In this document: in pieces, positions 1 through 64,000 of the stretch
Position numbering within the stretch: the first letter of the stretch is position 1
How the letters are laid out: the number at the start of each line of letters is the position of its first letter
Sequence record: NC_054910.1
Length of the DNA: 64,000 bases
Source: Escherichia phage EcNP1
Reading direction: 5' to 3' (one strand)
The notes under the pieces: model-generated
The model's input: only the letters and a program-made list of their open reading frames with translations
What the model was told of the DNA's origin: nothing
Database searches by the model: none
Made by a program: the position numbers and the translations under genes

Positions 1-1070
1 AATTCATCGACTTCAGCTTCAACAATTTCATTACTATCAATAGCACCTAACTGATAAGCACGTTTAATAGCATCTCGGAATGGTTGATGCTTAAATAAAG
101 GACCCCAGAATGTAGTGCAATTGGTATCTTTTGCACGCCAAGATTTTTCTTCGCGAATCATCTCACCGGTTTCTTCGTCAAGAAATTCACGAGCATACCA
201 ACCATTTTTAGGTTTTACTACAAATCCTAATTCAAGAGCCATATCTAACAATCCAGAATAAGGATCGATACCACCGTCAAATTTAACATCAATAAAGAAT
301 TTACTTTTTTCTTTAACAGTACGAGATTTTTCTACATTTAGAACAAATTGATACCCCTGAAGATCAGAACCATCTTTAATCTGGCGCTTACCGATAATGA
401 ATACAGTATCAGCCGAATACATTACGCCTGTACCACCTGTCATCACGGTTTTACTAAACATTTCAATTGTTTCAATTGTATGGTTAACCGCAACACATGG
501 AATGTTTTTAATACTAAAATAAGGAGTAACAATACGGAATAATGACTTCAGTGATTTAGCACGAGTCATATCTGCCACAGATTTTTCATTCAAGGCATCT
601 TCCGTTTCTTTCTTAGAAGCCATATTACCGATTGAGTCGATGAATACAATAACTTTTTCACCGCGCTCAATAGCTTCAAGCTGATTCACCATATCAATTT
701 TCAGTTGTTCAACTGACTGGATTGGTGTATGAATTACTCGTTCCGGGTCAACTCCCATAGATCGCAAATAAGCTGGAGTGATACCAAATTCGCTATCATA
801 AAATAGACAAACTGCATCAGGATATTTGTTCAAATACGCCGCAACCATAGTCAAAGACATATTTGATTTAAAGTGTTTAGAAGGACCTGCAAAAATGGTT
901 AAACCAGACTGCATACCGCCATCAATCGCACCGGAAATAGCAATATTAAGCATTGGGATTTTTGTACGGATTACATCCTTTTCATTAAAGAATTTAGATG
1001 TAGTCAGTTCAGCAGTCATTTTAGAAGTGGAAGCTTTAATCAAACGGGATTTTAAATCTGCAATAGACAT
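1..1070 (-). CDS. uvsX: UvsX RecA-like recombinase, C-terminus beyond window start
   Basis: Manual reverse-complement translation from ATG at 1068-1070 gives MSIADLKSRLIKASTSKMTAELT..., matching T4 UvsX from memory; absent from ORF track because truncated. Confidence 0.88.
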   Translation of the reverse strand, partial: MSIADLKSRLIKASTSKMTAELTTSKFFNEKDVIRTKIPMLNIAISGAIDGGMQSGLTIFAGPSKHFKSNMSLTMVAAYLNKYPDAVCLFYDSEFGITPAYLRSMGVDPERVIHTPIQSVEQLKIDMVNQLEAIERGEKVIVFIDSIGNMASKKETEDALNEKSVADMTRAKSLKSLFRIVTPYFSIKNIPCVAVNHTIETIEMFSKTVMTGGTGVMYSADTVFIIGKRQIKDGSDLQGYQFVLNVEKSRTVKEKSKFFIDVKFDGGIDPYSGLLDMALELGFVVKPKNGWYAREFLDEETGEMIREEKSWRAKDTNCTTFWGPLFKHQPFRDAIKRAYQLGAIDSNEIVEAEVDE

Positions 1071-1146
1071 TCATTTTTCCATAGGCATCATTATATTTTC
1101 CTCACTGGTTAAAGATAGGGTAATTATAACACAATAAATTTAGGCA

Positions 1147-1989
1147 TTAATCAACTGCTATTGGATGAATAGCATTAAACTTATGAAACGCTTCTGATTT
1201 TTCTTTGCGCGAAACACACATGCGAAGAACCTTTAATGGCTCGTCTTCTTCACCTAATGATTTTCGTTTTTCAATATTAGAAGTTTTCCAACGAGCTTGC
1301 TCTGGAAACTCTCTATTGATTTGCTCAAGCGCTCTATTATGTTTAGAATTACTACGAATTGAGCTACATCCGCCTGGAGCTTGTGCTTTTCCAGATACAA
1401 CCAGATATTTGAACAAGGCCAAATGCGGATAACCTTGATTAATTAAATTGAGAAATGCATACATATCTTCGCATAAATCAATTTTTCCATACCCAATTTG
1501 TTCTGTTGTAAGTTTTCCGAGGTCATACCAGGTATTCGTGAATCCATATGAATTTTCACGATAATTACCCCAAGATGAAGTAATTTTAAAAATTGGTAGA
1601 CGAGCATGGCCATGATAATACCCGCAATCCATAGCATCTTCCACGTATTGAATCAATTCATAGAACTGTTCACGAGTTAATTGATTAATTTTATCTACGC
1701 AGCGACGATCATCTTTCTTTCGCATTGAACTCATACGAATAGTAGTATCATCATCAATCATCCAGATTCGTTGGCCTGCATACATATCAGTAATTGCTTT
1801 ACGAGTACCAGCAATTCCATTAACATCATCAGGAATAGTTATAATTTTAGCTCTAGACCCATAAGCATCATAATAAGCTTTTTCTTCGTGTTTACGTACT
1901 ACAATATGAGGTTCATAATCAGATGGAAACATATCAAGGGCAGAAACTGCCCCTACGCGTTGATAACTTGGAATTACGAATTGAATCAT
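1147..1989 (-). CDS. Glycosyltransferase with DxD-type motif (IDDDTT) at the T4 beta-gt position; not T4 beta-gt-like, possibly T2/T6-type HMC glucosyltransferase
   Basis: ORF track 282 aa from GTG at 1995; ATG at 1987-1989 overlaps gene 42 stop (ATGA); product assignment is inference. Confidence 0.8.
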   Translation of the reverse strand: MIQFVIPSYQRVGAVSALDMFPSDYEPHIVVRKHEEKAYYDAYGSRAKIITIPDDVNGIAGTRKAITDMYAGQRIWMIDDDTTIRMSSMRKKDDRRCVDKINQLTREQFYELIQYVEDAMDCGYYHGHARLPIFKITSSWGNYRENSYGFTNTWYDLGKLTTEQIGYGKIDLCEDMYAFLNLINQGYPHLALFKYLVVSGKAQAPGGCSSIRSNSKHNRALEQINREFPEQARWKTSNIEKRKSLGEEDEPLKVLRMCVSRKEKSEAFHKFNAIHPIAVD

Positions 1990-2726
1990 TTCCACTCACC
2001 GTTATAATCTTTTTTCGCAATATGAGTTTCGCCAGTTTTCCACCAATGGTCAACCAAATAAAAATGACGGGAATACACATGAAGGCTTCCGACATTCCAT
2101 ATAATGGAACCTGCTTTATACTGACGAGTTGAATCACCTGCATTCAAATCAGATACTAATTTATCTAGTACGTATTTTTGCCATGCATAATCATTACGGA
2201 ATCCGAAGACCACGTCATTTGAACGCATGCTTACTACTGCATTGACTTTCTTATCACGAATCAGATACTGTACTGTATTCGTACACATGAAATCTGACAT
2301 GCCATCTTTATTGTAGTCAAACTGCATGGATGGACGAGTATAAATCATGATACCACGTCGAGAATCAGGATTTTGACCAAGTTCAGCTAAACACATATCA
2401 TATTGGGCATAGTTATCTTCTGACCAGATGGCCCAACCATAATTCGAGTTAATTTCGCCTTTAGAAGATGCTACCTGCTGCCAAATCTTTGGTGTTTCAC
2501 CTGGAATATCTTTAACAAACAAACTTTGAGACTTATACCATTCAAGTTCACGCTGAATGTATTCATCATTAAGAGCGCCAAAAATAAAAGGTTCATCTGC
2601 TACAAATGATGCACCAATAATTTCAATAGTTTTAACACCGGTTTTATCAATTACGAAATCTTTTTCCTTTAATGCAAGACCCAAATCAAGACGGATTTCT
2701 TCAACTGTCATATAATCGTTAATCAT
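1986..2726 (-). CDS. 42: dCMP hydroxymethylase
   Basis: 246 aa, near-identical to T4 gp42 as recalled; ATG confirmed at 2724-2726. Confidence 0.95.
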   Translation of the reverse strand: MINDYMTVEEIRLDLGLALKEKDFVIDKTGVKTIEIIGASFVADEPFIFGALNDEYIQRELEWYKSQSLFVKDIPGETPKIWQQVASSKGEINSNYGWAIWSEDNYAQYDMCLAELGQNPDSRRGIMIYTRPSMQFDYNKDGMSDFMCTNTVQYLIRDKKVNAVVSMRSNDVVFGFRNDYAWQKYVLDKLVSDLNAGDSTRQYKAGSIIWNVGSLHVYSRHFYLVDHWWKTGETHIAKKDYNGEWK

Positions 2727-2879
2727 TTAAACCTCAATTGATGCATTCATATTTAACTTGTAACAGTAATAAACTCCACCCTATAATAAGCGTTGGAATC
2801 ATACAAGGAACTGTTACGCTATAGTATATACTTATTATAATCATCAAGATTAAAAGCAATACTGCTAAAATTTTGCTTT

Positions 2880-3131
2880 TCATTCCTTCTCTCTGATGAT
2901 AATTACTTGATTTTGCTGTACAGATTTTTTAGTTTCACCCGCAATTGACCAAATAAAGGTAATAAACCAACCAATAATTGACCAGTTAAACAGTAAAGAC
3001 GTGAAAAAGATTCCTACTGTCGATTTTGACCCACGCATCAAGGCGATGAACCACGGAAGCATGTATATAATAATAGCCAACACGCCTGAAACTAAAACCA
3101 TAAAAATTGAACCTGCTACTAAAGTTTCCAT
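2880..3131 (-). CDS. imm: Imm superinfection immunity membrane protein
   Basis: 83 aa hydrophobic protein, same size and position as T4 Imm; RBS GAGGAA upstream of ATG. Confidence 0.85.
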   Translation of the reverse strand: METLVAGSIFMVLVSGVLAIIIYMLPWFIALMRGSKSTVGIFFTSLLFNWSIIGWFITFIWSIAGETKKSVQQNQVIIIREKE

Positions 3132-3138
3132 GTTTTCC

Positions 3139-3519
3139 TCACTTAGTCAAATTTTTTACACATGAATTATAAGAATTTACTACATACTCCATCGGAGCAT
3201 TTTTACCAGTACGCCATTGGTAATTATTAGCCCAATTTGCCCAAAGTTCAGCACAGTAGTTTTCAATTTTTTCTTCACGCGTAATCACATCTGAATTACG
3301 ATATGCTTGAGCAGATTCATCTGGACGAATAGCTTCGTCAAAATTCGCCTGCATTTGTTCTACTGTCTGTTTTGGAGCCTCTTTATAACACTTGACGTTA
3401 GGATTATAAAATTTGCTTGAACAGTTTACAATTTTTCCTACATCAGACTGATTTACTACTGGTCCTTGAGCTACACAACCAGTAAGACCCAATGCAATAA
3501 CCAAAATAGCGATTTTCAT
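3139..3519 (-). CDS. Predicted lipoprotein (lipobox LTGC)
   Basis: Internal start MKIAILVIALGLTGC with RBS GGAGAA; ORF-track start at 3708 would overlap gene 43 and the promoter. Confidence 0.7.
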   Translation of the reverse strand: MKIAILVIALGLTGCVAQGPVVNQSDVGKIVNCSSKFYNPNVKCYKEAPKQTVEQMQANFDEAIRPDESAQAYRNSDVITREEKIENYCAELWANWANNYQWRTGKNAPMEYVVNSYNSCVKNLTK

Positions 3520-3547
3520 TTCATTCTCCAAATCCGCATCAGTTGAT

Positions 3548-3585
3548 AGTTGTATAGTACCACAAAGGAACTGGGATGTAAACAG
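3548..3585 (-). promoter_or_regulatory. T4-type early promoter (-35 GTTTACA, -10 TACTAT)
   Basis: Plus-strand tgtaaac at 3577-3583 and tatagtacca block; member of the repeated early-promoter block. Confidence 0.7.
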
Positions 3586-3666
3586 TTTTGTGAAAAATTT
3601 TTTAATGAATTCCAGAGGTCCAGAATCATCTATTTTTCCTAAGTATAGATTTATATTACTTGTATG

Positions 3667-3687
3667 AAAAAGGGACCCGGAGGTCCC
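3667..3687 (-). terminator. Rho-independent terminator after gene 43
   Basis: Minus RNA GGGACCUCCGGGUCCC followed by UUUUU, 14 nt after gene 43 stop. Confidence 0.7.
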
Positions 3688-3700
3688 TAGATTTATTCTA

Positions 3701-6397
3701 TCAGCCAAACAGGAAGTCTAACGAAGCTTTTTCCTCATAGTCCATACCTGCCGATTCACACATGCCCGCAAGCGGTTTAACAAACGATTTTTGGAACAAA
3801 GTTGAGTAGTCAATCCAAGACAGTACATCAGAACGAATTTCTTTTGGAAGTTCTGTGCCCGACGGCCAAGCAATACACTTGTCACCAAATGGATTTCCCT
3901 CACGTAATGGAAGAACCATTACCTTATTTCCATCCAAAATTGGAGCTACACCTAAACCACTAACAGCTCGACGATAAGTTAGTACACCACGAATATGGAA
4001 CGGGCATTTAAACCCTGGCCAACCTTTATCATCATATTTCGCTATATCGTTCGCGGTTTTTACTTCAGCAATAACTTTATAATCAAGTTGACGATATTCT
4101 TTCTCAAAGTTCTTGTAGTATTCTTGGACAGACTCTTCGCCTTCCTGAAGAATACGACGAATACTTTCTTCGAGAGCTTCTTGTACTGCTTTTGGTGTTG
4201 AACTCTGCTGAGTTTCCATACCCATGATTTTTAGATGCGGTTCGGCAAATCGCTTATCTTCCATATCATAAACGTTCAGAGCATAACGTTTTTTCGCTTT
4301 CCAAAATCCACCAACACCCTTTGAACCAAGCGGAGGACAAGAAATAGCTTCACGGTCCATATGCATCAGATGCTCGCGGTTATTCATATAATCGCATAAC
4401 TCACGATATGCAACATCAATCATAGGTTCCATCTTTTTCTTACCGAACTGATTCATGAATTCAACTAAATCATTTTGTTCTTTAAAGCGATCAAGACCTA
4501 CTTTTTCAATAACTTTATCTACACAAACATATACCGAATCAGTATCACCTGCTGCGATGAAATCTTCACCATCAGTTCCACATACTTTATTCAGGTATTC
4601 ATTAATTTTACGAGCAATCCACTGAATACCAACTTGACCAAAAATTGTGATAGCAGTAGCATTTCGCAAATCATAGTAACGGAAATGAATATTACCAAGA
4701 GCACCATAAAGACTGTTGATAAGAATTTTACGGTTCAGCTGATTTGTGTTAGCAAGTGTAGCTGCTTTTTCACATTCTTCGATCAGACTATTAAGAACAG
4801 ATTCGGTGTAATTTGATAGTTCATTTAAGAAATCATCACTGAACTTAACATATCGTTCAACTTCTGGTTTAGTTGAACAAGACCCTGCGCCTTTCATAAT
4901 AATCTTTTTAATAGCTTCGGCATTCATTTCTTCAGCGAACATTTTCTTTTTCCAATCTTTACGCTGGAAAAATACTTTAGCGATTTCCTTTGGAATGATA
5001 CCTTCTTGGTGCTTATCATACATCCATCCATTCGGAGAGCAAGAATATTCATCACTTGGCTTAGGAGCTGTTCCTGCGATATATTCATGAATTGGATGAA
5101 CTTTAAACTGCCCACGAATAGTCTCAGGACTAATGTTAACCTGACGAATAATGCTAGGATACAGAGACGTCAAGTCAAAACTCATAATGTATCGACGAGC
5201 AATCGGTTTAGGTTCAAACACAAATGCACCTGGAAAACTCTGTTTAACGTGCGAACCTTGTTGAGGAATAACCTTATGTTCACCTTTCAGTGAGTTAAAA
5301 ATAATAGCATCCCAAGTTTTAATAGGACTCATTACACCAGAAAAAGGCATTTTAGCGTAATAAGACATACTTAAAACTAGATCGATAAACCCACGAATTT
5401 TATCAATTGCTTGAACTGATTCTACGTCAATAATGTTATAACTAATGTATCGTTGATGATTAGTCTCACGAAGTTTATTAATAGGACCATCGTACGGTAA
5501 TTTACCTTTTTTGGTTTCATGTTGAGCAACTGATTCCAAAGAGAACGATGGCAAATTAGTAAATGCGAATTTCTTGTACAAATCTAAATAATCAAGAATA
5601 GATACGCCATCAATAGAATAAATTTCTTTGCTACCGTACATATTTTGAATTAATTTAGATTTTACTCGACCGATTGGAGAGAAACGTTTCATACTGCGTT
5701 CACCGAGAACCATTTTAACACGATTCATGATATACGGAACGTCAAATCCCTCAATATTCCAACCGGTAAAAATAGCAGGTCGTTTCTGTTCCCAGAGATT
5801 AATATATTCCATGAGCATATCACGCTCATTATCAAATGGCATATAAATTACTCGGTCAAGAATTTCTTGAGGAACTTCATCACCACCTTCACAGTCAAGC
5901 TTAGCAGCTAACTTTGCATCCCATTTTGATACTGAACCGTACATTGAATTCAACAAATCAAAGACGTAAAAACGGTCGTCAATTGAATCATAATGAGTGA
6001 TAGCATCAATTTCATATTCTGCTTTCATTGGGTCAGGAAATTTATCACCAGTAACCTCAATGTCACAGTTAGCTACACGAACAAATTTTCGGTCATAAAC
6101 AATTTCTGAACCATATGTATCACTGATATAAGCGAGTTTAAAATCGTTCATACCAAGAGCTTCGAGACCGATGTCTTCCATTCGTTTCATCCAATCTCGT
6201 GCATCTTTCATTGATGGAAATTTTTGAGGAGCGCAATTTTTACCATAAATGTCTTTGTATTTTGACTCTTCCTTACAATGCCTAAACATAGTCGGAAGAT
6301 ATTCTACTTCACGAGTACGTTCCTTTCCATTTTCATCAATATAACGTTCAACAATATTATTTCCGACTGTTTCGATAGAGATATAAAATTCTTTCAT
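3701..6397 (-). CDS. 43: DNA polymerase
   Basis: 898 aa, same length as T4 gp43; family B polymerase motifs (e.g. YGDTDS); ATG at 6395-6397. Confidence 0.97.
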   Translation of the reverse strand: MKEFYISIETVGNNIVERYIDENGKERTREVEYLPTMFRHCKEESKYKDIYGKNCAPQKFPSMKDARDWMKRMEDIGLEALGMNDFKLAYISDTYGSEIVYDRKFVRVANCDIEVTGDKFPDPMKAEYEIDAITHYDSIDDRFYVFDLLNSMYGSVSKWDAKLAAKLDCEGGDEVPQEILDRVIYMPFDNERDMLMEYINLWEQKRPAIFTGWNIEGFDVPYIMNRVKMVLGERSMKRFSPIGRVKSKLIQNMYGSKEIYSIDGVSILDYLDLYKKFAFTNLPSFSLESVAQHETKKGKLPYDGPINKLRETNHQRYISYNIIDVESVQAIDKIRGFIDLVLSMSYYAKMPFSGVMSPIKTWDAIIFNSLKGEHKVIPQQGSHVKQSFPGAFVFEPKPIARRYIMSFDLTSLYPSIIRQVNISPETIRGQFKVHPIHEYIAGTAPKPSDEYSCSPNGWMYDKHQEGIIPKEIAKVFFQRKDWKKKMFAEEMNAEAIKKIIMKGAGSCSTKPEVERYVKFSDDFLNELSNYTESVLNSLIEECEKAATLANTNQLNRKILINSLYGALGNIHFRYYDLRNATAITIFGQVGIQWIARKINEYLNKVCGTDGEDFIAAGDTDSVYVCVDKVIEKVGLDRFKEQNDLVEFMNQFGKKKMEPMIDVAYRELCDYMNNREHLMHMDREAISCPPLGSKGVGGFWKAKKRYALNVYDMEDKRFAEPHLKIMGMETQQSSTPKAVQEALEESIRRILQEGEESVQEYYKNFEKEYRQLDYKVIAEVKTANDIAKYDDKGWPGFKCPFHIRGVLTYRRAVSGLGVAPILDGNKVMVLPLREGNPFGDKCIAWPSGTELPKEIRSDVLSWIDYSTLFQKSFVKPLAGMCESAGMDYEEKASLDFLFG

Positions 6398-6436
6398 AGA
6401 TATTCCTTAGTTTATAGCCCGAGTTATTAGGCTCTT
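6398..6436 (-). promoter_or_regulatory. Gene 43 translational operator
   Basis: Minus RNA AGAGCCUAAUAACUCGGGCUAUAAACUAAGGAAUAUCUAUG: 5-bp stem, 8-nt loop hairpin next to RBS, matching the T4 gp43 autoregulatory operator as recalled. Confidence 0.7.
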
Positions 6437-6457
6437 GATATATTATACTCCAAATAA

Positions 6458-6471
6458 GGGGCCGAAGCCCC
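6458..6471 (-). other. C(UUCG)G tetraloop hairpin
   Basis: Plus ggggccgaagcccc; minus RNA GGGGCUUCGGCCCC. Confidence 0.7.
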
Positions 6472-6475
6472 TTGC

Positions 6476-6697
6476 TTAAATTAATACCAGCTGTCGGTGA
6501 AAAATTGTTAATCCATCTGCATTAATTGACTTAACTACTGCAGTAAAATGTTTTTGTTCTGGGTGAACTAATTTTTGAAATTCTACCTGAAATTTTAGTT
6601 GGAGGTTTTCTGGTAAATCAAAAAGTGTTTCTGTTGCAGAAAGATTATATTTTTCTTTAAGAGACGCCATGTATTCTTGTGGGGTTATAGCAGTCAT
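6476..6697 (-). CDS. Hypothetical protein between regA and 43
   Basis: ATG directly follows regA TAA stop (translational coupling); 73 aa; start chosen to avoid overlap. Confidence 0.45.
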   Translation of the reverse strand: MTAITPQEYMASLKEKYNLSATETLFDLPENLQLKFQVEFQKLVHPEQKHFTAVVKSINADGLTIFHRQLVLI

Positions 6698-6698
6698 A

Positions 6699-7067
6699 TT
6701 AATTACCAATCGTATATTTAGGAACGAGTTTCCATTCATGTTTTTGCTTAAAAGAAATAACTCGGAAGTTATTAGTTAAGTCTTTCATAAAAGTTCTTTG
6801 ACCGGGAGCGATTTCAATCAGTCCCCAATCTTCTAATAGCCATGCGATTGAATCACGACGAACTTCATCTTCTTCTGTCATTTCAACTTGACGACCATCC
6901 ATACGAAGCATTTCTTTAAAATGGACGATATAGTATAGTCCTTTTTTCTGGAGAATATGACAGGATTGATACAGAACTTTATCTTTATTATTAGCAATTC
7001 CCATGCGAGTCAAGGTTTCTTTAACTTTCAGAAAATCTTCAGGTTTTTTAAGAGTAATTTCAATCAT
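6699..7067 (-). CDS. regA: RegA translational repressor
   Basis: 122 aa, matches T4 RegA as recalled. Confidence 0.95.
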   Translation of the reverse strand: MIEITLKKPEDFLKVKETLTRMGIANNKDKVLYQSCHILQKKGLYYIVHFKEMLRMDGRQVEMTEEDEVRRDSIAWLLEDWGLIEIAPGQRTFMKDLTNNFRVISFKQKHEWKLVPKYTIGN

Positions 7068-7068
7068 T

Positions 7069-7632
7069 TTACCATTCCAATGCTAGTTTTTTGAGTTGTT
7101 TCTGTTCTTTTACGTTCTTAGTCACTTCTTTCAAAAAATCATCCGTGACTAAACCTTTTAGTTCTTTTAATACTAAAGGAAGTTTTCCATTTTTAGTAAG
7201 AATTGATTTATAGTTAATTGCATCATTTGTATTAACTTGATACCGCTTAGCAAGTAACTTAATAATCAATACTTCGGTAGAATCTTCAACCAGTTTTGCC
7301 CATTTACCGTATCTTTTACCCCGAGGAACAGCAGCCATCAGATAATTAAAATGGGCTTCATCGCTTAAACCTGATCCAATTAAATTCATAGCATATACAG
7401 CTGGCATGCACTCAGGAAATTGTGATAATGCATTCTCAACCATGTATTTTGAATAATCTTTTTGAGTAATAGAGCATTTAGTTTTATTATTGATAGCTCC
7501 AATTATTTCAAAAAACTCATTTTCAGCTTTTTCTTTAAAAGAATCAGCAGCAGATTGGACAGCTGTCCAATCTTTTGAATACCAAGCAACTTGATGCTCG
7601 TTTAATTGAATATCATCTTCAAATAAGCTCAT
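7069..7632 (-). CDS. 62: Clamp loader small subunit
   Basis: 187 aa, T4 gp62 size and position. Confidence 0.93.
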
Positions 7633-7633
7633 A

Positions 7634-8593
7634 TCACTTCCACTGCATTTCGCATGCCAATTGAATGAAAAGATATGCTAAATGTAATTCCGTATTAGCC
7701 GCAATTCCATGATACTGGTTATTTTCACCAACAATTTCATACATACGAATAATACTTTGCGGAGTTACGCGTGTATAGATTTCTTCAGCAAGTTTACCAA
7801 CGAACCACGAATAATCAGCTGCATATTTTGGTGCTAAAGCTCTGAGCTGTTTAACATCTTTATTTTTGAGAGACTCAAGAACATCATCAATAGCACCACG
7901 ATCGTTAGTAACCAGTGATAAAATACCAGCATCCAAAACACCTTTAGACGAATAACTATCGAGCTCACCAATAGTTTTACGAAAATCAGGAAAATTCTTT
8001 TTAACCAAAGCTGCTACAACTTTCATATCAGCTATAGCAATTCCTTCATGCTTACAGATTTCAGTCAATCGACGAATCATCTGCTTCATCATTTCAATTT
8101 TATCTTCATCGGTCGGTTGACCGAACGTAATAACTCGGCAGCGTGACTGAAGCGGTTTAATAATACCATCAATATTGTTAGCAGTAATAATAATACTACA
8201 GTTTGAACTATAAGCTTCCATAAAGGAACGAAGATGTCGCTGAGACTCTGCTAACCCTGAACGGTCAAATTCATCAATAACGATTACTTTTTGACGACCA
8301 TCAAATGAAGCTGCACTAGCAAAATTAGTCAAAGGACCGCGAACGAAATCAATTTTACAATCTGACCCATTCACAAACATCATATCAGCATTTACATCAT
8401 GACACAATGCTTTTGCTACGGTTGTTTTACCTGTTCCTGGAGAAGGAGAATGAAGAATAATATGTGGAATCTTACCTTTACTTGTAATAGATTTAAAGGT
8501 TTCTTTATCAAAGGCGGGAAGAATACATTCATCGATAGTAGATGGACGATATTTCTGTTCAAGAATGTGTTCTTTTTCATTTACAGTAATCAT
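7634..8593 (-). CDS. 44: Clamp loader large subunit (AAA+, Walker A GTGKTT)
   Basis: Start set to MITVNEKEH (ATG 8591-8593, RBS GAGGAAA), giving 319 aa as in T4. Confidence 0.94.
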
Positions 8594-8626
8594 AATTTCC
8601 TCATTCAAGTTTTAGTGTAAATTATA

Positions 8627-8643
8627 AAGGGCCGAAGCCCTTT
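8627..8643 (-). other. C(UUCG)G hairpin in 45-44 intercistronic region
   Basis: Plus aagggccgaagcccttt. Confidence 0.65.
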
Positions 8644-8644
8644 A

Positions 8645-9331
8645 TTAAAAGTCGTGGGTAGAATCAGCTTCAAGAGCTACTACATAATTCGCGTGTTCAC
8701 CTTCAAATTTAGCAGCACCTTGTTTACCTTTTGCCCAGAGCAGAAGTTTATAATTTCCTGGTTGCATTTTCATATTTGCCATATTGATAATGAAATTAAA
8801 TGTATTTTCACCATCATAATCACCAAGAGTCAAAGAATATTTAACACGGGTCAAAGCAGAATCTTCTACTTTATTAAAACCGTTAATTACGATTTTACCT
8901 TCTTTTACTGTGATAGCAATTGTATCAATCTGCAGACCGCGAGATACACGCAATAGCTGTTGAAGGTCTTCAGCTTTAATTTCAGTAACAACAGATGCTA
9001 CCGGGAATGGAATTGGTTTATTAGGAGCAACTACTGTACTTGGATCGGCTGCTGGCCAAAAAATTGTTGAACGAGCATCAGCAATTTTAATATTACCATC
9101 TTCTGACTGGGAAATTTCTGCATCATCATTAACTAGAGACAGAATACCGAGAAAACCGTTCAAATCGTAAATTGCTACATCAAAATCAATAGTGTCAGAA
9201 ATATTTGCTTCTGCATAAGTTGTACCATTAACTGCGCGAGTCATAATAAATTGACCAGATTTAAGCATAATACCAGAGTTAATAGTAGCGAAATTTTTGA
9301 GCAGAGCAGTAGTATCTTTAGACAGTTTCAT
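8645..9331 (-). CDS. 45: Sliding clamp
   Basis: 228 aa, T4 gp45 size and position. Confidence 0.95.
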   Translation of the reverse strand: MKLSKDTTALLKNFATINSGIMLKSGQFIMTRAVNGTTYAEANISDTIDFDVAIYDLNGFLGILSLVNDDAEISQSEDGNIKIADARSTIFWPAADPSTVVAPNKPIPFPVASVVTEIKAEDLQQLLRVSRGLQIDTIAITVKEGKIVINGFNKVEDSALTRVKYSLTLGDYDGENTFNFIINMANMKMQPGNYKLLLWAKGKQGAAKFEGEHANYVVALEADSTHDF

Positions 9332-9386
9332 GTAATTTCCTTCAATTCAAATGAGATTTAATTTTATAACTAATTTAATAAAGCAA

Positions 9387-9776
9387 TTAACGATTAAAAT
9401 CGGCAGCAATTGTTTCCGCAACAAGTTGAGCAGCAACAATTAGACGTTCATCTGCATTACCGCAATAATCATCTTCAAGGCGTTCACCACATGAAGTCAT
9501 AATAAATTTAGCACCAGCATTTAGAGATTCTGACGTATGTTTGCGCATTAGTTCAATCCATTTATCACTCACTTCACGATCGATAGCTTCATAATACGCA
9601 TGACGAGCAGGTGCAGATTTAATTTTGCTCTGAATAACTTCCATCACGTTATCAGAAAGAGACAAAACCCATGCTCGACGAATTTTATTTTGGTTTTGTG
9701 GATTTGATTCAGAACGCACGTGTTTTGGCTGAATATCTTTTACATCAACACTATAATTCACAGTAATTTTAGTCAT
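9387..9776 (-). CDS. rpbA: RNA polymerase binding protein RpbA
   Basis: 129 aa, T4 RpbA size and position. Confidence 0.85.
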
Positions 9777-9785
9777 AATACACCT

Positions 9786-9974
9786 TTAGTCATAATAATC
9801 AGTAACAGTCCAAGCTTCATTTCTGTTGGACATTATTTTCGTATATTCTGATTTAAATGCATTCTTAAGCATAGATTCAGTAACTATATGCTCTTCATTA
9901 GAAAAATTATTTCTCAGAATATATCGTTTTATTTCGGGAATAGTTAATAGATGCTGTCCAGTTGAATATTCCAT
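9786..9974 (-). CDS. Hypothetical protein (T4 45.2 position)
   Basis: ORF track 62 aa. Confidence 0.65.
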   Translation of the reverse strand: MEYSTGQHLLTIPEIKRYILRNNFSNEEHIVTESMLKNAFKSEYTKIMSNRNEAWTVTDYYD

Positions 9975-10029
9975 GTTTTTCCTCCATAGAGATTATACTC
10001 TAATAAATTAAAGCATAATCTCTTATAAA

Positions 10030-11712
10030 TTAAACCATTACAGTAAATCGACCAACTTTCTTCATTTGAAGATGCTGACCATATGCTTGCGGGTCGTGGT
10101 CTCTATGTGAAATAACAAAAACATTAGTATTTTTTAAACTATCTAAAATAGTTGAAATAGCTTTTACACCTTCAACATCGGTTGCTGAATCAAAAACTTC
10201 ATCAAGAATTAGTGTGTTTATTTTAACACCTGAAACTTTTTCAGCAATATCACGCCAAGTAAATAAAAGAGCAATATCAATTCGTGCTTTTTCACCTTGA
10301 CTAAATGAAGCATAACTAAAATCTTCACGACCACGGGATTTAATTGTCTCATTAAATTCTTCATCTAATGTAAACACATAATCCGCTTCCATTATTTTAA
10401 GATAATGGTTAATCTGCTTATTAAATAATGGAATGTACTTTTTAATAATAGCACCTTTAATACCAGAATCTTTGAGCATGTCAGTCAAAATTCCTCTGTG
10501 GTATTTTTCCATTACTAAATTAGTTTTTGTCTTAACAATTTTATCAAGTTCTTCTTGAAGCAGTGCTATTTCATCAGCATGGTCAATAAACTCAGATGAT
10601 GCTTTTTCTATAGCCGCTTTAACCTTTTTAGCTTTATCTACCGTCGTGATTAAGGATTGCTTTTTATTGCGAATATCATTTGCCAACGTCTGCTGGGTTT
10701 TAATATTATCTCGGTATTCATCAACAAGAACTTTTAAATTATCACGATGTGTTGAAAGCTGTTCAAATGAATGCGTACATTCAGAAACTTTATCTTTAAT
10801 TTTAGAAACAACTTTATCACCGGAACTTAATTGTGACAAACAGGTTGGACATAATCCACCTTCGTGATACATATTAATGACTTTATTATACGAGTCAATT
10901 TTTGATTTAATTAAAAATGCTTCTTGACCGATTTTATTAAATGCATCAGTCGGGTCTTCATCCAAAACAATATTAACTAATCTTTCATTAGCTTCTTCTA
11001 TTTCCGATTTTAACGTTCTGGCTTCTTTTGCCAAATCATCATACATATTCTGTAGACGAGTAAGGTTATCACCAGTTAATTTTTTCTGGCGTTCAACGTT
11101 ATCATTATATATTTTAATTTGTTGGATAATACTATCTTTTTTAACATCAAGCACTTGGTTTTGTGAATTTAATTCACGTATTAGTGCTTTATTAAGCTTA
11201 TCCATTTCAGCTAATGTTCCTACCTCAAGCAGGTCTTCGACGAGTTTTCTTCTTGCAGGAGTGGATAGGCCCATGAAAGGGGTATATCCAGCCGTGCCGA
11301 GTACGACGATCTGTTTGAAACTGGCGTATGACATTCCGATAAGCTGTTCAAATTCTGCTTGGAAATCTTTACTGCTGGCAGATTCATTAAGACGTGTACC
11401 GTTAACGGTGATTTCGAAAACATTCGGTTTTTGTCCTCTTTTGATATAGTACTTTTTCTCATCATATTCCATCCACAGTTCAACTAAAAGCTCTTTCTTA
11501 TTTGTGCTGTTTATTAATTGGCCTTTCTTTACATCACGGAATGGCTTGCCAAAAAGCCCAAATGTGATGGCTTCTAACATAGTAGACTTACCACCGCCAT
11601 TTCGTCCAGTAATAAGAGTTTTTTGAACCTTATCTAGTTGAATGTCAATAGGATTTCCACCTACTGACATTATATTTTGATACCTAACTCGGTTTAGTTT
11701 AAAATTCTTCAC
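10030..11712 (-). CDS. 46: Recombination endonuclease subunit (SbcC/Rad50-like ATPase, Walker A GRNGGGKST)
   Basis: 560 aa as T4 gp46; GTG start overlapping upstream stop. Confidence 0.94.
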   Translation of the reverse strand: MKNFKLNRVRYQNIMSVGGNPIDIQLDKVQKTLITGRNGGGKSTMLEAITFGLFGKPFRDVKKGQLINSTNKKELLVELWMEYDEKKYYIKRGQKPNVFEITVNGTRLNESASSKDFQAEFEQLIGMSYASFKQIVVLGTAGYTPFMGLSTPARRKLVEDLLEVGTLAEMDKLNKALIRELNSQNQVLDVKKDSIIQQIKIYNDNVERQKKLTGDNLTRLQNMYDDLAKEARTLKSEIEEANERLVNIVLDEDPTDAFNKIGQEAFLIKSKIDSYNKVINMYHEGGLCPTCLSQLSSGDKVVSKIKDKVSECTHSFEQLSTHRDNLKVLVDEYRDNIKTQQTLANDIRNKKQSLITTVDKAKKVKAAIEKASSEFIDHADEIALLQEELDKIVKTKTNLVMEKYHRGILTDMLKDSGIKGAIIKKYIPLFNKQINHYLKIMEADYVFTLDEEFNETIKSRGREDFSYASFSQGEKARIDIALLFTWRDIAEKVSGVKINTLILDEVFDSATDVEGVKAISTILDSLKNTNVFVISHRDHDPQAYGQHLQMKKVGRFTVMV

Positions 11713-11924
11713 AAAAGATTCCTTTTAATGTATCTTTTAGACCATTCTATCATATCATCATAATCTAAAAAGTATTCATCAAATTCAGCCATGCAAACAA
11801 CACCTTGTGCTGCTTTTGATGTGATATAAATTATTCCAACATATCTAGAATCTTCTTCGGTGTATTCAATATTTGCTATGAATTCATCGTTAATGTCAAA
11901 TGTCGAAAACTTCACAGTATGCAT
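11709..11924 (-). CDS. Hypothetical protein (T4 46.1 position)
   Basis: ORF track 11709..11972; internal ATG at 11922-11924 chosen; start uncertain. Confidence 0.45.
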   Translation of the reverse strand: MHTVKFSTFDINDEFIANIEYTEEDSRYVGIIYITSKAAQGVVCMAEFDEYFLDYDDMIEWSKRYIKRNLL

Positions 11925-12159
11925 CCTTAATACAAGATACAGCCATATCTTGTAATGATTTAGGTGTGTCATTATCTAAAATGTTGAAGTTAAAAGATAC
12001 AGCCCAGTCAGTGCAGACCGTAACCTTTTTAATACAATTATCTTCAACCTCTAGCGGTTCAAACCAATATTCAATAATTTCTTTATGACCAATATCATCT
12101 TTTACTTCGCATTCAAAATGCTGACTCATCATATCATTTTTAAATTCATCAAAAGTCAT
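11896..12159 (-). CDS. Hypothetical protein (T4 46.2 position)
   Basis: ORF track 87 aa. Confidence 0.6.
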   Translation of the reverse strand: MTFDEFKNDMMSQHFECEVKDDIGHKEIIEYWFEPLEVEDNCIKKVTVCTDWAVSFNFNILDNDTPKSLQDMAVSCIKDAYCEVFDI

Positions 12160-13175
12160 TGTGTTGCCTCTACATATAACTGATTTGCATATTGAATAAG
12201 TGCTTCGCGATCAGAATCAGTGATGTCTGGAATTGCATTAATGTATTCTTCCATCAATGTCTGAAGAGATTGAACTTCAACTTCTTCACTATCATCTGAC
12301 TCAACAGAGTTATCAATCTTTGACACAACTCGTAATGAATGCACAACTTTTTCTAGTTCAGATTCGAACTTCGTCAGATTTTTGTCTACCTCAGTTACTA
12401 TAACACGTACTGATAGATTTGTAAAATCTTTATAGTCAATTTTTCCCTTAAATGGATATTGAATTCGACGATGCCAGGTAGTGTTGTTTGGAATAAATTC
12501 CATTCGTTCTGTTTCTGTATCAAACATCCAGAACCCACGAGGGTCATTCTCGTCACCTGCAGTTAGTGTCCATGGTGTCCCAATATATCTGACGTTAGCA
12601 GCCTCAGAGATAGTATGGAAGTGACCAGACCACACTTCTTTATAAGTCTTAAGGAAATCAGGTTCAAGACCGTGAGATTTCATTCCTTTATAAAAATAAA
12701 ATCCATTCAACTCCCAGTGACCGACACAAAAAGAAGCAGATGAAGTTTTGATGTGTTCAAGAATTTCACCAGTATTTTCTTCACACATCCAAGGAATTAA
12801 ATCAATCAAACATCCGTCAAAATCTACTGTAGTAGGCTTATCATATACTTTAACATTAGGATATTTAGCCAAAAGCTCAGTAGAAGCATTTGGAGTTAAA
12901 GTATTTTTAAAGTGCATATCATGGTTTCCTACAACAGTATGTAGGGTAATACCAGCATCATCAAGCATTTGAACTATTTCACGTGCGAACTCCATAGTTT
13001 TATGCGTGATTGCTTTTCGCACATCAAAAATATCACCGTATTGAATCCATGTAGTAATTCCATTTTTCTTAGAATATTCTATCGCCTGCTTAATTCCATC
13101 CAACTGGATTGATTGAACCCACTCATCATCGGCTTTAACACCTAAATGCCAATCACCTAAATTTAAAATTTTCAT
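12156..13175 (-). CDS. 47: Recombination endonuclease subunit (Mre11/SbcD-like phosphoesterase)
   Basis: 339 aa as T4 gp47; metallophosphoesterase motifs (GDWH, GNHD). Confidence 0.94.
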   Translation of the reverse strand: MKILNLGDWHLGVKADDEWVQSIQLDGIKQAIEYSKKNGITTWIQYGDIFDVRKAITHKTMEFAREIVQMLDDAGITLHTVVGNHDMHFKNTLTPNASTELLAKYPNVKVYDKPTTVDFDGCLIDLIPWMCEENTGEILEHIKTSSASFCVGHWELNGFYFYKGMKSHGLEPDFLKTYKEVWSGHFHTISEAANVRYIGTPWTLTAGDENDPRGFWMFDTETERMEFIPNNTTWHRRIQYPFKGKIDYKDFTNLSVRVIVTEVDKNLTKFESELEKVVHSLRVVSKIDNSVESDDSEEVEVQSLQTLMEEYINAIPDITDSDREALIQYANQLYVEATQ

Positions 13176-13312
13176 ATATCAAGAACCGTCATTGAAATGC
13201 AAAATAAAATTATTGAAATAAATCCATCTGGAGTACTAAAGAACCCAATCCAACATGCTCTAGTGAATAGATAAAATGCGAGAAAAAGTATCACATATCC
13301 AAGAAATATCAT
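13172..13312 (-). CDS. Small hydrophobic peptide, 46 aa
   Basis: Manual translation MIFLGYVILFLAFYLF...; stop TGA overlaps gene 47 ATG (ATATGA); below ORF-track cutoff. Confidence 0.35.
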   Translation of the reverse strand: MIFLGYVILFLAFYLFTRACWIGFFSTPDGFISIILFCISMTVLDI

Positions 13313-13336
13313 TATATCAAACTCCGTATAAAGCTA

Positions 13337-13353
13337 AAGGGCCGAAGCCCTTT
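13337..13353 (-). other. C(UUCG)G hairpin after alpha-gt
   Basis: Plus aagggccgaagcccttt at the alpha-gt stop. Confidence 0.6.
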
Positions 13354-14554
13354 ATTTTGTAATAATGTCAAACTGTTCTTTAAAGCAGAAGCTTGAATCT
13401 TGATGCTGATACAAAAATTCATAAGCTTTTTCACGTTCGCGGTCATAAAGAGCTCGGTCAGATGACAGTTCTTTAATACGTTCAAATGTTAATTCCATGT
13501 CATTTTCATCAAACCAAACGATACCGCTATCATGAGAAATTAATGGAGTATTATCAACACGGAATTTTAAATTTTCGCCCGTAGATTTCCAAAATACTGG
13601 AATTGTTCCACATGCACCAAGCTCGAGATGAGTATATTCTAAAGAACGTTGTAGATATTTTTTATCTAATTTACTCAGCTGATAACCAAATCCGGATTTA
13701 CTCATGCGTTCAAGCATTTCGCTATTTACATAACGATCAAGAATTTGCGTTGGCAAATTAGGAGCAATTTTAATTTGGTCTACTTGATGAAGACGATAAT
13801 ACTCGTATGGAATTCCTTTTTCTTTAATAGGAATGAACGCTGGAGAACGTTCCAGACCTTCCATAATAGTACTTAGTCCTGCAGGTTTAAGATGTTTTTC
13901 GTGAAAATCAAACATCTGATAAAAGCCTTTCCATGTAGTAGTACGACCAATCCAACGATTGATATTCATGTTAATTTCAGAAACATCTTTCCAGTAGGTT
14001 GATCGAACCTTCGCAATATCCATAGGAGGCTGAAAGTTATATACGGTCGGTGCTTCTTCAATATCATCAAACAGTGAAACAGTTTCTGGATACCATTCTT
14101 TCATTAAAACTTTATTAAAATCACCATTATCAGAATGGCTAAAAATAACATCAGCTCGACGAACAGTTTCTTCTAATCCCAAATTTCGGCGTAAAGAAAG
14201 AGAAGAATGGTCATGCTGATAAACTACAACACGAACCGAAGGTTTAATGTTATCAATAATTTTTTTATAGTTATTAATGATGTCTTCTTCTACTGAAGTA
14301 GCAGGAACTGAATTGATAATTAGAATATCACAATCATTTACCAGCTTAAGTGTTTTATCGTATTCTTTTGCCAATAAAACCGGAATTGAAAATGACTTAT
14401 AATCATGTGCGCAATTACGAGTAAATGATTTATCTTTAGCATAAACCAAAGTTACTTCATGACCATTTTTAATAAACCAATCACGTTGCTCAAGAGAAAA
14501 TTTAGTTACACCACAACCTTCAAGACCTCGAGCCATAAAAATACATACTTTCAT
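13352..14554 (-). CDS. a-gt: DNA alpha-glucosyltransferase
   Basis: 400 aa, near-identical to T4 alpha-gt as recalled (MRICIFMARGLEGCGVTKF...). Confidence 0.95.
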   Translation of the reverse strand: MKVCIFMARGLEGCGVTKFSLEQRDWFIKNGHEVTLVYAKDKSFTRNCAHDYKSFSIPVLLAKEYDKTLKLVNDCDILIINSVPATSVEEDIINNYKKIIDNIKPSVRVVVYQHDHSSLSLRRNLGLEETVRRADVIFSHSDNGDFNKVLMKEWYPETVSLFDDIEEAPTVYNFQPPMDIAKVRSTYWKDVSEINMNINRWIGRTTTWKGFYQMFDFHEKHLKPAGLSTIMEGLERSPAFIPIKEKGIPYEYYRLHQVDQIKIAPNLPTQILDRYVNSEMLERMSKSGFGYQLSKLDKKYLQRSLEYTHLELGACGTIPVFWKSTGENLKFRVDNTPLISHDSGIVWFDENDMELTFERIKELSSDRALYDREREKAYEFLYQHQDSSFCFKEQFDIITK

Positions 14555-14605
14555 TTAATATCCTCATTGTTTTGGTTTATTTTACCAAAAATTTATAAAG
14601 CAATA

Positions 14606-14623
14606 TAGGAGCCGAAGCTCCTA
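14606..14623 (-). other. UUCG hairpin
   Basis: Plus aggagccgaagctcct. Confidence 0.55.
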
Positions 14624-14794
14624 TCCGCATAATACGCCATACAGAGGCTCATTAGAGCTTCTAAATTTTATACGCTTATATGTTATAGTTCCTTCTGCTT
14701 TAGCTTTATCATGAGACTCTTTAAAACGTCTCATCATTTCTACTTTAGAGGAACGAATTTTATTATAATCTATTTCAGAAGTCTGGGTGTTCAT
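14621..14794 (-). CDS. Small hypothetical protein, 57 aa
   Basis: Manual translation MNTQTSEIDYNKIRSS...; ATG 3 nt after upstream stop; below ORF-track cutoff. Confidence 0.35.
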   Translation of the reverse strand: MNTQTSEIDYNKIRSSKVEMMRRFKESHDKAKAEGTITYKRIKFRSSNEPLYGVLCG

Positions 14795-14797
14795 CTT

Positions 14798-15004
14798 TCA
14801 CAGTTGCCACCATTTTTTGACTTGATAAGAATCAACCCACACTTTCATATTAGGGTCTGCTCTTACAATAGGAGGATTAACTTCTTTGATTGAACTATCA
14901 TGGTATTCTTTTTCAGAAATTTTCACGCAAAGATGACCATTCAAAGATTCAGTAAATCCTGCATTAATTTTAAGACGCTTGAATTTTACGTGTGTAAGCA
15001 TCAA
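14798..15004 (-). CDS. Hypothetical protein
   Basis: ORF track 68 aa. Confidence 0.4.
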   Translation of the reverse strand: MMLTHVKFKRLKINAGFTESLNGHLCVKISEKEYHDSSIKEVNPPIVRADPNMKVWVDSYQVKKWWQL

Positions 15005-15287
15005 TCATATCCTCAATCTGCGATCTAGTAGTCTTCCAAAGAATACTAATGAGTTCATCGTTATATGGCTGTTTTAGAATATCCCGACTTTTCTTGATAG
15101 CATATTCGTATTGAGCGAAATTATTGTTTTCAGCTGCAATCTGAGCGTGTTTATAAAGACGGTTCAGTTCGCGTTTATTTTTAGACAATAACTTATTTGC
15201 TTTTCTTTCTGCTTCAAGACGGTTCTTTTCTTCAATAGAAGAAATAAGCTTTTCCACTTCATCATTAATTTCGGGTTTATCAGTCAT
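14970..15287 (-). CDS. Hypothetical protein
   Basis: ORF track 105 aa. Confidence 0.6.
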   Translation of the reverse strand: MTDKPEINDEVEKLISSIEEKNRLEAERKANKLLSKNKRELNRLYKHAQIAAENNNFAQYEYAIKKSRDILKQPYNDELISILWKTTRSQIEDMIDAYTRKIQAS

Positions 15288-15288
15288 A

Positions 15289-15507
15289 TTATTTCTCTAA
15301 TATAAAATAAAAATCATCATCTGTTAAATGATACCGATAGTTTAATTCTACACCATTAGATTTAAAAGCGGTATCATACGGATTTTCTGGATCAATATCA
15401 ATGTCAAGAGCTAAAACTTCCCTGAGATACATTTTAAGTAAATAGGGAATAGCTTCAACTTCAGGTATTTCTTCCAAGAATCCGGAGAGGTTAATCGTTA
15501 GCCTCAT
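15289..15507 (-). CDS. Hypothetical protein
   Basis: ORF track 72 aa. Confidence 0.55.
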
Positions 15508-16048
15508 ATAAAAAATCCAAACTAGGAGAATCGTCTACAACACTTTTCTTTTCAGCCCCCGGTGTTCTATAGGTTGATTCTTCGTAATGCGTCATTTTAT
15601 CGTAGATGTCTTGAATAAAAGTTTCATCTACTAACGCAACCATATCGTCGTCACGACTGTCATAGACATTGTGAACGAAGTAACTATATTTCTTTGCAAC
15701 TTCCTTACGTTCTTTTTTAATACGTTGGACGAATGCATTAAAACAAGCTTGAGTTATATATGCATGTGGGTTTTTATATTTCGTTTCATCAAAATTATGA
15801 AGTCCCTTAATAGAAGCTTCTATACCATCTGCAATCATTTCTTGTTTCCAAGATTGGGTGTATCCTGAAAAGTTGAAACGTTTAGATAAGCCTTCTGCAA
15901 TAAGCATAATGGCTAATCCGATAGTATCATTCTGACGAACTACTTTATTTGGGTCTTTATTATTTGCTAATTCTGTTTTCCAATCAATAATAGCTTGTAA
16001 AAGCTCTTTATTGTTTACGTAATTATATTTAGGCTTAGTTTCTGACAT
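15491..16048 (-). CDS. 55: Late transcription sigma factor gp55
   Basis: Start set to MSETKPKY (ATG 16046-16048, RBS AAGAGGTGAAA), 185 aa as T4 gp55. Confidence 0.93.
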
Positions 16049-16126
16049 TTTCACCTCTTAGCTCAATTCATAGATCTATTATATCATAATATTTGAAGAT
16101 CTATCTTAAAGCATAGAGGATATCAG

Positions 16127-16396
16127 TTATCTAAGTAAACAGTATGCTTGGAACACTTTCTCCATCATCTTTTTAAATTCATGAATATCTATGTAATGAC
16201 TAGTTAAATCAGCATGATATAAAAAGTCTAAAAACTTTTCATGTGTGCTAACATATTCGCTTTCATTTAATTCAGAAACATGGCTTTCCCAATATCCAAC
16301 ACCAGTCTTATTTGGGAAAAATGAAATTTTCATGTATTGGTCAACATAGAAAATTCCATAATTTTCAATAGTAATAGAAATATTAATAAATTTCAT
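16127..16396 (-). CDS. Hypothetical protein
   Basis: ORF track 89 aa. Confidence 0.6.
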   Translation of the reverse strand: MKFINISITIENYGIFYVDQYMKISFFPNKTGVGYWESHVSELNESEYVSTHEKFLDFLYHADLTSHYIDIHEFKKMMEKVFQAYCLLR

Positions 16397-16608
16397 GCAT
16401 TCATCAACTTAGCCGCTTCAAGAGCTGCATCTAGTGAATCAAATTGGTCAACGTATTCAATCAATTCGCCATAATTGGCGTATAACCACCATTGGCTAAA
16501 TTCATACTCAAGGATGAATCCATTTCCTTCAATTTGAGTTAAACCAATGCCATTTGTATTTACTTCATATCCGGCAAGACGCAAATCGTTAATAAGAGCT
16601 TCGTTCAT
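16393..16608 (-). CDS. Hypothetical protein
   Basis: ORF track 71 aa. Confidence 0.6.
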   Translation of the reverse strand: MNEALINDLRLAGYEVNTNGIGLTQIEGNGFILEYEFSQWWLYANYGELIEYVDQFDSLDAALEAAKLMNA

Positions 16609-16610
16609 AA

Positions 16611-16937
16611 TTATGCCTTAGTAATTTTCAGGTCAGCAAATTTTTTCTTGCGTTGATTTTTCATACGACGAATAGTTTTATCGGAAATTTCATGTTTTTG
16701 ATAAGCTTTAGATTCTACACCAAAAGCTTTAACATCAAATTCTGACAAAATATATTGAACCAACAATTCACGGACAGTATTGCGTCCAATTTTCTGATCA
16801 TTCTGTTTCATCGTCTGATGAAGTTCTTTTTCCCATTTATCCAAAATTTGAGGAGTTACAATATCGCCTTTTTCTAGCAAAGAAACTACTTTATCATATG
16901 CATAAGAATTGATGGCGTTTTTAATTTGAATAGTCAT
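16611..16937 (-). CDS. Hypothetical protein
   Basis: ORF track 108 aa. Confidence 0.6.
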   Translation of the reverse strand: MTIQIKNAINSYAYDKVVSLLEKGDIVTPQILDKWEKELHQTMKQNDQKIGRNTVRELLVQYILSEFDVKAFGVESKAYQKHEISDKTIRRMKNQRKKKFADLKITKA

Positions 16938-16971
16938 ACATTATCCTCAATTACATTAAAATTTTATTATC

Positions 16972-16993
16972 CAAAAAAGGGCCGAAGCCCTTA
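16972..16993 (-). terminator. UUCG hairpin terminator
   Basis: Minus RNA AAGGGCUUCGGCCCUU followed by UUUUUU. Confidence 0.65.
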
Positions 16994-17191
16994 GCTAAAC
17001 TGTTTGGCACCCTTCCAGCCTTCGTACATCATTGCGGCTGATATTAATATTGCTCCTGCGCATTTTGAATATTTGTGATTCCAAAACCAGTTCAGAAAAA
17101 CTTCGTCATCAATACCCTGGGCTATCATATTTTCAAAGAACTGGCGACGAGCTTCAGCAATTCGTTGTGATAATTTAGATTCAGGATTCAT
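16991..17191 (-). CDS. Hypothetical protein
   Basis: ORF track 66 aa. Confidence 0.55.
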   Translation of the reverse strand: MNPESKLSQRIAEARRQFFENMIAQGIDDEVFLNWFWNHKYSKCAGAILISAAMMYEGWKGAKQFS

Positions 17192-17323
17192 TTAAATTTT
17201 CCAGTTACCGTTTTCATCAATAAATTTAATCCAGTCATTTACTGACCACTTGGTCGTATCGCCTTTTGGAGCAACATTTAAAGTGTATAATCCTTGTTTA
17301 AAAAGCATGCGTTTGATATTCAT
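17192..17323 (-). CDS. Hypothetical small protein
   Basis: Internal start MNIKRMLFKQ with RBS GAGGAAAAT, chosen to avoid 77-nt overlap. Confidence 0.5.
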   Translation of the reverse strand: MNIKRMLFKQGLYTLNVAPKGDTTKWSVNDWIKFIDENGNWKI

Positions 17324-17330
17324 ATTTTCC

Positions 17331-17624
17331 TCAGCTGTAACGATAGCACTCGTTTGATTTACGCTTAGCAACTCGTTGAGAAGTATTGTAATCAAAATCA
17401 TCGTCAATGTAAACTGATTTTTTCAACTTTCTTACTTCACCACGTAATTGACGATTTAACTCATCTTTAACTTCTGAATCAATGCCTTTCATTCTACGCC
17501 ATTTATCAGAGCGAAAAATGTTTTCAACCATATCTTTATGACTTACACCATCAGGAGCTTTACGCTTTCCGAAATAGTCATAATCACGTACTTTTAAATC
17601 TTTACGACGATATGTTTTACCCAT
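17331..17624 (-). CDS. Hypothetical basic protein
   Basis: Internal start MGKTYRRKDL with RBS AAGGAA. Confidence 0.55.
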   Translation of the reverse strand: MGKTYRRKDLKVRDYDYFGKRKAPDGVSHKDMVENIFRSDKWRRMKGIDSEVKDELNRQLRGEVRKLKKSVYIDDDFDYNTSQRVAKRKSNECYRYS

Positions 17625-17799
17625 GGAGTTTAATTTCCTTAGCAACTGAACTAAATACAGCACGATCACAAATCATCTGTTTATGTAACTTGAGTATAAG
17701 ATAATAAACTTCAAAACCGTTTACATAAGTAACACGAACAACATTACCATTAATAAAATAATATCGTCCCTTTTTAATTTCTTTATCAACCACAACCAT
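17617..17799 (-). CDS. Hypothetical protein
   Basis: ORF track 60 aa; early promoter immediately upstream. Confidence 0.55.
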   Translation of the reverse strand: MVVVDKEIKKGRYYFINGNVVRVTYVNGFEVYYLILKLHKQMICDRAVFSSVAKEIKLHG

Positions 17800-17825
17800 A
17801 TCAAATCCTCAAAGGCAATTCATAT

Positions 17826-17861
17826 GTTAATAATACCATAGTTTGAACTTCTTGTAAACAA
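17826..17861 (-). promoter_or_regulatory. T4-type early promoter
   Basis: Plus tgtaaacaactttgtgaaa at 17853 and taataccata -10 block. Confidence 0.65.
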
Positions 17862-17940
17862 CTTTGTGAAAATTATTTTAGGGAATGATAAGAAGGGAAT
17901 GATAGCTTAGAATGGTAATATACCGAATGTGAGAAAGAAA

Positions 17941-17954
17941 GGCCCAGAGGGCCC
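17941..17954 (-). other. GC hairpin after nrdH-like gene, possible terminator
   Basis: Plus ggcccagagggccc; U-rich run follows on minus strand. Confidence 0.5.
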
Positions 17955-17957
17955 GTC

Positions 17958-18281
17958 TTAGTCTTCTATGATATCTCTATCATATCCAAGTGAAATGAGA
18001 GTTTCTTTGAAGTGTTTAATGTTCTTTTGTCTAGAATCATTAATGAAAATGACTGGATAACGAATGTTAAGAGATGTGAATCCAGCGCGTTTAGCAAGAG
18101 ATACAATCAGTGGGCGATCATACTCAATCTTACCATTATTTGTAAGAACTTTATAGAAAGTAAAATGAGCATTGAGCTCCTTTAGAAGTTTTGTAACTGA
18201 TTGACATCCAGGACAACGACCTACTTCTTCGGGGATGCCATAGATTTCAATCTTATTCTTTAAGTTCGAGTTTTGTTCCAC
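17958..18281 (-). CDS. nrdH: Glutaredoxin/thioredoxin-fold protein (CPGC), NrdH-like
   Basis: ORF track 17958..18410; CPGC redox motif; start uncertain (GTG at 18279-18281 with AAGGAA RBS proposed). Confidence 0.6.
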   Translation of the reverse strand: MEQNSNLKNKIEIYGIPEEVGRCPGCQSVTKLLKELNAHFTFYKVLTNNGKIEYDRPLIVSLAKRAGFTSLNIRYPVIFINDSRQKNIKHFKETLISLGYDRDIIED

Positions 18282-18564
18282 GAGAAATAATTCCTTGATA
18301 AGCCCAGTATGGCGGGTTAACAGAATCATCGCCAGAATTTTCTTCAGGAAAATAAACCTGGATAACAAATCCAGATGCATCAAAGGTAAAATAAACCGTA
18401 GGTAATTCACCTAACAATTCAGCACGGTTATTAATTTCTTCGAGTTCTCGTTCTCGTCCAGCCCAAAAACTAGGATTTAGACTACATTCATAAAAATAAT
18501 AGTCATTACCGAACATATCAAAACCCTTCCAACTCTCTACCACGTACCGCTCAAAACTAATCAT
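18253..18564 (-). CDS. Hypothetical protein
   Basis: ORF track 103 aa. Confidence 0.6.
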   Translation of the reverse strand: MISFERYVVESWKGFDMFGNDYYFYECSLNPSFWAGRERELEEINNRAELLGELPTVYFTFDASGFVIQVYFPEENSGDDSVNPPYWAYQGIISRGTKLELKE

Positions 18565-18566
18565 AA

Positions 18567-18806
18567 TTAAGCCTTTTTATCAAGAACAGCATTCAGTTTG
18601 TTAGTAATTTTATCCAGACGCTCATTGAATTCGCTAGAAGATAAGCCTTTTTCTGGAGAAATCAAACTAATCACGAAAAATATAGCAATAAAAGGAATAA
18701 GAAAAATAGCACCAACTGCCATAAACAGAAAGAATGTTACAGTTGTAAGAAAATCAGCTAAACCTTTACGAAATTTATACATATTTACCCTTAATTGATT
18801 AACCAA
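18567..18806 (-). CDS. Small membrane protein
   Basis: ORF track 79 aa with hydrophobic core. Confidence 0.6.
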   Translation of the reverse strand: MVNQLRVNMYKFRKGLADFLTTVTFFLFMAVGAIFLIPFIAIFFVISLISPEKGLSSSEFNERLDKITNKLNAVLDKKA

Positions 18807-18896
18807 GCATTGATAAGCACTAAACTATATTGCGAATAAAATTCTGGACCAAAATGAAAAATCATATCATTTATAGTGTCCATAATATAATTCAAT

Positions 18897-19367
18897 TTAA
18901 TCATGTTTCCACACCCCATCGGTATTTGACCAAAGTCGCTGATTATCTGATCCTCGCCACAGCTTTTTGGTCGGAAGATTTTTCTCATACTTCCCATCAA
19001 TAATAACATCAACATATTTAAGCATTTCTAGTTGTTTAATATCTTCAAACTTATATCCTGTCCACAACCAAATGCTTTTATTGGGATAAAGATTTTTTAC
19101 TGTTTGAACAATGCAATGAACAACATCTCTATTATCAGGATAAAGAGGGTCTCCTCCAGTTATAGTTAATCCTTCTATATAATCATTATTCAAACATTTA
19201 ATTAATTGTTCCAGTGTTTCACCAGTGAATGGAACGCCATTTCTAGCATTCCACGTTGATTTATTATAACACCCTTCGCATTTATGCAAACAACCTGTAA
19301 CGAAAAGAACGACCCTGCATCCAGGGCCATTCACAAAATCGCAGGGATAAAATCTATCGTAATTCAT
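18897..19367 (-). CDS. nrdG: Anaerobic ribonucleotide reductase activase (radical SAM, CLHKCEGC)
   Basis: 156 aa; CxxxCxxC motif; T4 NrdG position. Confidence 0.92.
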   Translation of the reverse strand: MNYDRFYPCDFVNGPGCRVVLFVTGCLHKCEGCYNKSTWNARNGVPFTGETLEQLIKCLNNDYIEGLTITGGDPLYPDNRDVVHCIVQTVKNLYPNKSIWLWTGYKFEDIKQLEMLKYVDVIIDGKYEKNLPTKKLWRGSDNQRLWSNTDGVWKHD

Positions 19368-21181
19368 TGGTGTTTAACCCTATGCATGATTTCTTTATTT
19401 TTGCCGAGATTAAATCCGCGTTCATTCGGATTTCCCAAATAACCACAAGTTCTTCTTATTGTGTTCATCTTTTTAGGATCAGTTTCTCCACAAATAGAAC
19501 AAACAAACCCGTTTTCAGTAGGAGTCATTTCATGGGTACTTCCACACGTAAAACATTTATCTACTGGCATGTTAACACCAAAATAATCTAAATGTTGTGC
19601 AGCATAATCCCATACAGCCTCAAGACCTTTTAGGTTATTTTTCATATCAGGAAGTTCAACATAAGAAATGTGACCACCTGTCGCAATGAAATGATATGGG
19701 GCTTCGCGAGAAATCTTTTCAAATGGAGTAATATTTTCTTCTACCGAAACGTGGAAACTGTTAGTGTACCAGCCTTTATCGGTAACATCTTTTACACTTC
19801 CATATTTTTCGGTATCAAGTTTACAGAAGCGATAGCACAGGTTTTCAGCAGGTGTAGAATACAAACTAAAAGCAAAACCGGTTCTTTCAGTCCACTGCTT
19901 AAGATGAGCATTCATTTTAGTTAAAATTTCTTGTCCAATATCACGACCGACAAGAATATTCAATTCGTGAATACCAATGTATCCTAAGGACACTGAACTT
20001 CTACCGTTTTTAAATAACTCAATTATATCGTCATCAGGTTTAAGACGAACCCCGAATGCACCTTCTTGGTAAAGAATAGGAGCAACAGTAGCTTTAACTC
20101 CTTTTAAGGAACTAATTCTACACATCAATGCTTCAAAACATAAATCCATTCGCTCATTGAACAATTCGGCAAATTTCTGTTCATTGAACTGTGTTCCAAT
20201 ATAAGAATCTAGCGCAATGCGAGGAAGATTCAGTGTTACAACACCAAGATTATTACGTCCATCAAGAATTTCATTACCAGTCGAATCTTTCCATACACTC
20301 AAGAAACTACGACAACCCATTGGAGAAACAGGAATAGATGAACCGGTGATAGCTTTATTGTTCTTAGCCGAAATGATGTCAGGATACATTCTTTTACTTG
20401 CACACTCTAGAGCAAGCTGCTTAATATCATAGTTCGGATCGTCTTTATAAAGATTAACACCTTCTTCAACGAACATAACAAGTTTAGGGAAAATAGGAGT
20501 TATCCCGTCACGACCAAGACCTTTAATACGATTTTTCAGAATTGCTTTCTGAATCATTCGTTCAGTCCAGTCAGTTCCCGTACCAAATGTAATTGTTACA
20601 AAAGGCGTTTGTCCGTTTGAACTAAAGAGAGTATTTACTTCATATTCATAAGCTTGGAATGCATCGTATACGTCTTTTTCTGTTTTAGATTGGGCATAAT
20701 TCAATGCATCAGCGATTTGCCATTTTTCTGCATCCTCAATGTGTTTTGCGTAGGTGCGTTTAACATAAGGAGAAAGGACTTTATCTACATTCGCAAAAGT
20801 CGTTCCGCCATATTGATGAGAAGCAACCTGTGCAGTAATTTGTGCCATAATTGCAGTAGCAACGCCGATTGATTTAGGAGTTTCAATCTGTGCATTACCG
20901 AGCTTAAATCCGTTCTCAAGCATTCCTTTTAAATCTACTAAACAACAATTAGTAAATGGAAGAGCAGGGGAATAATCAATATCGTGGAAATGGATAATTC
21001 CGCTTTCATGCGCTTTCATAATAAAAGACGGGACCATATTTTTGGCAATGTGTTTAGACACAATACCAGCCATAAGGTCCCGTTGAGTTGGAAAAACACG
21101 AGAATCTTTATTAGCATTCTCGTTTAAAAGGTCTTTATTAGTTTTATGAATCAATCCTTCAATTTCTTTTTCAATTGTCAT
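19364..21181 (-). CDS. nrdD: Anaerobic ribonucleoside-triphosphate reductase, uninterrupted
   Basis: Contiguous 605 aa ORF; C-terminal glycyl-radical and Zn-ribbon region (CGYLG, CxxC); no intron. Confidence 0.95.
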   Translation of the reverse strand: MTIEKEIEGLIHKTNKDLLNENANKDSRVFPTQRDLMAGIVSKHIAKNMVPSFIMKAHESGIIHFHDIDYSPALPFTNCCLVDLKGMLENGFKLGNAQIETPKSIGVATAIMAQITAQVASHQYGGTTFANVDKVLSPYVKRTYAKHIEDAEKWQIADALNYAQSKTEKDVYDAFQAYEYEVNTLFSSNGQTPFVTITFGTGTDWTERMIQKAILKNRIKGLGRDGITPIFPKLVMFVEEGVNLYKDDPNYDIKQLALECASKRMYPDIISAKNNKAITGSSIPVSPMGCRSFLSVWKDSTGNEILDGRNNLGVVTLNLPRIALDSYIGTQFNEQKFAELFNERMDLCFEALMCRISSLKGVKATVAPILYQEGAFGVRLKPDDDIIELFKNGRSSVSLGYIGIHELNILVGRDIGQEILTKMNAHLKQWTERTGFAFSLYSTPAENLCYRFCKLDTEKYGSVKDVTDKGWYTNSFHVSVEENITPFEKISREAPYHFIATGGHISYVELPDMKNNLKGLEAVWDYAAQHLDYFGVNMPVDKCFTCGSTHEMTPTENGFVCSICGETDPKKMNTIRRTCGYLGNPNERGFNLGKNKEIMHRVKHQ

Positions 21182-21651
21182 TTTAAACTCTTTCTAAGCT
21201 GCTTCTTAAATGAAGCTATTAATTGTGTTTTAGTGTCAGATTCATTATATTCAAATCCTCTTTGAAGCATCTCAGCCATCATTTCCTCTTTTCCTAAACG
21301 AGAAAATTCCTTTGATTTATCTCCAACAAAGTTAGGGTGAATATTATTTTGGGTGTAATCGGATTTTAAATAAGTAAGTAAATTTTCTAACCATTCAAGA
21401 TAATCAACACCTTGTCCCTTTAAACCAGAACGATTAAATTTATGTTTCATTTGACCTTCTGCAGCATTGCAGAGATTACAAAGCAATCCACGTACCTTTC
21501 CTGCTTTCGGTCCATTTAATTCATGATCATGGTCAAGGTGATTAGCTTGAACATCAGGATTTAATTCTCGTTGGCAAATTAAGCATTTACCGTTTTGTGC
21601 ATCATAAAATTTCTGTTTTTCTTCTTTATATAATTTGCCAGTCAATAACAT
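21178..21651 (-). CDS. 49: Endonuclease VII (Holliday junction resolvase)
   Basis: 157 aa, matches T4 endo VII as recalled; ATGA overlap with nrdD. Confidence 0.93.
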   Translation of the reverse strand: MLLTGKLYKEEKQKFYDAQNGKCLICQRELNPDVQANHLDHDHELNGPKAGKVRGLLCNLCNAAEGQMKHKFNRSGLKGQGVDYLEWLENLLTYLKSDYTQNNIHPNFVGDKSKEFSRLGKEEMMAEMLQRGFEYNESDTKTQLIASFKKQLRKSLK

Positions 21652-21692
21652 AATAAACCCTTACCTTAAATAGATAAGGGTATTTATTATTT

Positions 21693-21869
21693 TCAAGTAT
21701 TGTAAAACATTCGATGCAATCGCTTATATTGCCGAATCATCTTTTTAGTAGGACGAGAATAAGTTCCTACACAAGTGGTCATATTAGAGTCGGTAGGACT
21801 TCCTTTAATAAAAAGTTTCCAAACCTTACCACCATTTAACTTTTCAGTATAAACCAATTCAGTTTTCAT
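21693..21869 (-). CDS. Small hypothetical protein, 58 aa
   Basis: Manual translation MKTELVYTEKLNGG...; TAATG overlap with upstream stop; below ORF-track cutoff. Confidence 0.3.
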   Translation of the reverse strand: MKTELVYTEKLNGGKVWKLFIKGSPTDSNMTTCVGTYSRPTKKMIRQYKRLHRMFYNT

Positions 21870-22315
21870 TAAAATGCTCGGTCAGAAAAAGAAATTTGAG
21901 TTTCAAGCCATTCAATATATTCTGCCGCAGCTTGCATCAAATTTCCTTCATAGCCATCGTTGTTTTCTTGCGCAGCTAATTTAGCTAATGCATATGAAAT
22001 GCGTTCACCTTGAAAAGCGGCTTTAGGTTTATGAATAGCTTGATCAACTCGTTCTACAACTTCTTCAATCTCGCCATTTTCTACTGATTCAGTATTCCAC
22101 AAGCACCAATACGTAATTGGCTTATCATAGATGTTAATAATCTTTCCATCAGAAAGTTCAATTTCAATAATTCCAGTATCAGGTTCTATATCATCTTCGC
22201 ATTCTTTTGCGAGTTCACGAACTTTAAAGACAGTACCTGCACTAAGTTCTGGCCAATAATTACATAGCCCTTTATCAGCACGATTAATTCTAAACCACTT
22301 ATCTACTGTAATCAT
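21869..22315 (-). CDS. Hypothetical protein
   Basis: ORF track starts at TTG 22333; ATG at 22313-22315 with RBS GGAG preferred. Confidence 0.65.
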   Translation of the reverse strand: MITVDKWFRINRADKGLCNYWPELSAGTVFKVRELAKECEDDIEPDTGIIEIELSDGKIINIYDKPITYWCLWNTESVENGEIEEVVERVDQAIHKPKAAFQGERISYALAKLAAQENNDGYEGNLMQAAAEYIEWLETQISFSDRAF

Positions 22316-22349
22316 GTCCCATCTCCATATCAATTAAGTCATTTATCGT

Positions 22350-22387
22350 AGGTTCATTATATACTGTTTCTTCATCAGTGTAAACCG
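22350..22387 (-). promoter_or_regulatory. T4-type early promoter
   Basis: Plus gtgtaaac at 22378-22385 and cattatatact -10 block. Confidence 0.5.
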
Positions 22388-22438
22388 GTTCTTCCGGCTC
22401 TGGCTCTACTGTTTCCCATCTAGCCGCCCACCAAGGTT

Positions 22439-22759
22439 TTATAGCGTAATCCATTCTCGTATTGTCTGAGTTACTACACGTTCACGGGGCTCGACTAATT
22501 CAACAGTCGGAACTGCATAATACCAGTCAGAATGGTAAGAACCTGAACGGCATTCATTTACGGAAACATGTACATTATGTTTTGGGCTAAAATAAACACA
22601 CTGCCGATATTGACATTTGCCATCTTGTACCCAGTCTTCTATTTCGACAGGTTTAAGATAGTCTGAAAAATCAAAATCATAATTTTCTGAAAATGCATCA
22701 TGGTCTTCAATGATTTCACTCAGAACTGCATCAACATCTAATTTATTTTCAATAGTCAT
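22439..22759 (-). CDS. Hypothetical protein
   Basis: ORF track 106 aa. Confidence 0.6.
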   Translation of the reverse strand: MTIENKLDVDAVLSEIIEDHDAFSENYDFDFSDYLKPVEIEDWVQDGKCQYRQCVYFSPKHNVHVSVNECRSGSYHSDWYYAVPTVELVEPRERVVTQTIREWITL

Positions 22760-23064
22760 TTATCACACCACCAACTCGACACTTCAAAATCAGGTTCACC
22801 GTTTTCCCAATACCAAGGACCCACTGGATGCCAATCACCATGCTCATCTTCTTCAAATTCTTCAGATTCAAGCCCAACGTATTGCCATTGGACTTCATAA
22901 GCAGTACCACCGATTACAACCGTGTTCTCGCCATACGGGTTAGCCACAACAAAGTCTATACCTTCTGCTTTAGCTAACCAAACCATATATTCATATAGTT
23001 TATATTCCAGTTCGTCTTCTGTGCCATCGCCTAGAAAAATAGTCTGTTCATTTAATTCTATCAT
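22756..23064 (-). CDS. Hypothetical acidic protein
   Basis: ORF track 102 aa. Confidence 0.6.
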   Translation of the reverse strand: MIELNEQTIFLGDGTEDELEYKLYEYMVWLAKAEGIDFVVANPYGENTVVIGGTAYEVQWQYVGLESEEFEEDEHGDWHPVGPWYWENGEPDFEVSSWWCDK

Positions 23065-23324
23065 TTAAAGTATTCCCGCAATTGGTCAAATCCACCAATA
23101 TGACTTCCATCAGGAGCAAATACTTGTGGCATCGTCAATCCGATTTGAGTATCACGACTTAGTTTCGTCAGAAGCTCAGCAATTTTCTCGTCATCAAAAA
23201 CACCTTTTTCCGGCATAATGTTGATAAATTCAAACGGCTGTTTCTTCACAGTCAAAAGACGTTTTGCATTATCGCAATACACACATTTGTGGATGTTGCT
23301 ATCATAGCCATATACTTTAAACAT
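23061..23324 (-). CDS. nrdC: Glutaredoxin-like thioredoxin (CVYC)
   Basis: 87 aa, matches T4 NrdC as recalled. Confidence 0.9.
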   Translation of the reverse strand: MFKVYGYDSNIHKCVYCDNAKRLLTVKKQPFEFINIMPEKGVFDDEKIAELLTKLSRDTQIGLTMPQVFAPDGSHIGGFDQLREYFK

Positions 23325-23325
23325 A

Positions 23326-23568
23326 TTATTCCTTAATTCCTAGTACTTGTTTAAAAGTCTCGTCGTAATCAAGACTTTGACCTGTTTGTTCTTTATGTTT
23401 GTATATAATATCACTTACTTCTGATAGCATATTTTTATATGAACGAGTTAAAGCAGATTTAAGCACGCTGTATCTATCAGGAAATTTACCGTGTTCATTA
23501 TAATACGCTATTGCTAATTCACGGACTGCCTTTTCAGCAGTCTCCATATATTCTTTACGCTTTGTCAT
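23326..23568 (-). CDS. Hypothetical protein
   Basis: ORF track 80 aa. Confidence 0.6.
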
Positions 23569-23872
23569 TTTCTTCTCGGTTAAATCGGTGTTTGCAATGA
23601 CGGCATTTATAACGAAGATTACTAGTCTGCCAATGGACTAATTGAACCTGTTCAGTACCGCATTCAGGACAATTAGGAACGTTTTTAGAAGCCCTTTCGC
23701 GACGTTCAACCATAACCATAATGGCATCCCAAGCTGGAGGTTTAAAGTCTAGATCGTCACAACCATGAATCTTTCCACGCATTTCTAGATCGTCTTCTTC
23801 ACCAGCCATAATAATTTTAATTAGACTGGAATTACTTGAAGCTGCAATATCTTCTAATAAACGCTTTTTCAT
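23555..23872 (-). CDS. Zn-ribbon protein (CPECG...CRHCKH)
   Basis: ORF track 105 aa; two CxxC pairs. Confidence 0.6.
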
Positions 23873-24795
23873 TTCAGTACCTCAATAGCATCACGTAAAC
23901 CATTTGCTTTGGCGGTTAAAGCCTTAATAACTTTAGTATGCTCTTCAATCTGTTTTTCAACTTCAATCAAACGGGCACTGAGATATTCGCGTTCTTCTTT
24001 CATAGTATCATTCCCATGATTGGGCTTTGGTGTAGGTTTAAATTTACTAGGGTCCTTTAACTTAATAACAACTTTAGTTTCAAACAGTGAAAGACCATAA
24101 TTCGTATTATCATCAAAGGATTCAACTACGTCCATTTTAGACAATAACGTACGAAGATTATAAGTCAAAGAACGAATCGTTTTATTATGTTTATTAGCTT
24201 CACGCGGTTTCATATATGGAAGATTTTTATATATTTCATGCGGAGCACAAACAATAATTGACAATTCAAATGGTCCATTCTGTGATGATGGAATAAATTT
24301 AGCCGTAACCCAATCTTTTACATTTACATTAATAGTACGGTCATCGCCATGACAAAACAGTCTACGAGAATGCTTAAAAAGCATATTCACATTATTATTA
24401 AATTCATGTGAAAACTCACTAGCAAATTTTTCTTTACTATTTTTAGAAAACCATTCTTCTAAATAAGTTCTTTTCACGTCATTAATAATATTAAATGTAA
24501 CAACATTAGCATTTGATACATTAGTCTCAATGTAGCTTGGATACATAAATTTTTTAACATTATTAACAGCTATCACAGAAGATAGTAATCGGGAACGTTT
24601 GAACCACTCTAGCAAAGAACCAAGAGAATGTGAATACGCATTTTGTGTATCTTTACAAATATGGTTTTCCCATCCAATATAGTCTAAAAAATCACGAAGA
24701 ATATTATTGATTACTGCTCTATGTCCTATCTGATAATTACGATGTTTAGTAATAAGACTGTCAAAATAATCAATATAATGTTTACGAGTTTTCAT
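23869..24795 (-). CDS. Hypothetical protein with C-terminal coiled coil
   Basis: ORF track 308 aa. Confidence 0.75.
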   Translation of the reverse strand: MKTRKHYIDYFDSLITKHRNYQIGHRAVINNILRDFLDYIGWENHICKDTQNAYSHSLGSLLEWFKRSRLLSSVIAVNNVKKFMYPSYIETNVSNANVVTFNIINDVKRTYLEEWFSKNSKEKFASEFSHEFNNNVNMLFKHSRRLFCHGDDRTINVNVKDWVTAKFIPSSQNGPFELSIIVCAPHEIYKNLPYMKPREANKHNKTIRSLTYNLRTLLSKMDVVESFDDNTNYGLSLFETKVVIKLKDPSKFKPTPKPNHGNDTMKEEREYLSARLIEVEKQIEEHTKVIKALTAKANGLRDAIEVLK

Positions 24796-24847
24796 GTTCT
24801 TCTCACTTGGTTAATGATTTATACTCCGAGCCATCCTTGGCTTTAAA

Positions 24848-25849
24848 TTACTTAATTAACTGTAAAGCTTGTTCCAAACGATCAAGGCGATTAACAGATT
24901 CTTCCCAAATCCTTTTAGCCTTCTCATAATCTTTCTGCGCTTTATTAGAAATTTCTAGAACTTCTTTATAAGCTTTTTCTAGTGCAATAACTTCTGGACG
25001 AATTTCTATCGGTTCAGGCGAATCGTCAAGACATTCCATTAGTTCTTCAAGGGTAGTTTCTTCTTTAGGAGTATTCACAATTTCATCACATTTTTGTTGG
25101 TAAATTTCTTTATCAGTCGGTGAGTACGTACGTTTCACTTCACGGAGGCTAATTATAATTTTATATCCTTCCCAACCGCACATATTTTTAAAAGGATAAG
25201 TATGAATACTTTTTACGGTTTCCATACAGCCCAAAGCCGCCTCTAATTGATAAGTTATAGTGCTAGCAATTGAGAAAAATTTATTAATATTCTTTTGGTT
25301 AGCGTCTGGTGTAAAAAATCCATAATTCACAAAAATAGCTACTTTATTTTTATCAAGTTCATATTCTTTTACGATAATCATATCAGAAGCCAAAGGATGA
25401 ATTTGACGATAATCGCCATAACATAATTTAGAAGCTGATTTTAGAATTTGTCCTTTGAAAAGTCTGAAATTACTAATCCAACGACGAGTAAAAATATTCT
25501 CAGGGTCTTCTTTATTATTAAGATGATAAGAATTAACATCACCGAACCAATTATATCCTACTACATCTTTAGTTCGTTTAATTTCTTTCCCAAATTTACC
25601 AAGAATATCTCTGTTGACTAAGTATGAAAGAAGACGAGACCCTTTAAAGGTTTTCTTAATGTCATCTTTATCTGTACGACTAGAAATTTCACGAACTTCG
25701 TGAATAAATCTGCTGGAAGAAACAATGCTTACATCAATATTATTGAGCCATTGATTGATAATAGAAAGAACACTATTCTGACTAGACATAGGTTTAACTT
25801 TATCATCAATAACGCTATTGAATGATTTGATATATTCGTTACGAGTCAT
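24848..25849 (-). CDS. Hypothetical protein with C-terminal coiled coil
   Basis: Internal start MTRNEYIKS with RBS GAGGAGA; ORF-track start would overlap promoter. Confidence 0.72.
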   Translation of the reverse strand: MTRNEYIKSFNSVIDDKVKPMSSQNSVLSIINQWLNNIDVSIVSSSRFIHEVREISSRTDKDDIKKTFKGSRLLSYLVNRDILGKFGKEIKRTKDVVGYNWFGDVNSYHLNNKEDPENIFTRRWISNFRLFKGQILKSASKLCYGDYRQIHPLASDMIIVKEYELDKNKVAIFVNYGFFTPDANQKNINKFFSIASTITYQLEAALGCMETVKSIHTYPFKNMCGWEGYKIIISLREVKRTYSPTDKEIYQQKCDEIVNTPKEETTLEELMECLDDSPEPIEIRPEVIALEKAYKEVLEISNKAQKDYEKAKRIWEESVNRLDRLEQALQLIK

Positions 25850-25873
25850 ATTAATCTCCTCAGTAGAAAGTAA

Positions 25874-25909
25874 GAACATTATACCACATCCTTGTGGCAA
25901 AGTAAACTA
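25874..25909 (-). promoter_or_regulatory. T4-type early promoter
   Basis: Plus agtaaac at 25901-25907 and cattatacca -10 block. Confidence 0.55.
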
Positions 25910-26935
25910 GTTTAGTGCATTTAGTGCATTGTTCAGTTTAGAACGTTGCTTCGTAAGATTTTTGACTTTTTCTTGAGCTTTTTCTAGCATCTTTTCAGCT
26001 TCTAGCACTTCATTAGTTGCTTTAACGAGTTCATCATCTACTGCCTTGATAGACTTCTCAATCGCATCTGCATGCCATTTTTCAACAGGTTTAAGACTCG
26101 GATTTTCAACAGGAAGAAAATTCACTTTATTGAATTTCCATGCATCCTTATTACCTGAACTATACATCCAAAATTTAGGATCGTTTGATGAGTAATTAGA
26201 TAAATTTAAATTTAAGTTATCTTGCACTTCTTGCTTTTTCTCTTGCGTGACTTCGTCCTTTCTCAAAAAATCGTATTTAAATGAAACGATCATATCAAGT
26301 TCATACGTTGTTGTATGTTCCCAATTTCGCTCAAAATGAGGTAAAATCTTAGACTGAACAGCGGCAACAACATCCATATACTTAAATGCTTCTGTCAACT
26401 GCGATTTAAGGCATTCGCAAATTGAAAGAGAATTTTTTGTATTAGGTTTAAAGCTAATTCGTGCAGTTCTATTATTTTCTTTTAATGGTCTTACTTCCAT
26501 CTGAAGAGTATAACCATCAAATTTCAGGTTCTTTAAGTTAATATCAGAACCTTTTAATCGACTCGCAGTTGATAAAATTTGCTTTAATTGTCTACGGAAC
26601 AGAGCAATAAATCTCCATTCAATACGATAATGATTTGGATTGAAAAATCCAGATGATAAATCGACCTTACTTTGACCAACGCCTTGAACAAATAAAGGAT
26701 TTTTATAATCAATAGTTTTACAGAAATCGGTGAGTTGCTCACGAGCAGTCATTTGTGTAATATATCCCGCTTTACTAAAATTACGCACCCATTCACTGCT
26801 ATTCGTATACTTAAAGTGATGAATAACACGATTAACTTTATCAGGGTCTAAATTATTTTCACACAAAAATGTCATAACATCACGAGTATAACTGGCATTA
26901 CGAACCATATCTTCAATTTGAGAACGAGTTTTCAT
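25907..26935 (-). CDS. Hypothetical protein with C-terminal coiled coil
   Basis: ORF track 342 aa. Confidence 0.75.
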   Translation of the reverse strand: MKTRSQIEDMVRNASYTRDVMTFLCENNLDPDKVNRVIHHFKYTNSSEWVRNFSKAGYITQMTAREQLTDFCKTIDYKNPLFVQGVGQSKVDLSSGFFNPNHYRIEWRFIALFRRQLKQILSTASRLKGSDINLKNLKFDGYTLQMEVRPLKENNRTARISFKPNTKNSLSICECLKSQLTEAFKYMDVVAAVQSKILPHFERNWEHTTTYELDMIVSFKYDFLRKDEVTQEKKQEVQDNLNLNLSNYSSNDPKFWMYSSGNKDAWKFNKVNFLPVENPSLKPVEKWHADAIEKSIKAVDDELVKATNEVLEAEKMLEKAQEKVKNLTKQRSKLNNALNALN

Positions 26936-26943
26936 GGTGTTCC

Positions 26944-27834
26944 TTAAGATTTAAGTAAATCAACAATTTTAATTAACTTTTCACGCTCAGATTTAGCTTT
27001 ACTACTCAATCCAGATAGTCTGAAAATTTCATCATCATATTGTTGAATAGAAATATTCAGCTCTTCAATCTGCTTATTAAAATAATCAATTTGTTCAGAA
27101 TGTTTTTCGTTACTACGAACCGGTACAGGTTTTGTAGGCAATTTAGTTGAACTGGATTCATCCGGGCGATAAATTAAAATACAACTTGAACCAATAGGGC
27201 ATTTAGCACCAGACGTATATTCTAATGTTCCAGCTTCTTTTAAAACTTCAAAAGCTAAACAGAGATGATGCCCCATATTAGCATAATCTGTAGAGTGAGC
27301 TCTGATGTAATAATCATCTCCACGAATACTAAATTTAAAGCATTTAAGGTCTTCTGTATTATTGGTCTTAAAAATCATTTGTTTATCTAAACCTTTAGCT
27401 AATCGAGCGCCTAATGCTAATAATCGTCTTTGATTTTCCCACAAATCCGCTATCATTTGATCGAATGATAATTTTGGCATCAGTCGACCATAAAGGTCAT
27501 ATCCTTTATTATAATTACGAAGGATTTCACTCGCGTTAATACGAGACAATGCTCCAATTTTATTAAGGGCTTTCATAATGCGATTAGATAAACTCATTCC
27601 AGATCCGCTTGTTCGCTGCAAATGTTTTTCTAATCCAAATCCAATATCAACTTTAAACTTATCTAAAATTTCGGCATGAACATCTTTATCAATAACATTC
27701 AAATCCAAAGTTGGGTTAAATCTATGAAAAAATTTATCTGGCTCTCCACGACGAAGTACAGTCCATTCATTCATCATTTTTTTATTAACTAATGATTTAA
27801 TTACTGCATTGACATTATTAATTACTACTGACAT
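26944..27834 (-). CDS. Hypothetical protein with C-terminal coiled coil
   Basis: Internal start MSVVINN with RBS GAGGAAAAT, removing overlap. Confidence 0.72.
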   Translation of the reverse strand: MSVVINNVNAVIKSLVNKKMMNEWTVLRRGEPDKFFHRFNPTLDLNVIDKDVHAEILDKFKVDIGFGLEKHLQRTSGSGMSLSNRIMKALNKIGALSRINASEILRNYNKGYDLYGRLMPKLSFDQMIADLWENQRRLLALGARLAKGLDKQMIFKTNNTEDLKCFKFSIRGDDYYIRAHSTDYANMGHHLCLAFEVLKEAGTLEYTSGAKCPIGSSCILIYRPDESSSTKLPTKPVPVRSNEKHSEQIDYFNKQIEELNISIQQYDDEIFRLSGLSSKAKSEREKLIKIVDLLKS

Positions 27835-27841
27835 ATTTTCC

Positions 27842-28249
27842 TCACTCAATTTCAATTTTACTAAATACACAGAATATGATTGAACAGACTACATAAGCAC
27901 CGCACACAGATTGAACTAATACCATCCCAAAGAACCAAACAATATTATCAAACAATGTCTGTTTTACGTCGAAAGGACGTAAACTTACAGTAATATTATC
28001 ACCTTTTTCTATTGAAGAATACATCTCTGGGGAAATATATTCACTAAATCTATAACCGTCTTTGAGTTCATATACGGCAATAAACGATAAACTAGACCCT
28101 TTTCCTTGTGTTCCTGTAATGGTATTAACTACAGTAACATCATAATCTTTATAATGCATATAATCATTAATTGCGTAATAACCGTATGCAACTACTACAC
28201 ATAAACAACATATCAATAAATTCAATCTTTTAATTATCAACTGTTTCAT
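27842..28249 (-). CDS. Membrane protein
   Basis: ORF track 135 aa, N- and C-terminal hydrophobic segments. Confidence 0.65.
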   Translation of the reverse strand: MKQLIIKRLNLLICCLCVVVAYGYYAINDYMHYKDYDVTVVNTITGTQGKGSSLSFIAVYELKDGYRFSEYISPEMYSSIEKGDNITVSLRPFDVKQTLFDNIVWFFGMVLVQSVCGAYVVCSIIFCVFSKIEIE

Positions 28250-28304
28250 AATAATCTCAATTAAAAGGGCTTAGAACCATTATACCATCCTTGGTATAAA
28301 GCGG

Positions 28305-28832
28305 TTATGCGAGTACCGTCTTTAACCGTTCTTCAAACTTCCGAAGAGTATTTTGGCGTTCAGCTCTTTGCTTTTTGTAAGTTTCAATACGCTCTGAAAT
28401 GAGAGTGTATCGTTCATTTACTGATTCTTTCATAAAATCAGGAATTTCACGAGAAGCTTTAATCTCATCAAATTTATCAATAACAGCTTGCTCTTCAGCA
28501 ATTAAGTTATCATACATTAAAATATCTTTCTTGATGAACTCAATATCTTCTTGAGTTACACGAGATAATTTAGATGCTTTATCCTTTTTGTACTGTTCGT
28601 TAGTATCACGAGACCAATGTAATGTACGATTTTTATTCGTATTCTTGTAAATTTCTACAATACCAATCTCATCGATAATAACGATCCAATTCCAACGGGA
28701 TTTATAAATTTGTCCTCCATCAACTGTGATTTCACCTCCGATTGAGATGTCATTAAAGAACTTGCTTTGTGCTTCAGATTTAAATTTACCATCGTTGTAA
28801 TTTACCAAGTTGAAAATATCTTTAGCATTCAT
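28305..28832 (-). CDS. Hypothetical protein
   Basis: ORF track 175 aa; early promoter upstream. Confidence 0.7.
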   Translation of the reverse strand: MNAKDIFNLVNYNDGKFKSEAQSKFFNDISIGGEITVDGGQIYKSRWNWIVIIDEIGIVEIYKNTNKNRTLHWSRDTNEQYKKDKASKLSRVTQEDIEFIKKDILMYDNLIAEEQAVIDKFDEIKASREIPDFMKESVNERYTLISERIETYKKQRAERQNTLRKFEERLKTVLA

Positions 28833-28854
28833 TTTGTGTTCCTCCGTAGTTGAT

Positions 28855-28892
28855 AGTTGTATAGTACCACAGAGGAACAGTCTTGTAAACCA
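28855..28892 (-). promoter_or_regulatory. T4-type early promoter
   Basis: Plus gttgatagttgtatagtaccac...tgtaaac (28884-28890). Confidence 0.7.
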
Positions 28893-29207
28893 CTAAAAGA
28901 AACTTCTTTCACAATTTTTTCCACTGAACCATGCGCTTACCGCTTTCTTAGTCTCAGGAGCAGTGTTATCCATAAACCATTCAAAGGCAGCCTTTTTATG
29001 ATTCTGGAGGGCTTCTCGGGCTTTAATCTGCTCACGGTCTATTAACACTAACATATGAGCCTTTCTTGTCACCATGGGCTTCTTATGATTTTTTGAATAC
29101 TCCCAGTCATTTGTCCATCGCATTGTCGTTGCGAATTGAAATACCGCTTCTTTAATCTTAGTTTCGTAAATTTCACGAGCCTTTGAATATAACATCACTA
29201 CCTCCAT
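28893..29207 (-). CDS. Hypothetical protein
   Basis: ORF track 104 aa. Confidence 0.6.
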   Translation of the reverse strand: MEVVMLYSKAREIYETKIKEAVFQFATTMRWTNDWEYSKNHKKPMVTRKAHMLVLIDREQIKAREALQNHKKAAFEWFMDNTAPETKKAVSAWFSGKNCERSFF

Positions 29208-29296
29208 TCACCAGTTTAATTCTAGTCATCTTTTTGATGGCAGTCCATATAATCTATTTCTGAACTGCCTTTTTGTCATAGAAGTCCTCTTATGAA

Positions 29297-30265
29297 TTAT
29301 TTCAGAAGAGTAACCTCAGCAATTTCTTCCCAACCGTTTTTGTCGGTCATAATAAAGTCAGCAAGATAAAGAGCAGTACGCAGTGAAACATTGCGTAAAC
29401 GATTAACATTAACTTTCATCCATGATAACGCTTTATAAGTTTCTTCATCCGAAAGACCGCGCTTTTGCATCATGTCAGTTGAAAGAATAACATCTTCAAC
29501 CCTGACCATAATTTCTTCATTAGTGTGAACACCCAAATCCAAATAAACTGAGCGGGACACCAATGCTTGTAAGTGTGGAGCAAGTTTAGTACCACGGTCT
29601 AATTCGCGGTCAATGTCAACGTTTGTGATAAAAACAATCGTTCCTTTAAATTCAAACTCACGGTCAATGCCTTTTTCTTCTAAGTAAGAAGATGCAGTGC
29701 TCCAGCAGACTTTACGGGTCTCTCCAGTGTCCAGAGCAGCTTTTAGAAGATTAAGAATGTCCATATCAGAGAAAACATCCACATCATCAATCAAAAGGAC
29801 AGAATTCTCTTCACGATTATTCCAAAGCTGCTCATAAAGACCAATACCAGAGATTTTACCATTAATGCTTTTATATTCAATGTATCCATTATCATTTGCT
29901 TTATTTAAAGCTTTATCTAAAGAATACGTTTTACCAATACCTGCTGCGCCAGAGATAATCAATGAACGAATATTTCCATTAATAATACCATTCGTCATCA
30001 TTCCCATAACATTAAATCTTTTATTAATGCGGGTTTTCATATCTTCATATGATTCTTTAACTTCTTCAACTTTTACACCATCATATGAAATATCTGATTT
30101 GTAAACCCAAACACCGCGACGTTTACCGTCAATTTCAACAAAAACTTTACCATCTCCTTGTGCATCTACCGGAGCATTATCTGGGAACCATTCGCCTAAG
30201 AGCTCAAAAGTTCCAGAGATTTCTTTACCGAAGTAGATACCCTTATTGATAGTTACAGTTTTCAT
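29297..30265 (-). CDS. P-loop NTPase (Walker A GAAGIGKT, Walker B LLIDDVD)
   Basis: Start set to MKTVTINK (ATG 30263-30265, RBS GGAGAA); motifs read from translation. Confidence 0.8.
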   Translation of the reverse strand: MKTVTINKGIYFGKEISGTFELLGEWFPDNAPVDAQGDGKVFVEIDGKRRGVWVYKSDISYDGVKVEEVKESYEDMKTRINKRFNVMGMMTNGIINGNIRSLIISGAAGIGKTYSLDKALNKANDNGYIEYKSINGKISGIGLYEQLWNNREENSVLLIDDVDVFSDMDILNLLKAALDTGETRKVCWSTASSYLEEKGIDREFEFKGTIVFITNVDIDRELDRGTKLAPHLQALVSRSVYLDLGVHTNEEIMVRVEDVILSTDMMQKRGLSDEETYKALSWMKVNVNRLRNVSLRTALYLADFIMTDKNGWEEIAEVTLLK

Positions 30266-30295
30266 TTTATTCTCCAATTTCACATTTGTTTTGAT

Positions 30296-30333
30296 AGGGT
30301 AATAGTATCACACTACTACCCTACTGTAAACAA
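30296..30333 (-). promoter_or_regulatory. T4-type early promoter
   Basis: Plus gggtaatagtatca...tgtaaac (30325-30331). Confidence 0.65.
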
Positions 30334-30334
30334 T

Positions 30335-30598
30335 TTATTTTAATGTTCGCCAAATTTTTACTGCTTCGCGACGAGATACTTCTACAGCTCCAAGTTCTAC
30401 GGCTTTTTGGCGGCGGCGCGCGTGTAAGTCATAATGTTTAATGCGTTTATCTTGAAACCAAGAGCGTTTCATTCCTATTGCTTCTGCCATTTCATGAAGC
30501 TCTTCAATATCTCCATCAGTGAACATATGACAATTTTTAGTTGGATGACCGCGAAGTTTCCATCCATGATTCATTAAAACATCTACGTAAACTGTCAT
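30335..30598 (-). CDS. Hypothetical protein
   Basis: ORF track 87 aa. Confidence 0.6.
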   Translation of the reverse strand: MTVYVDVLMNHGWKLRGHPTKNCHMFTDGDIEELHEMAEAIGMKRSWFQDKRIKHYDLHARRRQKAVELGAVEVSRREAVKIWRTLK

Positions 30599-30744
30599 TG
30601 ATTCTGCTCCAAATATGTTTCTATAATTTTCTGAGCGAGATAAACTGCGTTATCTTCAGTTGCATCTTCTAAGAAATTTTCAAAACAAGCTGAAATCTCT
30701 TCTGTGTCAATCAACTTTTTTACTTCAATTAACGTAGTTTTCAT
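30595..30744 (-). CDS. Small hypothetical protein
   Basis: Internal start MKTTLIEVKK with RBS GGGGGAA. Confidence 0.5.
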   Translation of the reverse strand: MKTTLIEVKKLIDTEEISACFENFLEDATEDNAVYLAQKIIETYLEQNQ

Positions 30745-30773
30745 TTTATTCCCCCAAATCCACATCAGTTGAT

Positions 30774-30811
30774 AGTTGTATAGTACCATAAAGCTTTATG
30801 CTTGTAAACAA
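30774..30811 (-). promoter_or_regulatory. T4-type early promoter
   Basis: Plus gttgatagttgtatagtacca...tgtaaacaactttgtga (30803-30809). Confidence 0.7.
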
Positions 30812-30832
30812 CTTTGTGACGTCATTTTAAAC

Positions 30833-30856
30833 AAAAAAGGGAGCCCGAAGGCTCCC
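30833..30856 (-). terminator. Rho-independent terminator (UUCG hairpin)
   Basis: Minus RNA GGGAGCCUUCGGGCUCCC followed by UUUUUU, just after 30859 stop. Confidence 0.75.
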
Positions 30857-30858
30857 TA

Positions 30859-31872
30859 TCATTTATAATAACTTCGGTGGTTTTCAAGATATACCTCTTC
30901 AACGAACTTGTCCCAGAACTTCATGTCTACCTTATCAGGCATACCGTTCTTAGCTGCCTGGATGGCTAGGACTTCAACCAAATCAACAGTATCTTCAAGA
31001 AGTTCTTGAACTTCTTTAAATGGTAATTCACCGGCTTTAATCAGCTTAATGATAGAGGCTTCGCGCAATGGGAACGCCAAATCACCTGTTTGGTAGATTT
31101 CCATCAATTGATACCCTGCGCGATAAGCATGACTCAGAGCTTTCCAGTCAATACCTTCATTAGCTTCAGCCTTACGAGCACGTTCACCATATTCCGCATC
31201 GAGCTTATTCAGAGATTGCTTGAGCTCGATTAAAGACAAGGTGGTTTGGTACTTACGTCCAAGAACAGTATAGAACGTTTGAGGACCTGTTTTCTCGTGG
31301 TTATGGAATACCCATTCACAGAACTCGTTTTCAGGAAGCCGATGTTTAATATCTACAATTTTAGTACGACGTTGTCCTTGTGTTCCATCTTCTCGGTAAT
31401 CAACCCACTGATCGGGGATTTGATTAACTACTTTCAATACATTACGCAATGCAGCCAAACGAGAACCCTTAACACCATATTTAGAAGCTTGCTTACGCAC
31501 ATATCCTAAATAGGCTTTCATGTTAGTTGTATAAAACCGTGAACGATTGTCTTGGATAAATTTCCATACATCAGGCAAATCAGATTTAACTACTAGTTCA
31601 GGCGGAGTGTGAAGCATATCCAATGCTACAGTTTCACCGTCTGCTGCTAATTTAAAGAAATACTTAAGACTGTATAGTTCATGGTCAATATCATCTTTAG
31701 TGTTTTTAGATGATGTGTTGTTAGTGTTTTTACTCATATGCTCTTTAACATTTCCGATAAGAATATCGCGAGCAGGAGGAACAAAGATTTCTTTAAAATC
31801 TACATCAGATTCTGGAGTAGAAGTTCCATAAAGATGACTACCAAAATAGCTTTTCATTACTGTTTTCATCAT
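30859..31872 (-). CDS. Nucleotidyltransferase-fold protein (GS-x10-DVD motif)
   Basis: 337 aa; N-terminal YFGSHLYGTSTPESDVDF resembles Pol-beta-type NTase signature. Confidence 0.78.
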   Translation of the reverse strand: MMKTVMKSYFGSHLYGTSTPESDVDFKEIFVPPARDILIGNVKEHMSKNTNNTSSKNTKDDIDHELYSLKYFFKLAADGETVALDMLHTPPELVVKSDLPDVWKFIQDNRSRFYTTNMKAYLGYVRKQASKYGVKGSRLAALRNVLKVVNQIPDQWVDYREDGTQGQRRTKIVDIKHRLPENEFCEWVFHNHEKTGPQTFYTVLGRKYQTTLSLIELKQSLNKLDAEYGERARKAEANEGIDWKALSHAYRAGYQLMEIYQTGDLAFPLREASIIKLIKAGELPFKEVQELLEDTVDLVEVLAIQAAKNGMPDKVDMKFWDKFVEEVYLENHRSYYK

Positions 31873-32342
31873 TCAGCCTTATATTCAATAACAGGACATA
31901 CTTTAGCTTTACGAGCTTTTAAAAATTCGACGATAATAGATTTCTTGGGTTGAATAGGAGGTAAACCTTTATACGCCCTATCAATATTTTCTACATGTAA
32001 AGCATAATCCTTTTTCCATTTATAATCTTTATATTTTTCATGCAATTGTGCAGGAATAACAAATGAACCGATAATAAGTAAAACAAGCAAAATGGCAAGT
32101 ATAAATGCTGCTGGAATAAGAGTCCATAAACTACCAAAAATAAGCCATTTCTGTATGATTTCTGCACAGATGATAGTTAGACCTGCGAGTATAGTACATC
32201 CGAAAAAAGAAACGAAAAATGTAGGAATAACAATAGACCAAAAATACGCGCATAGTGTCTTAGGCCGTTTCCATTCATCATTAAACATTTTGAATAATTT
32301 ATAGTGCCAAGAGCTTTCATTAATAATCATAATTATAATCAT
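31869..32342 (-). CDS. Membrane protein (multiple TM helices)
   Basis: ORF track 157 aa, strongly hydrophobic. Confidence 0.65.
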   Translation of the reverse strand: MIIIMIINESSWHYKLFKMFNDEWKRPKTLCAYFWSIVIPTFFVSFFGCTILAGLTIICAEIIQKWLIFGSLWTLIPAAFILAILLVLLIIGSFVIPAQLHEKYKDYKWKKDYALHVENIDRAYKGLPPIQPKKSIIVEFLKARKAKVCPVIEYKAE

Positions 32343-32860
32343 CCTTTCATTGAAGGTGTAACAGTTGTTAAATACTTAATCATAGCTTCAGCTTCTGATT
32401 TTGATAATGAAATTTCTCCATTGTTTTGACGAATAGAAATAAAATCTGGATGACGGTCACCACCAGCTTTCAAAACACACATATAAGTATCAGTTTCATC
32501 TTCAATATTTGAAATGATTGAAGCAGTTCCACATGAATGCGGTTTTTGATAAATCAATACGGCTTTTCTTCCACCGTTTGACTGTTCATAAACTTTTAAC
32601 ACATCAAACAAATCACTTCTTTTATCAATAGCTAAGATGTTGTTTTCATCTTCAATGTTAAATCCTTCGGATACTTCATAAAGTGTCACCCATAAATCAC
32701 CTATATCGATAGTAGCATTTTCCTTTCCATGACTTTCAAGAGTATGACAAATTTTCTTGATTTCGTCATAACTCATTTTAATAATATCATCTCCTTGAAT
32801 AAGGAAGATGTCATTTTTAAATTCAACACGAATTAAACCACTTTCACTTGAAATAAACAT
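32339..32860 (-). CDS. Hypothetical protein (paralog of 32867..33424)
   Basis: ORF track 173 aa; C-terminal similarity to neighbor. Confidence 0.68.
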   Translation of the reverse strand: MFISSESGLIRVEFKNDIFLIQGDDIIKMSYDEIKKICHTLESHGKENATIDIGDLWVTLYEVSEGFNIEDENNILAIDKRSDLFDVLKVYEQSNGGRKAVLIYQKPHSCGTASIISNIEDETDTYMCVLKAGGDRHPDFISIRQNNGEISLSKSEAEAMIKYLTTVTPSMKG

Positions 32861-32866
32861 ATTTCC

Positions 32867-33424
32867 TCACTTTGAAATCATAGTTGGAATGACAGAATCA
32901 AGATAAGTCTTTAGCGCAATAGCTTCGTCTTTGGTAAATGTGACAATATGTGATCGAAAATCGTCAATTTGACGAATAGTTAAGACATCTCCCTCTTCAT
33001 AACATTTTGATACATTTAAAACAGTTTCATAATTTTGATTACAAGCGTTAGTAATAATAGCATTGCAATTTTTAAACCATTTTAAACCATGTTTTCTTTC
33101 ATTAGAATAATAGAAATATTTAATCTTAGCTATAAAATTATCCCAATTATTAATTGATAAGCATATTGACTCGCTTTCAATATTAAATCCTGGGCATAAA
33201 GAATAAAAATGAATTTTATGCTCATCATTAATGCTTACAATTTTATCAGTGTAAGGTTTTTCAATTTGGGTTAAATGAATAATTTCGCTAGGCGTAAAAT
33301 ATAGCATATCGTCTTCTTGCGTCAAACGATACATATTATTTACTTTTTCTATAGCCAATTCACCAAAAAGTGAACTAACTTCTAGTACTAATCGTTTCAT
33401 ATTGATTCTCTTCGACTCACTCAC
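32867..33424 (-). CDS. Hypothetical protein (paralog of 32339..32860)
   Basis: ORF track 185 aa. Confidence 0.68.
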   Translation of the reverse strand: MSESKRINMKRLVLEVSSLFGELAIEKVNNMYRLTQEDDMLYFTPSEIIHLTQIEKPYTDKIVSINDEHKIHFYSLCPGFNIESESICLSINNWDNFIAKIKYFYYSNERKHGLKWFKNCNAIITNACNQNYETVLNVSKCYEEGDVLTIRQIDDFRSHIVTFTKDEAIALKTYLDSVIPTMISK

Positions 33425-33555
33425 AATTACATACTCCTTTGAATAATATCAATAATGTTGTTCACCAGATTATAAGTAAACATTGGGTAATTATATTGAA
33501 TCATCACATACACAACAAACAAAACTTTCATTCTCTTCTCCTTGGCAGTTGGCAA

Positions 33556-33591
33556 GATTACTATACCATAACCTTGCCAACTTGTAAACCG
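33556..33591 (-). promoter_or_regulatory. T4-type early promoter
   Basis: Plus ttactatacca...tgtaaac (33583-33589). Confidence 0.6.
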
Positions 33592-33754
33592 TTAAATGAC
33601 GTTTTCAATAAAATTCTGAAGCTTTGTGTGAGCATCAACCATGATTTTCATTTCTTCCTTTGCGAAAGCTGTGCCTCTTTCACGAGAAGAATACTCATAG
33701 TCAGAAACTGCATTAGCATATTCTTCAATTAGCTTCATTAAAAACATCTGCTTT

Positions 33755-33949
33755 TCAGTTTTCATTATTCCACCTAATCATTTCAAGATATTGAACTAAC
33801 TTAGCTTTGGATTTATCCAAATCCTTTTTAGCTGCTGCTATACCTTCGTATGAATATCCTTCGCAATGCTCAACTGCTAATTGATATGAATCTATTTCAA
33901 CATCACGTGCTAATTTAATGATTTTTTCAAACTGTTCGTGTGTCAGCAT
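33755..33949 (-). CDS. Hypothetical protein
   Basis: ORF track 64 aa. Confidence 0.55.
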   Translation of the reverse strand: MLTHEQFEKIIKLARDVEIDSYQLAVEHCEGYSYEGIAAAKKDLDKSKAKLVQYLEMIRWNNEN

Positions 33950-33951
33950 AC

Positions 33952-34155
33952 TTAAACTCTCGTATTGTGATCGATAATTTCATCAAGAAACATATCTAAA
34001 GCTTCTACAGCATTATCAACTTTAGCTTCAAGTTCTTCAGCGCCTTTATTTGCAATGCCTGCCGAAAACCAAGCAAAGTCACTAAGTTCCTCGTCTGCTT
34101 TGCGAATTAAAGCTACCAATTCTTTAATTTTATCTGCTTGTTCGATACTAATCAT
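33952..34155 (-). CDS. Hypothetical acidic protein
   Basis: Internal start MISIEQADK with RBS GGTGGA; TAATG overlap with upstream stop. Confidence 0.55.
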   Translation of the reverse strand: MISIEQADKIKELVALIRKADEELSDFAWFSAGIANKGAEELEAKVDNAVEALDMFLDEIIDHNTRV

Positions 34156-34343
34156 TATTCCACCACATATGAAAGAGAGAATATTGCACACGCCATATGA
34201 GTTGCAGCTTCATCACACATATCATAGCGTTTCTTAAGAAGTTCTACAAGTTCTTCACTAGTAACTTCATCCATGTCGACGAAAAAATCACCATTAATGA
34301 TAACGTAGATATTTCCTTCTTGATTAAGTGCTTCAATTTTCAT
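34155..34343 (-). CDS. Hypothetical protein
   Basis: Internal start MKIEALNQ with RBS GGAGAA. Confidence 0.55.
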
Positions 34344-34365
34344 GATGTTCTCCTCTTTATCCGAT

Positions 34366-34403
34366 GGTTGTATAATATCACAGCTCAAATAGAAAGTAAA
34401 CCG
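34366..34403 (-). promoter_or_regulatory. T4-type early promoter
   Basis: Plus ttgtataatatca...agtaaac (34395-34401). Confidence 0.6.
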
Positions 34404-34439
34404 GTAAAATGAAAAAAGGACTCCCGAAGGAGACTAATG

Positions 34440-34826
34440 TTATTCGAGGGAAAGAAGATATTTGCTCTGGTAAAACATTCCAGTAATATCATCTATCGTG
34501 CTTTGAATGGCTGGAGGCATTTCTTTATAAATGCTGTTAGATTGGTCTAGTATGCGATCAATCATTTTAATTGTGTCGGTAGGAAGTTTACTAGCATCTG
34601 GAATTGAAGGTGTGTATTTTCTACCAGAATACCCCAAATATTGCTCGCCAAATTTATCAATCAAATCTGGCAACTCAGAGAAAATAAAATCGTATGCCTT
34701 GTGTCTAACATAACTTTTAGTTTCAAAATGCGCAGAATGAAAATAAGCTTGTGCAGCCATTAATAAACCTAAGTATTCATCTGCCTTTGAAGGTTTTCCA
34801 CTTTGTGAAAAGTCGCTGAATTTCAT
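34440..34826 (-). CDS. Hypothetical protein (T4 rI.1 position)
   Basis: ORF track 128 aa. Confidence 0.75.
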   Translation of the reverse strand: MKFSDFSQSGKPSKADEYLGLLMAAQAYFHSAHFETKSYVRHKAYDFIFSELPDLIDKFGEQYLGYSGRKYTPSIPDASKLPTDTIKMIDRILDQSNSIYKEMPPAIQSTIDDITGMFYQSKYLLSLE

Positions 34827-35116
34827 TCAGTCTCCAATTTAATGTTCATAATTCTAGCGTATGATTGTGCCATCTCCGCGCCTCGTTCTATACATTCAAA
34901 ATCGGAAGAGCACGGGTCATTTTTATAGGTCGTTCGCATAAAACTATAGAACTGTTCAGATGATTCTACGCTTTTATTTTCAAAAAGCATATAAACATGT
35001 CTAATACCAGATTCCATAAATTTATCAAAATGAGGATCGACATTCGCTTCAATCGGTGGAGATAAAGCAAATGCTAATCCTAGCATGGCAAATAATGCCG
35101 TTGCTTTTAAGGCCAT
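34823..35116 (-). CDS. rI: Lysis inhibition regulator rI (signal peptide)
   Basis: 97 aa, matches T4 RI as recalled. Confidence 0.9.
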   Translation of the reverse strand: MALKATALFAMLGLAFALSPPIEANVDPHFDKFMESGIRHVYMLFENKSVESSEQFYSFMRTTYKNDPCSSDFECIERGAEMAQSYARIMNIKLETE

Positions 35117-35128
35117 AAAGGCCTCCTA

Positions 35129-35341
35129 TCATTTTTGTCCTGTATTTACTTTATGCCGATGCACGGCCTTAACTTTATCAAGGTATTTTTCAAAATTTCG
35201 CAATCTAGTATAGTCTGCCGGAGATTGGTTGAGTGATACTTCTCGACGCAAAGCTGAAATGATATTTCCAACTTCCCTACGAATTTCATCTAATTGAAGA
35301 ACAGTAAGATTGCGAAGTTGCTTTTCAGTTAATTGTAGCAT
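35129..35341 (-). CDS. Hypothetical protein (T4 rI.-1 position)
   Basis: ORF track 70 aa. Confidence 0.65.
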
Positions 35342-35365
35342 ATATACCCCTTTAGTTAGATAAAC

Positions 35366-35373
35366 CTATTTAT
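35366..35373 (-). promoter_or_regulatory. Late promoter TATAAATA
   Basis: Plus tatttata, reverse complement of TATAAATA, upstream of rI-region genes. Confidence 0.5.
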
Positions 35374-35383
35374 AACTTTTGCA

Positions 35384-35965
35384 CTAACCGAGCTTTTTAG
35401 TTAATTCATTCCAATGTTTTCTGCACAAAGAAACATAAATTTCATCACCAATACAGATTTGATTACCTTCTTTAACTGGTGTTCCATCTTCCATTAATCG
35501 AGCCGTCATAATCGCTTTTTTACCGCAATGACAAACTGCCTTTAGTTCAATAAGTTTATCTGCAATCGCCAAAAGTTCTTTAGAACCTTCAAATAATTTT
35601 CCGGCGAAATCAGTCCTTAGACCATAAGCCATAACAGGAACATTATATGTATCAACAATTCGACTTAATTGATGCACCTGTTCAGTTTTTAAAAACTGGG
35701 CTTCATCTACAAATACACAATGAATATCTTTTTGTGCTTCAGCCCATTTATAGAACTCAAAAATATCCATATCATCCGTAATAATATTCGCTTCCTGCTT
35801 AATTCCAATACGAGAAACGACTTCACAGACAGAATCGCGAGTATCAATAGCAGGCTTAAGAACTAATACACCCATTCCGCGTTCTTTATAATTATGCGCA
35901 GCAGTCAAAAGAGAAGCAGATTTTCCAGCATTCATTGCTGCATAAGTAAAAATTAAACTCGCCAT
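35384..35965 (-). CDS. tk: Thymidine kinase
   Basis: 193 aa; P-loop NAGKSAS; matches T4 Tk as recalled. Confidence 0.95.
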   Translation of the reverse strand: MASLIFTYAAMNAGKSASLLTAAHNYKERGMGVLVLKPAIDTRDSVCEVVSRIGIKQEANIITDDMDIFEFYKWAEAQKDIHCVFVDEAQFLKTEQVHQLSRIVDTYNVPVMAYGLRTDFAGKLFEGSKELLAIADKLIELKAVCHCGKKAIMTARLMEDGTPVKEGNQICIGDEIYVSLCRKHWNELTKKLG

Positions 35966-35974
35966 ATCACCTTC

Positions 35975-36160
35975 TTAAAGCGTATTCACATAAGCTATTA
36001 ATTCGTTTTCTTTCTTATCAAACCGATCAGCAAATTCTTCCTGCTGTTCGGGAGATAGCGGGCCGTATTCATCATAAAAGGTGTTTGCTTCTGCATGTTC
36101 ATCTAGAAGTTCATGGATAAGCTCAAACAATTTATCTTTTTGTTCTTTACTCAGACTCAT
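35975..36160 (-). CDS. Hypothetical acidic protein
   Basis: ORF track 61 aa. Confidence 0.6.
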   Translation of the reverse strand: MSLSKEQKDKLFELIHELLDEHAEANTFYDEYGPLSPEQQEEFADRFDKKENELIAYVNTL

Positions 36161-36330
36161 ATATTAATTTCCAGGAGTTTTAAAATAATTCGCTTTTGCT
36201 TAAATATTTCCGTAGTTAAATGGTCAGTATCTTTTTGACCGATTCCAACGGCAAAACCTTTATTAACAGCGAGTTCAATTAAATTATCAAGCTCACGTAA
36301 CACTTCATATTGTAACTCAAAATTATTCAT
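36157..36330 (-). CDS. Small hypothetical protein, 57 aa
   Basis: Manual translation MNNFELQYEVLREL...; ATGA overlaps at both ends; below ORF-track cutoff. Confidence 0.4.
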   Translation of the reverse strand: MNNFELQYEVLRELDNLIELAVNKGFAVGIGQKDTDHLTTEIFKQKRIILKLLEINI

Positions 36331-36533
36331 TTTGGTTTACCTTCTTTAACGAAATCAGGATAAGGATAAAATCCTGAATAAAATCCTTCACCTTTATGAT
36401 TGATGCATCCTTTATTAGAACAATAGCACCAATAGTCAAAATCACAGGCCATTTCATCATTACATAAAGCAAAAACAACAGGCCATTTACACTTTTCACA
36501 ATGGGCATTTTTAAGAATACTAGTTTGGCTCAT
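36327..36533 (-). CDS. Cys-rich small protein
   Basis: ATG at 36531-36533 overlaps upstream stop (ATGA); ORF track starts at TTG 36554. Confidence 0.55.
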   Translation of the reverse strand: MSQTSILKNAHCEKCKWPVVFALCNDEMACDFDYWCYCSNKGCINHKGEGFYSGFYPYPDFVKEGKPK

Positions 36534-36742
36534 AACCATGTAACCTTTAAGCAATATTCTTCTACATGTTGTTTACGACCTTTCCTATCAATAAAGGTAT
36601 ATTCAACGAATGTTCCAATATAGTCTTTATCTACATCATGAGGACTATTAATTGGGCATTTAGTACGGCAAATGCGTTCCCATTGACGAATAATTTCTGC
36701 TTTGTTTTTAGGATCAAACGGATGCGGGTAATGTACTTTCAT
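36530..36742 (-). CDS. Hypothetical protein
   Basis: ORF track 70 aa; ATG confirmed. Confidence 0.6.
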   Translation of the reverse strand: MKVHYPHPFDPKNKAEIIRQWERICRTKCPINSPHDVDKDYIGTFVEYTFIDRKGRKQHVEEYCLKVTWL

Positions 36743-37193
36743 AATCCACCACTATCAAATCAATATCAGGAGTAAACATGTCGATTAATTTAGAAACCTT
36801 ATCCCAATCACCGCCAGCAATACCACAACCTATGCGTGGAATGTAAATTACTGGTTTAAACAAAAGGGTTTCTGCCTGTAGATTTAATTCTATCATGCAG
36901 TTTACTAAAGCACCATAATCAAGATTAGGACCCGGTTCGTATTGCGTATACAGATTATAGCATATACCAAATCCTGTAGGATTATGTTTAAAAACAATAG
37001 ACATATCGCCTAATTTATCACGAGAACCATATTCAGTAGTGGTTTTATCTATTTCTAAAATTTTAGGATAAGCCCTTGCTAATTGACCCGCTACACCTGA
37101 ACCCATAGTATGAAAACAGTTGCACCCGTGCGCAATAATATTACCTTGAAGAAATAGGGCGACAATATCGCCCTTGATATATTTTACAATCAT
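36714..37193 (-). CDS. Macro-domain-like protein (predicted ADP-ribose binding/processing)
   Basis: 159 aa; motifs HGCNCFHTMGSGVAGQLA and IPRIGCGIAGGDW resemble macro-domain loops; ATGA overlap with upstream gene. Confidence 0.7.
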   Translation of the reverse strand: MIVKYIKGDIVALFLQGNIIAHGCNCFHTMGSGVAGQLARAYPKILEIDKTTTEYGSRDKLGDMSIVFKHNPTGFGICYNLYTQYEPGPNLDYGALVNCMIELNLQAETLLFKPVIYIPRIGCGIAGGDWDKVSKLIDMFTPDIDLIVVDYESTLPASV

Positions 37194-37531
37194 CTAGTAC
37201 TCAATCCTCGATTATAAGAATCTACCAAACGGTCAACCATTGAATGACAAGCGGCTTTATCTTTCTCCTCCGCAACTGAACATTCTAAGGTATTCCACTT
37301 TTTAGCATATCGTTTTAATAAAGTATCGTTCTTGTATCTGCTTGATTTATCTCTTTCTCCGTCTTTATATGCATATATTAATTTCTGCGCAAATTCAGCT
37401 TGGCATGCTTTATTTTTCCCACAATAATCCGCGGCAGTACGGTTTACATACTCTCTAATTTCAGTGTATGATGTATTTGCTAACGCAGAAAATGAAATTA
37501 ATCCTACACATAAAACCAAAATTTTAGTCAT
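37190..37531 (-). CDS. Small secreted protein (signal peptide)
   Basis: 113 aa; N-terminal MTKILVLCVGLISFSALA. Confidence 0.7.
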   Translation of the reverse strand: MTKILVLCVGLISFSALANTSYTEIREYVNRTAADYCGKNKACQAEFAQKLIYAYKDGERDKSSRYKNDTLLKRYAKKWNTLECSVAEEKDKAACHSMVDRLVDSYNRGLSTR

Positions 37532-38069
37532 TTACTATTTCCAACAGTTTATTATTTTTAAGGTAGTTAGCCTTTTCTAGGACTTCAGAAGCATATTTAG
37601 AACCTGCTTTAACATTCCATCCCGAATTATAAGAGGATATTGCCTTTCTTATATCGCCCTTATGTATATTTAACCAATAAGAAAGTTCAATGTACGCCCA
37701 GGAAGCTGAATTGGACCGTTTATTCAACATTCTTTTTATTTCAGCATCGGTCATATTATAACCAAGTTCCTTAACTCTTGCTCGCATGGTCGGCAAATAA
37801 TTTTGGAACATTCCATAGGCATGATGCTTTGGTTTAGATTTTAAATTAACTCCGGCAGAGCTTTCTTGCCATAAAATAGCAGCCATTATATGACCTAATC
37901 CGCTCTTGTGGATATTTTTATGTGTTTTATATTTTCCATCCTTGGAAAATTGTTCCCCGAATTGATACGCGTAACGCATGTTATCGAGTTGGACATTACT
38001 GAAAGTATGCTCGGAGCTATGTGCCATCATAGAAATGGCCAATAGACCAGCGAGTAGTGCTTTTCTCAT
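37524..38069 (-). CDS. Periplasmic lytic transglycosylase-like protein (SLT motifs)
   Basis: 181 aa; signal peptide; motifs WQESSAG, YGMFQ, SYNSG. Confidence 0.75.
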   Translation of the reverse strand: MRKALLAGLLAISMMAHSSEHTFSNVQLDNMRYAYQFGEQFSKDGKYKTHKNIHKSGLGHIMAAILWQESSAGVNLKSKPKHHAYGMFQNYLPTMRARVKELGYNMTDAEIKRMLNKRSNSASWAYIELSYWLNIHKGDIRKAISSYNSGWNVKAGSKYASEVLEKANYLKNNKLLEIVND

Positions 38070-38076
38070 GCTTACC

Positions 38077-38538
38077 TCATTGAGTTTTAATTACTGCTTT
38101 AGAAGCCTTTCCCGGTAAACGACGACTATTGATAATTGCCATCCTGCACTGAAGTGACGGGTCTTTGAACTTCGCATTAGGTTTACAAACTGTAAATCCA
38201 AGCCAAAGATTTCCATCTGTGATTTCTAAACGCCCAGGACGATATTCAACCCCATCAATAAAATCCTCATCAATGTCAGGCCGCGGAGGCATACTCAGGA
38301 ATTCATTAACTTCTAAAACATGGTCTTTTATTTTGTGGAATAATTCAAAAACATATGTCTCATCAATCTCCCGCTGAATTGCACGATCAAGAAGATGCTG
38401 AGAATATTTTAGATGAAACGATGAGACTCCTGCTGCTTTTGATGCCTCACGAATCTCATTGTTAATTTGACGAAACTCCGACTCAAAATGACGACGGAGT
38501 TTATTTCGACGGATAAAAACTTCTGTGTTGATAGTCAT
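38077..38538 (-). CDS. regB: RegB endoribonuclease
   Basis: 153 aa as T4 RegB; early promoter immediately upstream. Confidence 0.88.
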   Translation of the reverse strand: MTINTEVFIRRNKLRRHFESEFRQINNEIREASKAAGVSSFHLKYSQHLLDRAIQREIDETYVFELFHKIKDHVLEVNEFLSMPPRPDIDEDFIDGVEYRPGRLEITDGNLWLGFTVCKPNAKFKDPSLQCRMAIINSRRLPGKASKAVIKTQ

Positions 38539-38561
38539 GTTATTCTCCTCTTAACTGATAG

Positions 38562-38597
38562 AAAAATTATACCACAGTCAAGAGGAAAAGTAAACAG
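38562..38597 (-). promoter_or_regulatory. T4-type early promoter
   Basis: Plus aaattatacca...agtaaac (38589-38595). Confidence 0.6.
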
Positions 38598-38918
38598 TTA
38601 TTCTTTAAATCTAATCAATTTATTCATAGACTTTGAAACTTCTGCACGAACCTCATGTAAATTTTTGAGTTGCTCAAGACGCTGCGCATAGTAAGCAATT
38701 TCATCTTCTTCGAGACAGTCCTGTGAATCTTCTTTAAGATAACGCGCATAGTCCTGGAAAGCGTTACGGACTACTTCCTGGAAGTCATCAAGACTTTGAA
38801 TTTTCTTAGGAGCAACAGATACACGACGAGGGGCAGTATAATACTCATAACCAAACCCTGCGCTTAATTGAGCCATTAATATTTTTCCTCTGGTTGGAAC
38901 ACTGCACGACAAGCCCAC
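38598..38918 (-). CDS. Hypothetical protein
   Basis: ORF track 106 aa. Confidence 0.6.
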
Positions 38919-39142
38919 ATACTGGCTTCTTTGAGTTTCGTTTTAGCAATAGTTAACTGATCGAGACTTTCAGCATAATTCTTCGCGAATTCACAGTCTT
39001 CACAATTATCTAGCGCTTCCCAGAATTCATCATATAAAGCATCAAAGATAAGTCCTAAACGAACTTCAGCATCTTTGATAGCATTCACTTTACTGATTTT
39101 ATCGTCAGTATGTGGCTTATAACCTTTAATGTCTTCAATCAT
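38876..39142 (-). CDS. Hypothetical protein
   Basis: ORF track 88 aa. Confidence 0.55.
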
Positions 39143-39356
39143 ATTTTACTTCCTCACCTGTTCCCAAATCATATTCAACTAAACGAATAGGTTCATGAAT
39201 GCCATATCCTTGAACAGAAATTTCTGTCGTAGGATAAATTCCATTAATATCACCCATGTTCCACGCTTCATTAAATTGCTGTTCGCCTGAATTACTAAAC
39301 CACTCGGCGAAAGCATTTAGCACATCTTCAGAACCTTCAATAATTATCTTTGCCAT
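39135..39356 (-). CDS. Hypothetical protein
   Basis: ORF track 73 aa. Confidence 0.55.
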   Translation of the reverse strand: MAKIIIEGSEDVLNAFAEWFSNSGEQQFNEAWNMGDINGIYPTTEISVQGYGIHEPIRLVEYDLGTGEEVKYD

Positions 39357-39718
39357 TACAAACTCTCAGTAAAGGTACGAGCAATAACGTCGCGTTGCTG
39401 CTCCGGAGTCAGAGAGTTAAAGCGAACTGCGTATCCGGATACACGGATGGTCAGCTGCGGATATTTTTCCGGATGCTTAACTGCATCTTCCAGAGTTTCG
39501 CGACGCAGAACGTTTACGTTCAGGTGTTGACCACCCTCGATTTTAACTGTAGGTCGTGTTTCAATTTCAATTTCACGGGCATGCAAACCATAGAAAATTT
39601 CTGGGTCTACAAAAGAATCCTCTTTAAAGGTTTTAGAAACAATAATTCGTGCTTGAATACCATCTTCAAAATAAATAGTACCTTTATGTGTGCCTTCAAG
39701 AATTTGGTATGCTTTCAT
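39356..39718 (-). CDS. Autonomous glycyl radical cofactor (GrcA/YfiD-like)
   Basis: C-terminal 61 aa ([10 protein letters not shown]...[29 protein letters not shown]) match E. coli GrcA as recalled; start at MKAYQ with RBS GAGAGG. Confidence 0.85.
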
Positions 39719-39726
39719 ATAACCTC

Positions 39727-40056
39727 TCAATTAGAAAATAAATTTATCCAAGATTGTTCTTTAATTAAAAATGGCTCAGAATCATATGCCATTAAACTTT
39801 GGGTGATTAGTCCTTTAAAAGGTCCATCAATAAATTCCATGGTAAAATATGGAATTTTATTCATTAATCTTGCATTAGGAGCAGTGCACAAAACTCTGCA
39901 TCCTTTGAATACACCTTTTTGTAATTTGTATTGCTTAGGATAAAATTCGCTCAAGACGTTGTTATTTGCCAAAATTTCAAAATGATTCACCAATTTATTT
40001 TTAACAGTTTTTGGCGAAAAATAAAGATATTCGAAAAGTTGCGTATCTGTCATCAT
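39727..40056 (-). CDS. Hypothetical protein
   Basis: Internal start MMTDTQ with ATGA overlap; ORF-track start 40107 also ATG. Confidence 0.55.
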
Positions 40057-40595
40057 TGCATTCCAATTACGAAAAACTGTGGACGAGTAATACCACCAAT
40101 GCAGCATTTACTATTGCAGCAGTGTTGCACAGTTTCAATATGAATATCGTAAATTTTATCCATATCAGGAGCTTTAACAGGCTCATCAATTATATACAAA
40201 ATTCGAGAAAGTGATAAGCCTCTGAATTTGCTACCTCTATTACCAATAAAACTACGGACAGAATCAATAAATAAGCGGAATCGAATATCATCGCTAGAAT
40301 AACGAGAAAATTCTTTTTTAATGTGTCCCGCAGAAATTTTAGCATAAGCTGAAGTATTAGAAAGAACAATAACTGTTCCACCGTCATACAACCAATTAGC
40401 GGCAAAATTAGTTACTGCAGCTGATTTACCGGATTGTCTGCCACCATCTAAACGAAGTGTACAATATTCTTTAAATAAATGCGACGAATCAAGTACATAA
40501 AATCCACTATTACAAATTTCTTCTACTCTAGCATCAGAATGGTGTGTAAAAGCATTCATCAGGGATAGATAAGGACCAGTTAAAAATGTTCTCAT
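40053..40595 (-). CDS. Small P-loop NTPase (Walker A GGRQSGKS, Walker B IYIIDEP)
   Basis: ORF track 40053..40643; start uncertain, RBS-supported ATG at 40593-40595. Confidence 0.6.
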   Translation of the reverse strand: MRTFLTGPYLSLMNAFTHHSDARVEEICNSGFYVLDSSHLFKEYCTLRLDGGRQSGKSAAVTNFAANWLYDGGTVIVLSNTSAYAKISAGHIKKEFSRYSSDDIRFRLFIDSVRSFIGNRGSKFRGLSLSRILYIIDEPVKAPDMDKIYDIHIETVQHCCNSKCCIGGITRPQFFVIGMQ

Positions 40596-40772
40596 TTTAT
40601 TCTCTCTAAATTTGGGCCATTCCATGGCGCATGAATTGTCCATTTCTGTATTTACCCATTACCGCACTTGGGCTCGACCTTATTACAGGTTGGCGGGAAT
40701 CCCTCATAGAATCATGAGGTCCAGCTTGTTCCCATGTTATTTGAATGTAAATAGGCCTAAGTATCGGCCTTA

Positions 40773-41348
40773 TTAATTACCACGGGCTGCATTAGCAACG
40801 GCGTAAGCATACTGAACATTAGCGTCTTTAAACGTACCTTTAGAGGTATCTAGTTCTGCCTTAAAGCCGCCTTTAGTCATAACCTCGGCGAATTCTTTAC
40901 GGAAAGCCATTGCATCAAGACCTTTCCATGCCGATTTGTGCTTGGCAAATTCAAGACCGGCGAAGTTGACAGCCTTAGCTAATTTATTATCAATAACCCA
41001 TTTACCAGCTTTAGGCGCAAACACTGGGCCTTTCTGTTTAGAGAATAATTTTAAATTCCAGCGACGAAGGTCACCGTCAGCTTTAACAAAAGCTGCGTCC
41101 AAGTTACTAGCAACAACATCTTGAATATGGCCAAATTTAAGCCCATCAACTTCAATATTTAGATCAGTACGCCAGCGAAGTCCTTCCCAAGCGAAAGCTT
41201 TAAAGTCGGAAGCTTTTGTAGCTAAGTATCGTTCAATAGGGGCTGTTTTAGGGTCAAAACCATTTCCTCGGTAAGTCCACTCATCTTTATTAATGCCTTT
41301 GGCCTTTTCCACAGAAGCTTCAGCGATAAATTCTTTATACGTTTTCAT
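40773..41348 (-). CDS. ipIII: Internal protein III (capsid targeting sequence MKTYKEFIAEA)
   Basis: 191 aa; CTS N-terminus; T4 IpIII-like. Confidence 0.88.
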   Translation of the reverse strand: MKTYKEFIAEASVEKAKGINKDEWTYRGNGFDPKTAPIERYLATKASDFKAFAWEGLRWRTDLNIEVDGLKFGHIQDVVASNLDAAFVKADGDLRRWNLKLFSKQKGPVFAPKAGKWVIDNKLAKAVNFAGLEFAKHKSAWKGLDAMAFRKEFAEVMTKGGFKAELDTSKGTFKDANVQYAYAVANAARGN

Positions 41349-41369
41349 GTGTTTCCTTGTTTGTTTTGA

Positions 41370-41408
41370 TAGAGTAATTATACCATATTAATACTTAAGC
41401 GTAAACTG
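41370..41408 (-). promoter_or_regulatory. T4-type early promoter
   Basis: Plus agtaattatacca...gtaaac (41401-41406). Confidence 0.6.
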
Positions 41409-41409
41409 T

Positions 41410-41664
41410 TTAAGCTTTACCGCCAGAAATAATTCCGAAGTTGTTAAAATCGTATCCAATATCGTCAACATCTACTTTAGGGCTTACTACAACATAAGCA
41501 ATTTCACTACGTTTTGCATAGGTGTTTATTTCTTTACCATTGCCGCCTGAGAAAGAATACCCATTACGTTTTAATGAGCCAAAATCTTCGGCATCACCAA
41601 TGAAAGCTTTAACTTTAAATTTGGGGCCTTTGGCATCTGCTTCAGCGATAAATTCTTGATACAT
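41410..41664 (-). CDS. ipII: Internal protein II-like (CTS variant MYQEFIAEA)
   Basis: 84 aa; RBS AAGGAAAAA; CTS-like N-terminus. Confidence 0.75.
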   Translation of the reverse strand: MYQEFIAEADAKGPKFKVKAFIGDAEDFGSLKRNGYSFSGGNGKEINTYAKRSEIAYVVVSPKVDVDDIGYDFNNFGIISGGKA

Positions 41665-41676
41665 TTTAATTTTTCC

Positions 41677-42090
41677 TTAGTAAATTGATTTACCATAGTA
41701 TTTGTACCAAGTAGGACGTTGAGCAATTTTTTCATCTAAGCATGCTTGACTTATCGCAATGGACGCTTCGTCCGGGACATAATTATTACGAAATTCGGCA
41801 GGGATGTCGGAAATATCCTGGACAGTCGTGTCCTTGATTTTGAAACCACGTTTCAAGCATTCAGCGATTAGCTCGATTTGACGTAAACGTAAAAATTCGA
41901 GTTTGTCGTAAAAGAATGTTACGTGACCTGTGCCTAATATAAATGTTGGAGAGATTTTAAAATCCTTTACACATTTACCGTTTTGAACATGTTTACGGAC
42001 TGCACCAAATACGCGTGGTAATTCACGATACTCAGCCATAAGATGTTGGTCGGCCAATTCAGAAACAAGTGTTAAATTGATACGGGTCAT
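41677..42090 (-). CDS. denV: Endonuclease V (pyrimidine dimer glycosylase)
   Basis: Start [11 protein letters not shown] (ATG 42088-42090, RBS GGAGGAAA), 137 aa; matches T4 DenV as recalled. Confidence 0.92.
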
Positions 42091-42110
42091 AATTTCCTCC
42101 AAGTAGTTGA

Positions 42111-42148
42111 TGAATGTATAGTATCAAAACCCTTGGAGGAAGTAAACA

Positions 42149-42149
<1 letters not shown>
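42111..42149 (-). promoter_or_regulatory. T4-type early promoter
   Basis: Plus aatgtatagtatca...agtaaac (42141-42147). Confidence 0.65.
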
Positions 42150-42951
<802 letters not shown>

Positions 42952-43407
42952 TTAAAAGAGGTTGTTCATTATTCGGTAAAGTGAAGGACCCATCACATAT
43001 TGCCACTGAGTGCGAGGAATAAGAGCAAAAGCATCCATCTCTGGAATCATAACACCATCTTTATTTTCAAAATAAGACTCGCAATGGCAATTTCTAAACA
43101 TCTCATGCTCTACTGGAATCGTATAATAAAATAACTGAAGGTCTTTATTACTAGAATATTTAAATACACCTAGGTCTTCTAGAAGGTCTGGATTATAATT
43201 GCTAAAACCAGTCTCTTCTAAACATTCTCTTCGTGCTGCATCTAGTGCGTTTAAATCAGAATTTTCTACACGGCCTTTTGGAATATCCCAGCGATGTGCC
43301 ATCATTCCAGGCTTACGAGAACCAGTAACCCGTCCCATGAATAAATCTTTATCTTCTGTCATAAAGATAATACCAGCTGATAGTGTTTTCATTTTAATTT
43401 CCTGCAT
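42952..43407 (-). CDS. nudE: Nudix hydrolase
   Basis: 151 aa; Nudix box GRVENSDLNALDAARRECLEETGF; RBS-supported alternative start at 43392. Confidence 0.9.
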   Translation of the reverse strand: MQEIKMKTLSAGIIFMTEDKDLFMGRVTGSRKPGMMAHRWDIPKGRVENSDLNALDAARRECLEETGFSNYNPDLLEDLGVFKYSSNKDLQLFYYTIPVEHEMFRNCHCESYFENKDGVMIPEMDAFALIPRTQWQYVMGPSLYRIMNNLF

Positions 43408-43877
43408 TCAGTGATAAAGTTATTTAAATTTTGAGTATATTTCTTTTCATCAAAAATCTTTTGTTGTCTGCGTAGCCGCCATGGCATTTCTATGAACGTG
43501 TACCATATCCCAGATAATATTGCTGCTGTAAAAATATTAACAAGTATGGTTAAAAGAATCCAATCTCCTATTCTGTCCATTGGATTTTTTATAAAAAAGT
43601 AAAATATGAATGATGTCACAGGAAGACTAATAATATACCACAGAATCATAATTTTATCTGTGAACCAATCAGCGTTCGTTAACTTAGCGCGACCATTATA
43701 AATACACACGAATTTATCATCTGTTGCAGTAGATGGCTTAACTGGTTGATATCCCATTCTAAACTCCCTAATTAACAAATTTTTCATATCTTCGGAACAG
43801 CCATTCCAGTCAACTCTATCAACTGGAATGCCATCATCCCCATCATCTAAATCATACCAGCGAGTTTTTAAAATCAT
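43389..43877 (-). CDS. Small membrane protein (paralog family, C-terminal CRKLK tail)
   Basis: ORF track 162 aa. Confidence 0.65.
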   Translation of the reverse strand: MILKTRWYDLDDGDDGIPVDRVDWNGCSEDMKNLLIREFRMGYQPVKPSTATDDKFVCIYNGRAKLTNADWFTDKIMILWYIISLPVTSFIFYFFIKNPMDRIGDWILLTILVNIFTAAILSGIWYTFIEMPWRLRRQQKIFDEKKYTQNLNNFITECRKLK

Positions 43878-44236
43878 TTAATTTTCCTACAATCACTCAC
43901 AAACTCTTCCATTGATTCTTTTTCAATATAAGACATGTAGTTATTATATTCCTTTAATTGTATTTTGTAATCCTTTTTTCTTTGCCAATTTATTTTAAAA
44001 TTATCATAATGAAAATATAGCATGGTGCCAAAGAATGAAAATAATGAAATCGCTATAGTATAACGAAGTTCACTCCAAACCTCTGTTATAATTACTGTGC
44101 CGTCGATGTTTAAAATAAAACAGTCAATTAGCAATCCAATAAGACTACCCGCAAGAGCTGCAAATACTGACACAGCAAGAATTAATAGTGCCTCGGGAAA
44201 CGAATATTTGACTTTATTTAGTTTTGGCTTTTGCAT
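43874..44236 (-). CDS. Small membrane protein (paralog family, C-terminal CRKIK tail)
   Basis: ORF track 120 aa. Confidence 0.65.
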   Translation of the reverse strand: MQKPKLNKVKYSFPEALLILAVSVFAALAGSLIGLLIDCFILNIDGTVIITEVWSELRYTIAISLFSFFGTMLYFHYDNFKINWQRKKDYKIQLKEYNNYMSYIEKESMEEFVSDCRKIK

Positions 44237-44631
44237 CGTGATTCCTTAACAAATTTCATAATTTCATTAAATTCATACATATCTAGTTTAAGCTGGTGTT
44301 CCTTTTTAATCTTTTTACACTGAGCTTTCCATTCACGTACACGTTTACGATAATGCCTTCCTTGATACCAATATCCTACCCAATTTACAGGTACTAATAA
44401 AAATGGAACTACTAATGGAAGAATTAATACTGACAGAAATATTACACCAGATTCAATATCAGTCATAACGTCTATAACCATTCCAATAATCAATAGAATT
44501 ACAAATGATATAGCTGTCACAGGACCTATTAATACATCGGTAGAAATTATCTGGTGCTTTGGTTCATACTTCAAAGGTTTACTTGGAAGGTATAGTGATG
44601 GCTTTGACATATTCTCTACATTCCTTAACAA
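44218..44631 (-). CDS. Small membrane protein (paralog family)
   Basis: ORF track 137 aa. Confidence 0.65.
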   Translation of the reverse strand: MLRNVENMSKPSLYLPSKPLKYEPKHQIISTDVLIGPVTAISFVILLIIGMVIDVMTDIESGVIFLSVLILPLVVPFLLVPVNWVGYWYQGRHYRKRVREWKAQCKKIKKEHQLKLDMYEFNEIMKFVKESRCKSQN

Positions 44632-45193
44632 ATTTTTCTAGTAATAAATCGCTTTCAAAATTGGGATTTTCCACGAATTTATCAAAAAGATCATCAATAA
44701 TAGTCAAGATATTCCTTTTATTAAGAATACGCTTATTTTCATATTTTGTTTCAGAGTCAACTATAAGAGTAAAGAAATATTTCTTTCCCTGAAATTTTAC
44801 CGTAGTATCAATATAGAACAAATTTGACTTTTGTAAATTACGTTTAAACCATGCGTCACTTAAACTATAAACGCCAAGATAATCATAATCGTCATTTAAA
44901 TAACAAACTGTCCATTCAGGAGAAATGAAATCAGTAAATTCAACATCAAAATCACACGTCAATGAATGAATTGATTCAATACTGTTAATGAGTATTCCAG
45001 GACGTATTAAAGACTTTTTACCTCTAGAAAATCTTCCAGAAAGACTTTCATCAGTTTCATATGAAGACCCCCAATAGTAATTACGTCCTTCTGCCATACG
45101 TTTAAGAGCATTTAGTAATTGGTCTGGAACATCAACCTGTCTTTGGAACTCTTCAAACATTGAATTGAAATCACTTTGCATTTTCATTTTCAT
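44579..45193 (-). CDS. Hypothetical protein
   Basis: ORF track 204 aa. Confidence 0.68.
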   Translation of the reverse strand: MKMKMQSDFNSMFEEFQRQVDVPDQLLNALKRMAEGRNYYWGSSYETDESLSGRFSRGKKSLIRPGILINSIESIHSLTCDFDVEFTDFISPEWTVCYLNDDYDYLGVYSLSDAWFKRNLQKSNLFYIDTTVKFQGKKYFFTLIVDSETKYENKRILNKRNILTIIDDLFDKFVENPNFESDLLLEKFVKECREYVKAITIPSK

Positions 45194-45212
45194 TCCTATT
45201 TACTCCAAGTAT

Positions 45213-45231
45213 AAGGGGCCGAAGCCCCTTA
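45213..45231 (-). other. C(UUCG)G hairpin
   Basis: Plus aaggggccgaagcccctta. Confidence 0.65.
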
Positions 45232-45234
45232 TCA

Positions 45235-45828
45235 TTATTTCAGAGAATTAATGTATTCCTGAACATCGGCAGAGGTAGTTTCAACCCCGGAAATATTACC
45301 GTTAAAGGTTTCAACTCGAGCAAGAGTATCTTCAATATCAACCTTAGTTAGCGCTGCGATTTCAACTACATCATCAGCAGTACTAATTCCAAGGGCATTT
45401 GCCGCACGAGTTTCACGGATATATTCCAATTTAACTGCAAGTTCTTGACGAGCATCATCTAACTCAACTACTTTCTTGGCGATTTCAATTCGCATTTCAG
45501 CATAACCATCAGCTTTAGTAGTCAACTGCTCAGCTGTTCGACGATATAGTAAACCGAGCTTAGCATGCATTGTTACATCTTGACCTTCGGAAAGAAGTTT
45601 GCGAATTTCACGCTCTTTTGATTCGGCTTGTCGATTCTTTTCGATAACAAGTTCACGAATACGTTTTTCTTCATTAATAGATTTAACAGAAGCAGTTTTT
45701 AGGTCTTTAATTTTGTCAAGAAGTTTTGCTGCTGCAGCAGTATACTGTTCTTCAACAGATAGATTTTTAGCCATAGCAGAACCAAGTTTAGTGCGAATAA
45801 ACTCAACAATTTTCTTCAGTGTGTTCAT
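45235..45828 (-). CDS. Coiled-coil protein
   Basis: ORF track 197 aa; early promoter upstream. Confidence 0.72.
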
Positions 45829-45865
45829 AGTATTTCCTTAGGTTGATTAAAAATTAAAATCTGTG

Positions 45866-45902
45866 GAAGAATTATATCATGCTATTTAAGAGATGTAAAC
45901 TA
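45866..45902 (-). promoter_or_regulatory. T4-type early promoter
   Basis: Plus gaattatatcat...tgtaaac (45894-45900). Confidence 0.6.
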
Positions 45903-46402
45903 TTTTTAATTTTACAAATTCGTTCAGCTTCTTCAACAGCGGCGGCGATAATGCTTTTAGCTATAGGAGTACTAATACTAGTAGCTTTTACACTTAACAC
46001 GATTTCTTTATCTTTACCAGGCCAACCCCACGATTTTTCACCGTGAGTGCCTTTAATTACAGCAGACACCTCAAGTGAGCATCCATTATCATATGTTTTT
46101 ACATTGACAACCCAAGGTTCACTTTTCTCAATCGGTTTCTCAATCGGTTTATCCCAGTAAATATTAAGAATACGTGGGACATCAAATTTGGCAGGACAAA
46201 TCTTAACTGTAAGACCTTCGCTTTCTAGCCAATTAATAAGAGGGCGTTCATACAGGCGACGATGTGGGCTTGGGATTCGACAAGCCTTATGTCCGTTGCT
46301 TGCGGCTTCACTAAGCTGTTCTAATACCTGCTTTTGCATTATTGATAAGATACCATCAAAAGATTTTTCGGAAGTTTCATTCAGTTCGGTATAAAGAGAC
46401 AT
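45872..46402 (-). CDS. Hypothetical protein
   Basis: ORF track 176 aa. Confidence 0.68.
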   Translation of the reverse strand: MSLYTELNETSEKSFDGILSIMQKQVLEQLSEAASNGHKACRIPSPHRRLYERPLINWLESEGLTVKICPAKFDVPRILNIYWDKPIEKPIEKSEPWVVNVKTYDNGCSLEVSAVIKGTHGEKSWGWPGKDKEIVLSVKATSISTPIAKSIIAAAVEEAERICKIKNSLHLLNSMI

Positions 46403-46423
46403 AACAGTTTCCTCAAATTATAG

Positions 46424-46460
46424 GCTCATAATATCTCAATCATGAGCCTATGTAAACTTA
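46424..46460 (-). promoter_or_regulatory. T4-type early promoter inside a 10-bp inverted repeat
   Basis: Plus ataggctcat aatatctcaatc atgagcctat then tgtaaac (46452-46458). Confidence 0.55.
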
Positions 46461-46721
46461 TTTCATATTATTAAAATATTCTTCTGCGATTTCGTCGTTA
46501 TCATGGTAAACTTTAGAAGACAGTTTAACATAACCTTCAGCAGTGAACATGTTAATCACAACATTTACAGTATACCACTGACCATCTTCATTACCCATTA
46601 CTGCGTAAGTTTCAAACATCGGATGATCAGGACCGATAACTTTAATATCATTCACTGTACGACCGAAATCTTCTGAAACGCATTTCATAAAGAAGTTGAA
46701 CAGTTCGCCGTAATTATCCAT
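46458..46721 (-). CDS. Hypothetical protein
   Basis: Internal start MDNYGELFNF with RBS GGAGAA. Confidence 0.55.
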   Translation of the reverse strand: MDNYGELFNFFMKCVSEDFGRTVNDIKVIGPDHPMFETYAVMGNEDGQWYTVNVVINMFTAEGYVKLSSKVYHDNDEIAEEYFNNMK

Positions 46722-46758
46722 TTCATTCTCCAAGTTGTTTTTCTGTATCAGTAGTTGA

Positions 46759-46797
46759 TAGTTGTATAGTACCATGGAAGAACAGGGATGTAAACAG
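46759..46797 (-). promoter_or_regulatory. T4-type early promoter
   Basis: Plus gttgatagttgtatagtacca...tgtaaacagttttgtgaaaaa (46789-46795). Confidence 0.7.
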
Positions 46798-46928
46798 TTT
46801 TGTGAAAAATTTTTTAAAAAGTTTTAGGGAATTCTAGGGAAGGGAGGGGCAATTAAAGGATAGGATAATATATTATAAAGGGTAGAAACTAAATGATGCT
46901 TAGAGAGGTCCAGAAAGGCCTAGATACC

Positions 46929-46953
46929 AAAAAGCCCTATCATTTAGATAGGG
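46929..46953 (-). terminator. Rho-independent terminator
   Basis: Minus RNA CCCUAUCUAAAUGAUAGGG followed by CUUUUU, after 46962 stop. Confidence 0.65.
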
Positions 46954-46961
46954 ATTTAAAA

Positions 46962-47525
46962 TTATTTATCTAGTTTAGTTATTATAGCTTCTGCGGCAGC
47001 TTTTAGCTTAGATGCAGTGTTAATACGATTTTTAATTTCAGTATACGCATCGCCAAGAACATCAAGGCTATCAGAATAAACACTTACACTATTGCGTTCG
47101 CTATTTGAAATAAAACCTTTAGTTTTACGATCAAAATCGGTGTACACGTCTTGAAGATCACGGGCAGCCTTCTTTGCATCATCCAATGCATCAAGAGCTT
47201 TATTCAAAGCATTAACATATTTTTTAGTGTCAAACATATTCTTAGAAATTTTAACAGGTGCACGTTCAGGAGTAGCTAAGGCAGATTTAGGAACATGAGC
47301 GCCAGATGCCAATTTCTTAGAAATTTTGAAAAACGCTTTATTGAATTTATTTTCTTGACTCATCGTAAAAGAACTATTATCGATGTTATACATTTCAATA
47401 GCTTTAGCTTTCCACTTAAGAAAATCGCCACGGTCTTTTGGGTCTAATTGAAAGAATACTTTAGTAAGATCTGCTTCAGACGGTAATTTTGCTGCTTCGG
47501 TCAAAAATTCGGCATAGGTTTTCAT
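46962..47525 (-). CDS. Internal-protein-like protein with CTS (MKTYAEFLTEA)
   Basis: 187 aa; RBS AAGGA; CTS-like N-terminus. Confidence 0.75.
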   Translation of the reverse strand: MKTYAEFLTEAAKLPSEADLTKVFFQLDPKDRGDFLKWKAKAIEMYNIDNSSFTMSQENKFNKAFFKISKKLASGAHVPKSALATPERAPVKISKNMFDTKKYVNALNKALDALDDAKKAARDLQDVYTDFDRKTKGFISNSERNSVSVYSDSLDVLGDAYTEIKNRINTASKLKAAAEAIITKLDK

Positions 47526-47615
47526 TTAAAATCCTTGAAATAATTTATCGGTTGGTTATTAATTATTTATTACTTTGTTATTATCCGCAACAGCATTCTC
47601 TATGTGATTCAAACT

Positions 47616-47642
47616 AAAAAGCCCCAACCTTTCGGTCGGGGC
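47616..47642 (-). terminator. Rho-independent terminator, GNRA tetraloop (repeat copy 1)
   Basis: Minus RNA GCCCCGACCGAAAGGUUGGGGC followed by UUUUU. Confidence 0.75.
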
Positions 47643-47650
47643 TAAGAATG

Positions 47651-48123
47651 TTATTTGATTTGTTTAGCAGACCAAATGCGGTCTTTAATAATTTTTTGGA
47701 TGTCTTCAACATACTCTAGGTCATGAGCATGTGGGTTGTCTTTGAAACTATAAGCACGGGCTAACTTTTGGCCTTCGGTTTTGATTACTAAAAGCTCTTT
47801 AAGGATAGCTTCATATTTAGCGATAATTCCTTTAACAATATTTTTTTCTTGTGCAGCTTTAGGATCTGCTTTAGGAGCAGGTTTACCGGAAGGTTTTTCG
47901 AAAGCCGCACCAGTAGCAACCAGGCTTTTCCAGGCGGTGGTAACATAGTTACCCACAAAGCCTTCAGCTCTCATATCGTCGTAGAACTTGTACCTGGATT
48001 CGTCAGAAGCATCTTTATAAGAATATTTACCAGCTTTAATAGCAGCAGTTGCTACAGCGCGAACATCTGAAGCGGATGCTTCATTTAACACCACTTCATT
48101 TAAAATTGAGCATATGATTTCAT
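47651..48123 (-). pseudogene. Internal-protein-like gene disrupted by frameshift
   Basis: ATG 48121-48123 with RBS AGGAAA encodes MKSYAQF then TAA; 147-codon ORF continues in another frame; ~14-nt tandem duplication at junction. Confidence 0.45.
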
Positions 48124-48162
48124 CTTATTTCCTGTTTTAATTCGTGATTTAATACACTACTA

Positions 48163-48170
48163 TATTTATA
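48163..48170 (-). promoter_or_regulatory. Late promoter TATAAATA
   Basis: Plus tatttata between terminator copy 2 and the disrupted Ip-like gene. Confidence 0.55.
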
Positions 48171-48172
48171 CT

Positions 48173-48199
48173 AAAAAGCCCCAACCTTTCGGTCGGGGC
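48173..48199 (-). terminator. Rho-independent terminator, GNRA tetraloop (repeat copy 2)
   Basis: Identical to the hairpin at 47616-47642; ends the tRNA/stable RNA transcription unit. Confidence 0.75.
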
Positions 48200-48251
48200 T
48201 AAGCCTTGCGGCAACCTTGTCGGGGTTCCACCTGCTAAGGCAAGTGTTTGT

Positions 48252-48343
48252 ACGAAACGCCGGGATTTGAACCCGGTTATTAAGCAGTTGACGCTACTCA
48301 ATATTTTTAAAAGGCCATATCTCGACCATATCCGAACGTTCCG
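48252..48343 (-). ncRNA. tRNA-like stable RNA candidate
   Basis: Perfect T-arm CCGGG-UUCAAAU-CCCGG and a 7-bp acceptor-like stem with one G-U pair; no clean anticodon arm; no ORF >=60 aa in 48203-48511. Confidence 0.3.
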
Positions 48344-48511
48344 TCAAAAACGCTACTCGGCTTACGGCAAAGATATTTCCTCGAATCGATAATTCGGTGC
48401 GCCGTTTCTGCTGTGATGTAAGAGGGCATCAACAAATCATAAAGATTTATTAACGCAATTCCTTACCCAGGGAACATCAGTCCGACGACTTACCGGTAGC
48501 GACCCGGTTTC

Positions 48512-48862
48512 TTAATATTCTTTTAAAGCATCAATTTGTTCACGGCGTTTACGCCATAAATCAATTGCTTCATACGCAGATTCAGCATTTCGAATTGGAC
48601 GGCATTTATATAAAGACTTGTGATTTTGATATTGTGTAGATAACGGAATTTTATCTAAAAGGTCTTTACGTTCAAAATATTCGTAACCATCTAAACCAAA
48701 TGAACGATTTTTGAGAAATTGCCAATGACCATATTCGTTTTCGACATAAACATAATCTGCATGCTGATAAAGTAAATTAATTACACGTTCAGAAATAACA
48801 GTGTCATTATGATTAAAATAGAATGTTAAATCATGAACTACTAAATAAACATTACCTTTCAT
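48512..48862 (-). CDS. Hypothetical protein
   Basis: ORF track 116 aa; RBS GAGGAAAAT. Confidence 0.65.
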   Translation of the reverse strand: MKGNVYLVVHDLTFYFNHNDTVISERVINLLYQHADYVYVENEYGHWQFLKNRSFGLDGYEYFERKDLLDKIPLSTQYQNHKSLYKCRPIRNAESAYEAIDLWRKRREQIDALKEY

Positions 48863-48878
48863 ATTTTCCTCACTTAAT

Positions 48879-48954
48879 TGGTCGAGGCAGTAGGGATCGA
48901 ACCTACGACCTAGGACTTAGAAGGTCCTTGCTCTTCCTTCTGAGCTATGCCTCG
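48879..48954 (-). tRNA. tRNA-Arg (anticodon UCU)
   Basis: Manual fold: acceptor CGAGGCA/UGCCUCG, T-arm GGTTCGATCC, anticodon loop CUUCUAA, encoded CCA. Confidence 0.85.
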
Positions 48955-48958
48955 GATT

Positions 48959-49033
48959 TGGCGGACGTGATAGGATTCGAACCTATAACCAATCGCTTAA
49001 CAGGCGATCGCTCTGCCATTGAGCTACACATCC
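48959..49033 (-). tRNA. tRNA-Asn (anticodon GUU)
   Basis: Manual fold: acceptor GGAUGUG/CACGUCC with G-U, anticodon stem AUCGC/GCGAU, loop CUGUUAA. Confidence 0.8.
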
Positions 49034-49037
49034 AAAT

Positions 49038-49124
49038 TGGTGGGGAGTGATGGAGTCGAACCACCCGAGTCGCAATGACAATGGATTTACAGTCCACACC
49101 GCTACCTCTACGGAATAACTCCCC
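49038..49124 (-). tRNA. tRNA-Tyr (anticodon GUA), long variable arm
   Basis: Manual fold: 87 nt, acceptor GGGGAGU/ACUCCCC, anticodon loop CUGUAAA. Confidence 0.8.
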
Positions 49125-49133
49125 AAATTAATT

Positions 49134-49208
49134 TGGTGGCCCTGGGTGGAATTGAACCACCATCTGGCGATTATGAGTCGCTTGCTTGAACCTTCCAGCT
49201 ACAGGGCC
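49134..49208 (-). tRNA. tRNA with anticodon CAU (Ile2-type or Met)
   Basis: Manual fold: acceptor GGCCCUG/CAGGGCC, perfect T-arm, anticodon loop CUCAUAA; occupies the T4 tRNA-Ile position. Confidence 0.75.
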
Positions 49209-49209
49209 T

Positions 49210-49285
49210 TGGTGCTGATTGACGGAATCGAACCGCCGACCTTCTCATTACAAGTGAGTTGCTCTACCTACTGAGCTAAATCAGC
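49210..49285 (-). tRNA. tRNA-Thr (anticodon UGU)
   Basis: Manual fold: acceptor GCUGAUU/AAUCAGC, anticodon loop CUUGUAA. Confidence 0.85.
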
Positions 49286-49290
49286 AAAAC

Positions 49291-49380
49291 TGGCGGAGGC
49301 GATAGGATTCGAACCTATGAGTCGCCGGAGCGACTGCCGGTTTTCAAGACCGGTGCATTAAACCACTCTGCCACGCCTCC
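49291..49380 (-). tRNA. tRNA-Ser (anticodon UGA), long variable arm
   Basis: Manual fold: 90 nt, acceptor GGAGGCG/CGCCUCC, anticodon stem CCGGU/ACCGG, loop CUUGAAA. Confidence 0.85.
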
Positions 49381-49382
49381 AG

Positions 49383-49456
49383 TCTCCATACAAGGATTTG
49401 AACCTTGGACCTCCTGATCCCAAATCAGGCGCTCTACCAAACTGAGCTACACGGAG
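49383..49456 (-). tRNA. tRNA-Pro (anticodon UGG)
   Basis: Manual fold: acceptor with two G-U pairs, anticodon loop UUUGGGA, CCA not encoded. Confidence 0.8.
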
Positions 49457-49466
49457 TAAATTAAAT

Positions 49467-49540
<74 letters not shown>

Positions 49541-49545
49541 AAATT

Positions 49546-49632
49546 TGGTGCGAGAAGTGGGACTCGAACCCACAAGGAAATCATTCCGCAGCATTTTAAG
49601 TGCTGTGCCTTTACCAATTTGACCATTCTCGC
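49546..49632 (-). tRNA. tRNA-Leu (anticodon UAA), long variable arm
   Basis: Manual fold: 87 nt, acceptor GCGAGAA/UUCUCGC, anticodon loop CUUAAAA. Confidence 0.85.
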
Positions 49633-49633
49633 G

Positions 49634-49706
49634 CTGGGAATAAAGGACTCGAACCTTTGCATCCTGGAATCAAAATCCAGTGCCTTACCAACTTGGCTAA
49701 TTCCCA
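49634..49706 (-). tRNA. tRNA-Gln (anticodon UUG)
   Basis: Manual fold: acceptor UGGGAAU/AUUCCCA, anticodon loop UUUUGAU. Confidence 0.85.
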
Positions 49707-49803
49707 ATTATTAACAAAGGCTCTCAAACAAGAACCCTTGATGATAGAGGGTATTAATCAGTGCGGTATGAGTTAATAATAACAAATAATTCTTAAAGCA
49801 TAT

Positions 49804-50091
49804 TTACCATTTATGATAATACATATTTACGATGCAGTCAAGACCTAAAGGATTCTTGAAAATATCATATTCAAGAGGACCTTTTTCCGTTTCAATAAAG
49901 AAATCAAAGTTAACTGTGTTAAATTTACGGTCTTCCTTCACTAATTTAACTTGAGAAGATGAACGGTCAATGTAAACCTTTTCAACTTCAAAATATGTTA
50001 AAATGCCGTAATCATCAATCAAGGCTTTAGCTGCTTCTTGATCATATTTATATCCATTTTCAATGGATGATACTTTCGCATAAAGAATCAC
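49804..50091 (-). CDS. Hypothetical protein
   Basis: ORF track 95 aa. Confidence 0.62.
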   Translation of the reverse strand: MILYAKVSSIENGYKYDQEAAKALIDDYGILTYFEVEKVYIDRSSSQVKLVKEDRKFNTVNFDFFIETEKGPLEYDIFKNPLGLDCIVNMYYHKW

Positions 50092-50093
50092 TA

Positions 50094-50504
50094 TTAACCT
50101 CTATCAACAATAGCATGAGTATGAGCATTTACGATTTGCCACCAGTCGAAACGATTGGAACCATACTCTGGTTTATTTTCATTTTCTTTAATGATATCAC
50201 GCAGTTTATCTTCTGTTTCAGCATACGCAATCAAATCATCATATCCACCACAAGGATAGTAATTATCGCCTGCGAACAAAAGAAAATTTACTTTAGATGG
50301 GTCTACATAATAATGCTCTTTAGGATATTTAGTTCCTTTCCAATCAGTTACTTCAACATAACGGTAAGAAAATCCATTTTTACTTTCAACCCAACTCCAC
50401 GCTTCAAAAGGAGTATTAAAAACTCTATCAGGTATTAAATTACCTTCAAAATGAGAAGGATTTGCATAATCCCCAGCATAAACATAATATTCGTTAATAT
50501 TCAT
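50094..50504 (-). CDS. Hypothetical protein
   Basis: ORF track 136 aa. Confidence 0.68.
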   Translation of the reverse strand: MNINEYYVYAGDYANPSHFEGNLIPDRVFNTPFEAWSWVESKNGFSYRYVEVTDWKGTKYPKEHYYVDPSKVNFLLFAGDNYYPCGGYDDLIAYAETEDKLRDIIKENENKPEYGSNRFDWWQIVNAHTHAIVDRG

Positions 50505-50690
50505 TTATTCACCTTTAGAAATTTTATCCATAACGATAGCAATTAAACCAATTAAAAATGCTACTACAAGTGAAAACACATTTTCTGCTGTAGTTAATAA
50601 TCCGCATATAAATCCAACAAACATTGAAAAACTAAAAGCGGAAGCAGAAATTGCAATAGCAACATTTCGAATTAATTCACAGCGTTTCAT
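50505..50690 (-). CDS. Small membrane protein
   Basis: ORF track 61 aa, hydrophobic. Confidence 0.55.
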   Translation of the reverse strand: MKRCELIRNVAIAISASAFSFSMFVGFICGLLTTAENVFSLVVAFLIGLIAIVMDKISKGE

Positions 50691-50711
50691 TTTATTCTCC
50701 TCAGTAGTTGA

Positions 50712-50750
50712 TAGGGTAATAGTATCACAACTAAAACCCTATGTAAACAA
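50712..50750 (-). promoter_or_regulatory. T4-type early promoter
   Basis: Plus gggtaatagtatca...tgtaaacaactttgtgaaa (50742-50748). Confidence 0.7.
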
Positions 50751-50766
50751 CTTTGTGAAATATTTA

Positions 50767-51054
50767 TTACAAAAGATTTTTAGCAATAATCTTGAGATGT
50801 GCCGCAGAAATGTGTTTAGCTTTAAACAACGCAGTTTCTTCAGCAGGAGAGATAATGATTGTAGCACCATCCTTTTTAGCAGACCACCCATCACCTAGGT
50901 AAACAGTACCTTTGATTTCTTCGCCATCAACCAAACTAATCATTGGTTTACCTTCTCGTCCTTTATTTGCTTTAATAACTTCAGAAGTAAGAGTAGCTTC
51001 AGTAATAGTAGAAACCGGGGTAGTTGTAGAAGTAAATTCTTTGAAAGTTTTCAT
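50767..51054 (-). CDS. ipI: Internal protein I-like (CTS-like N-terminus MKTFKEF)
   Basis: 95 aa, same length and position as T4 ipI next to 57B. Confidence 0.78.
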   Translation of the reverse strand: MKTFKEFTSTTTPVSTITEATLTSEVIKANKGREGKPMISLVDGEEIKGTVYLGDGWSAKKDGATIIISPAEETALFKAKHISAAHLKIIAKNLL

Positions 51055-51077
51055 TTTATTTTCCTAATTAATTTTGA

Positions 51078-51116
51078 TGAGATAATAGTATCACTACCTC
51101 ATCAGCGTGTAAACAA
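51078..51116 (-). promoter_or_regulatory. T4-type early promoter
   Basis: Plus gataatagtatca...tgtaaacaactttgtgaaa (51108-51114). Confidence 0.7.
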
Positions 51117-51126
51117 CTTTGTGAAA

Positions 51127-51811
<685 letters not shown>

Positions 51812-51812
<1 letters not shown>

Positions 51813-52537
51813 TATAGTACCTTTAGTGTATTTTTAATTTTAGAAAAAAGTTCTTCAAGAGAACCATCGTTTGTAATTACTAAATCGCCATTACGAATTG
51901 GCAATCCAGCTTCTGTAATATGTGTATCATTGGATTTTTGACCAGGACGAACTACATGAATTACTGTAGCACCCATCGCCCTAGCCGCATCCATTTCATG
52001 GTCTTGACGAGTATCAGGAACGATATAATAATCATAACCTGAGTTAAATTTATCAAGATAATCTAAAGCAAATAATTTTACCCAATACATGCGGTCGAAG
52101 TTATTAACAATCAAATCCGTACCTAGGGCTTGCATCAGACGACGGACTGACCATTGATCTTCAATATTATTTATAACGTCAGCAATCTTATTAAATGCTA
52201 CGAAAGTAACTGATTCTTTTCCTTCGTCATCAAAAACAAACACACCTTTAATTGGGCTTTTACTATTAAGATAGCAAAATGCTTGTTCCATAATCGTAAT
52301 TACTTCTAATTTAGTCAGATTTAAATTAGTCTCACGATCATAGTCAATTCCTTCAAACTCTTTACGAGTTAAACAAGGATAGTCAGTGTTTGCTGCAAAT
52401 ACACCCCATGCATAAGCCAATGCATCTTTAATAGGACCAGCAAGTTGATATTTAACTGCAGAATAATTATTCATGATAAAATCTGCAGTAGTATCTTTTC
52501 CACTACGCTTTACACCACTTAAAAAGATTAGTTTCAT
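51812..52537 (-). CDS. 1: dNMP kinase
   Basis: 241 aa; P-loop GVKRSGKDT; T4 gp1 position. Confidence 0.93.
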
Positions 52538-52586
52538 ATGTTTCTCCTCAAATTTAGTTAAGATTATAACACATGAAACTGAAGCA

Positions 52587-53117
52587 TTAAACTTCTGCTA
52601 TAATTTTGCCATCTTTTTCTACTTGAAAATACGTATAAGGAATCGTTGCTGTACATACTAAAGCTGGGTCTGAATCTTCAGTGTAGCTAAATTCTACTTC
52701 AGACAGGTCAGAAACCCAAGGCTTATAAAAATTTATTGACATCACGATTTCAGTTTTACTATTATCTAAAATGTAAAGCGTAATGTATTCAGGACCTGTT
52801 TTTTGGGCAGTATTTTCACCTGTAAGATAGTTACTAGTTCCTAGCATCCATTCATACATTCCTATCCACGACTTAAGCTCTTCATCAACTATAAATCTCA
52901 CGATGAGTGGGTCATACTCAAATGTAACTCCTGGACGCTGTGCTCGGCCTAGTCCAAACGGCCCAGTCACGGTATCAGTAACAGGTATTCTAATTCCTGG
53001 AATAGGAACTGACTGAGCATTTAAAGTAAAAGCAGATGTAGTATTACTATGCGGTATTGATACTACAAAGTTAGTTGTATTTGCTTGGTTAAAAATTTGT
53101 TGTAGTGCTTGCGACAT
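52587..53117 (-). CDS. 3: Tail completion / sheath stabilizer gp3
   Basis: Start MSQALQQIFNQ (ATG 53115-53117, RBS GAGGAA), 176 aa as T4 gp3. Confidence 0.85.
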   Translation of the reverse strand: MSQALQQIFNQANTTNFVVSIPHSNTTSAFTLNAQSVPIPGIRIPVTDTVTGPFGLGRAQRPGVTFEYDPLIVRFIVDEELKSWIGMYEWMLGTSNYLTGENTAQKTGPEYITLYILDNSKTEIVMSINFYKPWVSDLSEVEFSYTEDSDPALVCTATIPYTYFQVEKDGKIIAEV

Positions 53118-53223
53118 ATATTCCTCATAATGCTTTATAAGTGTTGGTGGTATAATGGGTCTAAGTCCCTTCCATTCAATTCCAATTAGAACAAACAATA
53201 GAAAAGAATGGAAGATAATAGAA

Positions 53224-54048
53224 TTAGATATTTGACCAGACTTTGTTTGCAGAGAAACGTTTTCCTTTTGAAACGAACTGCTGAAGTGGCATTAATACAA
53301 CGTTCGCCCAGTCTTTCGGGGCGATTTCAACTAGGCTACCCATAATATTACCAGGTATATATGCCTTAATCATTTGGTCTGCACCCCTAAATCCTTTCAC
53401 TTGACTCCAATCAATTTTTAATTTCGTTTTATTAGTAATAGTAGGTGTATTTGCATATTGCTTTAAAAGCTCTTCTAGAAATTGCTGACGAGCTTTAGGT
53501 GGAATATAGTGCAAGTTCAATCCATACATTAAATTATGTTTACCTAAACCGAGGTAAATTATCAAAGGAAATTTATCCCAATAAGGAAGAGTTTCTTTGT
53601 GTTTAGCATCATAAGCAAAAGCATATATTCGTCCCGGCTGCGGTCGAACAACTTTATGTCCTTTTACTTGCTTAATAGTTTCAGCAAACCACTTTCTGGT
53701 TTTATTATTAATTGCTGCACCTTCATTACGAATTTTATCACGCAACGTTTGCCTGAATGAATTTATCATAAGCAGTTGTCTTTCTTGCTTATTGAGTTTA
53801 TTCATTGGTTTTGATTCAAGCTTTTGAATCTTTTCAGCCGTTTTAATTCCTGAAGCATATTTTGACATTGCCGAAGTAAACGTAGAGTATTTGATTCCTC
53901 TTTCTTCAGCAAATTGCTTTCCTGTCATTCCTTTTGCTTTGGCCTTTTTGTATTCAAGACCTATCTGAATCCATTTCTTTTCGTTTAATGATTGCTTAAC
54001 CTTTGGAACTTGGGGAGTGCTTTCATTAATTATTTGAAAAATAGCCAT
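53224..54048 (-). CDS. 2: DNA end protector protein gp2
   Basis: 274 aa, T4 gp2 size and position. Confidence 0.92.
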
Positions 54049-54500
54049 TATGCCCCCTTAAAGCCAAGAGCTCGTAATCCATCTTCTGTTAAAATTCTAA
54101 ATTTTATTCCACGCTTTTCAGCTAAAGATTGCGCTGCTTTCCATTTGTCAGTATTAACTGAATATGTATAAATTTCATTCATAAATCTTTTCTTCGCTGC
54201 AGTTGTTAGATGTGCTGGTTTAACTGGTGGTTGTGTTTCTTTTTTAGGTTTTATTTCAATAAAAAATTCTTGTCCAGAAGAATCTTTCATCCAAATATCC
54301 ATGAAGTATCTACGTTTTTTCCCTTCTGCATTACAAAAATAAGGAATTACTGCCGTTTCACTACCCCATGCAATAATTTCTGGATTTTTATCTAACCATT
54401 CAAAAAAGAATTTTTCCCAATTTGATCTATACGTAATTTTTTTAGGGTCACCTCTATATTTTGATATATTTTTAGGAACCCATTTTCCAGAATATGCCAT
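54048..54500 (-). CDS. 4: Head completion protein gp4
   Basis: 150 aa, T4 gp4 size and position; late promoter upstream. Confidence 0.92.
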
Positions 54501-54511
54501 TGGATTCTCCT

Positions 54512-54519
54512 TATAAATA
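54512..54519 (+). promoter_or_regulatory. Late promoter TATAAATA for gene 53
   Basis: tataaata about 29 nt upstream of gene 53 ATG; RBS caggaggg. Confidence 0.75.
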
Positions 54520-54526
54520 GATAATA

Positions 54527-54534
54527 TATTTATA
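54527..54534 (-). promoter_or_regulatory. Late promoter TATAAATA for gene 4, divergent from P53
   Basis: Plus tatttata, 27 nt upstream of gene 4 ATG on minus strand. Confidence 0.7.
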
Positions 54535-54547
54535 AACAGGAGGGCCC

Positions 54548-55138
54548 ATGCTCTTTACATTTTTTGATCCGATTGAATATGCGGCCAAAACGGTGAATAA
54601 AAACGCGCCGACTATTCCTATGACAGATATTTTTAGAAACTATAAAGACTATTTCAAACGTGCTCTTGCGGGATACCGTTTACGTACTTATTATATTAAA
54701 GGTTCACCACGCCCGGAAGAATTAGCAAACGCTATATATGGAAATCCACAGTTGTATTGGGTTTTATTGATGTGTAATGATAATTATGATCCGTATTATG
54801 GATGGATTACTTCGCAAGAAGCTGCTTATCAAGCATCTATCCAAAAATACAAAAATGTAGGTGGAGACCAAATAGTATATCATGTGAATGAGAATGGTGA
54901 AAAATTTTATAATTTAATATCATACGATGATAATCCATATGTTTGGTATGACAAAGGCGATAAAGCTAGAAAATACCCTCAATATGAAGGAGCACTTGCT
55001 GCAGTCGATACGTATGAAGCTGCTGTTCTTGAAAATGAAAAACTTCGTCAAATAAAAATAATAGCAAAATCAGACATCAATTCATTTATGAACGACCTTA
55101 TACGTATAATGGAGAAATCTTATGGAAATGATAAGTAA
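54548..55138 (+). CDS. 53: Baseplate wedge protein gp53
   Basis: 196 aa, T4 gp53 size and position. Confidence 0.93.
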   Translation: MLFTFFDPIEYAAKTVNKNAPTIPMTDIFRNYKDYFKRALAGYRLRTYYIKGSPRPEELANAIYGNPQLYWVLLMCNDNYDPYYGWITSQEAAYQASIQKYKNVGGDQIVYHVNENGEKFYNLISYDDNPYVWYDKGDKARKYPQYEGALAAVDTYEAAVLENEKLRQIKIIAKSDINSFMNDLIRIMEKSYGNDK

Positions 55139-56849
55139 TAACCTTAATTGGTTTGTTGGTGTTGTTGAAGATAGAATGGACCCATTAAAATTAGGTCGTG
55201 TTCGTGTTCGTGTGGTTGGTCTGCATCCACCTCAAAGAGCGCAAGGCGACGTAATGGGTATTCCAACCGATAAATTACCATGGATGTCAGTTATTCAACC
55301 TATAACTTCTGCAGCAATGTCTGGAATTGGAGGCTCCGTTACTGGTCCAGTAGAAGGAACTAGAGTTTATGGTCATTTTTTAGACAAATGGAAAACTAAC
55401 GGAATTGTCCTTGGCACATATGGCGGAATAGTTCGTGAAAAACCTAATAGACTTGAAGGCTTTTCTGACCCAACTGGACAGTATCCTAGACGTCTAGGAA
55501 ATGATACTAACGTATTAAACCAAGGCGGAGAAGTAGGATATGATTCGTCTTCTAATATTATCCAAGATAGCAATCTAGATACTGCGATAAATCCTGATGA
55601 TAGACCGCTATCAGAAATTCCAACTGATGATAATCCAAATATGTCAATGGCTGAAATGCTTCGCCGCGATGAAGGATTAAGACTAAAAGTTTATTGGGAT
55701 ACTGAAGGATATCCGACAATTGGTATTGGTCATCTTATCATGAAGCAGCCAGTTCGTGATATGACTCAAATTAATAAAGTTTTATCAAAACAAGTTGGTC
55801 GTGAAATTACCGGAAATCCAGGTTCTATTACAATGGAAGAAGCGGTAACTTTATTTGAACGCGATTTGGCTGATATGCAACGTGACATTAAATCACATTC
55901 TAAAGTTGGCCCAGTTTGGCAAGCAGTTAATCGTTCCCGTCAAATGGCATTAGAAAATATGGCATTTCAGATGGGTGTTGGCGGTGTAGCTAAATTTAAC
56001 ACAATGTTAACAGCTATGTTAGCCGGAGATTGGGAAAAAGCATATAAAGCTGGTCGTGATTCATTGTGGTATCAACAAACAAAAGGCCGTGCATCCCGTG
56101 TTACCATGATTATTCTTACAGGGAATTTGGAATCATATGGTATTGAAGTGAAAACACCAGCTAGGTCTTTGTCAGCAATGGCTGCTACTGTAGCAAAGTC
56201 TTCTGATCCAGCTGACCCTCCTATTCCGAATGATTCGAGAATTTTATTTAAAGAACCTGTTTCTTCATATAAAGGTGAATATCCATATGTTCACACAATG
56301 GAAACTGAAAGCGGTCATATTCAGGAATTTGATGATACGCCTGGACAAGAACGATACAGATTAGTTCATCCGACTGGAACATATGAGGAAGTATCACCGT
56401 CAGGAAGAAGAACAAGAAAAACTGTTGATAATTTGTATGATATAACAAATGCTGACGGTAATTTTTTGGTAGCCGGCGATAAAAAGACTAACGTCGGTGG
56501 ATCAGAAATTTACTACAACATGGATAATCGTCTTCACCAAATAGATGGAAGCAACACAATATTTGTCCGTGGCGATGAAACTAAGACAGTTGAAGGTAAT
56601 GGAACTATCCTAGTTAAAGGTAATGTTACTATTGTAGTCGAAGGTAATGCTGACATTACAGTTAAAGGAGATGCTACCACTTTAGTTGAAGGAAATCAGA
56701 CTAATACAGTAAATGGAAATCTTTCTTGGAAAGTTGCTGGAACAGTTGATTGGGACGTTGGTGGTGATTGGACAGAAAAAATGGCATCTATGAGTTCTAT
56801 TTCATCTGGTCAATACACAATTGATGGATCGAGGATCGACATTGGCTAA
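55122..56849 (+). CDS. 5: Baseplate hub / tail lysozyme gp5
   Basis: 575 aa; lysozyme domain MAEMLRRDEGLRLKVYWDTEGYPTIGIGH; beta-helix VxG repeats. Confidence 0.96.
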   Translation: MEMISNNLNWFVGVVEDRMDPLKLGRVRVRVVGLHPPQRAQGDVMGIPTDKLPWMSVIQPITSAAMSGIGGSVTGPVEGTRVYGHFLDKWKTNGIVLGTYGGIVREKPNRLEGFSDPTGQYPRRLGNDTNVLNQGGEVGYDSSSNIIQDSNLDTAINPDDRPLSEIPTDDNPNMSMAEMLRRDEGLRLKVYWDTEGYPTIGIGHLIMKQPVRDMTQINKVLSKQVGREITGNPGSITMEEAVTLFERDLADMQRDIKSHSKVGPVWQAVNRSRQMALENMAFQMGVGGVAKFNTMLTAMLAGDWEKAYKAGRDSLWYQQTKGRASRVTMIILTGNLESYGIEVKTPARSLSAMAATVAKSSDPADPPIPNDSRILFKEPVSSYKGEYPYVHTMETESGHIQEFDDTPGQERYRLVHPTGTYEEVSPSGRRTRKTVDNLYDITNADGNFLVAGDKKTNVGGSEIYYNMDNRLHQIDGSNTIFVRGDETKTVEGNGTILVKGNVTIVVEGNADITVKGDATTLVEGNQTNTVNGNLSWKVAGTVDWDVGGDWTEKMASMSSISSGQYTIDGSRIDIG

Positions 56850-57378
56850 TATACTTCCAATGAGCGCTGATTTAGGAGAATCCATGGAAGGTTCTTCTAT
56901 TGACGTCACCTTTACCGCTCAATTAGAAACAGGTGAAACGTTAGTATCTATAAATATAACTAGTTACGAAGAAACTCCTGGGGTTTTAGTAGAAGAAAAT
57001 CGTTTATATGGAACGTATGAATCTGTGTTTGGATTTGGAAATGACGCACTAAAATATCGTTTAGATAATGAATTTAAAACTGCTGCTTCATGGGAAGACC
57101 TTCCAACTGATTCTAATACTCAGTTATATCTATGGAAAGCTCCTCAAAACCTCCAGAAGACATTCACTTACGAAGTAACATTAATATATGACTATCAAGA
57201 ACAAAGTGAATCTGGAGGTTCTGGTAGTAATTCTAGGTCATCTTCTGATACTACTGAACCAACGGATCCTCCTGCTCCAATAAGAAAAACTCTTGTTAAA
57301 AATTACACAAAAACTATAGTTGGAAATTGGAGTCGTTGGGCTAATAAATTAAGAAGCTACGTATATGAGAGGCAATAA
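56821..57378 (+). CDS. Hypothetical protein (T4 5.1 position)
   Basis: ORF track 185 aa. Confidence 0.7.
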
Positions 57379-57671
57379 TGTCAGGATTAAGTTATGATAA
57401 GTGTGTTACTGCTGGTCATGAAGCGTGGCCTCCAACAGTTGTGAATGCTACACAAAGTAAAGTATTCACTGGAGGAATTGCTGTTCTCGTGGCAGGTGAT
57501 CCAATTACAGAACATACAGAAATTAAAAAGCCATATGAAACACATGGCGGAGTGGCACAACCTAGAACTTCTAAGGTATATGTCACTGGAAAGAAAGCTG
57601 TTCAAATGGCTGATCCAATATCATGCGGTGATACTGTGGCTCAGGCATCATCTAAAGTATTCATTAAATAG
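57378..57671 (+). CDS. 5.4: Spike tip protein gp5.4-like
   Basis: 97 aa, T4 gp5.4 size and position. Confidence 0.82.
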
Positions 57672-57679
57672 GATTTAAA

Positions 57680-59662
57680 ATGGCAAAGACCCCTGTAAAT
57701 TATCAATTAACAAGAACAGCAAATGCTATTCCCGAGATATTCGTCGGGGGTACATTTGCTGAAATAAAACAAAACCTCATTGAATGGCTTAATGGCCAAA
57801 ATGAATTTTTGGATTATGATTTTGAAGGCTCAAGATTAAACGTTCTGTGTGACCTTTTGGCTTATAATACATTGTACATTCAGCAGTTTGGTAATGCTGC
57901 CTTGTATGAAAGCTTTATGCGTACTGCTAATTTGCGTAGTTCAGTAGTTCAAGCTGCGCAAGATAATGGATATTTACCTACTTCAAAATCAGCTGCTCAA
58001 ACTGAAATTATGCTAACTTGCACAGACGCATTGAATAGAAATTACATTACTATTCCTCGCGGTACTCGCTTTTTAGCATATGCAAAAGATACTTCCGTTA
58101 ATCCTTATAACTTTGTATCTACTGAAGATGTTATTGCTATTCGCGATAAAAATAACCAATATTTTCCGCGTTTAAAATTAGCCCAAGGACGTATAGTAAG
58201 AACTGAAATCATTTATGATAAATTAACACCTATTATCATTTATGACAAAAATATAGATAGAAACCAAGTTAAACTATACGTTGATGGAGCAGAATGGATT
58301 AACTGGACAAGAAAGTCAATGGTTCATGCTGGTTCTACATCAACAATTTACTACATGCGTGAAACTATTGATGGAAATACTGAATTTTATTTTGGTGAAG
58401 GTGAGATTTCCGTTAATGCAGCAGAAGGAGCATTGACCGCTAATTATATTGGAGGTCTTAAACCTACCCAGAACTCTACGATTGTTATTGAGTACATCAG
58501 TACTAACGGTGCAGATGCGAATGGCGCAGTCGGATTTTCATATGCAGATACATTAACAAATATAACTGTCATCAATATTAATGAAAATCCAAACGACGAC
58601 CCAGATTTCGTTGGAGCAGACGGCGGTGGTGACCCAGAAGATATTGAGCGTATTCGCGAATTGGGTACTATTAAACGCGAAACCCAGCAACGCTGCGTAA
58701 CTGCGACTGACTATGATACATTCGTTTCAGAGAGATTTGGTTCTATTATTCAAGCAGTTCAGACGTTCACTGATTCTACTAAACCTGGTTATGCATTTAT
58801 TGCTGCTAAACCTAAATCAGGGCTATATTTAACTACTGTACAACGTGAAGATATTAAAAATTATCTCAAAGATTATAATTTAGCTCCTATTACGCCATCA
58901 ATTATTTCTCCTAATTACCTTTTTATTAAGACTAATTTAAAAGTCACATATGCTTTAAATAAGCTGCAAGAATCCGAACAGTGGCTTGAAGGTCAAATAA
59001 TTGATAAAATTGATCGTTATTATACCGAAGATGTAGAAATTTTTAACTCATCTTTCGCTAAATCTAAGATGTTGACATATGTAGATGATGCAGATCATTC
59101 TATCATTGGCTCATCAGCGACAATTCAAATTGTTCGTGAAGTACAAAACTTCTATAAAACGCCTGAAGCAGGTATTAAATACAATAATCAAATAAAAGAC
59201 CGTTCTATGGAATCTAATACGTTTTCATTTAATTCTGGACGAAAGGTTGTAAATCCTGATACTGGTTTAGAAGAAGATGTATTATATGACGTTCGCATAG
59301 TATCAACAGACCGAAATTCTAAAGGAATTGGTAAAGTTATTATTGGTCCATTTGCTTCTGGCGATGTTACGGAAAATAAAAACATTCGTCCATATACAGG
59401 CAACGATTTTAATAAATTAGCAAATTCTAGTGGACGCGACAAATACTATGTTATCGGTGAAATAAATTATCCAGCTGATATGATTTATTGGAATATCGCT
59501 AAAATTAATTTAACATCCGATAAATTTGAGGTTCAGACTATTGAACTATATTCTGATCCAATAGACGATGTTATTTTCACACGTGATGGTTCACTGATTG
59601 TATTTGAAAATGATTTACGCCCGCAATACTTAACTATCGATTTGGAGCCTATATCACAATGA
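57680..59662 (+). CDS. 6: Baseplate wedge protein gp6
   Basis: 660 aa as T4 gp6. Confidence 0.95.
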   Translation: MAKTPVNYQLTRTANAIPEIFVGGTFAEIKQNLIEWLNGQNEFLDYDFEGSRLNVLCDLLAYNTLYIQQFGNAALYESFMRTANLRSSVVQAAQDNGYLPTSKSAAQTEIMLTCTDALNRNYITIPRGTRFLAYAKDTSVNPYNFVSTEDVIAIRDKNNQYFPRLKLAQGRIVRTEIIYDKLTPIIIYDKNIDRNQVKLYVDGAEWINWTRKSMVHAGSTSTIYYMRETIDGNTEFYFGEGEISVNAAEGALTANYIGGLKPTQNSTIVIEYISTNGADANGAVGFSYADTLTNITVININENPNDDPDFVGADGGGDPEDIERIRELGTIKRETQQRCVTATDYDTFVSERFGSIIQAVQTFTDSTKPGYAFIAAKPKSGLYLTTVQREDIKNYLKDYNLAPITPSIISPNYLFIKTNLKVTYALNKLQESEQWLEGQIIDKIDRYYTEDVEIFNSSFAKSKMLTYVDDADHSIIGSSATIQIVREVQNFYKTPEAGIKYNNQIKDRSMESNTFSFNSGRKVVNPDTGLEEDVLYDVRIVSTDRNSKGIGKVIIGPFASGDVTENKNIRPYTGNDFNKLANSSGRDKYYVIGEINYPADMIYWNIAKINLTSDKFEVQTIELYSDPIDDVIFTRDGSLIVFENDLRPQYLTIDLEPISQ

Positions 59663-62600
59663 CAGTAAAAGCACCTTCAGTCACTAGTCTCAGAATTTCC
59701 AAGTTATCCGCAAATCAGGTGCAAGTACGCTGGGATGACGTTGGTGCTAATTTCTACTATTTTGTAGAAATCGCTGAGACAAAAACAAACTCGGGGGAAA
59801 ATCTCCCGAGTAATCAATACAGATGGATTAACTTAGGATATACTGCAAATAACAGCTTCTTTTTTGATAATGCTAATCCATTGACATCGTACATTATTAG
59901 AGTAGCTACAGCTGCGCAGGATTTTGAGCAGTCTGATTGGATTTATACCGAAGAGTTTGAAACTTTTGCTACAAACGCTTATACATTTCAAAACATGATT
60001 GAAATGCAATTAGCTAATAAATTCATTCAGGAAAAATTTACTCTTAATAATTCTGACTATGTTAATTTTAATAATGATACTATAATGGCTGCATTGATGA
60101 ATGAATCATTCCAATTCAGCCCATCATATGCTGATGTTTCATCAATAAGTAATTTTATTATTGGTGAAAATGAGTATCATGAAATACAAGGTTCTATTCA
60201 GCAAGTATGTAAGGATATTAATCGAGTTTATTTGATGGAATCAGAAGGGATTCTATATCTTTTTGAGCGTTATCAACCTGTAGTTAAAGTATCCAATGAT
60301 AAAGGTCAAACCTGGAAAGCTGTAAAGCTCTTCAATGACCGTGTAGGATATCCTTTATCTAAGACTGTATATTACCAATCTGCGAGCACAACATACGTTC
60401 TAGGATACGACAAGATTTTCTATGGCCGCAAATCTACTGATGTTAGATGGTCAGCTGATGATGTCAGATTTAGTTCGCAGGATATAACATTCGCTAAACT
60501 TGGTGATCAACTTCATTTGGGATTTGATGTTGAAATCTTTGGTACTTATGCTACATTACCTGCAAATGTGTATCGTATAGCTGAAGCTATTACTTGCACC
60601 GATGATTACATTTACGTTGTCGCCAGAGACAAAGTTAGATACATAAAAACGAGTAATGCACCTATAGATTCTGATCCATTATCTCCAACATATTCGGAAA
60701 GACTTTTTGAACCTGATACAATGACTATAACCGGAAATCCTAAAGCAGTATGCTATAAAATGGATTCTATCGGTGATAAAGTTTTTGCTCTTATTATTGG
60801 TGAAGTTGAAACATTAAATGCTAATCCTAGAACATCAAAAATAATTGATTCTGATGATAAAGGAATATACGTTTTAAATCATGATACAAAAACGTGGAAA
60901 AGAGTTTTTGGCAACACTGAAGAAGAAAGAAGACGTATTCAACCTGGATATGCGAATATGTCAACTGATGGTAAATTAGTTTCTCTGTCTTCGAGTAATT
61001 TTAAATTTTTAAGTGATAACGTTGTTAATGACCCTGAAACTGCAGCGAAATATCAGTTAATCGGTGCTGTTAAATATGAATTTCCTCGTGAATGGCTAGC
61101 CGATAAGCATTATCATATGATGGCATTTATAGCAGATGAAAAATCTGATTGGGAAACTTTTACGCCTCAACCGATGAAATATTATGCAGAACCATTCTTT
61201 AACTGGTCTAAAAAATCTAACACACGTTGTTGGATAAACAACTCTGACAGAGCTGTAGTAGTTTATGCTGATTTAAAATACACCAAAGTTATAGAAAATA
61301 TTCCGGAAACATCGCCAGATAGATTAGTTCATGAATACTGGGATGATGGTGATTGTACGATAGTAATGCCAAATGTTAAATTCACGGGATTTAAAAAATA
61401 TGCGTCTGGGATGCTTTTTTATAAATCTTCTGGTGAAATAATTTCTTACTATGATTTTAACTATCGAGTGAGAGACACGGTTGAAATAATTTGGAAGCCA
61501 ACTGGAATATTTTTAAAAGCATTTTTACAAAATCAAGAGCGTGAAACTCCTTGGTCACCAGAAGAAGAGCATGGATTAGCTGACCCTGATTTAAGACCAT
61601 TGATTGGCACAATGATGCCTGATTCTTATTTATTACAAGATTCAAATTTTGAGGCATTTTGCGAAGCATATATTCAATATCTTTCTGATGGATATGGAAC
61701 TCAGTATAACAATTTACGAAATTTAATTCGTAACAAATATCCACGAGAAGAGCATGCGTGGGAATATTTGTGGTCAGAGATATATAAAAGAAACATTTAT
61801 TTAAATGCTGACAAACGTGATGCTGTTGCAAGATTTTTTGAATCACGTAGCTATGATTTTTATTCTACTAAAGGAATTGAAGCATCATACAAATTTCTTT
61901 TTAAAGTTCTTTATAATGAAGAAGTTGAAATTGAAATTGAATCTGGGGCTGGTACTGAATATGATATAATCATTCAATCTGATTCTTTGACTGAAGACTT
62001 AGTAGGACAAACGATTTATACAGCTACAGGAAGATGTAATGTTACTTATATAGAAAGAAGCTATTCTAATGGTAAATTGCAATGGACCGTAACTATTCAT
62101 AATCTTTTGGGAAGATTAATTGCTGGTCAAGAAGTTAAAGCAGAAAGACTCCCTAGTTTTGAAGGCGAAATTATTCGCGGGGTTAAAGGAAAGGATTTGC
62201 TTCAAAATAATATAGACTATATTAATAGAAGTCGATCATATTATGTAATGAAAATTAAATCCAATTTGCCTTCTTCCCGCTGGAAATCTGACGTTATTCG
62301 TTTTGTTCATCCAGTAGGATTTGGATTTATAGCAATTACTCTTTTAACAATGTTTATTAATGTCGGTTTAACTCTTAAACATACAGAGACTATAATTAAT
62401 AAATACAAAAACTACAAGTGGGATTCTGGATTGCCTACTGAATATGCTGATAGAGTAGCTAAATTAACTCCAACTGGTGAAATTGAACATGATTCAGTAA
62501 CAGGAGAAGCAATTTATGAACCTGGCCCAATGGCTGGTGTAAAATATCCTCTTCCTAATGACTATAATGCTGAAAATAATAATTCAATATTTCAAGGTCA

Positions 62601-62757
62601 ATTGCCTTCTGAACGACGCAAGTTAATGAGTCCTCTATTTGACGCATCTGGAACAACATTTGCACAGTTTAGGGATTTAGTTAATAAACGTCTAAAAGAT
62701 AATATAGGAAATCCAAGAGACCCTGAAAATCCAACACAGGTTAAAATAGATGAATGA
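59659..62757 (+). CDS. 7: Baseplate wedge protein gp7
   Basis: 1032 aa as T4 gp7. Confidence 0.95.
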   Translation: MTVKAPSVTSLRISKLSANQVQVRWDDVGANFYYFVEIAETKTNSGENLPSNQYRWINLGYTANNSFFFDNANPLTSYIIRVATAAQDFEQSDWIYTEEFETFATNAYTFQNMIEMQLANKFIQEKFTLNNSDYVNFNNDTIMAALMNESFQFSPSYADVSSISNFIIGENEYHEIQGSIQQVCKDINRVYLMESEGILYLFERYQPVVKVSNDKGQTWKAVKLFNDRVGYPLSKTVYYQSASTTYVLGYDKIFYGRKSTDVRWSADDVRFSSQDITFAKLGDQLHLGFDVEIFGTYATLPANVYRIAEAITCTDDYIYVVARDKVRYIKTSNAPIDSDPLSPTYSERLFEPDTMTITGNPKAVCYKMDSIGDKVFALIIGEVETLNANPRTSKIIDSDDKGIYVLNHDTKTWKRVFGNTEEERRRIQPGYANMSTDGKLVSLSSSNFKFLSDNVVNDPETAAKYQLIGAVKYEFPREWLADKHYHMMAFIADEKSDWETFTPQPMKYYAEPFFNWSKKSNTRCWINNSDRAVVVYADLKYTKVIENIPETSPDRLVHEYWDDGDCTIVMPNVKFTGFKKYASGMLFYKSSGEIISYYDFNYRVRDTVEIIWKPTGIFLKAFLQNQERETPWSPEEEHGLADPDLRPLIGTMMPDSYLLQDSNFEAFCEAYIQYLSDGYGTQYNNLRNLIRNKYPREEHAWEYLWSEIYKRNIYLNADKRDAVARFFESRSYDFYSTKGIEASYKFLFKVLYNEEVEIEIESGAGTEYDIIIQSDSLTEDLVGQTIYTATGRCNVTYIERSYSNGKLQWTVTIHNLLGRLIAGQEVKAERLPSFEGEIIRGVKGKDLLQNNIDYINRSRSYYVMKIKSNLPSSRWKSDVIRFVHPVGFGFIAITLLTMFINVGLTLKHTETIINKYKNYKWDSGLPTEYADRVAKLTPTGEIEHDSVTGEAIYEPGPMAGVKYPLPNDYNAENNNSIFQGQLPSERRKLMSPLFDASGTTFAQFRDLVNKRLKDNIGNPRDPENPTQVKIDE

Positions 62758-63754
62758 TTCAAGTGTTATCTATCGTGCGATAGTTACTTCAAAATTTAGA
62801 ACAGAAAAAATGTTGAATTTTTATAATTCAATTGGAAGTGGTCCGGATAAAAACACTATCTTTATTACATTTGGAAGATCAGAACCGTGGTCATCAAACG
62901 AAAATGAGGTGGGATTTGCCCCACCTTATCCCACCGATTCTGTATTAGGTGTAACTGACATGTGGACTCATATGATGGGAACCGTGAAGGTTCTTCCATC
63001 TATGCTTGATGCAGTTATTCCTCGTCGAGATTGGGGAGATACTAGATATCCGGATCCATACACATTTAGAATTAACGATATTGTAGTGTGTAACTCAGCT
63101 CCTTACAACGCTACCGAATCAGGCGCAGGCTGGTTAGTATATCGTTGTTTAGATGTTCCTGATACCGGAATGTGCTCAATTGAGTCTTTAACTAATAAGG
63201 ATGAATGCCTTAAGCTAGGTGGAAAATGGACTCCTTCTGTTAGGTCAATGACTCCTCCTGAAGGTCGAGGAGACGCGGAAGGAACAATCGAACCTGGAGA
63301 CGGGTATGTATGGGAATATCTTTTTGAGATTCCGCCTGATGTATCTATAAACAGATGCACGAATGAATATATCGTGGTTCCTTGGCCTGAGGAATTAAAA
63401 GAAGATCCGACTAGATGGGGGTATGAAGATAACCTCACTTGGCAGCAAGATGATTTTGGATTAATTTACCGGGTTAAGGCAAATACTATTCGTTTTAAAG
63501 CATACTTAGATTCAGTTTATTTTCCTGAAGCTGCATTGCCAGGAAATAAAGGATTTAGACAAATATCGATAATCACGAATCCTCTTGAAGCTAAAGTTCA
63601 TCCAAATGACCCAAACGTTAAAGCTGAAAAGGATTACTATGATCCGGAAGATTTAATGAGGCATTCGGGCGAAATGATTTATATGGAAAATAGGCCACCT
63701 ATTATTATGGCAATGGATCAAACAGAAGAAATCAATATTCTGTTTACATTTTAA
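62750..63754 (+). CDS. 8: Baseplate wedge protein gp8
   Basis: 334 aa as T4 gp8. Confidence 0.95.
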   Translation: MNDSSVIYRAIVTSKFRTEKMLNFYNSIGSGPDKNTIFITFGRSEPWSSNENEVGFAPPYPTDSVLGVTDMWTHMMGTVKVLPSMLDAVIPRRDWGDTRYPDPYTFRINDIVVCNSAPYNATESGAGWLVYRCLDVPDTGMCSIESLTNKDECLKLGGKWTPSVRSMTPPEGRGDAEGTIEPGDGYVWEYLFEIPPDVSINRCTNEYIVVPWPEELKEDPTRWGYEDNLTWQQDDFGLIYRVKANTIRFKAYLDSVYFPEAALPGNKGFRQISIITNPLEAKVHPNDPNVKAEKDYYDPEDLMRHSGEMIYMENRPPIIMAMDQTEEINILFTF

Positions 63755-63759
63755 ATTAA

Positions 63760-63782
63760 GGGAGCCCATGGGCTCCCTTTTT
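63760..63782 (+). terminator. Rho-independent terminator after gene 8
   Basis: Palindrome gggagcccatgggctccc followed by ttttt. Confidence 0.75.
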
Positions 63783-63785
63783 CTT

Positions 63786-63793
63786 TATAAATA
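63786..63793 (+). promoter_or_regulatory. Late promoter TATAAATA for gene 9
   Basis: tataaata 25 nt upstream of gene 9 ATG. Confidence 0.75.
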
Positions 63794-63817
63794 CTATAAA
63801 CTCATAAGGAAACCGCT

Positions 63818-64000
63818 ATGTTCATTCAAGAACCAAAGAAATTGATTGATACCGGCGAAATTGGTAACGCTTCTACTGGTGATATCTTATTCGACGGTGG
63901 TAATAAAATTAATAGTGATTTTAACGCAATTTATAACGCGTTTGGCGATCAGCGTAAAATGGCAGTAGCAAATGGCACTGGTGCTAACGGCCAAATTATC
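63818..64000 (+). CDS. 9: Baseplate wedge / tail fiber socket gp9, N-terminal part
   Basis: Manual translation MFIQEPKKLIDTGEIGNASTGDILFDGG... matches T4 gp9 N-terminus as recalled; RBS aaggaaa. Confidence 0.85.
   Translation, partial: MFIQEPKKLIDTGEIGNASTGDILFDGGNKINSDFNAIYNAFGDQRKMAVANGTGANGQII

Follow-up and report, generated by a model that had tools for sequence, protein, structure and literature searches.

Putative membrane hairpin proteins e.2, e.3 and e.4 and a shared C-terminal tail at overlapping gene junctions in a T4-type phage

The 64-kb window considered here (the whole stretch of DNA that was analysed) is assigned by its sequence to a Tequatrovirus; vB_EcoM_Nami matches it at 100% identity across the e.2-e.5 region. 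The genes and signals of interest are:

42952-43392, minus strand: nudE (Nudix hydrolase; Pfam NUDIX, E=1.7e-13), terminal gene of an overlapping chain
43389-43877, minus strand: e.2, 162 aa, from the ORF list (phrog_2203, E=2.5e-78, residues 1-160)
43874-44236, minus strand: e.3, 120 aa, from the ORF list (phrog_2330, E=9.8e-59, residues 1-118 of 120)
44218-44610, minus strand: e.4, 130 aa, with its ATG at 44610 (phrog_2604, E=1.7e-70, residues 1-130)
44579-45193, minus strand: e.5, 204 aa, without a hydrophobic segment (maximum hydropathy 0.87)
45211-45232, minus strand: GC-rich hairpin with a UUCG loop, between e.6 and e.5
45871-45899, minus strand: strong sigma-70-type promoter upstream of e.6 (TTTACA-17-TATAAT, 11 of 12 matches, with a TG extension)

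A preliminary description had singled out three consecutive minus-strand ORFs ending in NFITECRKLK, EEFVSDCRKIK, and MKFVKESRCKSQN, all of which are present in the ORF list. By synteny and profile matches these are identified as the catalogued T4-type accessory genes e.2, e.3, and e.4: the window genes are collinear with T4 e.2-e.5, gene order from e.5 to nudE matching that of the T4 orthologues; the e.2-e.4 proteins are 82-88% identical to their T4 counterparts (82.5% for e.3); and PHROG matches of the genes in the region have E-values of 1e-59 to 1e-110. Each of the three matches its own family profile over its full length, including, for e.2, the N-terminal W..LDDGDEGI..VDW..C domain. Relatives of e.2 carry PF26896 (Phage_T4_Y06M), and all close relatives of e.4 have a precomputed PF26873 match. 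As T4-type genes all three are already known, and there is no indication of a novel type of system. The ORF coordinates given earlier hold except at one end: position 44631 is a TTG start from a mechanical ORF list, while the annotated T4 start of e.4 corresponds to the ATG at 44610 (MSKPSLY..., 130 aa), which the other phages examined also retain. The window e.2 is unbroken at 162 aa; that of the T4 reference is frameshifted into ORFs of 102, 30, and 51 aa.

By coordinates, successive genes overlap by 32 nt (e.5/e.4), 19 nt (e.4/e.3), 4 nt (e.3/e.2), and 4 nt (e.2/nudE), the last two being ATGA stop/start overlaps; the DNA for the last e.4 residues also encodes the e.3 N-terminus, MQKPKL. The genes e.5-e.4-e.3-e.2-nudE thus form one overlapping five-gene chain, probably read from an early promoter before e.6. 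The transcript reading into e.5-nudE is likely to start at the promoter listed above; in T4 record L13089, annotated minus-35/minus-10 signals precede the T4 homologue (msp3), and there is also a stem-loop at the position matching the e.6/e.5 hairpin. A scan directly upstream of e.5 gave no promoter consensus match of at least 10/12.

Kyte-Doolittle hydropathy places the hydrophobic segments as follows:

43590-43655 and 43491-43565, minus strand: e.2 TM1 and TM2 (about aa 75-96 and 105-129)
44108-44191 and 44006-44065, minus strand: e.3 TM1 and TM2 (aa 16-43, strong, and aa 58-77, weaker)
44470-44532 and 44377-44448, minus strand: e.4 TM1 and TM2 (about aa 27-47 and 55-78)
e.2 layout: predicted cytoplasmic N-terminal domain (aa 1-74), TM1, TM2, and a basic helix ending NNFITECRKLK

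This agrees with the two hydrophobic helices per protein of the preliminary description; the weaker second segment of e.3 is helical in its AlphaFold model (pLDDT 86), which has helices at 13-45 and 58-119. The model of e.2 (pLDDT 71) has helices at 70-96 and 103-161, and in both models TM2 is continuous with the C-terminal helix. All three proteins share a predicted architecture of two TM segments, basic N- and C-termini, and an acidic or neutral loop: the three inter-helix loops hold 0, 0, and 2 Lys + Arg, the N-terminal segments 4-10, and the C-terminal segments 9-15. Each would be a small inner-membrane hairpin, predicted to be N-in/C-in. As modelled, TM2 of e.2 and of e.3 runs into a basic, putatively cytoplasmic helix ending in F-[IV]-x-x-C-[RK]; hydropathy and alignment to e.3 suggest the same TM2-to-tail helix for e.4.

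The tails themselves are located as follows:

43392-43424, minus strand: e.2 tail, NNFITECRKLK, containing a Shine-Dalgarno-like AGGAAA for nudE
43877-43909, minus strand: e.3 tail, EEFVSDCRKIK, containing a Shine-Dalgarno-like AGGAAA for e.2
44221-44259, minus strand: e.4 tail, MKFVKESRCKSQN, with AAGGAA in K-E codons just upstream of the e.3 ATG
44609-44638, minus strand: e.5 tail, EKFVKECREY, the same motif in a predicted soluble protein

At the DNA level, the pattern TTTRTNNNNGANTGYMG occurs three times in the 64-kb window, all within the cluster (e.5, e.3, e.2), against an expectation of 0.04; none of 100 shuffles reached three. In six-frame translation, the only real genes with F[IV]xxC[RK] are e.5, e.3, and e.2, each having it at the C-terminus, and by both scans the other gene junctions in the window lack the motif. 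The canonical Cys position has been lost from the e.4 tail; the basic C-terminal region of e.4 also holds an internal tail-like EWKAQCKKIK.

The copy ending the predicted soluble upstream protein e.5 had been missed by the preliminary description. It reads F-[IV]-x-E-C-R in all three genera compared, and it matches the e.2 and e.3 profiles (P 2e-4 to 1e-3), the similarity being confined to the tail. Because the non-membrane e.5 has the same motif, the tail is not family-specific among these genera and, on the sequences compared, is not to be read as a marker of a membrane-protein family.

Pairwise comparisons are too weak to decide how the three hairpin proteins are related, and family profiles were used in their place: the best BLASTP match covers 14 residues of the tail, at E=0.004 (the others are above 0.04), and a three-sequence MAFFT alignment has only 21% identity. 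Such figures would suit a chance or compositional resemblance among Lys-rich, AT-rich C-termini of unrelated small membrane proteins, the possibility that the preliminary description had set against its own proposal. Several results argue against this: profile-profile P values of 3e-8 and 6e-6; scores that none of 150 and none of 100 segment-wise column shuffles reached; the excess of the DNA pattern over expectation; and the retention of the tail across three genera. The compositional reading is already refuted by the shuffle controls, and hardly any credence is left to it. The conserved tail first noted on these ORFs is accordingly real by those controls; it was the implied tie to a membrane-protein family that gave way, with e.5.

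By hhalign, e.3 and e.4 match with a probability of 94-95% (P 3e-8 to 1.5e-7; at best 2.7e-8, over 106 columns) and a score of 46.4, against 17.6 ± 4.4 for segment-wise column shuffles. With the tails removed a weak similarity remains (P 1.4e-4, reached by two of 100 shuffles), and an M-x-K-P-x-L N-terminus and junction DNA are common to both. That e.3 and e.4 are diverged tandem duplicates is well supported by these comparisons. The match of e.2 to e.3 (85-95%, P 6e-6 to 3e-8) covers no more than 34-37 columns, beginning where TM2 ends and running into the tail, and that to e.4 is marginal (P 3e-3) and lies in the tail only. With tails removed, e.2 matches neither e.3 (P 0.05) nor e.4 (P 0.008); these profiles are shallow (Neff about 2-3), so that failure to detect homology between the e.2 and e.4 TM regions is weak negative evidence. 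A 74-residue N-terminal domain, absent from e.3 and e.4, is kept in all e.2 relatives found. PHROGs and Pfam place e.2, e.3, and e.4 in separate families, and no homologue search with one family retrieved another of the three. The tandem duplication proposed for all three ORFs is thus upheld for e.3 and e.4 and not for e.2, which would be a separate protein sharing with e.3 only the post-TM2 helix and the tail; e.5 would share the tail only.

One alternative keeps e.2 in the family through serial tandem duplication: a single two-TM ancestor doubled twice, with a duplication unit running from the interior of the upstream tail to the interior of its own, so that all copies and the 3′ end of e.5 would carry the tail; e.2 would later have gained its N-terminal domain, and its TM region have diverged beyond recognition. 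The three genes are adjacent and on the same strand, their products share the predicted topology and the TM2-helix-tail architecture, and the profile matches for e.3 vs. e.4 (95%) and for the C-terminal regions of e.2 and e.3 (85-95%) would fit such a history. So would the 16-nt identity plus ATGnAAAAGCC shared by the e.5/e.4 and e.4/e.3 junctions, and a viable e.4::e.2 chimera, described below, that joins equivalent TM1 positions. It is harder to reconcile with the unlikeness of tail-less e.2 to either neighbor, with the three families returned by PHROGs remote-homology clustering, with the N-terminal domain present in all e.2 relatives found, or with Dhakavirus, where e.2 adjoins nudE and not e.3, small unrelated ORFs run after e.3, and an unrelated 229-aa gene lies directly upstream of e.2. 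Serial duplication is therefore held to be a possible but rather doubtful history, and a duplication limited to e.3 and e.4, with e.2 as a separate protein, is preferred.

Every tail directly precedes the start codon of the next gene. Its two middle codons spell purine runs: AAGGAA (K-E), AAAGGA (K-G), or GAGGAA (E-E); in Tequatrovirus e.3 and e.2, it is the R-K codons (AGGAAA) that carry the Shine-Dalgarno-like run instead, those of e.2 providing the run for nudE. In the e.5 tail, 11 nt separate AAGGAA from the e.4 ATG, more than a good Shine-Dalgarno sequence would allow; the argument for the middle codons therefore excludes the e.5 copy, and the e.4 Shine-Dalgarno sequence is likely, from its position, to lie within the e.5 R-E codons (AGAGAA). 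As far as these alignments go, part of the tail conservation is attributable to the Shine-Dalgarno sequence within the tail and to the next gene's start, which overlaps it.

Taken to its limit, this would make the tails alike by convergence, purely through encoding the next gene's ribosome-binding site and overlapping start, with no common ancestry or protein role. The invariable position just before a start codon would follow from this, as would the recurrence of AAGGAA, AAAGGA, GAGGAA, or AGGAAA in the x-x or R-K codons despite differing residues (K-E, K-G, E-E). A Shine-Dalgarno constraint accounts for two codons at most, however, and F, I/V, C, and R are (nearly) invariant across three genera and metagenomic relatives while their codons vary synonymously (Arg AGA, AGG, CGT, CGC, CGA; Cys TGT, TGC; Phe TTT, TTC); because of this synonymous change, these residues are taken to be conserved as protein. 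In Dhakavirus e.5 the Shine-Dalgarno sequence has shifted downstream, and F-I-x-E-C-R-E-Y is still kept; nor does the motif occur at the other junctions in the window. Convergence alone is accordingly judged improbable. The preferred reading is that the tail is constrained twice, as protein (F, I/V, C, R) and as the Shine-Dalgarno sequence of the next gene. It would be a clean example of motif conservation that mixes protein and ribosome-binding-site constraints, and a caution that C-terminal conservation in overlapping phage genes should not be taken as purely protein-level. The overlaps, with Shine-Dalgarno sequences inside the upstream ORF, further suggest translational coupling along the five-gene chain.

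An RNA-level explanation of the junctions was considered and rejected, since no Rfam family matched, no hairpin proved stable or conserved, and the junction RNAs fold no better than shuffled sequence (z = +1.0, +1.7, -0.8, +1.0). A tentative lead is a resemblance of the junction to the SELEX consensus of the RegA translational repressor (AAAAUUGUUAUGUAA vs. AAAUUUGUUAAGGAA).

The junctions also carry direct repeats:

44620-44635, minus strand: 16-nt perfect direct repeat, copy 2, in the e.5 tail
44241-44256, minus strand: 16-nt perfect direct repeat AAATTTGTTAAGGAAT, copy 1, in the e.4 tail (repeat family D7)
43843-43903, minus strand: imperfect direct repeat of ~61 nt, upstream copy, at the e.3/e.2 junction
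43359-43418, minus strand: the same imperfect repeat, downstream copy, at the e.2/nudE junction

The two 16-nt copies flank e.4, with a score reached by none of 500 shuffles; the imperfect copies flank e.2, with a local alignment score of 31 that one shuffle in 500 reached. Copy number does vary among T-even relatives, a check called for by the preliminary description. T2 is without e.2, and its deletion joins exactly the two e.2-flanking repeats in a hybrid junction; by tblastn counts, some 50 of the roughly 500 Tequatrovirus records would likewise have e.3 and lack e.2. The UFV phages carry an e.4::e.2 chimera, joined at a 10-nt microhomology and at equivalent positions where TM1 begins (PVT/SF), a joint that could reflect real homology between e.2 and e.4. 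Gene loss and fusion at junction repeats are thereby documented in Tequatrovirus, and the repeated junctions may well double as recombination substrates through which copy number changes. Comparison of three Tequatrovirus genomes shows the e.5 and e.4 tails to be identical over the perfect 16-mer, and they may have been homogenised there. When viral contigs were searched for exact copies of the 16-mer TTTATTAAGGAATGTA, 120 matches were sampled, of which 10 lay at C-termini, all of them in e.3 homologues; most of the sampled matches were due to chance, and they gave no sign of linker spread to unrelated genes.

Repeats of this kind invite comparison with the PeSLs, intergenic units that pair a sigma-70-type early promoter with a terminator stem-loop and whose short boundary repeats, in a non-essential region, allow recombination to remove or exchange whole genes (PMC2839356; PMC4122927). 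Repeats at gene boundaries, the loss of e.2 in T2, and the perfect 16-mer flanking e.4 are points of likeness. Unlike those of PeSLs, the repeats here are coding, comprising a C-terminal tail and the next gene's Shine-Dalgarno sequence and start; a PeSL-type cassette was rejected, since the junction repeats lie within the CDS, coincide with no terminator-like hairpin or promoter match, and give unstructured RNA. Translationally coupled phage and bacterial operons offer a second comparison, with their ATGA overlaps and Shine-Dalgarno sequences inside the upstream ORF; here a purine-rich one sits in each upstream tail. In contrast to ordinary coupled overlaps, the segment bearing the Shine-Dalgarno sequence is here also a conserved peptide motif, in four consecutive proteins. 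Databases file e.2-e.4 as unrelated families, which are here linked by the tail and by the e.3/e.4 similarity; the one motif connects PHROGs 2203, 2330, and 2604, Pfam PF26896 and PF26873, and e.5. Neither the tail nor the e.3/e.4 relationship was found recorded in the literature and databases searched.

As to function, literature searches on e.2, e.3, and e.4 found no functional study. In T4, knockdown of e.2-e.5 by CRISPRi-ART received the score “Not Fit” (PMC11879866, supplement file 15), i.e., the genes are dispensable in the laboratory, knockdown being without fitness effect. Pfam and NCBIfam gave no informative match for e.2-e.4, and PADLOC-DB no defence or anti-defence match at E<=1 for these or for e.5. 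A search with e.3 alone returned only relatives of at least 66% identity; alignment queries and an exhaustive HMMER search using e.2 extended the set to Mosigvirus, Dhakavirus, and Gaprivervirus and to a few relatives from metagenomes, and to nothing outside the T4-type phages.

Imm and Sp (superinfection exclusion) and rI/rIII (lysis inhibition) are small T4 inner-membrane accessory proteins. Like e.2-e.4 as predicted here, they are small, early, non-essential, and have one or two TM helices, and by this analogy theirs is the most likely functional class for e.2-e.4; Pfam, PHROGs, NCBIfam, and PADLOC show no similarity between the two sets. A membrane-anchored accessory or host-takeover function seems most likely for e.2-e.4, with the common cytoplasmic tail perhaps a shared docking or assembly helix; if it is an assembly motif, it would offer a handle on five T4 genes.

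Taken together, the account that we favor, with moderate confidence, has e.2-e.4 as T4-type membrane hairpins in an accessory role, e.3 and e.4 as duplicates, e.2 as a separate protein, the tail as doubly constrained, and the junctions as recombining. As such it is an ordinary finding of small practical value. A bolder proposal, which we consider unlikely, is that tail, Shine-Dalgarno sequence, and start make up a “coupling linker” that can be reused in frame, the coding equivalent of the PeSLs: at once a docking helix (possibly with one shared-site Cys each from e.5, e.4, e.3, and e.2), the next gene's ribosome-binding site, and a recombination target, with e.5, the three hairpins, and NudE in one membrane-bound complex. 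Were it correct, whole genes could be inserted, deleted, or fused without breaking frame or coupling.

Some existing annotations of the region are not supported. The “sulfurtransferase” label on e.3 and e.4 in some records has no Pfam or NCBIfam sulfurtransferase or rhodanese match at E<=1 and looks like a propagated misannotation; this and similar names are best flagged as unsupported. Nor did Pfam support e.6 as PspA-like. When the models of e.2 and e.3 were compared with viral structures by Foldseek, most matches fell in the family of the query and no informative relatives emerged; a match between the e.3 model and an HY01 membrane protein of 126 aa, possibly e.4, was non-significant (E=1). 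The e.2 model also matched the 124-aa A0A220NRA7 (E=3e-4, 22% identity), which might be an e.3 variant.

The 1,243-bp region holding the three small ORFs is 100% identical to that of Escherichia phage vB_EcoM_Nami and 87-99% identical to most of the other phage records that match it, about 500 in number and nearly all T4-like (Tequatrovirus), judging by name. Genes run in the same order as in T4: denV - e (lysozyme) - nudE - three small ORFs - e.5 - e.6. This identifies the ORFs as T4 e.2, e.3, and e.4. These genes are already catalogued: e.2, e.3, and e.4 fall into separate PHROGs families (2203, 2330, and 2604; E-values 1e-59 to 1e-78), and relatives carry precomputed Pfam tags for e.4 (PF26873) and e.2 (PF26896, “Phage_T4_Y06M”); none of the three drew a hit in a local copy of Pfam, NCBIfam, or PADLOC. 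Public product names for the genes of window positions 43389-45193 (among them sulfurtransferase, phosphoserine phosphatase, DNA primase, host specificity protein, and major capsid protein) are mutually contradictory. “Sulfurtransferase,” “phosphoserine phosphatase,” and “major capsid protein,” used in some records, are unsupported by any model; e.3, e.4, and e.5 gave no match to a sulfurtransferase or phosphatase model, and e.6 (“host specificity protein” in records) had no Pfam family above threshold. The record of phage T2 (AP018813) gives e.4 as a short ORF of 82 aa called “major capsid protein,” clearly a wrong label.

The C-terminal tails first quoted for e.2, e.3, and e.4 match the ORF sequences exactly, while the end assigned to e.4, 44631 on the minus strand, corresponds to a TTG start; the true start is the ATG at 44610. 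The two hydrophobic segments per protein in the preliminary description are also present by hydropathy: e.4 and e.2 have two transmembrane (TM) segments, and e.3 has one strong and a weaker second one. No hydrophobic segment was found in e.5. AlphaFold models of e.3 (pLDDT 86; helices 13-45 and 58-119) and e.2 (pLDDT 71; helices 70-96 and 103-161) are hairpins with the second helix continuous up to the C-terminus. Since the inter-helix loops of the three proteins have few Lys/Arg residues (0, 0, and 2) and the termini are basic, an N-in/C-in topology is predicted for all three.

Whether the three are tandem duplicates, as had been proposed, has a divided answer. Pairwise BLASTP similarity is weak, the sole match reaching E = 0.004 being a 14-residue stretch of the e.2 and e.3 tails. 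Family profiles built from Tequatro-, Mosig-, Dhaka-, and Gaprivervirus and metagenomic relatives were therefore compared by hhalign. The e.3 and e.4 profiles match at 95% (P 2.7e-8, 106 columns; in a local run 94%, P 1.5e-7, spanning TM2 to the tail). The e.2/e.3 match (85-95%, P 6e-6 to 3e-8) is limited to a stretch of 34-37 columns that starts at the end of TM2 and runs through the tail; e.2 and e.4 match in the tail only (P 3e-3), and e.5 matches e.3 and e.2 over 11-15 tail columns (P 2e-4 to 1e-3). The similarity is more than compositional: when alignment columns were permuted separately within N-terminal, TM, and C-terminal segments, none of 150 shuffles in either of two runs, and none of 100 in a third, equalled the observed scores. 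With tails deleted, e.3/e.4 similarity falls to P 1.4e-4 (2 of 100 shuffles as high), and no e.2 similarity is left. Thus e.3 and e.4 probably form a pair of tandem paralogues, but e.2 is related via a common C-terminal module only. A 20-nt direct repeat, 80% identical (44123-44142 and 44470-44489), lies at matching positions at the TM1 end of e.3 (LIGLLID) and e.4 (IIGMVID); its 347-nt spacing is about one gene length, and the repeat is a slight additional sign, in the DNA itself, that e.3 and e.4 are homologous.

The tail itself, F-[IV]-x-x-C-[RK] in e.2 and e.3, is not specific to the membrane proteins, being found also in the non-hydrophobic e.5. Its DNA pattern occurs 3 times in the 64 kb (0.04 expected), always inside the cluster. 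Translated in all six frames, the sequence yields F[IV]xxC[RK] within real genes only in e.5, e.3, and e.2, at the C-terminus of each. In e.4 the tail has lost the canonical Cys, and the nucleotides for its final residues also encode the N-terminus of e.3; the protein has an internal tail-like EWKAQCKKIK as well.

Junctions were aligned from six genomes, plus four e.2 relatives. In every one the motif lies directly 5′ of the next gene's ATG, and its Phe, Ile/Val, Cys, and Arg are constant despite codon changes (TTT/TTC; ATT/ATC/GTT/GTG; TGT/TGC; AGA/AGG/CGT/CGC/CGA). Because these residues are kept while their codons vary synonymously, they are under protein-level selection. The two middle residues differ non-conservatively (K-E, K-G, E-E) and their codons are always AAGGAA, AAAGGA, or GAGGAA; this constancy of purine codons while the residues vary is a Shine-Dalgarno (SD) constraint. 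The exceptions are Tequatrovirus e.3 and e.2, whose middle codons (S-D, T-E) are not SD-like; there the tail is longer by two residues, and the R-K codons supply the SD, AGGAAA. The R-E codons of e.5 likely contain the SD for e.4. In Dhakavirus e.5 the SD has shifted downstream, yet F-I-A-E-C-R-E-Y is retained. The tail linking the families, its presence in e.5, and the dual protein/SD constraint appear undocumented in the sources searched.

Along e.5, e.4, e.3, e.2, and nudE, successive genes overlap by 32, 19, 4, and 4 nt, and the five would form one translationally coupled unit. No structure was found in the junction RNAs, nor any match to an Rfam family. Two features likely delimit the transcription unit:

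45211-45232, minus strand, GGGGC-UUCG-GCCCC hairpin between e.6 and e.5
45871-45899, minus strand, near-consensus sigma-70 promoter with TG extension, strong early-type, upstream of e.6

For nudE, the ORF list and the T4 annotation use an upstream ATG (MQEIKMKT..., 151 aa; window 43392-43407) that lies within the e.2 tail without an SD. The 146-aa form is more plausible, because its ATG at 43392 has an SD (AGGAAA) and overlaps the e.2 stop.

The order e.5-e.4-e.3 is syntenic across Tequatro-, Mosig-, and Dhakavirus. In Dhakavirus Bp7, several small unrelated ORFs follow e.3, and e.2, with a 229-aa unrelated gene immediately upstream, is separated from e.3 and adjoins nudE; e.2 is therefore older than the Tequatrovirus-Dhakavirus split, and not obviously a recent tandem copy of e.3.

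Within the window a perfect 16-mer (AAATTTGTTAAGGAAT) brackets e.4, and e.2 lies between copies of an imperfect repeat, about 61 nt long. The 16-mer copies are identical in the three Tequatrovirus genomes compared and diverge in Mosigvirus and Dhakavirus, which suggests homogenisation through recombination. T2 (AP018813; stretch L003, 2450-2560) lacks e.2, and its e.3/nudE junction, GAGTGATTG|CAGGAAATTAAAATGA, is a hybrid of both flanking repeats that retains the tail, SD, and ATGA overlap. Counts by tblastn suggest that e.3 is present and e.2 absent in about 50 of about 500 Tequatrovirus records. In UFV05/06/09/10/11, five near-identical records and the only ones with this chimera, e.4(1-32) is fused in frame to e.2(88-162) (vB_EcoM-UFV10; stretch L010, 1414-1734) at a 10-nt microhomology, TCCTGTGACA, at the TM1 start, in a deletion that took out e.3. 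While e.2 is intact (162 aa) in the window and most relatives, in T4 (NC_000866; stretch L002, 1973-2461) it is frameshifted into ORFs of 102, 30, and 51 aa, only the first annotated. The loss of e.2 between repeats is comparable to that described for PeSLs, intergenic units of promoter plus terminator (PMC2839356).

A literature search for e.2, e.3, and e.4 found no functional paper, and fold searches with the e.2 and e.3 models were uninformative. In the CRISPRi-ART supplement (PMC11879866), each of T4 e.2-e.4 is entered as a “conserved hypothetical, predicted membrane protein,” and the knockdowns are scored as leaving fitness unaffected. A best guess would be a putative accessory membrane-associated role in early infection, with the shared tail as a putative common cytoplasmic docking or assembly helix. 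Nothing in the cluster is of an unfamiliar kind: it combines small accessory membrane proteins of phages, hyperplastic-region tandem duplicates, overlapping genes of the coupled type, and gene loss mediated by repeats.

Another tandem family whose C-terminal tail is conserved, the RB69 ORF139c/137c/136c type, is absent from the window and lies to the nudE side of e.3 in Mosigvirus Shf125875 (stretch L004, 3357-4151) and Dhakavirus dhaeg (stretch L005, 3691-4936), as tandem arrays of 3-5 small soluble ORFs. All terminate in W-[VF]-SSS-x-x-C, followed immediately by TAAGGAA and the next ATG.

Follow-up and report, generated by a model that had tools for sequence, protein, structure and literature searches.

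What does the extra gene between the e-distal genes and the tRNA region of a T4-like phage encode, and does its product travel in the phage head? In the window, the 64,000-nucleotide stretch of Escherichia phage EcNP1 (NC_054910.1) that we analysed, a 187-codon open reading frame at this locus had been put forward as a candidate internal protein (Ip) bearing a capsid targeting sequence (CTS). The window derives from a Tequatrovirus: 10.7 kb of it aligned to phage Nami with 99.8% identity, and for a 901-nt query comprising the gene and its flanks the identity to both Escherichia phage vB_EcoM_Nami and Salmonella phage F13076 was 99.9%.

The frame is there as predicted, starting MKTYAEFLTEA, and could be assigned to the minus strand, which the original prediction had not given (Table 1). 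The good ribosome binding site and the downstream terminator that had been ascribed to it were likewise borne out, the latter as a hairpin with a T-run 9 nt past the stop codon. Six terminator-like sites were detected by a terminator scan in the 2.3-kb stretch around the gene, compared to 1.7 ± 1.3 in shuffled sequences. Apart from tRNAs, no Rfam family matched the region, including the intergenic stretches on either side of the gene. Along the direction of transcription, the tRNA cluster is followed by a 116-aa ORF, rnaD/rnaC, a terminator, the canonical late promoter TATAAATA, a frameshifted 157-aa gene, a second terminator, the motif AATAAATA, the 187-aa gene with its own terminator and, finally, the e.8 (46458..46775), e.7 and e.6 homologues. 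The gene therefore lies between the e-distal ORFs and the tRNA cluster, as had been claimed, but it is more than filler in a variable region, since the synteny is conserved in many Tevenvirinae. The tRNA cluster itself (48879..49706, minus strand) holds ten genes (Gln, Leu, Gly, Pro, Ser, Thr, Met, Tyr, Asn and Arg) versus eight in T4. The segB gene is absent from the tRNA region of the window, and the 116-aa ORF (48512..48862, minus strand), located between tRNA-Arg and rnaD, has no assigned function.

Table 1. Features of the 187-aa gene, its surroundings and the other CTS-type genes of the window (positions in the window; arrows mark predicted cleavage)
Feature	Position	Strand	Remarks
CDS, 187 aa plus stop	46962..47525	-	ATG start; begins MKTYAEFLTEAAKLPSEADL; candidate internal head protein, PHROG 2280
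Predicted capsid targeting sequence, codons 1-10, MKTYAEFLTE	47496..47525	-	predicted gp21 cut after Glu10 (LTE↓A)
Predicted mature protein, residues 11-187	46965..47495	-	177 residues, 19.8 kDa, pI 9.5
Shine-Dalgarno sequence AAGGA	47532..47536	-	6-nt spacer to ATG; direct sequence reading
Late-promoter-like motif AATAAATA	47564..47571	-	38 nt upstream of the ATG of the 187-aa gene
Intrinsic terminator of the 187-aa gene	46935..46953	-	hairpin CCCTATC-TAAAT-GATAGGG, then CTTTTTGG
Tandem paralog, 157 aa when intact (MKSYAQFLNEVVLNE↓ASASD...)	47651..48123	-	frameshifted in the window
Canonical late promoter TATAAATA	48163..48170	-	39 nt upstream of the paralog ATG
Intrinsic terminator ending the paralog	47620..47643	-	10-bp stem, 7 GC pairs, T-run; second copy of the 34-bp repeat
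Terminator hairpin, end of rnaC	48177..48200	-	first copy of the terminator repeat; one junction of the block absent from T4
ipIII	40773..41348		CTS-type gene
ipII-position gene, 84 aa	41410..41664	-	shortened leader MYQEFIAE↓A
93-aa gene	42149..42430	-	CTS leader, then ↓A; start overlaps the stop of lysozyme gene e (ATGA)
ipI	50767..51054		Pfam IPI_T4 at 2e-53; 3.2 kb from the 187-aa gene

The motif upstream of the gene, AATAAATA, differs from TATAAATA solely by a mismatch at position -13, and conservation of the T at -13 is reported to be poor in the late promoters of T4 relatives (Nolan et al., PMC1524935). The ATAAATA core is found at the same place in homologues, with the motif reading AATAAATA in Shfl2 and GATAAATA in CT01. 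Four of the seven orthologues that we fetched from other genera (those of Karamvirus, Mosigvirus, Dhakavirus and Jiaodavirus) are preceded by the canonical TATAAATA and the other three by one-mismatch variants; where measured, the motif lies approximately 30-40 nt before the ATG, directly past a terminator. The core is rare in the window as a whole, with 19 copies on both strands versus 39 ± 6 expected from 100 dinucleotide-preserving shuffles, every one of which contained at least 19 copies. Given this scarcity, a copy on the right strand and at the right distance from the 187-aa gene is unlikely to have arisen by chance, the likelihood being roughly 1% for a 60-nt target, and we regard AATAAATA as the putative late promoter of the gene. 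Sites resembling sigma-70 promoters or MotA-type promoters were rejected as upstream signals: they are no commoner than in the shuffles, and the spacing of the MotA box does not fit. The shortage of ATAAATA across the window is consistent with selection against spurious late promoters. A second copy (46963..46969, minus strand), directly before the terminator, runs into the stop codon of the gene (GAT AAA TAA) and is probably a coding coincidence.

The leader argues for packaging. MKTYAEFLTE↓A is identical in 7 of 10 residues to MKTYQEFIAE↓A of T4 IPII and IPIII. According to the mutagenesis summarised in a review of the work of L. W. Black (PMC9026906), the first ten residues suffice for the packaging of IPIII, targeting depends most on residues 4 and 7 of the T4 CTS, and processing on residues 8 and 10. 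At these positions the 187-aa protein has Tyr4, Phe7, Leu8 (Ile in T4) and Glu10. The protein has no [LIV]xE[AGS] site other than the LTE↓A at residues 8-11, and a single 177-residue chain is therefore predicted, which would start at Ala11 with AAKLPSEADLTK.... When all 528 frames of the window that start with Met and reach 50 aa or more were scanned, the motif M-x(0-2)-[YF]-x-[EDQ]-[FI]-[LIT]-x-E proved to be confined to the Ip-type genes; judged by its sequence, the leader is not a chance match. Phage Nami, the genome of which is near-identical, encodes gp21 (Peptidase_S77, 1.5e-111), gp22 and gp67, genes that fall outside the window. Because the leader is of the T4 capsid-targeting type, the gene most likely specifies one more internal protein, and its product is probably packaged in the head in the manner of T4 internal proteins. 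The label of CTS-bearing internal-protein candidate is thus supported by the leader, the Glu site, the late-promoter motif found in most relatives and the small, basic predicted mature proteins, and 'candidate' is the right strength for it.

The gene belongs to a wider family. The 187-aa protein matches PHROG 2280 over its full length (E 5.9e-53, residues 1-181 versus profile positions 1-178 of 178), which provides a grouping only, since this PHROG carries no function or category. A word-indexed search returned only proteins at least 87% identical to the query, and when 1.84 billion representatives were searched exhaustively with an HMM, one distant protein joined them, P0025, which starts with MITFNEFLNESEMINE↓AG. 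It was this single match that opened up the wider family: tblastn with P0025 retrieved 349 phage records, all labelled hypothetical, from Tequatrovirus, Mosigvirus, Dhakavirus, Karamvirus, Winklervirus, Kanagawavirus and Jiaodavirus as well as from phages of Klebsiella, Enterobacter, Serratia, Kosakonia and Erwinia. The slot from tRNA/rnaC to e.8 harbours an orthologue in at least seven Tevenvirinae groups. At every annotated locus that we fetched the tRNA/rnaC region lies upstream of the orthologue, which in Dhakavirus dhaeg directly precedes an annotated e.8 homologue.

The leader is a constant of this family. The seven fetched orthologues begin with MLNFKEFIAESDSDMITE↓AG, MYTFNEFLAETEVITE↓AG, MLKFKEFISE↓A, MKTYNEFLNESVLTE↓AS, MLKFKDILAE↓S, MLNFNEFITESVELVTE↓AG and MKFKDFLTEEELFE↓AA. 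A profile search returned 42 proteins, and in the resulting alignment of 39 sequences a leader is present in every full-length relative, all of which are basic; full-length, leader-bearing relatives come from Dhakavirus, Mosigvirus, Karamvirus, Winklervirus, Kanagawavirus, Jiaodavirus and an unclassified Klebsiella straboviral phage. A strict [LIV]xE↓[AGS] site at residues 9-19 is present in almost every full-length member, and two members of the 157-aa paralog group have the variant sites MTE↓A and LTE↓Q. When 27 orthologues from other genera were compared with the 187-aa protein, identity amounted to 57% in the ten leader residues versus 21% elsewhere. The mature proteins of the family have a pI of 9.3-9.9 and a mass of 15-22 kDa, being basic like the T4 Ips. 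The source names of approximately 100 cluster members, among them RB14ORF136, Shfl2p135, JS98 gp135 and IME08 gp129, all read 'hypothetical protein' except for one isopenicillin N synthase-like dioxygenase, which is evidently a spurious automated annotation.

Structure prediction with AlphaFold2 yielded a mean pLDDT of 80.6 for the 187-aa protein when the 39-sequence alignment was used, compared to 60.8 in a first run with a shallow alignment. In the model, a leader of low confidence (residues 1-11) precedes a four-helix N-domain (residues ~13-76, pLDDT 70-85), which a flexible, disordered linker (77-98) joins to a three-helix unit at the C-terminus (101-186, pLDDT >90); the protein is therefore predicted to be all-helical and to consist of two domains. 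The orthologue of Shigella phage CT01 (L011, 1501..1989) has an in-frame 25-residue deletion between two KISK motifs that removes the whole inter-domain linker, indicating that the linker is dispensable, and the orthologues from other genera have a Pro/Ala/Lys-rich linker of 40-55 residues instead. Sequence searches of Pfam, NCBIfam and the PDB gave only sub-threshold noise (cytochrome b562, a sigma-70 fragment, a nanobody), and fold searches with the model found only family members or generic helical hairpins and no characterised fold relative. The resemblance to known Ips lay mainly in the leader: in hhalign comparisons of the family profile with T4 IPII and with the 93-aa candidate of the window, the alignment covered the leader only (11 and 16 columns, respectively), and with the IPIII of the window it extended over 34 columns at low confidence (probability 51%). 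Typically, Ips resemble each other in the leader only (PMC12373910). The 187-aa protein had no match to Pfam IPI_T4, and neither sequence nor fold searches related it to IPI*, Ip2 or Ip3.

One may ask whether the frame is functional at all or has arisen by chance or through decay of a former gene: a frameshift disrupts its neighbour in the window, and a few records have shortened copies of the gene. However, out of the 517 phage records that match any part of the 901-nt query the gene is present in 163, where it is intact at 95-99% identity, and full-length orthologues exist in several genera. Comparison with Shfl2 revealed 18 synonymous versus 7 non-synonymous codon differences, and this excess of synonymous change indicates, at the level of the codons, that the gene is under purifying selection. 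The presence of a ribosome binding site, a promoter motif and a terminator, as well as the confident model obtained from many sequences, likewise speaks against a non-functional frame. We consider this explanation very improbable, and it is already contradicted by the data.

The frameshifted neighbour is itself informative. Its reading frame is broken by the loss of one T from the run at 48102..48105: the window has TTTT and the frame ends after MKSYAQF, whereas Nami has TTTTT and encodes an intact 157-aa protein starting with MKSYAQFLNEVVLNE↓ASASD. The break may be real or may stem from a sequencing error in the homopolymer. The 157-aa protein matches the same PHROG as the 187-aa protein, PHROG 2280, over its full length (1.2e-48). 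Direct BLASTP and a first hhalign comparison between the two proteins gave weak results; aligned via intermediates from other genera, they have in common the helical N-domain, the Pro/Ala/Lys stretch and the C-terminal helices, and the neighbour is therefore a distant tandem paralog. In the case of this paralog there is a pointer to the virion: g140 of Yersinia phage fD1 is listed as phage-particle-associated in a published LC-MS/MS table (PMC8309999 supplement). The specificity of the table is poor, as endonuclease V, lysozyme, NudE and thymidine kinase are also flagged in it, and the entry provides weak support for packaging of the paralog. For the 187-aa protein of any phage, our literature searches found no published virion proteomics, N-terminal sequencing or genetic evidence.

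Comparison with close relatives suggests how these genes come and go. Only 284 nt separate e.8 from rnaC in T4, which lacks window positions 46953..48168 (1.2 kb), and both junctions of this indel fall within the GGGGCTTTTT half of terminator hairpins, one at the end of rnaC and the other in the 3′ half and T-run of the terminator of the 187-aa gene. The cassette of the paralog is in turn bounded by a 34-bp terminator repeat (47612..47645 and 48167..48200). In Shfl2 and CT01 the 187-type gene stands alone and directly follows rnaC, in phiD1 the 157-type gene is the only one present, and the window and Nami have both; being absent from T4 and phiD1, the 187-aa gene is dispensable and polymorphic among close relatives. 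From this hairpin-bounded pattern of presence and absence it follows that the genes behave as terminator-bounded cassettes, and the position of the junctions suggests that recombination between repeated terminators mediates cassette gain and loss among close relatives.

The same cassette structure is compatible with a reading in which the protein is a late cytoplasmic one that is never packaged, the shared 5′ end of the gene being kept mainly as a recombination module by which cassettes move from one Ip locus to another, and its likeness to a targeting sequence being incidental. The repeated terminators that bound the cassettes and hold the indel junctions fit such a role. So does a proposal that Repoila et al. 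reportedly made in 1994 for the ipI locus, namely that conserved blocks around ip genes mediate shuffling. However, the leader is conserved as amino acids and not as nucleotides: in the CTS genes of the window its codons frequently diverge at the third position. Moreover, the leader survives in genera in which both the body of the gene and its flanks have diverged, and the Glu-Ala/Ser context of the cleavage site is kept as well. On this evidence we judge an unpackaged product to be decidedly improbable, and a packaged internal protein remains the reading that we prefer.

Other CTS-type genes occur in the window, and the original count of up to six holds. They comprise ipI, ipIII, the 93-aa gene, the gene at the ipII position, the 187-aa gene and its disrupted paralog. 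The gene that had been taken for ipII is indeed a CTS-type gene at that locus, but its product is a different Ip from T4 IPII, to which it is unrelated past the leader. The gene reads ATT AAA ATG TAT CAA where T4 has ATG AAA ACT TAT CAA, and since the only ATG is the third codon, the leader is shortened. The 93-aa gene is located between e and denV, where T4 has no such gene, and is annotated in Nami as 'putative internal head protein'. Along the direction of transcription the window (40773..42915) has e, the 93-aa Ip gene, denV, the 84-aa Ip gene and ipIII, versus e, ipIII, ipII and denV in T4; given this difference in order, not only have Ip genes around denV been replaced, but their arrangement has changed too.

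How does the 187-aa protein compare with the internal proteins that are already known? With T4 IPII and IPIII it has in common a near-identical leader, the predicted cut after Glu10 and a gene that is non-essential and polymorphic among T-even phages; like mature IPIII, its mature product would be small, basic and approximately 20 kDa in size. The similarity to IPII and IPIII ends at the leader, however, and packaging is in this case a prediction. Unlike ipII and ipIII, the gene lies between e.8 and rnaC and not beside denV and e, and its family is conserved across genera. IPI and IPI* (PF11634, GmrSD inhibitor) carry the same kind of leader, and function is modelled on IPI, which is injected and inhibits type IV restriction, but IPI combines a 19-residue leader with a compact alpha/beta fold, in contrast to the all-helical, two-domain architecture predicted here. 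In its diversity beyond a common leader, its conserved flanking transcription signals and its apparent cassette shuffling, the family resembles the polymorphic ORFs of the T-even ipI locus. The polymorphic Ip ORFs of Repoila et al. (1994), with roughly ten Ips named, are said to sit at that locus; the 187-aa family occupies a third one.

The conservation of the family bears on what a packaged protein would do. Ip1, Ip2 and Ip3 each inhibit a distinct GmrSD-type enzyme (PMC12373910), and IPIII devoid of its leader works from the host cytoplasm (PMC9391042). Unlike the sporadic Ip1-3, the family has cross-genus synteny, and it could therefore have a structural or DNA-organising role instead of a narrow anti-defence one. 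This leads to a further explanation, according to which the leader brings the protein into the scaffolding core as an accessory of the prohead, where it aids head assembly or DNA condensation and is then either degraded by gp21 or kept as a structural protein on the DNA that plays no part in the next host. Conserved synteny across many genera, which is not typical of anti-defence Ips, agrees with this, as do the basic nature of the proteins, the Pro/Ala/Lys-rich linker of the other-genus orthologues, which is reminiscent of DNA-binding tails, and the head-assembly aberrations of T4 IPIII mutants (PMC9026906). Yet T4 and phiD1 build their heads without the 187-aa gene, the linker is short in the 187-aa protein and deleted outright in CT01, and complete degradation is not predicted given that there is only one gp21-type site. 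We consider a purely prohead-bound role unlikely.

We infer packaging, cleavage, injection and an anti-defence role for the gene product, and the sequence of events would be as follows. The gene would be transcribed late from AATAAATA, possibly with read-through from the TATAAATA promoter of the paralog. The leader MKTYAEFLTE would guide the precursor to the scaffolding core inside the prohead, where the prohead protease gp21 would cut after Glu10 (LTE↓A), releasing a basic, all-helical protein of 19.8 kDa that would stay in the head with the DNA. The mature protein would then enter the next host together with the injected DNA and, most likely, act there in early counter-defence, for which the best-supported analogy is the inhibition of GmrSD-type modification-dependent nucleases by T4 Ip1, Ip2 and Ip3. 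By this analogy an anti-defence role is a reasonable candidate function, held with considerably lower confidence than packaging and with no target implied.

What appears to be new here, as a candidate drawn from comparative sequence analysis, is an unannotated Ip family at a third locus that spans genera and is absent from T4. This family is duplicated in some Tequatroviruses and deleted in T4. More speculatively, and with doubt outweighing confidence, the locus may be a third, previously unrecognised Ip locus of T-even phages, holding a two-domain helical family at a fixed site in most Tevenvirinae genera, with products that are injected and directed at a widespread host defence beyond the GmrSD variants that Ip1-3 cover, or at the injected DNA. 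If this is true, the family would have escaped six decades of T4 genetics because T4 lacks it. Each T4 internal protein examined so far is an inhibitor of a different modification-dependent nuclease (PMC12373910), and new leader-bearing proteins are therefore candidates for anti-defence discovery; they may also explain differences in host range among therapeutic T4-like phages. Among the sequenced phages that infect Escherichia, Shigella, Salmonella, Yersinia, Klebsiella, Enterobacter and Serratia, hundreds carry the family, all of them with the protein annotated as hypothetical, and re-annotating it would be cheap.

What the first reader, a model, noticed from the sequence alone, without database searches (positions are those of the whole stretch)
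47614..48203. Identical 33-nt terminator-containing direct repeats bracketing one gene
actaaaaagccccaacctttcggtcggggctaag occurs twice, at 47614-47646 and 48171-48203, 557 bp apart, flanking the disrupted Ip-like gene. On the minus strand each folds as a GNRA-tetraloop hairpin plus U-run. Exact repeats flanking a single gene in a hypervariable region suggest a recombination-mediated cassette.
Basis: seen in the sequence. Interest (0 to 1): 0.4.

Follow-up and report, generated by a model that had tools for sequence, protein, structure and literature searches.

The report
Duplicated terminator bounding a swappable phage gene
Two identical copies of a transcription terminator bracket one small late gene, probably for an injected "internal protein", in a T4-like phage; related phages have gained or lost this gene exactly at the terminator, which is a known style of phage gene shuffling.

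Summary
The repeat is 34 nt, not 33. It lies at 47613-47646 and 48170-48203, 557 bp apart, with none expected by chance.

The window is a Tequatrovirus close to phages Nami and EcNP1. On the minus strand each copy is a 10-bp stem with a GAAA loop and U5 (-20.3 kcal/mol). Copy T1 is the orthologue of the terminator after T4 rnaC. Copy T2 starts 4 nt after the stop codon of a 157-aa gene ("ipA").

ipA has a perfect T4 late promoter (TATAAATA), a ribosome-binding site and a capsid-targeting-like N-terminus (MKSYAQFLNE). In this window a 1-nt deletion in a T run disrupts it. A second such gene (ipB, 187 aa) follows, with a different terminator, T3.

About 740 T4-like genomes show four states of this site: none (T4, T6), ipA only (RB32), ipB only (RB69, which equals the window minus 557 bp) and both. 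In all 17 loci read base by base, the breakpoint falls at the terminator's ...GGGGCTTTTT.

The cassette idea is therefore supported. It is not new in kind. The RB32 GenBank record already notes a "34 bp imperfect direct repeat" around this gene, and PeSL and Ip-locus shuffling are published. The mildly new point is that this looks like a third, unannotated Ip locus.

The parts
48251..48515 (-). Homologues of the T4 small stable RNAs rnaD (about 48397-48515) and rnaC (about 48251-48390). This is the upstream transcription unit that terminator copy T1 closes.
   Evidence: 95.7% identity to T4 L003 6826-7169, where rnaC and rnaD are annotated. No Rfam family matches.
48170..48203 (-). Terminator copy T1: a 34-nt repeat unit made of a 10-bp stem, a GAAA loop and a U5 run. 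It is orthologous to the terminator downstream of T4 rnaC.
48163..48170 (-). Perfect T4 late-promoter consensus TATAAATA, overlapping the last base of T1 and lying 39 nt upstream of the ipA ATG.
   Evidence: It is conserved in every ipA-bearing Tequatrovirus locus inspected.
47651..48123 (-). ipA, an Ip-like late gene that is disrupted in this window. The ATG is at 48123, preceded by AGGAAATAAG. A premature TAA lies at 48102-48100, caused by a 1-nt deletion in the T run 48102-48105. The remaining GTG ORF (48094-47651, 147 aa) lacks the targeting peptide.
   Evidence: It matches phrog_2280 and no Pfam family.
47613..47646 (-). Terminator copy T2, identical to T1. It starts 4 nt after the ipA stop codon.
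46962..47525 (-). ipB, a second Ip-like gene (187 aa, MKTYAEFLTE..., pI 9.35). The nearest late-promoter-like motif is AATAAATA at 47564-47571 (7 of 8).
46929..46953 (-). Terminator T3 (CCCTATC-TAAAT-GATAGGG, then CTTTTT). The stem differs from T1/T2, but its 3' end GGGCTTTTT and the following GGTATCTAGGCC match what follows the single rnaC terminator in T4.

Best explanation
Each copy of the 34-mer is an intrinsic (Rho-independent) terminator on the minus strand. T1 ends the tRNA-rnaD-rnaC unit, as its orthologue does in T4. T2 ends a one-gene late transcription unit made of a TATAAATA late promoter, a ribosome-binding site and ipA. ipA, and the next gene ipB, most likely encode T-even 'internal proteins': small basic proteins led into the prohead by a 10-residue N-terminal targeting peptide, cleaved after Glu10 and injected with the DNA. 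By analogy with T4 Ip1-3 they would act as anti-restriction factors.

Because T2 duplicates T1, the ipA unit is bracketed by 34 bp of perfect homology. Recombination or replication slippage between the two copies would remove exactly 557 bp and leave one intact terminator. The reverse reaction, or an unequal crossover in the terminator between co-infecting phages, would add the unit without disturbing neighbouring transcription. This makes the rnaC-e.8 gap a plug-in site for terminator-bounded Ip cassettes.

Shown here: the repeat, the hairpins, the promoter and targeting motifs, and the four-state polymorphism with breakpoints at the terminator. Inferred: termination in vivo, packaging and function of the proteins, and the recombination mechanism itself.
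For: Repeat and hairpins.

Orthology of T1 with the T4 rnaC terminator: T4 reads rnaC-T-GGTATCTAAGCC... directly into the e.8 upstream region.

Junctions read base by base in 17 loci:
- none: T4, T6, KIT06, phi25-307
- ipA only: RB32, JK1, RPN226
- ipB only: RB69, LF73P3, G4498, with the junction ...CTTTTT|AGTTTGAATCAC predicted for a T1/T2 deletion
- both: window, Nami, ZJUN4, Sso113, G50

Population counts in 50,697 phage records:
- the ipA-T-ipB junction is in 126 records
- the ipB protein is in 163 records, which leaves about 37 with ipB only; one search also gives 163 for the rnaC-T-ipB query, which includes the records with both genes
- the ipA protein is in 510 records, 466 at full length
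- the ipA-T-e.8 junction is in 278 records
- the empty site is in roughly 80-110 records

The four states are intermingled on neighbour-joining trees of both flanks.

Hairpin pairing is kept among variants: 93.6% of cells are paired, with two double-sided changes.

Targeting-peptide residues Y4, F7, L8 and E10 are present in both proteins, and these are the residues shown to matter for IPIII (PMC9026906). Both proteins are basic, pI 9.2-9.5.

The analogous mechanism has been demonstrated for PeSL elements, including excised mini-circles (PMC2839356, PMC4122927). T4 is known to delete between short homologies (PMC9391042).
Against: No recombination event was observed; it is inferred from the end states. 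T1 and T2 have diverged independently in some lineages (Sso113, G50, RB32, JK1), so exchange between copies is not frequent enough to homogenise them. The ipB unit is bounded by only about 9 nt of shared sequence (GGGCTTTTT), which is too short for classical homologous recombination. The stem sequence is generic: the exact 27-mer also occurs in an unrelated phage contig and in five unrelated bacterial genomes. The sequence alone therefore does not mark a dedicated mobile element. Every database record calls ipA and ipB 'hypothetical protein', and there is no virion proteomics here.
Confidence: 0.75

Rival explanations
1. Recombinase-independent template switching at hairpins. On this view the indels arise when replication stalls at the G+C-rich hairpin and T run and the nascent strand realigns on another hairpin end. 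The GGGC...GCCC hairpin and T run would matter, not the 34 bp of homology.
For: The ipB unit shares only GGGCTTTTT with the preceding terminator, yet it shows the same clean presence/absence breakpoint. Arbiol et al. report that about half of 13 T4 deletions mapped by Mosig et al. [quoted passage not shown] T4 deletes between 2-10 bp homologies (PMC9391042).
Against: For ipA the homology is the full 34 bp and includes non-hairpin bases (CTT...AGT). Arbiol et al. (PMC2839356) state that T4 recombination needs only small patches of homology (under 50 bp). The two mechanisms predict the same end products, so nothing here separates them.
Confidence: 0.2
2. Passive scar. On this view the duplicated terminator is only a leftover of one ancient insertion and is kept because each transcription unit needs a terminator. 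Present diversity would come from ordinary crossovers in the long flanking homologies between co-infecting phages, not at the repeat.
For: T1 and T2 drift apart in several lineages. ipA also sits at this site in Mosigvirus, at 70-78% identity and with a more diverged downstream hairpin, so the arrangement is old. Flank mosaicism is pervasive.
Against: The four states cannot all be derived from one another by flank crossovers alone. Making 'ipB only' or 'ipA only' from 'both' and 'none', or 'both' from the two single states, needs at least one exchange inside the terminator. The observed junctions are exactly there.
Confidence: 0.12
3. Dedicated mobility system. On this view the hairpin is an att-like site recognised by a phage protein (a site-specific recombinase or a homing endonuclease such as SegB) that moves the cassette.
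For: The PeSL authors speculated about such a helper for GGGG...CCCC stems (PMC2839356). segB lies nearby in T4, T6 and RB32.
Against: The 557-bp unit holds only ipA. This window has no segB. The repeats are direct terminators, with no inverted ends or target-site duplications. The same hairpin occurs as an ordinary terminator in unrelated genomes.
Confidence: 0.04
4. Chance similarity or an assembly artefact.
For: None was found.
Against: Zero matches are expected by chance. The same pair is present in about 400 independently sequenced genomes: 1073 places in 661 records.
Confidence: 0.01

Closest known systems
The 34-bp imperfect direct repeat annotated around RB32ORF133c (GenBank DQ904452, phage RB32)
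   Same: It is the same gene (ipA orthologue, 84.7% amino-acid identity), the same site downstream of rnaC and the same repeat. The depositors' note reads 'flanked by 34 bp imperfect direct repeat'.
   Different: In RB32 the copies differ at two positions (GACC versus AGCC), and ipB is absent, so the downstream copy abuts the e.8 upstream region. The annotation does not call the repeats terminators, does not call the gene Ip-like, and does not describe the polymorphism.
PeSL (promoter-early stem-loop) cassettes of T4-type phages (Arbiol et al. 2010, PMC2839356; Comeau et al. 2014, PMC4122927)
   Same: These are short conserved regulatory elements with a G+C-rich terminator stem-loop that flank single non-essential ORFs in hyperplastic regions. 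Indels between close relatives end in the elements, and transcriptional insulation makes insertion harmless. Excision as mini-circles has been shown for PeSLs.
   Different: The repeated unit here is the terminator alone. The adjoining promoter is a T4 late promoter (TATAAATA), not a sigma-70-like early promoter, and it is not part of the repeat. Only two copies exist per genome, both at one locus. Mini-circles were not tested.
IP-associated promoter/stem-loop elements at the two variable internal-protein loci of T-even phages (Repoila et al. 1994, as summarised in PMC2839356)
   Same: The cargo is a targeting-peptide-bearing internal-protein-type gene. The locus is highly polymorphic among T-even phages, and regulatory elements are proposed as the exchange points.
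   Different: Those elements are described as based on T4 early promoters with weak, A+T-rich stem-loops lacking polyG/polyC stems. They sit at the ipI and ipII/ipIII loci. Here the stem is strong and G+C-rich (-20 kcal/mol), and the site, between rnaC and e.8, is a third location. I could not read Repoila 1994 itself.
T4 deletions between short direct repeats or GGGC/GCCC motifs (Mosig et al. 1998, cited in PMC2839356; short-homology deletions in PMC9391042)
   Same: In both cases non-essential genes are removed precisely between short repeats, and the breakpoint motif GGGC paired with GCCC is present in T1, T2 and T3.
   Different: Those were laboratory deletions at other loci. Here the events are inferred from natural variants.

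Membership tests
Intrinsic (Rho-independent) terminator | G+C-rich stem-loop on the transcribed strand | tested here: met
   10-bp stem with 7 G-C pairs and a GAAA loop, -20.3 kcal/mol; no shuffle folds as well
Intrinsic (Rho-independent) terminator | A U tract directly after the stem | tested here: met
   UUUUU follows the stem in both copies
Intrinsic (Rho-independent) terminator | Position at the 3' end of a transcription unit | tested here: met
   T2 starts 4 nt after the ipA TAA. T1 lies about 48 nt after the rnaC 3' end and is orthologous to the T4 rnaC terminator
Intrinsic (Rho-independent) terminator | Termination activity in vivo or in vitro | not testable with these tools
   Only other depositors' computational 'terminator' annotations are available (G50, fPS-90)
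PeSL regulatory cassette | Stem-loop terminator within the repeated element | tested here: met
PeSL regulatory cassette | Strong sigma-70-like early promoter as part of the repeated element | tested here: not met
   The repeat ends 3 nt after the U run. No sigma-70-like hit follows T1, and only a weak 9/12 match (47608-47580) follows T2. T1 is instead followed by the late promoter TATAAATA
PeSL regulatory cassette | Flanks non-essential ORFs in a hyperplastic region, with indel endpoints in the element | tested here: met
   Four allelic states with breakpoints at ...GGGGCTTTTT
PeSL regulatory cassette | Formation of excised mini-circles | not testable with these tools
   This needs inverse PCR or read-level data
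T-even internal protein (Ip) gene | N-terminal capsid-targeting sequence of about 10 residues with Tyr4, Phe7, Ile/Leu8 and Glu10 (gp21 cleavage site) | tested here: met
   ipA reads MKSYAQFLNE and ipB reads MKTYAEFLTE, against T4 IpII/IpIII MKTYQEFIAE. The critical residues are taken from PMC9026906
T-even internal protein (Ip) gene | Small basic protein expressed late | tested here: met
   pI 9.2 for ipA and 9.35 for ipB. ipA has a perfect TATAAATA; ipB has only AATAAATA (7 of 8), so late expression of ipB is uncertain
T-even internal protein (Ip) gene | Encoded at one of the two described Ip loci (next to ipI, or next to ipII/ipIII) | tested here: not met
   It lies between rnaC and e.8. 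The canonical loci hold other targeting-peptide ORFs: 40773-41348 and 42149-42430 in this window, and IpIII-VI in phage PST
T-even internal protein (Ip) gene | Sequence homology to a named Ip beyond the targeting peptide | tested here: not met
   ipA versus T4 IpIII and PST IpIV gave no significant match. ipB versus the same two matched only over the targeting peptide. T4 IpI and IpII were compared only by their N-termini. Named Ips are also unrelated to one another, so this is weak evidence against membership
T-even internal protein (Ip) gene | Packaged in the head, cleaved by gp21 and injected | not testable with these tools
   This needs virion proteomics
Self-mobile element (integron cassette, transposon/MITE, homing-endonuclease gene) | Own recombinase or endonuclease, or inverted terminal repeats with a target-site duplication | tested here: not met
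   The 557-bp unit contains only ipA. The repeats are direct. ipA has no Pfam match

The most novel reading that the evidence does not exclude
The gap between rnaC and e.8 may be a third, so far unrecognised internal-protein locus of T-even phages. Papers as recent as 2025 still speak of 'the two Ip loci'. On this reading the locus holds two new families of injected proteins (ipA in about 500 sequenced phages, ipB in about 160). These are likely anti-restriction (GmrSD-type) inhibitors. They would be traded between phages as late-promoter/terminator-bounded cassettes, with the rnaC terminator as the docking sequence, possibly through excised 557-bp circles.
Probability: 0.3. Interest if true: 0.5.

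Novelty: new member of a known kind. Interest (0 to 1): 0.3.

Why it matters
Internal proteins of T-even phages have recently been shown to be specific inhibitors of GmrSD-type restriction systems. The known repertoire is described as sitting in two loci. This site adds two widespread, unannotated candidates (ipA and ipB) carrying the same targeting peptide. It also gives a clean natural example, with all four presence/absence combinations, of how a terminator can double as the seam along which accessory genes are added or removed without disturbing neighbouring transcription. That is useful for annotating phage genomes and for choosing anti-defence candidates. It also suggests an insulated insertion site for engineered T4-like phages. 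It does not reveal a new principle.

Tried and rejected
1. I looked for a step in identity at the terminator between RB69 (Mosigvirus) and the window, as a sign of a crossover there. The ~95% tract runs from e.8 through ipB and the terminator into rnaC/rnaD and drops only in the next ORF, so there is no such signal.

2. I tested whether ipA is the IpIV of phage PST, which has the same length (157 aa). There is no similarity.

3. I tested whether ipA and ipB are paralogues. Both match phrog_2280. BLASTP finds only the 10-residue leader. hhalign on shallow alignments gives 25% probability. This is unresolved and is treated as not shown.

4. Rfam has no family for the rnaC/rnaD region or for the repeat.

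5. I asked whether the hairpin marks a dedicated element. The exact 27-mer also occurs in an unrelated phage contig and in five unrelated bacterial genomes. It is therefore a generic strong terminator design.

6. The raw '>=80% coverage' junction counts of 357 and 163 are inflated because the tool joins pieces less than 604 bp apart. I corrected them using the pieces column and the protein counts.

7. Repoila 1994, Miller 2003 and the PST supplementary tables are not held. I could not check whether this site was ever listed as an Ip locus.

Full report
**1. The observation**

- The quoted string has 34 letters. It occurs exactly twice in the window, at 47613-47646 and 48170-48203, 557 bp apart. 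No other copy appears with up to three mismatches, and shuffles give none. The bases just outside the repeat differ on both sides.
- On the minus strand, which is the coding strand of every gene here, each copy reads CUU-AGCCCCGACC-GAAA-GGUUGGGGCU-UUUU-AGU. That is a 10-bp stem, a GNRA tetraloop and a U5 run, at -20.3 kcal/mol.
- These two are the best terminator-like sites in 44-52 kb.

**2. Context**

- The window is a Tequatrovirus. It is 99.8-99.9% identical over this locus to phage vB_EcoM_Nami, of the species Tequatrovirus ecnp1.
- Its ipB protein is identical to a protein of phage EcNP1. EcNP1 also has a truncated 146-aa ORF annotated in the ipA cluster.
- Read on the minus strand, the locus runs as follows:
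  - ten tRNA genes (49706-48879)
  - a 116-aa ORF (48862-48512)
  - homologues of the T4 stable RNAs rnaD and rnaC (about 48515-48251)
  - terminator T1
  - a perfect T4 late promoter TATAAATA (48170-48163)
  - a ribosome-binding site and gene 'ipA' (48123-47651)
  - terminator T2, starting 4 nt after the stop codon
  - gene 'ipB' (47525-46962)
  - a third, different terminator T3 (46953-46929)
  - the e.8 promoter region and e.8

**3. The bracketed gene**

- In relatives ipA is a 157-aa ORF beginning MKSYAQFLNE. ipB begins MKTYAEFLTE.
- T4 IpII and IpIII begin MKTYQEFIAE. Of this 10-residue capsid-targeting sequence, residues 4 and 7 matter for targeting and residues 8 and 10 for cleavage (PMC9026906). 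Both proteins have Tyr4, Phe7, Leu8 and Glu10.
- Both proteins are small and basic, with pI 9.2-9.5.
- Beyond the leader, neither protein resembles the other, T4 IpIII or PST IpIV. That is typical of internal proteins.
- Both fall in PHROG 2280, of unknown function, and have no Pfam match.
- Every public record inspected calls them 'hypothetical protein'.
- In this window ipA is broken by loss of one T from a T5 run, which gives MKSYAQF-stop. Nami, ZJUN4, G50, Sso113 and RB32 have the gene intact. The 'disrupted Ip-like gene' is therefore real in this sequence. It is either a single homopolymer mutation or a sequencing error.

**4. Comparison with relatives**

T4 has a single copy of the same terminator after rnaC, followed directly by GGTATCTAAGCC... 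and the e.8 promoter. I read the junctions base by base in 17 loci and found four states:

| State | Phages | Arrangement |
|---|---|---|
| none | T4, T6, KIT06, phi25-307; also PST, by gene layout only | rnaC-T-e.8 |
| ipA only | RB32, JK1, RPN226 | rnaC-T-ipA-T-e.8 |
| ipB only | RB69, LF73P3, G4498 | rnaC-T-ipB-T3-e.8 |
| both | window, Nami, ZJUN4, Sso113, G50 | rnaC-T-ipA-T-ipB-T3-e.8 |

- In every case the breakpoint is at ...GGGGCTTTTT.
- The ipB-only genomes are exactly the window minus the 557-bp unit.
- T3 shares only GGGCTTTTT with T1 and T2. It is followed by the same GGTATCTAGG that follows the T4 terminator. The ipB unit is therefore also inserted at the 3' edge of a terminator.

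**5. Frequencies in 50,697 phage records**

- The 34-mer is in 661 records at 1073 places, and no sampled record holds more than two.
- The ipA-T-ipB junction is in 126 records.
- The ipB protein is in 163 records, all at 95-99% identity apart from one at 84.5%. That leaves about 37 records with ipB only.
- The ipA protein is in 510 records, 466 of them at full length. This includes a 70%-identity group in Mosigvirus.
- The ipA-T-e.8 junction is in 278 records.
- The empty site is in roughly 80-110 records. This figure corrects for the tool's joining of nearby pieces and agrees with the spread sample.
- On neighbour-joining trees of either flank the four states are intermingled. For example, KIT06 (none) sits next to G50 and ZJUN4 (both), and RPN226 (ipA only) sits next to the window. 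These trees are short and have no bootstrap support, so this is only suggestive of repeated events or frequent recombination.

**6. Function of the hairpin**

- Variants among relatives keep the pairing, with 93.6% of cells paired.
- One compensatory C-G to G-C change occurs in the fDHCT2 downstream copy. There are also several wobble-preserving changes, such as GA versus AG opposite UU.
- Mosigvirus copies carry a 2x2 mismatch.
- The support from covariation is modest. The terminator reading rests mainly on the canonical anatomy and position, and on orthology with the T4 terminator.

**7. Mechanism**

- The best-supported reading is that T1 and T2 are working terminators that also serve as the seams of a one-gene late transcription unit.
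- With 34 bp of perfect direct homology 557 bp apart, recombination or slippage would delete the unit and leave one terminator. An unequal crossover in the terminator between co-infecting phages, or integration of an excised circle, would add it.
- The four states cannot be interconverted by flank crossovers alone. At least one exchange inside the terminator is needed.
- What I cannot tell is whether the events use homologous recombination or hairpin-promoted template switching. The latter is more plausible for ipB, with only 9 nt shared, and it recalls the GGGC/GCCC deletion endpoints of Mosig et al. 1998 cited in PMC2839356. I also cannot tell how often these events occur.
- The copies are not homogenised. 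T1 and T2 differ in Sso113, G50, RB32 and JK1.
- A dedicated recombinase is unlikely. The unit encodes only ipA, and the same hairpin turns up as an ordinary terminator in unrelated genomes.

**8. Relation to what is known**

- The RB32 GenBank record already annotates the orthologous gene as 'flanked by 34 bp imperfect direct repeat'.
- The general idea is published for PeSLs: small terminator/promoter elements flank accessory ORFs in hyperplastic regions of T4-type phages and mediate insertion, deletion and mini-circle formation (PMC2839356, PMC4122927). According to those authors, something similar was foreshadowed for the Ip loci by Repoila et al. 1994.
- This case fails one defining PeSL feature. 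No sigma-70-like early promoter lies in the repeated unit, and the adjoining promoter is a late one.
- The case also differs from the described IP-associated elements. Its stem is strong and G+C-rich, and it lies at a third location.
- Papers as recent as 2025 speak of 'the two Ip loci' (PMC12373910). The PeSL authors suggested that Ip genes are absent elsewhere in T-even genomes. The mildly new point is therefore that the rnaC-e.8 gap behaves as a third Ip locus holding two unannotated families. I could not read Repoila 1994 or Comeau 2007 to exclude prior description.

**9. Verdict**

- The novelty is low: a new member of a known kind, whose raw repeat is already on record.
- The interest is modest. 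It rests mainly on the candidate injected anti-defence proteins and on the unusually complete four-state natural series.

Noticed in passing
window 48100-48123 (- strand): ipA is inactivated by loss of one T from a T5 run (48102-48105), which gives MKSYAQF-stop. The nearest relative, Nami, is intact. EcNP1, whose ipB protein is identical to the window's, has a 146-aa truncated ORF annotated in the ipA cluster. This may be a real mutation or a homopolymer sequencing error.
   Followed up: yes
window 48512-48862 (- strand): A 116-aa ORF (phrog_3355, unknown function; homologous to RB69ORF150c) sits between tRNA-Arg and rnaD. In T4, rnaD abuts tRNA-Arg, and the ORF is also missing in RB32, JK1 and T6. 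This is another presence/absence unit in the same region.
   Followed up: partly
window 48879-49706 (- strand): The window has ten tRNA genes (Gln, Leu, Gly, Pro, Ser, Thr, Met, Tyr, Asn, Arg) and no segB. T4 has eight tRNAs plus segB, and some relatives carry an extra tRNA-His with about 190 bp between Arg and Asn.
   Followed up: no
window 40773-41348 and 42149-42430 (- strand): Two more ORFs carry capsid-targeting-type leaders at or near the canonical Ip locus. One is an IpIII homologue (MKTYKEFIAEAS..., 191 aa). The other is a 93-aa ORF starting [10 protein letters not shown].
   Followed up: partly
L010 (RB32), L011 (JK1), L018 (RPN226), L008 (IMG/VR contig): the terminator copies: The stem dinucleotide variant GA/AG sits in the downstream copy in RB32. 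It sits in the upstream copy in JK1, RPN226 and an IMG/VR contig whose flanks are otherwise RB32-like. This swap would be expected if crossovers fall at different points within the 34-mer, but independent mutation is not excluded.
   Followed up: partly
alignment A2 (ipA from 8 phages): ipA is a mosaic. The N-terminal half comes in two allelic types within Tequatrovirus. The C-terminal ~78 residues, and the DNA up to T2, are almost invariant even between Tequatrovirus and Mosigvirus.
   Followed up: no
L009 (RB69) 1037-3192 versus window 46316-49028: RB69, a Mosigvirus, is about 95% identical to this Tequatrovirus from e.8 through ipB to rnaD, but only 62-83% identical in the flanks. This suggests transfer of the whole segment between genera. 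In RB69, ipB is annotated as two ORFs (149c and 148c), which indicates a frameshift.
   Followed up: partly
L007 1-90 (IMG/VR contig), L024-L028 (bacterial genomes): The exact hairpin GCCCCGACCGAAAGGTTGGGGC plus a T run also occurs outside T4-like phages. It appears twice in tandem, 44 nt apart, after an ORF in an unrelated phage contig that carries a terminase gene. It also appears once each in five unrelated bacterial assemblies. It looks like a recurrent strong terminator design.
   Followed up: partly
literature: PMC12685909, phage BW-1 (OR125554, same locus layout, 94.6% identical): A laboratory evolution study reports a convergent SNP inside rnaD, 'between two hypothetical genes'. In BW-1 these two genes correspond to ipA and the 116-aa ORF.
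   Followed up: no

Follow-up and report, generated by a model that had tools for sequence, protein, structure and literature searches.

The rnaC–e.8 interval of EcNP1

We analysed a 64,000-nt stretch of the genome of Escherichia phage EcNP1 (NC_054910.1; the window, below), in which two small minus-strand genes occupy the interval between the stable RNA genes and e.8. Upstream of both lies a homologue of rnaD and rnaC, the genes for stable RNA species 2 and 1 of T4 (48204–48512, minus strand), which was recognized by alignment with T4; the segment 48512–48168 is 95.7% identical to the rnaD-rnaC-terminator segment of T4, and the rnaD/rnaC region matched no Rfam model at the gathering threshold. 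Immediately beyond rnaC, a terminator scan located a stem-loop, AGCCCCGACCGAAAGGTTGGGGCT, with a T tail (terminator 1, 48172–48200, minus strand). It natively terminates the tRNA/rnaC unit, and T4 and SP21535 each have a single copy at the same place. On the other side of the RNA genes, a 116-aa ORF (phrog_3355; 48512–48862, minus strand) separates tRNA-Arg from the rnaD homologue; T4 has tRNA-Arg right next to rnaD, with no such ORF between them, and in F13076 the ORF is likewise absent and a homing endonuclease is found slightly further upstream, between tRNA-Met and tRNA-Arg.

The first gene of the insertion has its own expression signals. A T4-type late promoter box identified by its match to the consensus, TATAAATA (48163–48170, minus strand), ends 39 nt upstream of an ATG, and the Shine-Dalgarno sequence of this true start, AGGA (48130–48133, minus strand), forms a duplex of −4.3 kcal/mol with the anti-Shine-Dalgarno sequence. 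An identical box in SA21RB carries a T4 late promoter annotation, and the late promoter and terminators have been annotated independently in relatives. At the downstream edge of this cassette, the terminator scan found an exact copy of the first stem-loop (terminator 2, 47615–47643, minus strand), the identical 24-nt stem-loops lying at 48200–48177 and 47643–47620. A first-pass annotation of this DNA, made from the letters alone, had described a late promoter with a good ribosome-binding site inside a terminator-flanked cassette, and these features bear out that description. The second gene (46962–47525, minus strand) encodes 187 aa, matches EcNP1 gp092 exactly and has a capsid-targeting-sequence (CTS)-like leader of its own, MKTYAEFLTE; its N terminus, MKTYAEFLTEA, had been read correctly in the first pass. 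A third terminator (46935–46953, minus strand), supported by both the terminator scan and the comparison with T4, has a different stem with the same GGGCTTTTTGGTA tail and marks the downstream junction of the two-gene insertion relative to T4.

In T4, rnaD, rnaC, and their terminator run directly into the region upstream of e.8 with no gene between (the window segment 46953–46400 is 93.5% identical to that region), whereas EcNP1 and many relatives carry a two-gene insertion of about 1.2 kb at this slot and SP21535 carries the first gene only. The presence/absence junctions of T4 and SP21535 both fall within the stem-loop terminators. In its organization, the cassette resembles modular shuffling mediated by PeSLs, the units of a stem-loop and an early σ70-like promoter described in T4-like phages (Arbiol 2010; Comeau 2014, PMC4122927): like PeSL cassettes, this module is bounded by near-identical stem-loop terminators, and its presence/absence differences map exactly to them. 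The attached promoter, however, is the late TATAAATA box rather than an early σ70-like one, and no early-type promoter was found at the stem-loop junction.

Reading frames at the break

On the minus strand, the ATG at 48123 opens a frame of only seven codons, MKSYAQF, that closes with TAA at 48102–48100 (48100–48123 in all). The gene body (47651–48094, minus strand) is out of frame with this start, lying in the −1/+2 frame relative to it and staying open for 147 codons from a GTG at 48094 to the stop at 47651. Both the short frame and the 147-codon ORF had been noted in the first pass and are as stated there. In the EcNP1 record, the body is annotated from the GTG at 48091 as gp093, with a 146-aa product that exactly matches QCQ57116.1/YP_010068046.1, both from the EcNP1 record only; a look-up of this product in the contig index returned no match. 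The CTS, as sequenced, is cut after residue 7 and detached from the body.

The five closest annotated relatives, Nami, F13076, HZ_ZJUN4, G50, and SA21RB, each have a single 474-nt coding sequence (157 aa) at this place. When aligned with them, the junction reads CAATTTTTAAATGAAG in the relatives and CAATTTTAAATGAAG in the window. All 23 related loci that we read directly carry a run of five T (CAATTTTTAAATG), spanning codons Phe7 (TTT) and Leu8 (TTA), where the window has four (48105–48102, minus strand). Because a single inserted T converts the window reading to MKSYAQFLNEVVLNEASASDV..., identical to the Nami protein, the lesion is a contraction of this run from five T to four at 48105–48102. 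A 91-nt query across the junction found no exact (100%) match to the four-T form among 377 phage records. Three phages with two coding sequences annotated under the junction (sutha, ESh32, and T-01) were considered as further split alleles and rejected; the gene is intact in all three, and the extra coding sequences are spurious small ORFs called in the rnaC region.

Apart from the deletion, the EcNP1 gene differs from the 474-nt Nami gene by one synonymous substitution (R44, AGG versus CGG), and the gene body is otherwise intact, with no further decay. Since this synonymous change is the sole other difference from Nami within the gene, the lesion, if real, must be very recent. What breaks the gene is a one-base, slippage-type, nonprogrammed homopolymer deletion, whether genuine or miscalled; the 146-aa gp093 of EcNP1 is a mis-annotated remnant of the 157-aa gene; and the EcNP1 allele, as sequenced, is null for the candidate packaged protein.

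At the lesion lies a 15-nt repeat in two copies. Copy 1, TTAAATGAAGTGGTG (48089–48103, minus strand), encodes L-N-E-V-V in the intact frame and is kept in the 157-aa alleles; copy 2, TTAAATGAAGCATCC (48074–48088, minus strand), encodes L-N-E-A-S and is seen both in the window and in relatives. The copies are identical at 10 of 15 bases and in frame, and between them they supply two L-x-E protease motifs. In relatives, the repeat encodes LNE(V/A)V followed by LNEAS, and the two-copy form occurs in the intact genes of Nami, F13076, ZJUN4, G50, SA21RB, and many others. Copy 1 is absent from a second group of alleles, those of SP21535, SYGD1, and LH2, in which the gene is 459 nt long and encodes 152 aa starting MKSYAQFLNEASASDV; one-copy (152 aa) and two-copy (157 aa) forms are thus both natural. 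To judge from these alleles, the repeat is an older, in-frame, polymorphic feature of the gene.

Competing accounts of the frameshift

The first-pass annotation had attributed the break to 14 extra nucleotides, read as an imperfect tandem duplicate of the next 14, and had advised comparison with relatives. That comparison, with its 23 five-T loci, upholds the frameshift and overturns the duplication. It is true, as claimed, that removing 14 nt restores the frame: deletion of 48102–48089 gives MKSYAQFLNEASASDV..., an N terminus identical to that of the natural 152-aa alleles. Because the repeat is conserved and the lesion is one T, however, those 14 nt are simply the 15-nt repeat minus the deleted base. 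Aligned with a 14-nt offset, the sequence agrees with itself at only 5 of 14 bases; the actual unit is 15 nt, lies in frame, and is kept in the intact genes of relatives; and the closest relative differs at the site by exactly one base. We therefore give a recent 14-nt tandem duplication that disrupted the frame practically no credence. Hardly more credible is programmed recoding, by frameshifting, bypassing, or transcriptional slippage, that would join MKSYAQF to the downstream frame. Its attractions are a stop placed directly after a U-rich codon and a hairpin beginning 2 nt past that stop, and the junction shares with the T4 gene 60 bypass a stop immediately following the would-be take-off codon and a hairpin nearby; unlike gene 60, it lacks a matched pair of take-off and landing codons and any conservation, and in its relatives the gene is in frame. 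The split frame is not conserved, all 23 related loci having five T and a single ORF. A −1 shift is needed, yet the zero frame reads CAA UUU UAA without an X XXY YYZ heptamer, and the slip would require Phe-tRNA to pair with AUU. A +1 slip leads to K and then a stop, and a hop to the next Phe codon (UUC) remains in frame 0 and yields FAL before another stop. The hairpin itself folds with z = −1.89, a value equalled by 9 of 200 shuffles, and its pairing bases differ in G50-type relatives; a run of four T is too short for known transcriptional slippage. With the arrangement in none of the 377 records, no slippery site, and no productive landing codon, the recoding option raised in the first pass is rejected. 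It is also very unlikely that the downstream ORF functions as an independent gene, translated from the GTG at 48094 or 48091 into a cytoplasmic protein lacking a CTS. Its frame stays open for 146–147 codons, and the TAA only 5–8 nt upstream could allow some reinitiation. Against this, the two GTGs have no Shine-Dalgarno sequence (+0.4 and −0.5 kcal/mol, compared with −4.3 kcal/mol for the true ATG), the arrangement is found in no other phage, and the product would be without a CTS. Moreover, frame 0 holds three successive mini-ORFs: after the TAA, ATGs at 48099 and 48084 open dead-end frames encoding MKWC and MKHPLQMFAL, and the second of these has the better Shine-Dalgarno sequence (−3.7 kcal/mol). 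Useful translation of the remnant is accordingly unlikely on the signals that can be read here, and the resulting protein could not act at injection, because without a CTS it would not be packaged.

The remaining choice lies between a mutation and a miscall, the two of the first pass's three options (pseudogene, assembly error, or recoding) that stay live. An undercalled T in the homopolymer, in a phage that truly has five T and an intact 157-aa gene, is a serious possibility, although we think the weight of evidence lies somewhat against it. The four-T allele is present in 0 of 377 related records and 0 of 23 inspected loci; the exact 146-aa product is known from one deposited genome, that of EcNP1; and the rest of the gene is a single synonymous change from Nami, an absence of decay that an artifact also predicts. 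Our literature search found no publication describing the sequencing of EcNP1, the phage after which Tequatrovirus ecnp1 is named; Nami is assigned to the same species. Aligned over the whole window, the two are 99.8% identical, with 115 substitutions and four indel events: a T6-to-T5 change at approximately 1069–1074, in the spacer between the Shine-Dalgarno sequence and ATG of a uvsX-like recombinase gene; a 1-nt intergenic change at approximately 34420; the T5-to-T4 change in the broken gene, which is the only coding frameshift in 64 kb; and, at approximately 51421 in a 57B-like gene, an in-frame difference in the copy number of a 9-nt tandem repeat (unit ATGGAACAT). The contraction near 1074 is rare among relatives, the best full-length matches there having one extra T and one record reaching at least 99% identity to the window, and, as a second single-base loss from a T run, it could hint at a homopolymer error mode. 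On the other hand, only 2 of the 411 homopolymer runs of 5 or more in the window differ from Nami, which argues that the assembly is otherwise clean and not full of homopolymer errors. Random errors would be expected mostly in coding sequence, the bulk of this densely packed genome, whereas two of the four indel events are intergenic and a third keeps the frame, a pattern that fits selection rather than random error, and the lone coding frameshift in 64 kb falls in a dispensable gene class. Natural frameshift alleles of the same gene family are, in addition, common in independent assemblies. On balance, we judge a genuine mutation somewhat likelier than a base-calling error, and we lean modestly toward the view that the EcNP1 stock used for sequencing had very recently acquired a true loss-of-function mutation.

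Such an event has a familiar counterpart in the classical A-run hot spots of T4 rII and the Streisinger slippage model. The mechanism is alike, with loss of a single base from an A/T run in a dispensable gene; the EcNP1 case differs in being known from one deposited sequence. As a separate observation on the comparison with Nami, 81 of the 115 substitutions lie within the first 8 kb of the window (the region of uvsX, beta-gt, gene 42, and DNA polymerase), a clustering more suggestive of a patch recombined in from another phage than of uniform divergence.

The frameshift alleles found elsewhere map to a different tract, a run of seven A (47841–47847, minus strand; GAA AAA AAT, E93-K94-N95) just after the linker between the two predicted domains. 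An eight-A allele in an ENA metagenome contig gives a product ending ...QEKKYC* (93–97 aa), and six-A alleles in SfPhi01 (LC465543), PP355091, and several ENA and Logan assemblies give ...QEKIS.KEL...KSF* (108–111 aa). The six-A form occurs on two N-terminal backgrounds and the eight-A form on three (loci L021–L027); together they come from several samples, including megahit, SPAdes, and Logan assemblies, and they keep the CTS and the N-terminal domain. Further truncated family forms are P0006 and P0043. From the alleles compared, it is evident that natural phages have lost or trimmed the gene repeatedly, and the real-mutation reading for EcNP1 is therefore modestly favored. In the zero frame, the seven-A tract reads A_AAA_AAT, which formally qualifies as a −1 slippery heptamer as well.

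The window seems to avoid long runs. Only four A/T runs of 7 or more were seen in 64 kb, where approximately 32 are expected from mononucleotide shuffles, and one of the four (14260–14266, 27777–27783, 47841–47847, and 54437–54443) is inside the broken gene; for runs of 5 or more there is no such depletion (404 seen against approximately 322 expected). That the T5 tract in the leader and the A7 tract at the linker act as mutational switches, a "contingency locus" in a virulent phage, is an idea we regard as improbable. Several independent run-length variants are known at the A7 tract, and EcNP1 is the only variant at the T5 tract. Were the idea correct, the switches would turn off an injected anti-defense protein, or trim it to its N-terminal domain; the injected arsenal would then carry standing variation, with the EcNP1 allele as one off state.

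The intact gene as a candidate internal protein

The first-pass description of the gene as internal-protein-like, with a capsid-targeting N terminus, is supported by the leader MKSYAQFLNE in both the intact reading and the relatives. The T4 CTS comprises the first 10 residues of IpIII, in which residues 4 and 7 are mainly responsible for targeting and residues 8 and 10 for processing, and gp21 cleaves after L/I-x-E (PMC9026906). In MKSYAQFLNE, Y4 and F7 match the targeting residues and L8 and E10 the processing residues, and gp21 sites are predicted at L8-N9-E10 and again at L13-N14-E15. Family members less than 50% identical begin MLKFNEFLAE, MLEYSEFLKE, or MKFKEFLIE, all retaining L/I-x-E; because CTS-like N termini persist below 50% identity, the leader is under selection. 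The gene is probably a T4-type internal protein gene, with a capsid-packaged and host-injected product, by analogy with the T4 Ips.

Five CTS-like leaders are present in the window: those of the IpIII homologue (92% identical to the T4 protein), the IpI homologue (99%), the ipII-slot protein, the broken gene, and its neighbor. The ipII-slot gene (42149–42430, minus strand, 93 aa) is homologous to T4 IpII in the leader only. Its product and that of the broken gene have a common extended propeptide (39% identity over 31 residues, E = 3e-5), which in the ipII-slot protein also contains two L-x-E sites.

We propose that the intact 157-aa gene would be transcribed from the late TATAAATA promoter, that residues 1–10 (MKSYAQFLNE) would direct the protein to the prohead core, and that cleavage by gp21, the prohead protease, would follow one L-N-E motif or both. 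On the model of T4 Ip1–3, the mature protein would then be injected and would probably act against host defense. In EcNP1, the loss of one T from the Phe7–Leu8 run would stop translation after MKSYAQF and so leave the body without a start, a Shine-Dalgarno sequence, or a targeting peptide. A literature search found no report of packaging, processing, or ejection of the 157-aa protein; every record inspected labels it, like its 187-aa neighbor, "hypothetical protein".

The family itself is narrow and T4-like-phage-specific, with 11 clusters in a set of 5.8 billion proteins, and a full HMM search of 1.84 billion representatives returned only 10 matches. IMG/VR contributes eight loci, all intact. 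Pfam has no family for the 157-aa protein, and PHROGs places the gene in phrog_2280, where its function is unassigned. The AlphaFold model of an intact homologue (pLDDT 72.8) is all-helical: a disordered 15-residue propeptide precedes a confident N-terminal bundle (residues ≈17–75), a low-confidence linker (≈76–87), and a C-terminal helical hairpin (88–154). Fold searches with this model against BFVD and the PDB returned family members and noise only, with no relative in the PDB. One further sequence, P0010 (94 aa, from a Logan contig), is a hybrid whose last 31 residues are the C terminus of the internal-protein family and whose N-terminal part resembles a trna.3-like 136-aa ORF at 50094–50504 of the window (…NFLLFAGDNYYP.GGY…RDIIKEN). 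The two parts join at a short ...KEN/KDN-PHAH similarity, and P0010 reflects either recombination between genes or a chimeric assembly.

We considered whether the broken gene and its 187-aa neighbor are tandem paralogues, given that phrog_2280 matches both strongly and over their full length (≈1e-53). This was rejected: by BLASTP, the similarity is confined to residues 1–10, and hhalign gives the mature parts a probability of 2%. Because of this low hhalign probability, phrog_2280 appears to merge two families that have the leader alone in common.

The same architecture characterizes the known internal proteins: Ip1, Ip2, and Ip3, each an injected inhibitor of a different GmrSD type IV restriction enzyme, have a common leader but no other similarity (PMC12373910). 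Read as a gene, the broken locus is like T4 IpI, IpII, and IpIII in its 10-residue leader of the MKTYQEFIAE type, with Y4, F7, L/I8, and E10, as well as in its L/I-x-E motif, late expression (here from the promoter match), and small size. Like the T4 Ips, which are nonessential and variably present among T-even phages, it has the pattern of a dispensable gene, being absent from T4, occurring in slots with one gene or two, and having several natural truncated alleles; and the lack of similarity past the leader between the broken gene and its neighbor is what is seen among the Ips. It differs from them in its locus, which lies between rnaC and e.8 and is empty in T4, in a mature part for which neither the Ips nor the PDB offers a relative by sequence or fold, and in a second L-N-E propeptide site provided by the 15-nt repeat. 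A further parallel is the Ip polymorphism of T-even phages, with reportedly roughly 10 Ips (Repoila et al. 1994, cited by PMC12373910 and PMC4122927): there, as here, leader-bearing genes in hyperplastic regions are interchangeable, and each phage has a set of its own. The Ip loci that Repoila and colleagues dealt with are reportedly those around ipI, not the rnaC–e.8 slot. On these likenesses, the gene is a candidate for an unannotated member of the known leader-bearing internal-protein class, and its product is a candidate injected anti-defense factor.

The frameshift itself carries little weight; its practical value lies in a corrected annotation and in a pair of phages that differ in the state of the gene. 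EcNP1 (off) and Nami (on), at 99.8% identity, form a near-isogenic pair for testing what the gene does, and several hundred Tequatrovirus records contain DNA similar to that considered here. Because Ip1–3 each inhibit a different GmrSD enzyme (PMC12373910), the broken gene and its 187-aa neighbor are, on that precedent, candidates for further subtype-specific anti-restriction factors.
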